A stretch of 24,719 nt of DNA, taken from contig JBPOHY010000161.1 in NCBI GenBank assembly GCA_052035055.1, positions 1-24,719 of the forward strand, given 5' to 3'. Positions 1-24,719 of this stretch are shown here, piece by piece; position 1 is the first letter of the stretch; every line of letters starts with the position of its first letter. The translations under genes were made by a program, and so were the position numbers. Source of the DNA: a candidate division WWE3 bacterium. GTDB taxonomy: Bacteria > Patescibacteriota > WWE3 > UBA101185 > UBA10185. The notes beneath the pieces were generated by a model. That model was not told where the DNA came from and made no database searches. It saw only the letters and a list, made by a program, of their open reading frames with translations.

Positions 1-591
1 GGATTTGAAGCGCACAGCAGTGCATACTACGGAATTACAGCCATTAACAAGATGTATCTTGAGGATGTGCAGGCAGTACAAACAAGTACTGATAACCCTA
101 AGCAAAACACATATACAGTAAGTTGCAATTCAGACGCATATAAATACGCCGTACACAGTACCAAAGAAATTCCACACGGAGACCTTATTTTAAAGATTGA
201 TGACCCAATACAACGAGTCGACTATACAGTTAAATGGATAGATATAGACTTAGAGCAAAAGAGCTTGAACTTTGAAGTATCCTCGCCAATCAATAGACTT
301 TCAGCAACATCCCCAGAAGCAATCCTTTTTGAAGACCAAATGGTAATTACCCAAAAAATAGATACGCAACTAACAGATTGTTCGAATATGGTAAAAGAAC
401 TCAACTCCGCAATAGAAATTTGCACTAAAGCAAAAACCGCAGCCGTCGAACCAACCCGTGTTGAACCAGCTAGACTAGACAGTGTGTTCTATATGGCAGG
501 AGGATCACTCGCACTTGTTTCGGGTATACTGGGGTTCTTCATAGGTAAAAAACAACGAGTGCAAACCCCCATCAATAGCATTAATGAATAA
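1..591 (+). CDS. Hypothetical protein with C-terminal membrane anchor, 5'-truncated by the window edge
   Basis: The frame of ORF 52..591 is open back to base 1 (GFEAHSSAYYGITAINKM...). A C-terminal hydrophobic helix (VFYMAGGSLALVSGILGFFIG) is followed by KKQR. Confidence 0.75.
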   Translation, partial: GFEAHSSAYYGITAINKMYLEDVQAVQTSTDNPKQNTYTVSCNSDAYKYAVHSTKEIPHGDLILKIDDPIQRVDYTVKWIDIDLEQKSLNFEVSSPINRLSATSPEAILFEDQMVITQKIDTQLTDCSNMVKELNSAIEICTKAKTAAVEPTRVEPARLDSVFYMAGGSLALVSGILGFFIGKKQRVQTPINSINE

Positions 592-889
592 CTACTTATT
601 AGCCCTAGGCATTACCATAGTAATAGAAACTCTCATAGCAATGCCTGTGTTAGGTAAAAATAAAAGCAGCATTTTGTATTCGGTAATTGTAAATTTGATT
701 AGCCACCCTTGGGCATATATTGCATATATTTATTTTGGTGTTAATTATGTTGTCGTGGAAATTGCAGTAATCCTTGTAGAAGTAGGGCTTTTGAAAAAAT
801 TCACCAGCTTTCCACTCAAAAAGTGTATGTATTCTGCGTTAGCCATGAATTTGGGGTCTGCCTATATCGGGCGTTTGCTATATTTTTAA
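584..889 (+). CDS. Small integral membrane protein (101 aa, 3-4 TM helices)
   Basis: Hydrophobic throughout. The ATG overlaps the upstream stop by 8 nt (ATGAATAA), suggesting translational coupling. Confidence 0.8.
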   Translation: MNNYLLALGITIVIETLIAMPVLGKNKSSILYSVIVNLISHPWAYIAYIYFGVNYVVVEIAVILVEVGLLKKFTSFPLKKCMYSALAMNLGSAYIGRLLYF

Positions 890-895
890 AAGATT

Positions 896-983
896 TGGCG
901 GAGAAGGAGGGATTCGAACCCTCGATACCTTGCGGTATGGCGGTTTAGTAAACCGCTGCACTCGACCACTATGCGACTCCTCC
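896..983 (-). tRNA. tRNA-Ser with anticodon ACT (class II, long variable arm), CCA encoded
   Basis: Reverse complement folds as GGAGGAG/CTTCTCC acceptor, GCAT/GTGC D-stem, GCGGT-TTACTAA-ACCGC anticodon arm, ATACC-GCAA-GGTAT variable arm, GAGGG-TTCGAAT-CCCTC T-arm, G discriminator and CCA. Confidence 0.93.
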
Positions 984-1011
984 ATACAATACATGGCTAC
1001 ATACAGTGGGC

Positions 1012-1020
1012 ATTATATCA
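1012..1020 (-). promoter_or_regulatory. Extended -10 promoter (TGATATAAT) for tRNA-Ser(ACT)
   Basis: Perfect TGnTATAAT 28 nt upstream of the tRNA 5' end. Confidence 0.7.
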
Positions 1021-1090
1021 AAAATCCTATGCAGAAATAAAAAAACCCCTCCAAGCATTAAAATTTTTTGGGTTATTAAAATAAAGCCTT

Positions 1091-1300
1091 CTAATCAAGA
1101 AAAACGGTTTTCACGTAAGTAAGCTTATCGTCTACATTTTTTTGATAGTGCGCTGTTATTGCAGCAGCATTAGTACTAGACTGCTTTAGTAAAAAAAGCA
1201 CCTGCTGGTCTGCCGGGAGCTTACTAGTAGACATTAATAGTCCAAATGTTAGCTCTAATTCTTCATTGGTTTTTTCTGATTTAAAAATTAGTTTTTGCAT
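1091..1300 (-). CDS. Small hypothetical protein (69 aa) between the two tRNA-Ser genes
   Basis: ATG-started ORF with a TATACT hexamer (1309-1314) 8 nt upstream, matching the leaderless pattern of other genes here. No recognisable motif. Confidence 0.5.
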   Translation of the reverse strand: MQKLIFKSEKTNEELELTFGLLMSTSKLPADQQVLFLLKQSSTNAAAITAHYQKNVDDKLTYVKTVFLD

Positions 1301-1524
1301 ATAGGTTTAGTATACAACAAGATGCGGAGGGTACACGATGTACTGACTAATCTTTTTTCCCTGGAACATCTCAAAAAAAACCCAGCATATACAAGTAAGA
1401 GTGTATGCGTAACATCTACATTCATGAGACTACTCTCTCAAATTTTAACGCAGTCCACCACGTGGATAGGGTCATGCACAGTCCTAACAGTACCAGCTGG
1501 AAGGCTCTAGTCAGAATAGTATTT

Positions 1525-1612
1525 TGGCGGAGGGTGCGGGATTTGAACCCACGGTCCCGAATTACGGGACACGGCTTAGCAAGCCGCTGCATTACCACTC
1601 TGCCAACCCTCC
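1525..1612 (-). tRNA. tRNA-Ser(GCT), class II, CCA encoded
   Basis: GGAGGGT/ACCCTCC acceptor, GCGGC-TTGCTAA-GCCGT anticodon arm, GTCCCG-TAATT-CGGGAC variable arm, GTGGG-TTCAAAT-CCCGC T-arm, then GCCA. Confidence 0.97.
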
Positions 1613-1635
1613 ACAGCTTTGTTACAGGCACGGCT

Positions 1636-1641
1636 ATTATA
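1636..1641 (-). promoter_or_regulatory. -10 element (TATAAT) for tRNA-Ser(GCT), overlapping the comF stop codon
   Basis: Perfect TATAAT 23 nt upstream of the tRNA. Its TAA is the comF stop. Confidence 0.5.
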
Positions 1642-2341
1642 CATAATCCTTAAACTTTTTACATAAAGTAAAACATTGTACATCCAAAACACCAGCCAAA
1701 TACAAAAGCTTAGAAACACTCAAGAGTGTGGCACCGGTAGTACAAACATCATCCACCAGAACAAACGTAGTACCAGCGGAATATTTGCTAACAACGGTCG
1801 AATTTAATTCAAATGCGTTTTCCAAGTTCTTAAATCTTTCGGTACGACCTAATAAGTACTGACCCTGCGTATGCACACACCTTTTTAGCAATCGCTCCTC
1901 GACCTTAAGACCAAAAGCAGCTCCTAGTTCCTTTGCAATCAACACTGCCTGATTAAATCCACGGCGTTTATAGCGCTCTGTGCTCAATGGGACAGGTATA
2001 AGCACAACGTCCTTGTAAACAAGACCGCATTTTTTTGCATGGTCTATACCTGCTTTTATCAAAACTTTCAGCGCAGCAAAAGTACGGGCACCATATTTTG
2101 CCCTTTTTAAACACAGACGCACCTTCCCCTCATACAAAAAACAGCTGAAAATTTTTGTGGGCAAAAAAGAGGTCCTACAACAGTCATGTACCTTACCTTC
2201 CTTACTAAACTTATCGCAAACGATACAAAAGTCATACTCTACTACGCGGCAATTATCCAAACACAAGTCACAAAACACTTTGCCCCTTTTTTCACAGATC
2301 AAACAGGTTGGTGTAAAAATGGCATTTATAAGCTTTTCCAT
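1637..2341 (-). CDS. comF: ComF family competence protein (Zn-finger plus phosphoribosyltransferase domain)
   Basis: N-terminal CLIC...CDLC and CIVC motifs, VPL...RRGFNQA, and the PRPP-binding loop VLVDDVCTTGATL. Confidence 0.92.
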   Translation of the reverse strand: MEKLINAIFTPTCLICEKRGKVFCDLCLDNCRVVEYDFCIVCDKFSKEGKVHDCCRTSFLPTKIFSCFLYEGKVRLCLKRAKYGARTFAALKVLIKAGIDHAKKCGLVYKDVVLIPVPLSTERYKRRGFNQAVLIAKELGAAFGLKVEERLLKRCVHTQGQYLLGRTERFKNLENAFELNSTVVSKYSAGTTFVLVDDVCTTGATLLSVSKLLYLAGVLDVQCFTLCKKFKDYV

Positions 2342-2344
2342 AAG

Positions 2345-2353
2345 TTATCCACA
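2345..2353 (+). promoter_or_regulatory. Perfect DnaA box TTATCCACA, 3 nt upstream of the comF ATG
   Basis: Exact match to the canonical 9-mer. Function is not shown. Confidence 0.4.
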
Positions 2354-2517
2354 AGGCTTTTTACACTACCGCAGTGAGCACAAACTGGACAGTAACCTAT
2401 AACTGTGCGTGTGTTATACCCCGTAGCAATGATTAATATATGCTGCAAAAAACAAAATGAAAAGTTTATGAAATCTAGCAAAAATAGAAAAACACAGGCT
2501 CCCCTGTGTATACAACT

Positions 2518-2526
2518 ATTATAACA
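2518..2526 (-). promoter_or_regulatory. Extended -10 (TGTTATAAT) pointing toward comF
   Basis: Perfect TGnTATAAT on the minus strand, about 175 nt upstream of comF. Confidence 0.55.
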
Positions 2527-2569
2527 GGAATATACTTAAATGTGCAGACTACCGCAAAAAGTATGAAAC

Positions 2570-2578
2570 TGCTATAAA
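2570..2578 (+). promoter_or_regulatory. Extended -10 (TGCTATAAA) for the ABC gene, leaderless spacing
   Basis: The hexamer ends 6 nt before the ATG at 2585. No SD. Confidence 0.5.
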
Positions 2579-2584
2579 TCCGCT

Positions 2585-4393
2585 ATGCAAATGCCAAAAG
2601 ACAAGCCAAAAGTAAGAAATATAACAAAAACGGTATACGAAATGGTATCGTATGCAGCCAAAAGATGGCCGTGGTATACCCTGTTGTCATTTACACTATT
2701 AATAGTTGCCGTATTAATCCCAATAGTTCAGGCATGGATAGGCGGTCAAATTATAGACACCCTTGTTGCACAACTAACCACCTCCCAGGGACTCGACGAC
2801 AAGCTCATAAGACTCATCATAATACTCTTGGTATCGCTAGTAGTTGGCGACTTTGTTAAAAACCTAAGATCCATCACAGAGTACAACTTAATGGAAAAAA
2901 TACGTATTCAAATGACCGAGGATGTAGTAAGAAAGCTGGCCTATCTAGATTCAGAATACTATGACACGCCAAAAATAAACGACATGATTAATAGGGTTCA
3001 AACTAAGCACAGACAAGCCCCGCATCAGTTCTTTTATGAGACATTAATCTTTTTGGAAGAGTTAACTAAGGTAGTTTCGGGTTTTGTGATTTTAATCGGA
3101 CTTGGACCAATAGTTATACTAGTAACTTTATTGGCGCTATTGCCAGAAACCGTTAGTAACATGTTCTTCATAAAAAAAACCTGGAAGGTCATGAACGAGC
3201 TTACGGAAATGAGCAGGGATGCCAATATGACAGAGGGGATTTTGAAATCAGAAACAAATTTGCAAGAGTTAAGAATATTTAGACTCAGAGACTACATGAT
3301 AGGAAGGTTTAAAGAATTATACGAGAACTACAATGCAGTGGAACTGAAAATCAACAATAAAAGAAGGTTATTTAGCAGTATTTTGGGGATTGTATCAATA
3401 ATAGGGCACGGAATTAGTATGGTGGTAATAATATACAAAGTCGTTTATAAAACCATCACAATAGGACAATTTTCATTTTACTTAAGTATGCTAAATAGAT
3501 TTGAAAATTCGGTTTACAGCATGTTTTCTGTGTCTACTAGACTTTACGAACGCGGACTATACGTGCAAGAGATTTTTGACTTTATGAGGCTCGAGCAAAA
3601 GATAAAAAACGGTAATGTGCTGCTGGAAAAATCAGCTAACCCCCCAGCCATAGAGTTTAAAGACGTATGGTTCAAATACCCAGGGGCAAGCAAGTACGCG
3701 CTAAAAGAATTCAGCTTAAAAATCCATCCTGGGGAGCACATCGCCATTGTGGGTGAAAACGGAGCAGGAAAAACCACCTTGATTAGATTATTGATGAGAT
3801 TCTACGACGTAGATAAAGGCGAAATATTAATAAACGGCGTAAAAATTACCGAATTAGACCTGGACACCTGGTACGCTCTAGTAGCAACACTTTTTCAGGA
3901 ATTCAACTTTTATCACTTTTCGGCCAAAACAAACATAGGGGTAGGTAATTTGGACTTAATGGAAAATACTAGCCAGATAATGAATGCAGCAAGGTCGGCA
4001 GGAGCGCATGACTTTATCCAAAGATACGACAATAAATACGACCAAATATTGAGCAAACAATTTTCGGGTGGTATAAATCCATCGGTAGGGCAAAAACAGA
4101 AAATTGCCTTGGCGAGAGCTTTTTTTAAAAAATCCCCAGTGTTGATTTTGGACGAACCCACAAGTGCAATTGACCCAAAGTCCGAGTTCGAAATCTTTGA
4201 GAAACTATTAAATTTTGCCCAAGGAAAAACAGTCATAATAATTTCACACAGGTTTTCTACAGTACGTAACGCAAATAGAATATTAGTAATTGAAGGTGGA
4301 AATATTATAGAGGAGGGTACACACGAGGAATTGATTGCACTAAACGGTAAATATAAGCATGCATTTGAGTTACAAAAACGGGGATATGAATAA
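2585..4393 (+). CDS. ABC exporter, fused permease plus ATP-binding domain (ABCB/MdlB-like)
   Basis: N-terminal TM helices, Walker A GENGAGKT, Q-loop LFQEF, signature variant PSVGQKQKIALARA, Walker B VLILDEPT, H-loop ISHR. Confidence 0.95.
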   Translation: MQMPKDKPKVRNITKTVYEMVSYAAKRWPWYTLLSFTLLIVAVLIPIVQAWIGGQIIDTLVAQLTTSQGLDDKLIRLIIILLVSLVVGDFVKNLRSITEYNLMEKIRIQMTEDVVRKLAYLDSEYYDTPKINDMINRVQTKHRQAPHQFFYETLIFLEELTKVVSGFVILIGLGPIVILVTLLALLPETVSNMFFIKKTWKVMNELTEMSRDANMTEGILKSETNLQELRIFRLRDYMIGRFKELYENYNAVELKINNKRRLFSSILGIVSIIGHGISMVVIIYKVVYKTITIGQFSFYLSMLNRFENSVYSMFSVSTRLYERGLYVQEIFDFMRLEQKIKNGNVLLEKSANPPAIEFKDVWFKYPGASKYALKEFSLKIHPGEHIAIVGENGAGKTTLIRLLMRFYDVDKGEILINGVKITELDLDTWYALVATLFQEFNFYHFSAKTNIGVGNLDLMENTSQIMNAARSAGAHDFIQRYDNKYDQILSKQFSGGINPSVGQKQKIALARAFFKKSPVLILDEPTSAIDPKSEFEIFEKLLNFAQGKTVIIISHRFSTVRNANRILVIEGGNIIEEGTHEELIALNGKYKHAFELQKRGYE

Positions 4394-4403
4394 AGCATTA
4401 GGC

Positions 4404-4445
4404 AAAAAAAATCCGGGCCAACAAATAAATGTTAAAACCCGGATT
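4404..4445 (-). terminator. Intrinsic terminator for the 286-aa gene (possibly bidirectional)
   Basis: AATCCGGG/CCCGGATT 8-bp stem with a 20-nt loop that has internal AACA/TGTT pairing, followed by a T-run on the minus strand. Lies between convergent genes. Confidence 0.7.
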
Positions 4446-4472
4446 AACTAGAACATTCGACTACGGCGACTA

Positions 4473-5333
4473 CTAACTCGGATTGTATCGGTAAATGCTG
4501 TTTAAACGGCCTAGTGCAACATCCGAAGCATTGATTGCAAACTCCCCTTGTGGATAGGTGCCCGTATAGTCACGCCCAATTACGCGTTTTGGTAAAAGCG
4601 CAGCAAGCTGGGCACTAAGCGGATCGCTGTAAGTAACTGGTACTCCCTGGCGCATACCCGGAACGGAAAACATCAAAAAATGGTCCGTTTCTACCTCTCC
4701 ATGCAAATCAACGGGGCCTCCACTGTGTTCATCAAGGGCTGGAAAGATGAGCACTTCGGGATGTTCCGGTAAAAATGCCCAAACCAGCGGAGTGGCCAGT
4801 GCAGCGTGCGCATTATTGAAACAACACGCTAATAGAGTTACGCAAGCACACCCCATATCATCCATTACATCGTCCATGTACTCCTTAAAGAAGTGGGGAA
4901 CCCATCTAGGGAGTGTCGGGCGCATATCGGGGGATACCTTCTGCAAAGCGCCTTGTAACAAAAGAGCGTTATCGGTGGCAACCACACGATAAATGCCGGT
5001 ATCAAAAATCCGCACAGTACCCTTGCCGACGTCTCCACGGGTGGACAATCCAAAGGATCTACTGGTGCTGGGTGGATTTAAAGCCAAATGCATGTCATTC
5101 AGGACACTTGGACTATCCTTTGTATCGATGACATTTTCCGGACCCAGTACTTTGTGCGTCCCAGGAACAACCAACAACATCACGTTAGGACCCGCTTGCA
5201 AATTTTGGACCCTATTCTGATAGGCCAACAGGCGCACCAAGCGCTTGTGAGGATGGGAACCAGTAAGAACCTCAACATTACCTACAAACCCCTTCGTATC
5301 ATTCAATGCAGCTCGACCAGCAGATACACACAT
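4473..5333 (-). CDS. Hypothetical protein (286 aa, starts MCVS), SD-led, higher GC
   Basis: Long ORF with AAGGAG 7 nt upstream (5341-5346), its own promoter and a terminator. From memory the motifs LAYQN...GPNVMLL, LACCFNN, PALDEHSG and DH resemble an uncharacterised actinobacterial family (unverified). Confidence 0.85.
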   Translation of the reverse strand: MCVSAGRAALNDTKGFVGNVEVLTGSHPHKRLVRLLAYQNRVQNLQAGPNVMLLVVPGTHKVLGPENVIDTKDSPSVLNDMHLALNPPSTSRSFGLSTRGDVGKGTVRIFDTGIYRVVATDNALLLQGALQKVSPDMRPTLPRWVPHFFKEYMDDVMDDMGCACVTLLACCFNNAHAALATPLVWAFLPEHPEVLIFPALDEHSGGPVDLHGEVETDHFLMFSVPGMRQGVPVTYSDPLSAQLAALLPKRVIGRDYTGTYPQGEFAINASDVALGRLNSIYRYNPS

Positions 5334-5377
5334 GTTTTTTCTCCTTGAAAAAAAGTTAAAGTGACTAAATTACGCAT

Positions 5378-5406
5378 ATTTTACCATGCTATGAGTTATT
5401 GAACAA
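5378..5406 (-). promoter_or_regulatory. Sigma70-type promoter TTGTTC-17-TAAAAT (with TG extension) for the 286-aa gene
   Basis: -35 at 5401-5406, -10 at 5378-5383, preceded by TGG. Confidence 0.55.
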
Positions 5407-5435
5407 GGGAGCGTGAAAAAAATATAAGTTGCAGG

Positions 5436-5894
5436 CTAGCGGGCGTCAATAGGGGGGTAGTTAAGCTCGGGCAGATTAGGTGGATATTGAGTTTTAGGAA
5501 TCTCCTTAACATCTCCTCCCGCTCTCAAAAAAACGGCTATCTGAGCGGCGTTATGCTCCATTATGCGTTTTTCGACCGCTAGCATAGCCTCCTCTGAAAC
5601 ACCGTCCGCAAACCCTATACTATCCACTACGGTTGGGGGTTCTGCGCGGTTAGCTAATCGATGGAAAGCAACATGTGTAAATTTGGGAGTCCTCGCAAAT
5701 AGTGTGGCCTTGACAATATTTTCTGAAGGGTCCTCAGGGTTATTAGAAAAATCAAAGGCACCAGTGTCTATATTCATGCTTGCAGGCAAGAGCATAAGGC
5801 CCTCCCTTACGGCAGCTCCTTTATAGCCCTCGGTCATATTGGGAATAGGTATTTCAGGTGTAGGTACAGGAAAACGGTCGCCAGTTTCGATCAT
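5436..5894 (-). CDS. Hypothetical Pro-rich protein (152 aa)
   Basis: ATG-started ORF. TTGAAA-16-TAAAAT lies 6 nt upstream. No recognisable domain. Confidence 0.7.
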   Translation of the reverse strand: MIETGDRFPVPTPEIPIPNMTEGYKGAAVREGLMLLPASMNIDTGAFDFSNNPEDPSENIVKATLFARTPKFTHVAFHRLANRAEPPTVVDSIGFADGVSEEAMLAVEKRIMEHNAAQIAVFLRAGGDVKEIPKTQYPPNLPELNYPPIDAR

Positions 5895-5900
5895 ACATTT

Positions 5901-5928
5901 ATTTTACTTAGATTTGTGGGAATTTCAA
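5901..5928 (-). promoter_or_regulatory. Promoter TTGAAA-16-TAAAAT, leaderless spacing to the ATG at 5894
   Basis: -35 at 5923-5928, -10 at 5901-5906, 6 nt to the ATG. Confidence 0.55.
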
Positions 5929-5998
5929 TGCTGGAAACTCGGCACTTTGTGCCTATTGCACCCCAACTGGCTAAGTTCTGGTACTCACTAACTAATCT

Positions 5999-6431
5999 TG
6001 GTGGAGATGGGGGGAATCGAACCCCCGTCCTGAAAGCGCAAAGTACAAAAGTTTACAACGCAGGCAAAGCCGGCGCTGGGAGGCATTAAGCATCCCAAGT
6101 TTAGCAAGATAGATTTTTAGAAAGCTAGCTATCTCACGCTCTAGAACTCTTTCTATAGACTAGGTTTAAGGTTTGCCCTTTTGGAAAGTTAGTTCGTCAG
6201 ACTAAATATCCGCAACCTGATTTTATAAGACCCTTTTAGCCCTTTCAGGTAAAAACTAAAGGATCGCCATATCGCTTAAAAAATTAAGCGGCTGCGTAAG
6301 CGTATTCTGCGAACGCTGGCTGAAGTGCTACTTCGTTTTCTGCACTTATAGTTTTGTTGGCTTTTAACAAAGATCCAACACTTTGACTTGCTCTTGTAAA
6401 TTTTGCAGTCAGTCTAAGCCACTGCATCCCC
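5999..6431 (-). ncRNA. ssrA: tmRNA (433 nt), tag peptide AENEVALQPAFAEYAYAAA
   Basis: The 5' end GGGGATGCAGTGGCTTAGAC pairs with the 3' end CATCTCCACCA and gives the alanine G3:U70 pair. T-arm is GGGGG-TTCGATT-CCCCC. An ATAAGT-GCA resume context opens a tag ORF at 6284-6343 ending AAA-stop. smpB is nearby. Confidence 0.95.
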
Positions 6432-6443
6432 ATACTCTGAGAT

Positions 6444-6452
6444 TTTATAACA
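6444..6452 (-). promoter_or_regulatory. Extended -10 (TGTTATAAA) for tmRNA
   Basis: Lies 12 nt upstream of the mature 5' end, leaving a short leader for RNase P processing. Confidence 0.5.
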
Positions 6453-6502
6453 TTAAGAAGAATTAGGCAAATTACTATGGGGCCATCAGCTGTGTGGGCT
6501 TG

Positions 6503-9500
6503 TTACTCACTACACGCATTAGCTACAGCCATCCAGTCATTAGCAACAGTGGTAGCACAAAACTCTTGGTGAGCGCCTAAAGGATCTGCGCCAACAGCAA
6601 ATGTACAAAGGGCATCAACCTTTAATTGTTCGCTCCAATCTGAACACGAACCAGGAGACGAGGCAGAAGCCAAACCGTAAGCAACTGAAAAGGTTGCGTC
6701 CAAAAAGTTACATCTACTAGCGGTGACGCTTCGACCTTTAGAAACTATTTCCACAGCCTGTGGGTAAAAGTAGCCTATCAATATATCGTAAGGCCCTTGC
6801 TCACCACTTGCAAAGTCGTCACAACCGTCTACGGGAATACGACCCCACCAAGGGATGCCAACGTCTTCTTCGTCTGCCAATTGCCAAATTCCTGTATACG
6901 GACTCAAAAACCCATTAACACCATTCATAGCAGCAACTATCATCCCAGCCGGAACGTTGTATGCAGCTGCAGCAGCATTTATAACAGCCTGCATTTCGAA
7001 TGACATGCCCTGTGGAATGGTTGGTGGGGCACAACTACCGCTTAGACTACAACCACCTTCGGCCATGTCTAACAAATCCTCTAAAGTTATTTCTTCCGGA
7101 ACATCCTGTATTGTACAATCCCAGGCACCACTTCCAGCAGGCAAGATTCCAGTAGTATCACTACACCAGTATTTTATCGGCAGATAATTAACAAGTGTAT
7201 TAAAGTAGAGCGGATGCTTGGCTATTTCCAAGAACGAGGCGTTAGGACCCCCGACTCCTTTGGTTTCTTTACCATCGTGGAGATTTGGAGCTTCTGCCGA
7301 AGAGGTCGCTCTGGAGTCCAACTGCATAACTGCACGGTACAAAGGCATGTCTTTAGAAGGAGGCCAAAATGCAAAAACCATACTGTTACTTGCCCGTGAA
7401 ATAAAATCAGTGTTTAAAGTTGTTTCGTCTTTCTTTGGTGCAATATTTAAAGTTGTATCCTTTGATAGGGATCCGGCACAAATGTTAGGGCCTGCAAAAG
7501 ATAGAGCGCAAGCTGGATAGTCTGGATCAGGGCTTGTAAAAGTCTTTTTCTTTTTATTCGCGGGACAGTGATCAACGCCAATAGTAGGAAGAACGGGATC
7601 CTCCAATTGATCATCAACATGTTCCTCATCCAAACATACCTGGTTTTCTGGACAATTATCAGTGTTTTCGGCTGGAAAGATGGATGCATATTGTTCTTGT
7701 AGACAAGCCTCTGCAGGCTTCACAGATGGATAAGTAGGATCATTTCCTATACCCGTTCTTTCTATATGAGGATCCTCACAGGATGTATATACACCCCCAT
7801 CAACAGCGCATTCGCATTCAGCCGCTTTAGTATAGGTTTCCCAGTGGTCTATACGTAACGTACGCACAGCGAATTCGGGGTTACCACCACCGTCTGGTGG
7901 GTTTCCACCCGGAAATGCCTTTTTTTCCTCGTTTGCTACATGCCCCAAGGCAACAGGAGTCCATGGATAACACTCATGACTACCGGGATATCCTGGGTTA
8001 TTTGGATCGGCATAAGCAGGAAATATTTGGTTATCGGAATTATAGTCAAAAGATTCCTCACACAAGGGATAAGTAACGCGCAAATCATCCATAGGCTGGG
8101 GATTATCACCAAGCTCATCTGTTCTATTTGCCATAACCTGTATAGCACCAGGTCCGTAAATAAATAAGCCATACGCAGCCTGACCGGCGGCTTCAACGGC
8201 ACAACCAAGGTCAACAGTATTGCCACCACCACAAGCAGTTAAAACGGCGTCCAGAACCTTTTGCTGCCAACAATTAAAGTTTTTACAGGAATCTTCATTA
8301 TTTAGTGCAAGTTCTTTTTCACGCAAAATAGCAGTTGACGACATGTAAACGGTTCTTTGAGGGGTAGGCGAGTCCATTTGGTCATTGCGAGTTGCGTCCT
8401 GAATACCCTGAAAGGTTTTTATTAGCTTATCCGCAAAGGTGGGTTCGGTAGAGGGAGTTACCTCCGGATTATACCCAGCCACATAGGATAGCGCACATAT
8501 ACTCATAGGATTACCTATAGAACCAACAGGGGTACCCTTGGGCTGAAGGCCACCATATTCGGCTGCAAATGGATGGTCAAAAACATCAGAAAATTTCTTC
8601 CCTGTAACCTGATCGCTGGTTAGTGCCAGCGCGCTAACAGCACTTGTTCGAGGGCCCTCATTCTTTTCGTTGGCCAAAAACGTGTTCGTTGCGGTAGTTA
8701 TCGTTCCAAACTGAGCCTCGGTACCACCTCCAAAAACATGCGCCTCAGGTCTGGGGGCCTGGCAGTTGCCAGTGAACGAGTCATTTGTGGTTTGTTCGCA
8801 GCTAGGAACACGGGCGCTACCTGTAGGCAACATATACTCGGGCCTAAAGTAATACTCCGGGAGGCTGTAGGGACCACAATACCCTTCACACTCCGGGTCA
8901 TTAATGTCACAAATACTCCATGGCGGTTGAATTTTACATAATTGAATAGGGGCACCGCCTTGCTTACAAACATATGCGGACAAATCAGAACTCGCATATT
9001 GCTGCTCCCATACCGAAGAGGAACCCATACACGAAGCCGGCGCTCCACAAGTTTGGGAATTACGAACACTTGAATTTTTCCCCTGGGAGTCTTTGCATTC
9101 TAAAAAGTAATCGCAAGGTAATAGATTTAGGTCATTCTCAGGTTCCCCAAAGTATCTTAGGTGTGTAAATTCACCGTCCGAGGGTACACAACCGCCGAGT
9201 TGACAATTAACACCGCCAACTGGGTGCGTCGGGTCTTGATACACTGCCGTCAAGTCTTCGGTATTTATGAAAGAACGATATGGAAGACCCGAACACTGTT
9301 TTGGAACAAAATCTAAAGATATAGCAGTGGCAAACTCTTCCCAAGTTAAGTGGTCCGTAGGGTTACTATCCGGTGTATGACAAAGTGCTGGGTTTTCTGG
9401 ATGCAGCCGCTCACAATCTTTTGACCACAAACCCCCATGGGTTTCGCCCAATTCAAAATTAATATAGCCACCACCCAAAACAATGTTGGGGTTACCATTC

Positions 9501-10204
9501 TTTTTATGTCTTCCATCGAATTCCGTAAGGGTTGTAAAATGGTCCACTGTGGTTGGAGCAGATCCCTGGCTCACCATAGTAAGAGTAGAATCAACCTCCG
9601 CAGTACAACCCAAAAGATCGACTCTATTTGTGAAATCTAGTGTGAGTGGGGGAAGCCCTGGAACACCGTTACCCGAACAGTTAATTGGAATAGTCAAATC
9701 GGTCATATCCTTAGCAGATGCAAAAGTAAGCAAGTCAAAGTTGCCATCACAAAAAATCGCTAAATATACTTTAAAACCTGGTGGGCCAATTCGTCGCATT
9801 GTAAGGTGAAATCTACCGGCTTCATAAAAACCGTCCTCGCGCAACGTGGTTGTAGTAGATGAAAACAGATGGCCCAATGACCCTTTATCCTTACCAGTTG
9901 TCGTACCTGGAAGAGCCTCATAAAGTGCGACAGTTGCATTAGGGATACCACCAGCAACGATTTTTCGACCGCCTACTAGCTCTGCTCCAGAATTTATAAC
10001 CTTACCGCAAATAGAAGCCATTCCTGGGTCCTCGGCAACAGGACACTTACTCCCAGGGATGTAATTAACGTCCTCGCCATCAGCTGAAACATGAGTAAGG
10101 GCTCGGATGACTGGTTTAATGGATTGTTCGAGGCCGCGAAAAAGTATAAGACCCAAAATGAATATACAAACAGTAAAAATTGCAAAAGGTACCTTACGAT
10201 TCAT
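6503..10204 (-). CDS. Large membrane-anchored/secreted Cys-rich protein (1233 aa) with a C-terminal lysozyme-like (SLT-like) domain
   Basis: N-terminal TM/signal (PFAIFTVCIFILGLILF) and many paired Cys. The C-terminal INAAAAAYNVPAGMIVAA...GEQGPYDI...CNFLDATFSVAYGL resembles SLT motifs I-III. Confidence 0.8.
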   Translation of the reverse strand: MNRKVPFAIFTVCIFILGLILFRGLEQSIKPVIRALTHVSADGEDVNYIPGSKCPVAEDPGMASICGKVINSGAELVGGRKIVAGGIPNATVALYEALPGTTTGKDKGSLGHLFSSTTTTLREDGFYEAGRFHLTMRRIGPPGFKVYLAIFCDGNFDLLTFASAKDMTDLTIPINCSGNGVPGLPPLTLDFTNRVDLLGCTAEVDSTLTMVSQGSAPTTVDHFTTLTEFDGRHKKNGNPNIVLGGGYINFELGETHGGLWSKDCERLHPENPALCHTPDSNPTDHLTWEEFATAISLDFVPKQCSGLPYRSFINTEDLTAVYQDPTHPVGGVNCQLGGCVPSDGEFTHLRYFGEPENDLNLLPCDYFLECKDSQGKNSSVRNSQTCGAPASCMGSSSVWEQQYASSDLSAYVCKQGGAPIQLCKIQPPWSICDINDPECEGYCGPYSLPEYYFRPEYMLPTGSARVPSCEQTTNDSFTGNCQAPRPEAHVFGGGTEAQFGTITTATNTFLANEKNEGPRTSAVSALALTSDQVTGKKFSDVFDHPFAAEYGGLQPKGTPVGSIGNPMSICALSYVAGYNPEVTPSTEPTFADKLIKTFQGIQDATRNDQMDSPTPQRTVYMSSTAILREKELALNNEDSCKNFNCWQQKVLDAVLTACGGGNTVDLGCAVEAAGQAAYGLFIYGPGAIQVMANRTDELGDNPQPMDDLRVTYPLCEESFDYNSDNQIFPAYADPNNPGYPGSHECYPWTPVALGHVANEEKKAFPGGNPPDGGGNPEFAVRTLRIDHWETYTKAAECECAVDGGVYTSCEDPHIERTGIGNDPTYPSVKPAEACLQEQYASIFPAENTDNCPENQVCLDEEHVDDQLEDPVLPTIGVDHCPANKKKKTFTSPDPDYPACALSFAGPNICAGSLSKDTTLNIAPKKDETTLNTDFISRASNSMVFAFWPPSKDMPLYRAVMQLDSRATSSAEAPNLHDGKETKGVGGPNASFLEIAKHPLYFNTLVNYLPIKYWCSDTTGILPAGSGAWDCTIQDVPEEITLEDLLDMAEGGCSLSGSCAPPTIPQGMSFEMQAVINAAAAAYNVPAGMIVAAMNGVNGFLSPYTGIWQLADEEDVGIPWWGRIPVDGCDDFASGEQGPYDILIGYFYPQAVEIVSKGRSVTASRCNFLDATFSVAYGLASASSPGSCSDWSEQLKVDALCTFAVGADPLGAHQEFCATTVANDWMAVANACSE

Positions 10205-10211
10205 CTGCTAG

Positions 10212-10220
10212 ATTATACCA
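10212..10220 (-). promoter_or_regulatory. Extended -10 (TGGTATAAT) for the 1233-aa gene, leaderless
   Basis: Perfect TGnTATAAT exactly 7 nt before the ATG, starting 1 nt after the smpB TGA. Confidence 0.7.
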
Positions 10221-10221
10221 T

Positions 10222-10680
10222 TCAAACTCGGCCCAGCAGATACTTTTTAGAAAGATCCAGGTCTCGTTTTATTTGCTTTTCCTTGACGCTTTGCTTTTTT
10301 TCGAATAGCTTTTTACCCTTAGCAACAGCCAATTCGAGTTTAATTTTTCCGTGTAACAAAACCAGGGCTAGCGGAACAGCTGTTTTACCTTTCTCTTGTA
10401 AATGTCTTCGTATCTCGGACAACTCGGTTTTTGTTAACAAAAGTTCACGCGGGCGACGCGCGGTAGAGTCGTCGCTTTCTTGGCTTTGCTTAGAATATCT
10501 ACCAATATTTAAATTTACTAGCGTAAGGATGTCTTCGACAAAAGAAATATAGGAACCCTCAAAATGAATGTTGCCCTCCTTTATAGCCTTTACCTCATGT
10601 CCCTTAAGTGCAATACCGGCAATATATTTGTCTAAAACTTCAAAGTTGAAAAGTGCTTTTTTATTTTTTGAGAGGAGCAT
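10222..10680 (-). CDS. smpB: SsrA-binding protein SmpB
   Basis: NKKALFNFEVLDKYIAGIALKGHEVKAIKEG, RRPRELLL, and the basic tail AKGKKLFEKKQSVKEKQIKRD. Confidence 0.96.
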   Translation of the reverse strand: MLLSKNKKALFNFEVLDKYIAGIALKGHEVKAIKEGNIHFEGSYISFVEDILTLVNLNIGRYSKQSQESDDSTARRPRELLLTKTELSEIRRHLQEKGKTAVPLALVLLHGKIKLELAVAKGKKLFEKKQSVKEKQIKRDLDLSKKYLLGRV

Positions 10681-10697
10681 TTTTGTACAGGATTAAA

Positions 10698-12053
10698 CTA
10701 CCTTCTCTTTGGGGGACCCATGACGGCTGCTTCTATCTTTTTTGGCATACTCAAAGCTAAACCATAGCCAAAGAGGTATACCAAGAAAGGCGCTAATATC
10801 CTCATCAAAACATTAGTTATGTTGTCTAAGCCACCGGTATTCATACCGTTTATAATATTGTGGGCAAACTGATCCACCAATTCTCTTATACCACCCATGG
10901 CAAATAGAGCTAGACCGTACACACCCATCTTTTTAAACCAACCCGCGAGTTTATCGTCGTTGCCGGGGATCGCGTATAAAGCCATTTCAATTGGGGCACT
11001 GGCTATACCTACAATCATTTTTAAGTAAGTGATCAAAACGCTTATGTAAAATATAAATCCTAAAACCGCTAATGTTACCGAAACAGCTACTAAAAGGGTC
11101 CCTACCATAGGTAATGCAAAACCAGCGGCTAAAATTCCACCTATCAAAGATGCGATACCGATACCCAGTCCGTTCTCTGCAAAGTCTAGCCAAACGTCAC
11201 CGCTTGAGGTTACTGCATTAAAGAGCGTTTTTGCTACTAACGGGGCACTGTTGTACATTGACCAACCAAAGCTGGCCAACAAAGCACCAATAGGATAACT
11301 GAAAGCAATCATTATTATCGCAATTACCACTTTTGGCAACGCATACTGAACAGTAACTACTGTTTGCTGGCTTATTTTTTTACGTGTAATAATGGTGATG
11401 CCGATGTAGAGCATTATTAAAGACATCAAGGCAAAAGCTACATTACGGGTAACCTTCCATACATTTAGTATTGGTTCAATAAACGGCTGCCTATAGTTTA
11501 CTTGGGCCATAACCTTGTCACCTACAATTGGTATCTTAGAAACACTGTCTTGAAAGAAGTAAGCGAAATTAACTGGTATAGGGCTGTGCTCTATAGAAGC
11601 CTGGATGTAATTGGTCATACCCAAAAGGCTACCGCCGATAGGATTGTTCATGTTGTAGTTGTAACCTGCGCCTTCAACATCTCCTTTGTAATATTGATTT
11701 GCAATTGCCTGGCAAACAATATCGGGGGTTCCACTACAATCTCCTGGAATATCTAGGCCAGGGTAGTTTGCTTCAAAATAGGCATCGCAGCCTCTAAGTT
11801 CGGTTAAGGTAACACCGTTCACACTTGTAAACAATCCGTCAAACATTAGCGAAGTCCAGTGATCAACCGTTGTAAGTCTTATTGCATCGAGTTTAGAAGC
11901 TAAAGTATCAAACCAGCCTTTTTCTGGCCGACAGGCATCCAGAACTAACTGTTGAGCGTGCACAGGTTTATGAGTAGAAAACGATAACAAGGCAACAAAA
12001 AACAGTGTGGCAAAAAAAGATTTATTAATAAGAGGTTGTCTATACATGTTCAA
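10698..12053 (-). CDS. CPR-type VirB6/TrbL-like polytopic membrane protein with N-terminal extracellular Cys-containing domain
   Basis: Signal ending AHAQ-like (HKPVHAQ), motif WKVTRNVAFAL...IITRKKISQQTVVTVQYALPKVVIAIIMIAFSYPI, and 5-6 TM helices. The ORF track starts at TTG 12053; the ATG at 12047 may be the true start. Confidence 0.65.
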   Translation of the reverse strand: MNMYRQPLINKSFFATLFFVALLSFSTHKPVHAQQLVLDACRPEKGWFDTLASKLDAIRLTTVDHWTSLMFDGLFTSVNGVTLTELRGCDAYFEANYPGLDIPGDCSGTPDIVCQAIANQYYKGDVEGAGYNYNMNNPIGGSLLGMTNYIQASIEHSPIPVNFAYFFQDSVSKIPIVGDKVMAQVNYRQPFIEPILNVWKVTRNVAFALMSLIMLYIGITIITRKKISQQTVVTVQYALPKVVIAIIMIAFSYPIGALLASFGWSMYNSAPLVAKTLFNAVTSSGDVWLDFAENGLGIGIASLIGGILAAGFALPMVGTLLVAVSVTLAVLGFIFYISVLITYLKMIVGIASAPIEMALYAIPGNDDKLAGWFKKMGVYGLALFAMGGIRELVDQFAHNIINGMNTGGLDNITNVLMRILAPFLVYLFGYGLALSMPKKIEAAVMGPPKRR

Positions 12054-12155
12054 TGTATATTCTCTAATACTAAATCAAAAATATCAACAAGATTCTAAAA
12101 GCATGATAGTGGCAAAGCCTTTCATAAATACCAAAAACTAGATAAAATAAAAGCC

Positions 12156-15100
12156 ATGGACAACAATCCTTTATATCCTGGGTACGCACCCGACGATAAA
12201 ACACCACCCGAGCAAATTCCCGGATATGTTCCAACGCAAAAAGATATTGGTCAGCAGGTTCCTGGTTATTACCCAGGTAAACCATTTGTCCGCAGCATAC
12301 GCGACGGCGGAGTACTGGAACCCATTACTTTTAGTATGGGTGTCACTACAGACTATTTAGATGCCCTCTCAAACGGTTTTGCCGAAGCCCCCTACTTACC
12401 ATTTAGAAGACTAATGGACGACCTTAAAGGCGCCGGCAAGGCACAAGTCTTTGGTTCTGCCGCAGTACCGGTGGAGCAAATTGACGAATACGACCTAACG
12501 GGCCTTAGAGGATCCTCCGGCTTGGCGGTGTCCCTAAATCCTGACGACTTGTCTGACCCAGAAAAGTGGATGAACAACACGCTAAAAGCCGCATGGAAAA
12601 CAGTCGCCAACATGGACGAATTTACCAATAGAACTAACACACTTATATGGGAAGCAATAACTAGAGGCGAAACCGAAATAAAATCCGCAAGTGCCATAGG
12701 AACCTTTGGGGCGCTGTTTGCAGGTGCAGGGGCCATAAGTTCGGCTAAGGATCGCGCCACTAGGTTTGGGGATCCAAAGACAAATTCCTTTAAGCTCTAT
12801 GGCGTAGGTATAACCAAAACATATCAAGAAAATGTGTTCAACCTGGTAAGTGGTACATCCGAAAAAATGGATAAAACCGTGGATGTATTTGAAGACTTTG
12901 CAAAAGCGGTCGTTGAATTCCAAAAAGATAAGGACAACGCATTTTTTAGGGATACCAAATACGATGAGGTCCTAAAAAAGGCTATGACCGCGACGAGTAC
13001 AGAGTTGGAGCAAAAAGTAAAAGCGGGGTTTTTTAAGAGCACAGAAGAACTCGAGCGAGTAAACCTATTCCTAGCGCAATCAAAAGTAATATCTGATATA
13101 GGCGAATACGGCGGAACCTTTAAGGGTATGACCGACAACCTGACTCAGATGGTGCAGAGTTCGGATGCAGTACTAGGACCACAGCTACTTGAAACGCTAA
13201 ATAAAGCTAATTCAAAAGCAGATTCGGTCAAAAAATCCATTGCCAGTTTAAGATCCTTAAAAATAACCTCCCTAGAAGGAAAAGCAGAAGTATCGAGGAT
13301 GTTAAAAGAACTCGAAGGAGTAGAGGCACATATAACCGGTATGGAAAACCTCATTGGTACCGGAGTCAAGAGCAGGTCTAAAACAGTCAATGACTTACTG
13401 CTCATCGCAAATAAGCCGGGCAGTTTTGTACAAAGGGGTGCCCGTGCCAGTAACCTGTATACGCAGCTCGGCAATATGTCAGGAAAGATAAAAGGCGACG
13501 GCTCATACGAACGAAGATTTTTAAAGAGTGTTGTGGACCAGGGGTTTTTTGGCTTAGGTAACAATAGCTACAGTTTAAATGCGGTGTTCCGAGGACAAAC
13601 TAACAAGCTCGAATCCTTTAGGCTGCTCAATTACCTCGACCGAATGCACGAAGAAAGGATTGCATTTGCGACAGACGAAAAAGTAAAGGATTTTTCTAAA
13701 GGCATAAACCACCTCATCGAAAAGAGGTTTTGGAGTGAACATATAGTACCAGCGATAGAAGGGTATACCCCAAAATATTACGCCCAAATGATACTTAAGC
13801 GCATCCACTACTTTGGACTTGTAATAGACGAAGAAAGGTTAATGAAACAGATGCGAGGCCCAGGGTTTATGGGTAAAATCAAAGGGGCGCTTGGGCTGGA
13901 TCCAAATGCGCCGGGGATGGTTTTTGGGAATTACTTTAGGCTAGATTTTAAACATAACGGTACAAGGTACTTACCAAGGATTTACGGGGGCTCGCATTTT
14001 ACATTAGTAGATACACTAGCAAAGGCTGTAAAAGACAAGAAAATAGATATTAGTACCCTAGGGTTGTTACTGGCAAATGTGAGTGACCCTACAAGCAAAG
14101 CAGCTCGTGACCTTTTGGCAAGAAATGGGATCACACTAGCAAACCTAGGACTTGCGGACGATAAAGAACTTAGGGCACAATGGGCAGCCCTGCAAGGTTG
14201 GGTGCACCGAAATAAAAAAAGATTTGGTAATGCAAATCTAAACGACGCCGGCTTTTGGACCGAATTTATGAGGGCTTTAATGGCCGAGCACTTTAATGAG
14301 AACACGCTTAAAATAACGCGTAAGTTCGCGGGGTTGCTAGAAAAAGCTTGGTCAACCTTAAATAAAATCCAGACCAAGTTCTTAAATAGATTTGGTAAGT
14401 TCATTGCACCGATTACGTACATTTCTAACTTTGTCGCCGACCGCGTAGCAGACCTAATACCAAAACTGCTCGCAGTGGTATTCGGCGGAGCTACCGGAGG
14501 CATAGCAGGTGGCGTGATCCTAGCGGTATCAAGACTCATGAGGCCAATAGTACGTGCTGTCACTAAAGCCACAATGGATTTTGCCCAAAACTTTGTCCTT
14601 GGAGCACTAAGGGGAGACCTCTTAAAAGCATTTAACGAGCTCCAAAAGCTTGTCGTAAATCTGGTTAAAACTATCACTGTTATAGTCGGCGTACCGGTAC
14701 TAGCCCTGGCAGCGGTCTCGACAATTTTTATGGGGGCCTCACTAACAACAATGTCACCTATTGACGCAGCTAAGAATAATTCGGGGGCTGGAGGAGGGTT
14801 TCAACTACTACCTCCGGGAGAGGGATTAACTGTAACAGTTCGTAAAGATGTAGTAGTAACTTATTACGCTGGGTCATTTACTAATCCTAAAGAACCCATA
14901 CCCAACGAAGCCCTAACAATGGGTGGAATAGACGTAGCATACATTGCGACCATAACACCTAAAGTGACGATTAGCGACCAAAGCGTATCTTACACGGATA
15001 AGGCCAAGATAAAAATGATGGATGGCGTTAACGAAGAACTATTCCCAACACAAAGCGGTATTTTGGATCCATTTGTAAACGGCACGCCAATAATAATAGA

Positions 15101-15899
15101 CCTTCCAGAAACACACCTAGACAGCCTAACTTACGCAGACTCAATAGTATCCAACGAACTAACAGCTAACATGCCGGCAGTAATAGGTATGACAGAATCC
15201 CCACAAGCGGTTTCATTTACGAGATCCTTTAGAATAGGTAACTTTGTTGCGGAATGCCCACTGTATGATTATGTCGTTATGACCAATGCATATAGTACTG
15301 CGGATGCACCAACCGGCCACGGGCGAAACGACTATTGGGTCGGAATATGTGAGGACTTTTTACCGGACCAGTCTAAATACGAGGGGTGCCTTTGTAACTT
15401 CCCCATTCCCTGGGCGGCAGGGCAAAACGGCTGTCCAGGGGTAAACTGTGCACCACTGGATTCGGCTAGTGTCTGTTACGATAAATGGACCTCGGGGTCG
15501 AGCAGAAGTGCCACTTACGGAGCTGCTTTGGATGTGAGACCTCCACAACAGGTACAAGGATCCGCAGTCGAGGTATGGATGCCGGCGCTTGGTAATCCCA
15601 ACAGAGAGTGGTCCACCGATCGTTTACTACCTAATAACAAGGGCGGATGGGGATATGGACTCATAGCTACCTCCTTTGATGCAGCAGGAGATTACGTTAT
15701 GTATATCACCCATATGGCCCAGGAAGACCTTAAGATCAACTCTACTTTAAGAGCAGGCGATCAGTTGGGGTGGGTATTTACGAATTGGCTAGGGAGTGAT
15801 GGAGCACCATACCCAGCTAACATACACATTCACATCGAGATTTCTGAAAATGGAGTATGGAAAAAACCAAGAGAGGATAGTGTAGTATGTTATCAATAG
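12156..15899 (+). CDS. Large membrane protein (1247 aa): helical N-terminal region, TM hairpin, Ig/DUF11-like segment, C-terminal M23-peptidase-like domain
   Basis: Long ORF with hydrophobic segments around aa 770-865. The C-terminus has AALDVRP, GWGYGL, YITHM, LRAGDQLGWV and NIHIHIEI, which resemble M23 motifs. TAAAAT lies 7 nt upstream of the ATG. Confidence 0.75.
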   Translation: MDNNPLYPGYAPDDKTPPEQIPGYVPTQKDIGQQVPGYYPGKPFVRSIRDGGVLEPITFSMGVTTDYLDALSNGFAEAPYLPFRRLMDDLKGAGKAQVFGSAAVPVEQIDEYDLTGLRGSSGLAVSLNPDDLSDPEKWMNNTLKAAWKTVANMDEFTNRTNTLIWEAITRGETEIKSASAIGTFGALFAGAGAISSAKDRATRFGDPKTNSFKLYGVGITKTYQENVFNLVSGTSEKMDKTVDVFEDFAKAVVEFQKDKDNAFFRDTKYDEVLKKAMTATSTELEQKVKAGFFKSTEELERVNLFLAQSKVISDIGEYGGTFKGMTDNLTQMVQSSDAVLGPQLLETLNKANSKADSVKKSIASLRSLKITSLEGKAEVSRMLKELEGVEAHITGMENLIGTGVKSRSKTVNDLLLIANKPGSFVQRGARASNLYTQLGNMSGKIKGDGSYERRFLKSVVDQGFFGLGNNSYSLNAVFRGQTNKLESFRLLNYLDRMHEERIAFATDEKVKDFSKGINHLIEKRFWSEHIVPAIEGYTPKYYAQMILKRIHYFGLVIDEERLMKQMRGPGFMGKIKGALGLDPNAPGMVFGNYFRLDFKHNGTRYLPRIYGGSHFTLVDTLAKAVKDKKIDISTLGLLLANVSDPTSKAARDLLARNGITLANLGLADDKELRAQWAALQGWVHRNKKRFGNANLNDAGFWTEFMRALMAEHFNENTLKITRKFAGLLEKAWSTLNKIQTKFLNRFGKFIAPITYISNFVADRVADLIPKLLAVVFGGATGGIAGGVILAVSRLMRPIVRAVTKATMDFAQNFVLGALRGDLLKAFNELQKLVVNLVKTITVIVGVPVLALAAVSTIFMGASLTTMSPIDAAKNNSGAGGGFQLLPPGEGLTVTVRKDVVVTYYAGSFTNPKEPIPNEALTMGGIDVAYIATITPKVTISDQSVSYTDKAKIKMMDGVNEELFPTQSGILDPFVNGTPIIIDLPETHLDSLTYADSIVSNELTANMPAVIGMTESPQAVSFTRSFRIGNFVAECPLYDYVVMTNAYSTADAPTGHGRNDYWVGICEDFLPDQSKYEGCLCNFPIPWAAGQNGCPGVNCAPLDSASVCYDKWTSGSSRSATYGAALDVRPPQQVQGSAVEVWMPALGNPNREWSTDRLLPNNKGGWGYGLIATSFDAAGDYVMYITHMAQEDLKINSTLRAGDQLGWVFTNWLGSDGAPYPANIHIHIEISENGVWKKPREDSVVCYQ

Positions 15900-16372
15900 G
15901 TATGTCGTCTTTTGTTAAACGAAATTACAAAGCACTAATAGCGCTATTTATAGTATTGGCAATTCTTGCGGCAATCTTTTACAGTAGCATCCCACGCGAA
16001 AAGGCCGTATTAACAGAGCCTGCACCTTTTGACGTTACTAAAGAGGGTTTTTACTTTAAGGGTGTAGAACCTGCAACATCGCTAGTAGAAACAATAAACA
16101 CAGCCACAGCTATTAAGCTTGAATTTACAGAAGAAGTTGATTTAAAGGTATTGAAAGTTGAGATTAGCCCAAAGACTGACTTTGTAATAAGGGTTTACGA
16201 TAACCCCAAAGTCGTGCAAATCATTCCATACAAAACTTTTTGGAAGCTTGGAATTGATTACACAATAAAAGTTAGCAATATAAAGTCATTGAGCGGGGAA
16301 GATTTGGGAAGTGACATTGAAAGAAATTTAAGAATAGTAGAACCGGATAACGTAGAGACCAAACACTTTTAA
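15887..16372 (+). CDS. Membrane-anchored bacterial Ig-like domain protein (Big_5/SbsA-like)
   Basis: N-terminal TM (ALIALFIVLAILAAIF), then IKLEFTEEVD...VEISP...IIP...WKLGIDYTIKV. The start is probably the ATG at 15902. Confidence 0.7.
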   Translation: MLSIGMSSFVKRNYKALIALFIVLAILAAIFYSSIPREKAVLTEPAPFDVTKEGFYFKGVEPATSLVETINTATAIKLEFTEEVDLKVLKVEISPKTDFVIRVYDNPKVVQIIPYKTFWKLGIDYTIKVSNIKSLSGEDLGSDIERNLRIVEPDNVETKHF

Positions 16373-16384
16373 CAGAACTTGAGG

Positions 16385-16846
16385 TTAAGGACAATACGTA
16401 GGTTTTGCCTCACCCGTTATACCTATGCCTTGAGTGAATCCCCACCAATTACAACCAATTTTTTGAAATATTTCGTCTGGGGTAGAAAAAGGACTTATGC
16501 CTAAGGCACTCGAAAATATCAGGAACATTGCAAAAAATCCAACTATTACTAAAAATCCTACAAACGCCCATGTCCATGTAAAAGTGGCGCCCATCATACC
16601 TTGAGGAGTTCCCCAGGACATTGCCAACTTTATAGCACCATAGCCTATCATTATTGCTAAAACACCACCAACAACCCAAATAAAAATATTAAAAGTCCTG
16701 ACTATTGGACACATTATATTTACAGGAGTCGGGTTTTCGGGGTCATAGGTAGTACAGTACTTTTCTTGTGCAAAAGCAGTAGAACCACTAAACAAAGTGG
16801 CTATAAGTAAAGTATATATTACAAGTGATTTAAAAATTTGGACCAT
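16385..16846 (-). CDS. VirB2/TrbC-like (T4SS-type) pilin with Cys pairs
   Basis: Signal ending TAFAQ, then two hydrophobic helices flanking GAIKLAMSWGTPQGMMGA, the typical CPR pilin spacing. Confidence 0.8.
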   Translation of the reverse strand: MVQIFKSLVIYTLLIATLFSGSTAFAQEKYCTTYDPENPTPVNIMCPIVRTFNIFIWVVGGVLAIMIGYGAIKLAMSWGTPQGMMGATFTWTWAFVGFLVIVGFFAMFLIFSSALGISPFSTPDEIFQKIGCNWWGFTQGIGITGEAKPTYCP

Positions 16847-17165
16847 TTATTATATTAGTATCTTCGATACCAACCGAACGCGCTACGCTGTTTTTAAACA
16901 CAATTGTAGCAATAGATACACAACCAGCTATAACTGCCCATATAAACGCATCCCAAGCTTTTTTGGTTGCCTTTGGATTACCCGCAGATAGAGTATGTAA
17001 AACCATCGAGTATGCCAGACACCCCATTGAGATGGCAAAGCTTGTACCCAAAACCAAATTGACGCCTATATTTACAAAACTTCCGACAGTACCTAAACGT
17101 GTAACACGATCAGCACCGGCATAGGTTTCGCCCCACATTACTACATTAGTTAGAGAATCAAACAT
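16830..17165 (-). CDS. VirB2/TrbC-like pilin (111 aa)
   Basis: TM-TLSAGNPKATKKAWDAFIWAVIAG-TM. Overlaps the next pilin by 17 nt. Confidence 0.82.
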   Translation of the reverse strand: MFDSLTNVVMWGETYAGADRVTRLGTVGSFVNIGVNLVLGTSFAISMGCLAYSMVLHTLSAGNPKATKKAWDAFIWAVIAGCVSIATIVFKNSVARSVGIEDTNIINGPNF

Positions 17166-17193
17166 AAATTTATTTTAATATTCCAGATAGACC

Positions 17194-17219
17194 AAAGGTC
17201 CCCCCGAGGAGGGACCTTT
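17194..17219 (-). terminator. Strong intergenic hairpin after the 114-aa pilin (terminator or RNA stabiliser)
   Basis: AAAGGTCCC/GGGACCTTT 9-bp stem, extendable around a CUCG loop. The U-tract is only short. Confidence 0.6.
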
Positions 17220-17241
17220 AAGTCAATAATTACACGATCAA

Positions 17242-17586
17242 CTAAAAGAAGTTGGTAATACTGTTCTGTTGTATGTTACCACCTGTTAAGTTCTCGATTA
17301 TACTCTTTGCTACAGTGATAAAGAACAAGCCAACGCCTCCGATAACTGCATATGTTAACCATTTCTGTGCAGAATCAACTGCCTGCTTTTCGCCTTTAGA
17401 AAGAACATACTGGACGAAGCCCAACGCCAACATAACAAATACCAATGCATAACCAACGCCCAAAACTAAGTTGATAATAAAACCAAAAACGTCTGACAAA
17501 GTATCAAATTCGGTATCGCCTAGAGGATTGGATACAGAAGTACCTAAACCTTGTGCGTAAACCTTTGTTATTAATGAAGAAAGCAT
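17242..17586 (-). CDS. VirB2/TrbC-like pilin (114 aa), candidate major pilin
   Basis: Short leader ending KVYAQ, then TM-YVLSKGEKQAVDSAQKWLTYAVIG-TM. Confidence 0.85.
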   Translation of the reverse strand: MLSSLITKVYAQGLGTSVSNPLGDTEFDTLSDVFGFIINLVLGVGYALVFVMLALGFVQYVLSKGEKQAVDSAQKWLTYAVIGGVGLFFITVAKSIIENLTGGNIQQNSITNFF

Positions 17587-17664
17587 GTTTCTAAGATTCT
17601 ACACCCCCTTTTAGTCCTGGATTTGCATTTAGCAACTCCAGTAAAAATCTACAACTAACCATTT

Positions 17665-19371
17665 TTAAAATCCTACGGAACCTCCTAGGATAGTATTAAT
17701 TATAACCCTAAGAATAGCAATGGACAATAAAATGAATAGGGTTCCCAAAACAGCGTGTGTCAGCTCTTCTTTACAATCCTTTAACTTATGGGGATCACCC
17801 TCGCTAGTCATTAAGCAGTACCCAGCCTTTGCATTAAAAAACAACCCAATAACCAAGCCAGTCGGGTACAGGAATGCAAATATTGTAGATATGACTCTTT
17901 CGAAACTAAGGATAGGACCAGTATAAGGAGGGGCAACATATATTTCGGCACAGCTAACATCGGGTATACAAACGCTGCTTATACAGGAGTAGCCGGGAGC
18001 AGGACAACCGTCGCAGCCTGCTACACTACAACTAGTCCCAGGGTTAATTTCTTCCTCGGGTTGACACGTACCATAGTCTGGGCTTGAGGGATCCTCTATA
18101 CAATACATGCCCCCGCAACAATCAGTTGGGTTTGGCGTAGCGGGATTAGTATCGCAAGGCTGGTTTTCGGTATTTACGCAAATATCGCCATCCCATGAGC
18201 AATGGCCTGCGCCATCGAGTGCAGATCCAAAGAGCGCATCGTCACAAAGCATTGTTTTAGCCGCTTCCTGACAGCAGTCACCATAGGCGGGATCCCCGAA
18301 CACATCGCATCTCCAAGGTTCATCATGATCTATTGGTGGGATTTCTAATGGCGGGTCATTTGGGTCCCATGGCCACTGCTGAGTGCACGTTCCTGCAGGG
18401 GGGAGACATTGCCAAGCGCCGCCTTCGTCGGGGTTTTGTCTACAAGTCAAGGGTATACCTGCGCCTTGCAAACAGGCACAATCGAGTTGCACCGAATCAC
18501 ATGACTGGCCTTGATACACCGGACTGCACTTACCAGTTCCTGGGTTACAAACGTTAGAGGCGCAACTGCTGTCATCGACACAGGATTCACCTGCGGCTAG
18601 TTTACCGCCACACCACTCTATTGTGTCAATACCACAAGTACCGGACTCTCCATCTGCTATAGGATTTCCATCATCATTTAAACATTGTAGGGTAGCGCTA
18701 CAGCAAGCCATCCCAGGATCTGTGACAGCATCGTTGGAATCGCAAGGGTCTCCAGCAACAGATGGGTAGTGACCCCCAGCGCAGTCAGTACACACTCCAT
18801 CAGGATAGGAGCCGGTAGTCAGGCACCACTTGTCTATCCAGTCGCCGCGCTCAGCATCTATTGGTTCAAAAATAGCACAGCGCTTGCCCAAGTTGTCTCC
18901 CTGATCCAAAGAACAGCCGGTATCTCCTAAATCCCAAATACAACCGGAATGTTGCGTGCATGTCCAATGGAGAGTTATTCCAGCCCAGGTTTTTACATCC
19001 AAACACGCCTCCCCTTGCGCACAAGTAAGCGCACCACCCTGACTTGGATCCGGGGCACCACAACTGGAATATATTTGTGGATGATCATCACTACCACCTA
19101 AGCCATCGTTAAAACAATCACTGGACTCCCCGTTACAACCAAGTTCCCCGGCACCTCCTATGTTATTGGTACAAACCAACTCACCAAAATAATCTGGTGG
19201 GGAGGATAAACAGGATCTATCTGGGTCACATCCATACTCACCGCAATGAGAGAAACCATCGTCTGGATCCGCTAAACATACGTCGGCTTTGGAGACGTGC
19301 GCAAAGAACGTAGCACCCAATAGTAAGGTACTCAACATAACCAAGCTTTTTACTGCAACACGAGCGCACAT
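17665..19371 (-). CDS. Cys/Asp/Gly-rich extracellular domain fused to a C-terminal VirB2-like pilin (568 aa)
   Basis: Signal ending VSKA, about 50 Cys in the ectodomain (manual count), and a C-terminal TM-GYCLMTSEGDPHKLKDCKEELTHAVLG-TM pilin module. Confidence 0.85.
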   Translation of the reverse strand: MCARVAVKSLVMLSTLLLGATFFAHVSKADVCLADPDDGFSHCGEYGCDPDRSCLSSPPDYFGELVCTNNIGGAGELGCNGESSDCFNDGLGGSDDHPQIYSSCGAPDPSQGGALTCAQGEACLDVKTWAGITLHWTCTQHSGCIWDLGDTGCSLDQGDNLGKRCAIFEPIDAERGDWIDKWCLTTGSYPDGVCTDCAGGHYPSVAGDPCDSNDAVTDPGMACCSATLQCLNDDGNPIADGESGTCGIDTIEWCGGKLAAGESCVDDSSCASNVCNPGTGKCSPVYQGQSCDSVQLDCACLQGAGIPLTCRQNPDEGGAWQCLPPAGTCTQQWPWDPNDPPLEIPPIDHDEPWRCDVFGDPAYGDCCQEAAKTMLCDDALFGSALDGAGHCSWDGDICVNTENQPCDTNPATPNPTDCCGGMYCIEDPSSPDYGTCQPEEEINPGTSCSVAGCDGCPAPGYSCISSVCIPDVSCAEIYVAPPYTGPILSFERVISTIFAFLYPTGLVIGLFFNAKAGYCLMTSEGDPHKLKDCKEELTHAVLGTLFILLSIAILRVIINTILGGSVGF

Positions 19372-19379
19372 ATGTACTG

Positions 19380-19408
19380 ATTATCTAGATTTTTTACGGA
19401 ACAGTCAA
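19380..19408 (-). promoter_or_regulatory. Promoter TTGACT-17-GATAAT for the pilin operon
   Basis: -35 at 19403-19408, -10 at 19380-19385, 8 nt to the ATG. Confidence 0.65.
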
Positions 19409-19416
19409 TAAAAGAC

Positions 19417-19445
19417 TTGCGAGATCACAGGCTATAGGGTATAAT
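19417..19445 (+). promoter_or_regulatory. Promoter TTGCGA-17-TATAAT for the 162-aa gene
   Basis: Near-consensus with optimal spacing. SD AAGGAG at 19480-19485. Confidence 0.7.
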
Positions 19446-19489
19446 ATGTCGAAACTTTAAACAATCCGTACGAAACACAAAGGAGTAAT

Positions 19490-19978
19490 ATGAGTAATTT
19501 TTTTGCAGGAATCGCAGAGAAAAGAGCAGCCATGGATGCATGGTTGGGGCAACACGGCACCATCAAGTACGTTCTCAACTTTCTGTTGACAACTTTTATG
19601 GGATGGACGGTGTTCGCTATTTTCTTATTTACGGCCTATACTGCCGCGCTTGCCAGTTGGGGATACAGTATTTGTGGAGCAGTTTTTCTTGTGCTTTTGG
19701 TACCTTTAGCCGCCTTTGGGCGCCTAGCATCGGGAATCATCAATCACAATGATAGGAATCCAGCGCGAGGAGGGGCGGATGCACCAGATCAAGGAACGCA
19801 AAATAACAACGCAAATACTACGCTGACCCTGGAACAAATCACCACAGGGCTAGAGGCACTCACCGATGACGAAAAAAAAGCGGTCATCCGAGCTGCGAAA
19901 AACCTATTACCCGCCCGGCCAGATCCTCAACAACGGAGACCCCAAAACAATCCACCTGCGCGGCGACGCAACTATTAG
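19490..19978 (+). CDS. Small membrane protein (162 aa), 2-3 TM helices and a disordered Arg/Pro-rich tail, standalone SD-led unit
   Basis: Own promoter, SD and terminator. Hydrophobic aa 27-82. Confidence 0.85.
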   Translation: MSNFFAGIAEKRAAMDAWLGQHGTIKYVLNFLLTTFMGWTVFAIFLFTAYTAALASWGYSICGAVFLVLLVPLAAFGRLASGIINHNDRNPARGGADAPDQGTQNNNANTTLTLEQITTGLEALTDDEKKAVIRAAKNLLPARPDPQQRRPQNNPPARRRNY

Positions 19979-20003
19979 TAGCCGTACGTAGTTAGTATCT
20001 ATA

Positions 20004-20044
20004 GGACCCAAGTCTTTTTTTATAAATACTTGGGTCTTTTTTTT
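20004..20044 (+). terminator. Intrinsic terminator
   Basis: GACCCAAGT/ACTTGGGTC stem with a 14-nt AT-rich loop, followed by T8. Confidence 0.8.
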
Positions 20045-20067
20045 GTCTAATTTTGGCGCCAGAGATT

Positions 20068-20076
20068 TGATATAAT
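20068..20076 (+). promoter_or_regulatory. Extended -10 (TGATATAAT), leaderless
   Basis: Perfect TGnTATAAT exactly 7 nt before the ATG at 20084. Confidence 0.7.
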
Positions 20077-20083
20077 AGGCTCA

Positions 20084-21913
20084 ATGCCAAAGCTGCCGGT
20101 ATCAAAAAAACCTTTGCTAATAACGCTGTGGATACTCATATCCATAGGCGTGCTACTTGCATCTAATATAGTTCTCGCAAAAAGTAAGTGCGACGACCTC
20201 GAAGACCTAGACAAACGCGCAGAGTGTTACGGGGAAAAAATAGAAGAAAAACAGGACGAGTACGAGTCCACAAGTAAACAGCTTTCTAATATAAGGTCCC
20301 AAAAAGACCAAATCGCCGGAACAATTTCTAAATATCTTAGCGAACTAAATGTTACCCAAGGACAAATAGACGAACTCCAAGGACAAATAACCAATATAAA
20401 AAACGAGTTAGCCATAATTCAGGATAATTTAACAGACCGCAAAGGCAAACTTTCGGAAAAGACGACACTTAGAAATAGAGTTCTCCGAAACTACCTCAAA
20501 AAAAGCTATAAATCAGATCTGGAAATGATATTTGCAGGAAATCCAACTGGCGCAACACTAAGCGGGTTTCAATACTCCTCAATGAATTATATTTTTAATA
20601 AAGCACTAGCCGACGAAACAAAAAAGGTTATATATCTCTTAAACTCCGAGATTGATACCTTTGAAGGAGATAAAAAAGAGGCCGAAAGTATCAGGCAGGA
20701 GCTAGAAACAACTCAAAGCAAGCTATTATCACTAAAAGCCGATATCGATGCAAAAAAGGCAGACGCGCAAAATGACCTGACGGATTTGTCAAATAAAGAA
20801 GAATCATACGAAAAGGAACTCTCGGAATTAGAAGACGAGATCGAAAGTCTGTCTTCAAAGCAACAGGACATTTTAAAGCAAAAATATGGTGACGAAATAA
20901 TTAGCGGGTACGAAGCTTCTAGTTACAAATTACCGAACCCACCATTTAAACCCGCCTTTGCCGCCCTAAGCTATGGAGCATACACACACCGTAACGGTAT
21001 GAGCCAATACGGTGCGATGGGACGCGCCGAAGATGGCCAAGACTACAAAGAAATACTCGAATATTATTACGAGACAAGTGTAAAGGAAGAGGACGACTTT
21101 CCCGACGAAATTAATGTGCAAGGTTATGGGACACTAGACTATCAATATTACCTTTATGGATTGGCAGAAATGCCAAGTGACTGGCCACTCGATGCATTAA
21201 AAGCACAAGCAATAGCCGGACGAACCTATGCATACAAAGCCAACAAACCTATTTGTACAAGCCAAAGTTGCCAAGTATTTTTAAAAAGCAAAGCCGACAA
21301 CCCACCTAGCCGATGGAAACAAGCCGTAGATGAAACCGAAGGTGAGATACTTGATAACCCAAAAAATTCACAGTACTCCTCAACAACCGGCGGCTATCTA
21401 AATCAAACAGGATGGGATGTTAAGGAAGGCGGAAGTTGGCCAAATGATGCCTACGAAAAAATAGCCGGCTCCCCGTGGTTCTTTAAAGCCTGGTACACCA
21501 AAAGTTATACAGACAATACAGATACATGCGGACGCAGCACACCGTGGTTAAGCGAAGACGAAATGGCCGACATTTTAAACGCCTGGATCGTGTGGCGTAA
21601 AGGATCAGGCAGCGAAAAGGATCATATAACACCAACTACAACTAGCTGCTGGGGCGGCGATCCATACTCAAAAGATGAAATGAAGGAAAAGGCCGGCAAC
21701 TACGAAACTCCGTTTACGAGTATAAGCAATGTGTCGGTGAGTATTAGTAGTAACGGGTACACATCAAAGGTTAACTTTTCTACAAACCGCGGCAGTGTAA
21801 GCATTGATGGCAGCGAATACATGACTGTGTTTAACCTAAGGTCCCCAGGATATGTTTCTATCAGAGGTGTAGTAGGAAACAAAGCGTTGTATGATATCAA
21901 GCATGAAGACTAG
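20084..21913 (+). CDS. SpoIID/LytB-domain lytic transglycosylase with N-terminal TM and a long coiled coil
   Basis: YLYGLAEMPSDWPLDALKAQAIAGRTYAY...CTSQSCQVF and HRNGMSQYGA...YKEILEYYY. Heptad-rich aa 35-265. Confidence 0.9.
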   Translation: MPKLPVSKKPLLITLWILISIGVLLASNIVLAKSKCDDLEDLDKRAECYGEKIEEKQDEYESTSKQLSNIRSQKDQIAGTISKYLSELNVTQGQIDELQGQITNIKNELAIIQDNLTDRKGKLSEKTTLRNRVLRNYLKKSYKSDLEMIFAGNPTGATLSGFQYSSMNYIFNKALADETKKVIYLLNSEIDTFEGDKKEAESIRQELETTQSKLLSLKADIDAKKADAQNDLTDLSNKEESYEKELSELEDEIESLSSKQQDILKQKYGDEIISGYEASSYKLPNPPFKPAFAALSYGAYTHRNGMSQYGAMGRAEDGQDYKEILEYYYETSVKEEDDFPDEINVQGYGTLDYQYYLYGLAEMPSDWPLDALKAQAIAGRTYAYKANKPICTSQSCQVFLKSKADNPPSRWKQAVDETEGEILDNPKNSQYSSTTGGYLNQTGWDVKEGGSWPNDAYEKIAGSPWFFKAWYTKSYTDNTDTCGRSTPWLSEDEMADILNAWIVWRKGSGSEKDHITPTTTSCWGGDPYSKDEMKEKAGNYETPFTSISNVSVSISSNGYTSKVNFSTNRGSVSIDGSEYMTVFNLRSPGYVSIRGVVGNKALYDIKHED

Positions 21914-23369
21914 CACTCTTAGGACAAACTTAACTACCCTAATATTAATAATTGCCGGAACGCTTATACTCTTTAGACCCCCAATAGACCCAGACCTCGG
22001 ATGGCATCTAAAGTATGGGGAATATATTACAACCCACGGACAATACCTGTATCAAAACTTCTTTTCTTATACTTTTATTAATTATAAATGGACAAACTCT
22101 TATTGGTTATCCCAAATTATAATGTACGCGTTATACAGCAAGGCCGGAGTAATTGGGATTGGAATCGGACTATCTTTATTGTTTGCAACCACGGCAACTG
22201 TCCTTTTTAAAAGAGTATTTAAAGACACATACCAAACACCTCTAATACTTTTATTTGTATTGGCTGGATCGTTCTTGCTCTCGGTGAGACCACTTGCGTT
22301 TAGCTCCATTTTTTTGCTTATCGAAATATTTGTACTAAGCTATAAACCACGTCTCAAAAAATACTTGCCGATTATGTTTTTGCTCTGGGCCAATATGCAC
22401 GCCGATTTTGTTTTTGGACTGTTTGTACTTGGAACCTACACTGCCTTTGCGTTAGTACAGAAAACTCAAGATGAAACTCGAAAAACATCCCTTAGCGTAT
22501 TAGCTTTTTGTGTCTTAGTGACATTTGCAAACCCCACCGGCATCCATTTATGGCAAACCCTACTAAAAGAAACCAACCCATTGCAGTTTAAACATATTGC
22601 AGAGTGGAAACCGATTGAGTTTGACTTTACTAAAGAAGGGAGCCTTCGCACATCCGTGTTTTTTATCTTTGGCACAATGTTTGCTACCACAGCAATAGCC
22701 AATGCACGCATAAAAAAGCGTTCACAATGGCTTGGGTATTTAATAGCTGGGACACTACTACTAACGGTGCGGTCAACATATTTCTTTAGGGTACTCACTC
22801 TAATTTCTATGTTTTCTTTTTGGGAATATTGGGCACCCGAACTAAATAAAAGCTTGGATAGAGTCAATAAACACGCAAAAAAAGCTATCAGCCTAATTAA
22901 ACCGGTTTTTATAACTATGTTTGCACTTGTGATAATACAAACATTCTTTGAAAGGCTTTCCTTGGCGACAGACATCCAAAAGTGGTCCGAAAAATCAAAA
23001 TATCCCTATGGTGCAGTGGCCTATCTAAAACAAACAATGCCAAAAGGAAACCTGTTTAATTCATATAATTGGGGCGGCTACTTAATTTGGCATTTGCCGG
23101 AGTACAAAACATTTGTAGACGGACGTATGCCCAGCTGGAGGGATCAACAAGGAAGTTCTCTATTCGAAGACTATGTAGCTATAACGCGGTCTCCAAAAGA
23201 AAACATCCAGTTATTTAATAATTATGTTAAGGAAACTAACATCAATATAGTGCTTGAAAAAAGCTCGTCTAAATTTCCTCAATTTTTGATTGAGAACCCA
23301 AGTCTGGTCGGAACTTGGGTAAAAGCCTACCAAGACGAATACGCGGTAGTGTTGCTACGTCAAGACTAG
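21891..23369 (+). CDS. Polytopic membrane protein, probable GT-C-fold glycosyltransferase
   Basis: DPDLGWHLKYGEYI after TM1, LWANMHADF, about 11 TM helices, and a C-terminal FNSYNWGGYLIW...FVDGRM domain. The start is probably the ATG at 21903. Confidence 0.65.
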   Translation: MISSMKTSTLRTNLTTLILIIAGTLILFRPPIDPDLGWHLKYGEYITTHGQYLYQNFFSYTFINYKWTNSYWLSQIIMYALYSKAGVIGIGIGLSLLFATTATVLFKRVFKDTYQTPLILLFVLAGSFLLSVRPLAFSSIFLLIEIFVLSYKPRLKKYLPIMFLLWANMHADFVFGLFVLGTYTAFALVQKTQDETRKTSLSVLAFCVLVTFANPTGIHLWQTLLKETNPLQFKHIAEWKPIEFDFTKEGSLRTSVFFIFGTMFATTAIANARIKKRSQWLGYLIAGTLLLTVRSTYFFRVLTLISMFSFWEYWAPELNKSLDRVNKHAKKAISLIKPVFITMFALVIIQTFFERLSLATDIQKWSEKSKYPYGAVAYLKQTMPKGNLFNSYNWGGYLIWHLPEYKTFVDGRMPSWRDQQGSSLFEDYVAITRSPKENIQLFNNYVKETNINIVLEKSSSKFPQFLIENPSLVGTWVKAYQDEYAVVLLRQD

Positions 23370-24207
23370 CGCTACAAGCTAGCCCGGCCAGCACAGCTCC
23401 AGCAACAACATCAAGTAAATAATGCTCTGCAGTTAGTACAATACTAAAACCAACCATTATAGGAACAATAAAAGATGGGAGCATTTTTTTGCCATAGCGC
23501 TTAACCAAAAAGGCTGAGGTAAAAAATGTCCAAGCAGTATGCATGGAGGGCATAGCTGCTACCAAGTTGCCTCCAACAAAATATGCGTATACAGAAAGTC
23601 CACTAAAACTCGCAAGGACGGTGTCTTCGTAAATCGGGCGGTCTAAGCCAAGGCCGGAACCTAAAGTCTTGCCTACAAACCAAGGCGGTGCGGTAGGAAA
23701 CAAAAAGTAAAACAGTAGCCCAACATAAGTCATAAACATAAACCTCTTAAAATAGTCTTTAAAATCGCCACGACGAAATATCCAAATTAAAAAGGCTACA
23801 GCAAAGGAGTAATAAAAAAATGAGCTGTAAAAAAAGAGCGAAATATCAAGAAGCACGCTATTCTGCAAAAATAGCTTTTGTAAGAAAATAGTAGGCAAAA
23901 CCGGGAAAATATTACTTTCCAGGTGATGAACTACGTACAAAGTTTGATAATAAAATGGCGAAAGATCGTCGGCATAGCCACGTAAAAATTCGTACAAAAC
24001 AAATAGGCCAATAAATGGTATCCAATCTTTAAAAAAGGCTGTAGCTCCCAAGCCCCTTACTAAAAGAGCAACAATCAGGAACTCCAGCGCAAGGACTTCT
24101 GGGGTGGTGCGGATGACAAAAACGTTTAGAAAAAAAATGTAACCAAGTAAAACATAAAGGCCAAATCGCGAAGCTTGGGGAATTTTTGGGAAGTTAAGCT
24201 TAAACAT
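23269..24207 (-). CDS. PAP2-superfamily / inositol-phosphorylceramide-synthase (Aur1)-like membrane phosphotransferase
   Basis: YFLFPTAPPW, VAAMPSMH and EHYLLDVVAG motifs with multiple TM helices. Confidence 0.88.
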   Translation of the reverse strand: MFKLNFPKIPQASRFGLYVLLGYIFFLNVFVIRTTPEVLALEFLIVALLVRGLGATAFFKDWIPFIGLFVLYEFLRGYADDLSPFYYQTLYVVHHLESNIFPVLPTIFLQKLFLQNSVLLDISLFFYSSFFYYSFAVAFLIWIFRRGDFKDYFKRFMFMTYVGLLFYFLFPTAPPWFVGKTLGSGLGLDRPIYEDTVLASFSGLSVYAYFVGGNLVAAMPSMHTAWTFFTSAFLVKRYGKKMLPSFIVPIMVGFSIVLTAEHYLLDVVAGAVLAGLACSASLDVATLPRIRLGRLLPKFRPDLGSQSKIEEI

Positions 24208-24222
24208 ACAAGTCTATAGGCA

Positions 24223-24719
24223 TCATTTTAACTTAAACAACCTTGGATAAATACGTGGATAATGCGGTACGGTGTATTTTGCGATAAACTCTTTGGCTCT
24301 ACTATTATCAAAGTTCATACAATCCGCAGTGTCTACAGACTCCTCATTATTTGGATCACCAACGAGCCATAAAACATTTTTATCTTTGAGTTCATGATAT
24401 AACTCATCAAGGCTGCGAGTTTCATCTGCAAAATAGTAGTGACCCTCAATAAGTTTTTTATCCAAGTCTTTTACAAAAGTTAAAAAGATAGGATTTCCGC
24501 GCAAATGGGTATTTAATATATATTCTCCATCTTTTGTATTATCCGAAATGTATTTATTAAAATCTTTTACCAATCTTATGTATGAGGAATCCATTGGTTT
24601 AGTGAAAAAGGCATCGGAAAGTGCCTCGGCATAGAATCCGAAGGCGTAAATAATGCTCATAGCAATTAACAATAATGTAAATATGTGGCGTAGCAGAAAA
24701 TGTTTGCTGTACTTTTCGA
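24223..24719 (-). CDS. C-terminal part of a membrane protein (possibly ArnT/GT-C-like), 5'-truncated by the window edge
   Basis: The frame of ORF 24223..24672 stays open to the window end (EKYSKHFLLRHIFTLLLIAM...). A last TM helix is followed by a soluble domain. Confidence 0.6.
   Translation of the reverse strand, partial: EKYSKHFLLRHIFTLLLIAMSIIYAFGFYAEALSDAFFTKPMDSSYIRLVKDFNKYISDNTKDGEYILNTHLRGNPIFLTFVKDLDKKLIEGHYYFADETRSLDELYHELKDKNVLWLVGDPNNEESVDTADCMNFDNSRAKEFIAKYTVPHYPRIYPRLFKLK

Follow-up and report, generated by a model that had tools for sequence, protein, structure and literature searches.

Results

A CPR bacterium encodes an intact tRNA-Ser with the anticodon ACU

An intact gene for a serine tRNA with the anticodon ACU, hereafter Ser(ACU), is present in the genome of an ultra-small CPR/Patescibacteria bacterium of candidate division WWE3 (assembly GCA_052035055.1; 1.10 Mb in 215 contigs, 39.8% G+C, 97% complete; hereafter G000). 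The gene was found in a stretch of 24,719 nucleotides, positions 1 to 24,719 of contig JBPOHY010000161.1, which is referred to below as the window. We consider it likely that this tRNA is functional, is charged with serine, keeps an unmodified adenosine at position 34 (A34) and serves as a dedicated reader of AGU codons beside the standard tRNA-Ser(GCU), with the genetic code unchanged. A broader reading, on which our judgement is evenly divided, is that CPR bacteria, having lost TadA and inosine at position 34 (I34), evolved and kept a Ser(ACU) with unmodified A34, that this AGU reader is exchanged horizontally and has a similar gene in phages, and that it moves serine codon usage towards AGU in highly expressed genes.

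Why tRNAs with a wobble A are so rare, particularly where a codon box is split, has yet to be explained, and recent papers describe such tRNAs as nearly absent from bacteria. The GtRNAdb database holds few CPR genomes. In a survey of its content, split-box ANN genes were sporadic, always stood beside a GNN tRNA and were in no case conserved at the level of a genus; the 2026 preprint that reports the survey built all A34 tRNAs in E. coli, natural conserved cases being thought missing (10.64898/2026.05.15.725136). Our literature search found no description of a conserved bacterial Ser(ACU). Ser(ACU) is a natural A34 tRNA of a split box that occurs in many uncultured CPR species and in phages, and the background of the window's copy is free of TadA and uses Arg(GCG). 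If the readings given above are true, it would be a natural and widespread counter-example to the exclusion of split-box ANN anticodons from cellular life, and the exclusion elsewhere would be due to TadA and not to A34 itself. This gives a testable idea, namely that inosine deamination, with the misreading of AGA, forbids the ACU anticodon elsewhere, and adenosine does not. The finding also bears on annotation pipelines in which such tRNAs are flagged as errors, and on models of codon usage in CPR.

The Ser(ACU) gene and its surroundings

The part of the window that contains the gene has the following features.

896..983, minus strand: tRNA-Ser(ACU), class II (ARAGORN; Rfam RF00005, 54.0 bits; sequence)
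1012..1020 (read 1020-1012), minus strand: extended -10 promoter-like motif TGATATAAT (read from the sequence)
1091..1300, minus strand: 69-aa open reading frame between the two tRNA genes (ORF list; no Pfam match)
1525..1612, minus strand: tRNA-Ser(GCU), standard reader of AGY (ARAGORN; Rfam, 59.7 bits)
1637..2341, minus strand: ComF-like phosphoribosyltransferase gene (Pfam PF00156, E = 1.4e-7)

Both tRNAs exceed the gathering score of RF00005, which is 29 bits. The anticodon of Ser(ACU) occupies positions 949-947, A34 being the complement of window base 949. The acceptor stem consists of 7 bp, including one G-U pair; the D stem has 4 bp and the anticodon and T stems have 5 bp each; the long variable arm has a 5-bp stem of its own and a 4-nt loop; the anticodon loop is UUACUAA, position 73 is G, and CCA is encoded. 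For recognition, SerRS relies on the long variable arm, on G73 and on pairs of the acceptor and D stems, and not on the anticodon. The E. coli SerRS identity set is G73, G1-C72, G2-C71, A3-U70 and C11-G24, and all of these are present in the window's Ser(ACU), which by every sequence feature examined is a tRNA-Ser. The first-pass annotation, made from the window alone, had described a full cloverleaf with a long variable arm, G73, CCA and this loop, and ARAGORN, Rfam and the sequence bear out that description at 896..983.

The annotation had also claimed that the gene is separately promoted, and the promoter-like TGATATAAT is indeed found 28 nt 5' of the 5' end of Ser(ACU). From its position, RNase P would have a leader of about 21 nt to process. 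A promoter scanner with an obligatory -35 element did not include the motif in its list. TGnTAnAAT-like motifs are also found upstream of the orthologues in the genomes designated G015, G038, G065, G075 and G019, while in G027, G028 and G087 Ser(ACU) stands directly behind another tRNA, with a gap of about 20 nt or less.

The Ser(GCU) gene lies 541 nt upstream on the same strand. The window's Ser(ACU) is only 74% identical to it and 80% identical to the Ser(UGA) of the same genome, with whose type it has the D arm in common. A recent copy of Ser(GCU) with a G34A mutation is thereby ruled out, as the first-pass annotation had maintained in saying that the gene is no one-mutation copy of its neighbour. 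At 57 other loci that hold both tRNAs their identity is 58-80%; ACU tRNAs therefore form an old lineage of isoacceptors and did not arise repeatedly by G34A mutation.

The neighbourhood of the ComF-like gene and Ser(GCU) was also found by tblastx in G025, G036, G015, G019, G038 and G075. The position of the ComF-like gene upstream of Ser(GCU) is thus a conserved synteny that marks the old part of the locus. In the closest non-carriers, G025 and G036, window positions 1-1524, including the 69-aa open reading frame, were unmatched beyond the Ser(GCU) gene in blastn and tblastx searches. No nuclease or defence gene was found beside the window's Ser(ACU) in a Pfam search. Elsewhere the window has smpB, an ABC transporter gene and the tmRNA gene (5999-6431, Rfam).

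Four independent runs of wastewater or bioreactor samples yielded Logan contigs over this site, at only about 3x depth. They contain no other letter at 947-949, which bears on the question of read support that the first-pass annotation had raised for base 949. One Logan contig comes from a related strain; it retains ACT and shows 12 differences over 898-1117. Conservation in other genomes, described below, is a stronger argument against an assembly error than these reads. The observation of an intact Ser(ACU) gene is confirmed.

Ser(ACU) is patchy in the order and widespread in Patescibacteria and phages

The sample of the order comprised 89 species genomes, and another 45 genomes of the class were added; G-numbers denote the genomes compared. 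A DNA search followed by ARAGORN identified Ser(ACU) in nine of the 89 genomes, which belong to 8 genera and two families (G000, G015, G019, G027, G028, G087, G065 and G075 in family f1; G038 in family f2). Its presence in relatives had been suggested as a check, and the orthologues in the eight other species are 82-100% identical, with the identical loop UUACUAA. The Ser(ACU) stem-loop was absent from the other 45 genomes of the class. Ser(GCU) is kept in all nine carriers. As 80 of the 89 species do without Ser(ACU), the tRNA is dispensable. In G037 and G133, serine-bodied tRNAs whose anticodon is CCU proved to be ordinary Arg(CCU).

A search of GTDB species-representative genomes gave at least 120 with the anticodon stem-loop in its 18-nt form, and ARAGORN reports Ser(act) at 117 of these loci. 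Among the matches listed, most genomes bear the label of the Patescibacteria group or of named CPR phyla (Saccharimonadota, Minisyncoccota/Paceibacteria, Levyi-, Gottesmani-, Woesei-, Nomurai-, Taylorii- and Zambryskii-bacteriota); 26 are Gammaproteobacteria by their submitters' labels, taken as given, and several of those inspected show tRNA neighbours of CPR type; a few copies with phage-type bodies occur in MAGs of Planctomycetota or Bacteroidota. Among the same listed matches, ACT is the sole anticodon starting with A, and Ser(GCU) lies within 8 kb of 57 of the 117 ACU loci.

In viruses, the 17-nt anticodon stem-loop was found in 87 IMG/VR contigs, with Ser(act) reported by ARAGORN in 79 of the first 80 analysed. 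The viral genes mostly lie in tRNA arrays with as many as 17 members, and their bodies are 60-81% identical to the window's tRNA. With no analysed viral copy above 81% identity, a direct phage donor was rejected. The first-pass annotation had thought of a decoding strategy of this lineage, but Ser(ACU) is no peculiarity of it: the tRNA is patchy within the order (9/89), and widespread in Patescibacteria and in phage tRNA arrays. Judged by its sequence, the Ser(ACU) of the window belongs to an old and widely distributed CPR family.

The tRNA body is under selection

The window's body type was defined by the D arm TCGCATAGTGG, the same anticodon stem-loop and at least 80% identity, and was represented by 52 distinct sequences, which came from species genomes of GTDB and from the carriers of the order. 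Canonical pairs make up 99.1% of pair cells in this set. Double compensatory changes were found in 13 of the 26 stem pairs, and all five pairs of the variable arm show compensatory changes. G73, G2-C71, A3-U70 and C11-G24 are invariant in 52/52 sequences and G1-C72 in the 51/51 that have that position, while invariance of the anticodon stem-loop is built into the search and so uninformative. Within the order, the G075 copy has compensatory changes in three of its stems (acceptor, variable and T). From these substitution patterns, Ser(ACU) is under clear purifying selection.

Scattered carriers and unusually similar copies

On a tree of RpoB and RpoC from 61 genomes the nine carriers are scattered and need 7 changes, compared with a shuffled mean of 8.6. 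The closest relatives of G000 (genus g26, G036, G010 and G020) are without Ser(ACU). Apart from that of G075, Ser(ACU) copies are 93-100% identical (mean 0.94), whereas in the same genomes the mean is 0.86 for Ser(GCU) (73-92% between genera) and 0.84 for Ser(UGA) (80-93%). G019 and G027 have identical Ser(ACU) copies despite belonging to different subclades. Ser(ACU) follows Ser(GCU), both being on one strand, at a distance of 0.5 kb in G000, 20 nt in G028 and G087, 10.8 kb in G015 and 11.5 kb in G075. The flanks of the nine copies are dissimilar between genera, with similarity only within one genus, and no mobile-element borders were recognised in them. The carriers are thus scattered, yet Ser(ACU) varies less than its paralogues. 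Both horizontal movement of the gene, with no vehicle borders recognisable, and its repeated loss combined with unusually strong constraint would fit this pattern.

A34 is probably not deaminated

The profiles PF00383 (cytidine/deoxycytidylate deaminase) and PF14437 (TadA-type MafB19-deam) each matched 12 of 14 control genomes and had no match in G000. The expectation of the first-pass annotation that no TadA activity would act on this tRNA, for which it proposed a genome search for tadA, is thus in keeping with the lack of any recognisable TadA or cytidine-deaminase domain in G000. When the two profiles were searched across the class, no deaminase-domain match at all was obtained in five carriers (G000, G015, G019, G027 and G038). 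The deaminase-domain proteins of G028 and G087 are clear ComEB matches; those of G065 and G075 (130-141 aa) gave weak and ambiguous matches, ComEB-like or dCTP-deaminase models scoring highest. The TadA cut-off was reached by no carrier protein. A TadA-like protein of the non-carrier G077 scored 81 bits against the cut-off of 150.

The arginine tRNAs of G000 have the anticodons GCG, UCG and CCU, with no ACG. All 60 genomes of the order that match the Arg anticodon-arm pattern carry Arg(GCG) and none carries Arg(ACG); matches of Leu(GAG) to the Arg stem pattern were normal leucine tRNAs. This agrees with the statement that CPR lack tRNA-Arg(ACG) and use Arg(GCG) instead (Shulgina & Eddy 2021; PMC8629427). 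With no tRNA adenosine deaminase, as is general in CPR, and with Arg(GCG) in place of Arg(ACG), A34 is expected to be unmodified and, to judge from gene content, probably stays adenosine. The absence of Arg(UCU) from G000 was given no meaning, since His and Asp tRNAs are likewise missing from its 215-contig assembly; in five better-assembled carriers Arg(UCU) gave weak, partial matches only, at 76-83% identity.

The genetic code is standard and AGU preference near rpoBC is stronger in carriers

Codons of the carriers' RpoB and RpoC were tallied at columns conserved among non-carriers. The results are given below together with codon frequencies in the G000 genome.

AGT: Ser at 36 of 41 conserved columns; 13.3 per 1000 codons in G000
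AGC: Ser at 19 of 22 conserved columns; 11.0 per 1000
AGA: Arg at 496 of 512 conserved columns; 12.7 per 1000
AGG: Arg at 54 of 58 conserved columns; 7.1 per 1000

The code is standard, with AGU and AGC read as serine and AGA and AGG as arginine; the tallies rule out reassignment of AGR or AGY, in agreement with the earlier argument that AGR is not reassigned. The alternative raised alongside it, a controlled misreading of AGA as serine, finds no support: AGA is the commonest arginine codon in G000 and stands for arginine at 496/512 columns.

A comparison of AGT and AGC usage had also been proposed, and across the genome it revealed nothing unusual. The AGT share of AGY in G000 is an ordinary 0.547, other two-fold boxes lying at 0.51-0.60. 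When G000 genes were binned by their NAC share, AGY tracked the other boxes, that is, local composition, and no AGU enrichment across the genome was seen. In rpoBC regions, sampled at about 19 kb per genome and scored for how far AGT is preferred in comparison with other two-fold Y boxes, the mean logit difference was +0.25 in carriers versus -0.28 in non-carriers (Mann-Whitney p = 0.011, unpaired and ignoring phylogeny). The preference is higher in carriers than in their nearest non-carriers in 7/7 independent contrasts, two of which are tiny (0.09). The contrasts are suggestive, not decisive, of a link between AGU preference and carrying Ser(ACU).

A proposed decoding role for Ser(ACU)

SerRS, including its N-terminal arm domain, is encoded in G000 (C90, 93 bits), as is TsaD. 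As recognition by SerRS is independent of the anticodon, Ser(ACU) is expected to carry serine, and what is known of SerRS suggests that the enzyme would charge it. Given TsaD, t6A at A37 is plausible. The unmodified ACU anticodon would form Watson-Crick pairs with AGU and hardly pair with AGC, AGA or AGG, if it behaves as in experiments in E. coli: an orthogonal M. jannaschii tRNA(ACU) constructed by Schmitt et al. 2024 gave 9.4% at AGU and 0.36% at AGG, AGC and AGA being below detection (PMC11066159), and an engineered Ser-tRNA(ACU) was tolerated, improved growth and was estimated to be unlikely to cause mistranslation (10.64898/2026.05.15.725136). Ser(ACU) would then be a dedicated AGU reader, and Ser(GCU) would read AGC and, through G-U wobble, also AGU. 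Loss of TadA would be the permissive condition: I34 would also read the arginine codon AGA, and Ser(ACU) would be tolerated because there is no TadA to produce it.

Alternative explanations

The thin read support at the site, where contigs reach only about 3x, could raise the suspicion that base 949 was sequenced or assembled wrongly, or that the gene is a decaying pseudogene derived from Ser(GCU). That explanation is already refuted and its probability is practically nil: independent assemblies of nine species share the loop, which recurs in at least 117 additional genomes, four independent runs give no alternative letter at 947-949, the identity to the neighbouring GCU gene is 74%, and the stems covary. 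It is also unlikely that the tRNA is functional but has its A34 changed into inosine or a different base by an enzyme invisible to homology searches, in which case it would read AGU and AGC and possibly AGA. Small CDA-fold proteins do occur in some relatives (ambiguous ComEB/TadA-like ones in G075 and G065, a TadA-like one in G077), and E. coli TadA modified a split-box tRNA(ANN), Phe-AAA (10.64898/2026.05.15.725136). However, five carriers are without any deaminase-domain match, the use of Arg(GCG) throughout the family argues that no I34 system is in use, and I34 would be costly where AGA is the commonest arginine codon and occupies conserved arginine columns.

The tRNA could instead be a near-neutral passenger that spreads horizontally, a working tRNA tolerated without TadA that brings little gain in decoding and is freely gained and lost. 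Its presence in only 9/89 genomes with 7 changes on the tree (shuffled mean 8.6), the 93-100% identity of copies between genera compared with 73-92% for Ser(GCU) and 80-93% for Ser(UGA), the unrelated flanks and the lack of an AGU excess across the G000 genome would all suit such a passenger. We nevertheless regard it as rather unlikely, since stems covary and SerRS identity positions are invariant in 52 distinct sequences, at least 117 species genomes have kept the tRNA, carriers show the higher AGU preference near rpoBC in 7/7 contrasts, and there are neither mobile-element borders nor a near-identical phage copy, the best viral match being 81%. Phage tRNAs that have altered anticodon loops and escape host nucleases are known from the literature, and together with the 79 viral contigs that have Ser(ACU) with the same anticodon stem-loop, mostly within tRNA arrays, they lend some appeal to a main role in phage or toxin conflict, either as a spare serine tRNA escaping an anticodon nuclease or as a remnant of a phage tRNA set. 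Such a role is very unlikely for the window's gene, which lies in a chromosomal context (smpB, the tmRNA gene, the ABC transporter gene), has a CPR-like body that is closest to CPR Ser(UGA) and 60-81% identical to viral copies, and has no nuclease or defence gene seen beside it.

Comparison with known tRNAs

The reading that we prefer, an unmodified A34 tRNA dedicated to AGU, sets Ser(ACU) apart from the serine tRNA next to it. Bacterial Ser(GCU) of the E. coli serV type is likewise class II, has the same SerRS identity positions, serves the same codon box and has the loop context U32 U33 N34 C35 U36 A37 A38 in common with Ser(ACU), and the two genes are often linked. In contrast to it, Ser(ACU) has A34 and not G34 and a body that is 74% identical and nearer to the Ser(UGA) type, and it would be expected to read AGU only, by Watson-Crick pairing, whereas Ser(GCU) would read AGC and, by wobble, AGU.

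The sole widespread bacterial A34 tRNA, tRNA-Arg(ACG), also encodes A34 and has U33 A34 C35 of the loop in common with Ser(ACU). TadA converts its A34 to I34, which reads CGU, CGC and CGA in a family box. In Ser(ACU), however, position 36 is U, I34 would misread AGA, and both TadA and Arg(ACG) are absent from G000. With no deaminase, no Arg(ACG) and a box that is not synonymous for U, C and A, Ser(ACU) is not a member of the I34 class.

Unmodified A34 is known in tRNA-Thr(AGU) of Mycoplasma capricolum and in yeast mitochondrial tRNA-Arg(ACG) (PMC11066159). These too are A34 tRNAs of small, deaminase-free genomes with a reduced modification repertoire. They serve four-fold boxes, where reading of all four codons is harmless, and have replaced the GNN tRNA; Ser(ACU), unlike the Mycoplasma Thr-AGU type, belongs to a split box (AGY for Ser, AGR for Arg) in which the GNN tRNA is retained. 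It therefore falls outside the 'superwobble' class of A34 tRNAs in four-fold boxes.

The ACU tRNAs engineered in E. coli (Raval et al. 2026; Schmitt et al. 2024) have the same anticodon and serve the same codon box; they are active and AGU-specific, with low mistranslation and no fitness cost (10.64898/2026.05.15.725136; PMC11066159). They are laboratory constructs in a TadA-containing host, whereas the window's tRNA is natural, occurs in many species and comes from a TadA-free lineage. The viral Ser(ACU) of IMG/VR has the identical 17-nt anticodon stem-loop and a class II serine body; it is found in arrays on viral contigs, at 60-81% body identity, whereas the window's copy is chromosomal and stands beside Ser(GCU). 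A tRNA-Ser(ACU) is also entered for the chlorella virus ATCV-1 in a review table (PMC4810235).

Assembly joins and repeated sequences around Ser(ACU) genes

In Logan contigs of two wastewater or bioreactor sequencing runs (X1 and X8), window position 959, within the tRNA-Ser gene with anticodon ACU, is joined directly to position 1523, leading from this gene into the neighboring Ser(GCU) gene. The join skips 563 bases and is anchored by only 21 letters on its shorter side. It is probably a collapse of the two Ser paralogues in the assembly graph and not a real deletion variant.

Short copies of tRNA sequence accompany the Ser(ACU) genes of two relatives that carry this tRNA:

7-26 nt upstream of the gene in G019 (locus L035): degenerate anticodon stem-loop copy, GCGGGTAATACTAAACCGCG
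~70 nt downstream of the gene in G075 (locus L034): repeat of the tRNA 3′ end motif, CCCTCCGCCA

The upstream copy may be the remnant of a duplication or recombination event. The downstream repeat looks like the short direct repeats that tRNA-integrating elements leave behind. A 3.5-kb contig of a Levyibacteriota MAG (L258) contains seven tRNA genes. Two of them are Ser(ACU) genes that differ from each other: one has the body type found in the window, the other a different anticodon stem. The remaining genes are those of Ser(GCU), Ser(UGA) (two copies), Ser(CGA) and Arg(GCG).

Quality and labels of other genomes

The rpoB genes of two relatives, G014 (contig C5, 382357-385338) and G106 (contig C2, 63710-66653), are broken by frameshifts or by many stop codons, among which TAA, TAG and TGA all occur. 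This points to a poor assembly or consensus sequence rather than to an alternative code. Six loci (L290, L318, L337, L301, L260 and L257) in MAGs labeled by their submitters as Gammaproteobacteria or Pseudomonadales carry Ser(ACU) and Arg(GCG) tRNAs of CPR type; two of these MAGs have contigs of about 1 Mb. The submitter labels look wrong.

A TadA-like protein in a non-carrier

A TadA-like protein is encoded by G077, a relative that lacks Ser(ACU) and is sister to two carriers, G028 and G087:

contig C14, locus L141, 379-876, minus strand: TadA-like deaminase, 165 aa (NF008113, PF14437)

The protein matches PF14437 over its full length and scores 81 bits against NF008113, for which the cut-off is 150. 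Despite the TadA-like protein, the arginine tRNA is Arg(GCG) wherever it was seen in this genus.

Decoding of AUA

The AUA codon is used in the genome of the window at a frequency of 28.9 per 1000. A tRNA with the matching anticodon is encoded outside the window:

contig C45, 3935-4010: tRNA-Ile(UAU)

Since this tRNA is present and the genome yielded only two CAU tRNAs, AUA may be read by Ile(UAU) rather than by a lysidine-modified CAU tRNA. Ile(UAU) is also found at several other CPR loci (L026, L321, L344 and L351).

The tmRNA gene and smpB

The window also encodes tmRNA and SmpB:

5999-6431, minus strand: tmRNA gene (99.6 bits)
6503-10204, minus strand: ORF of 1233 aa
10222-10680, minus strand: smpB (PF01668, E = 1.6e-38)

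The 1233-aa ORF thus lies between the tmRNA gene and smpB, with all three on the same strand.
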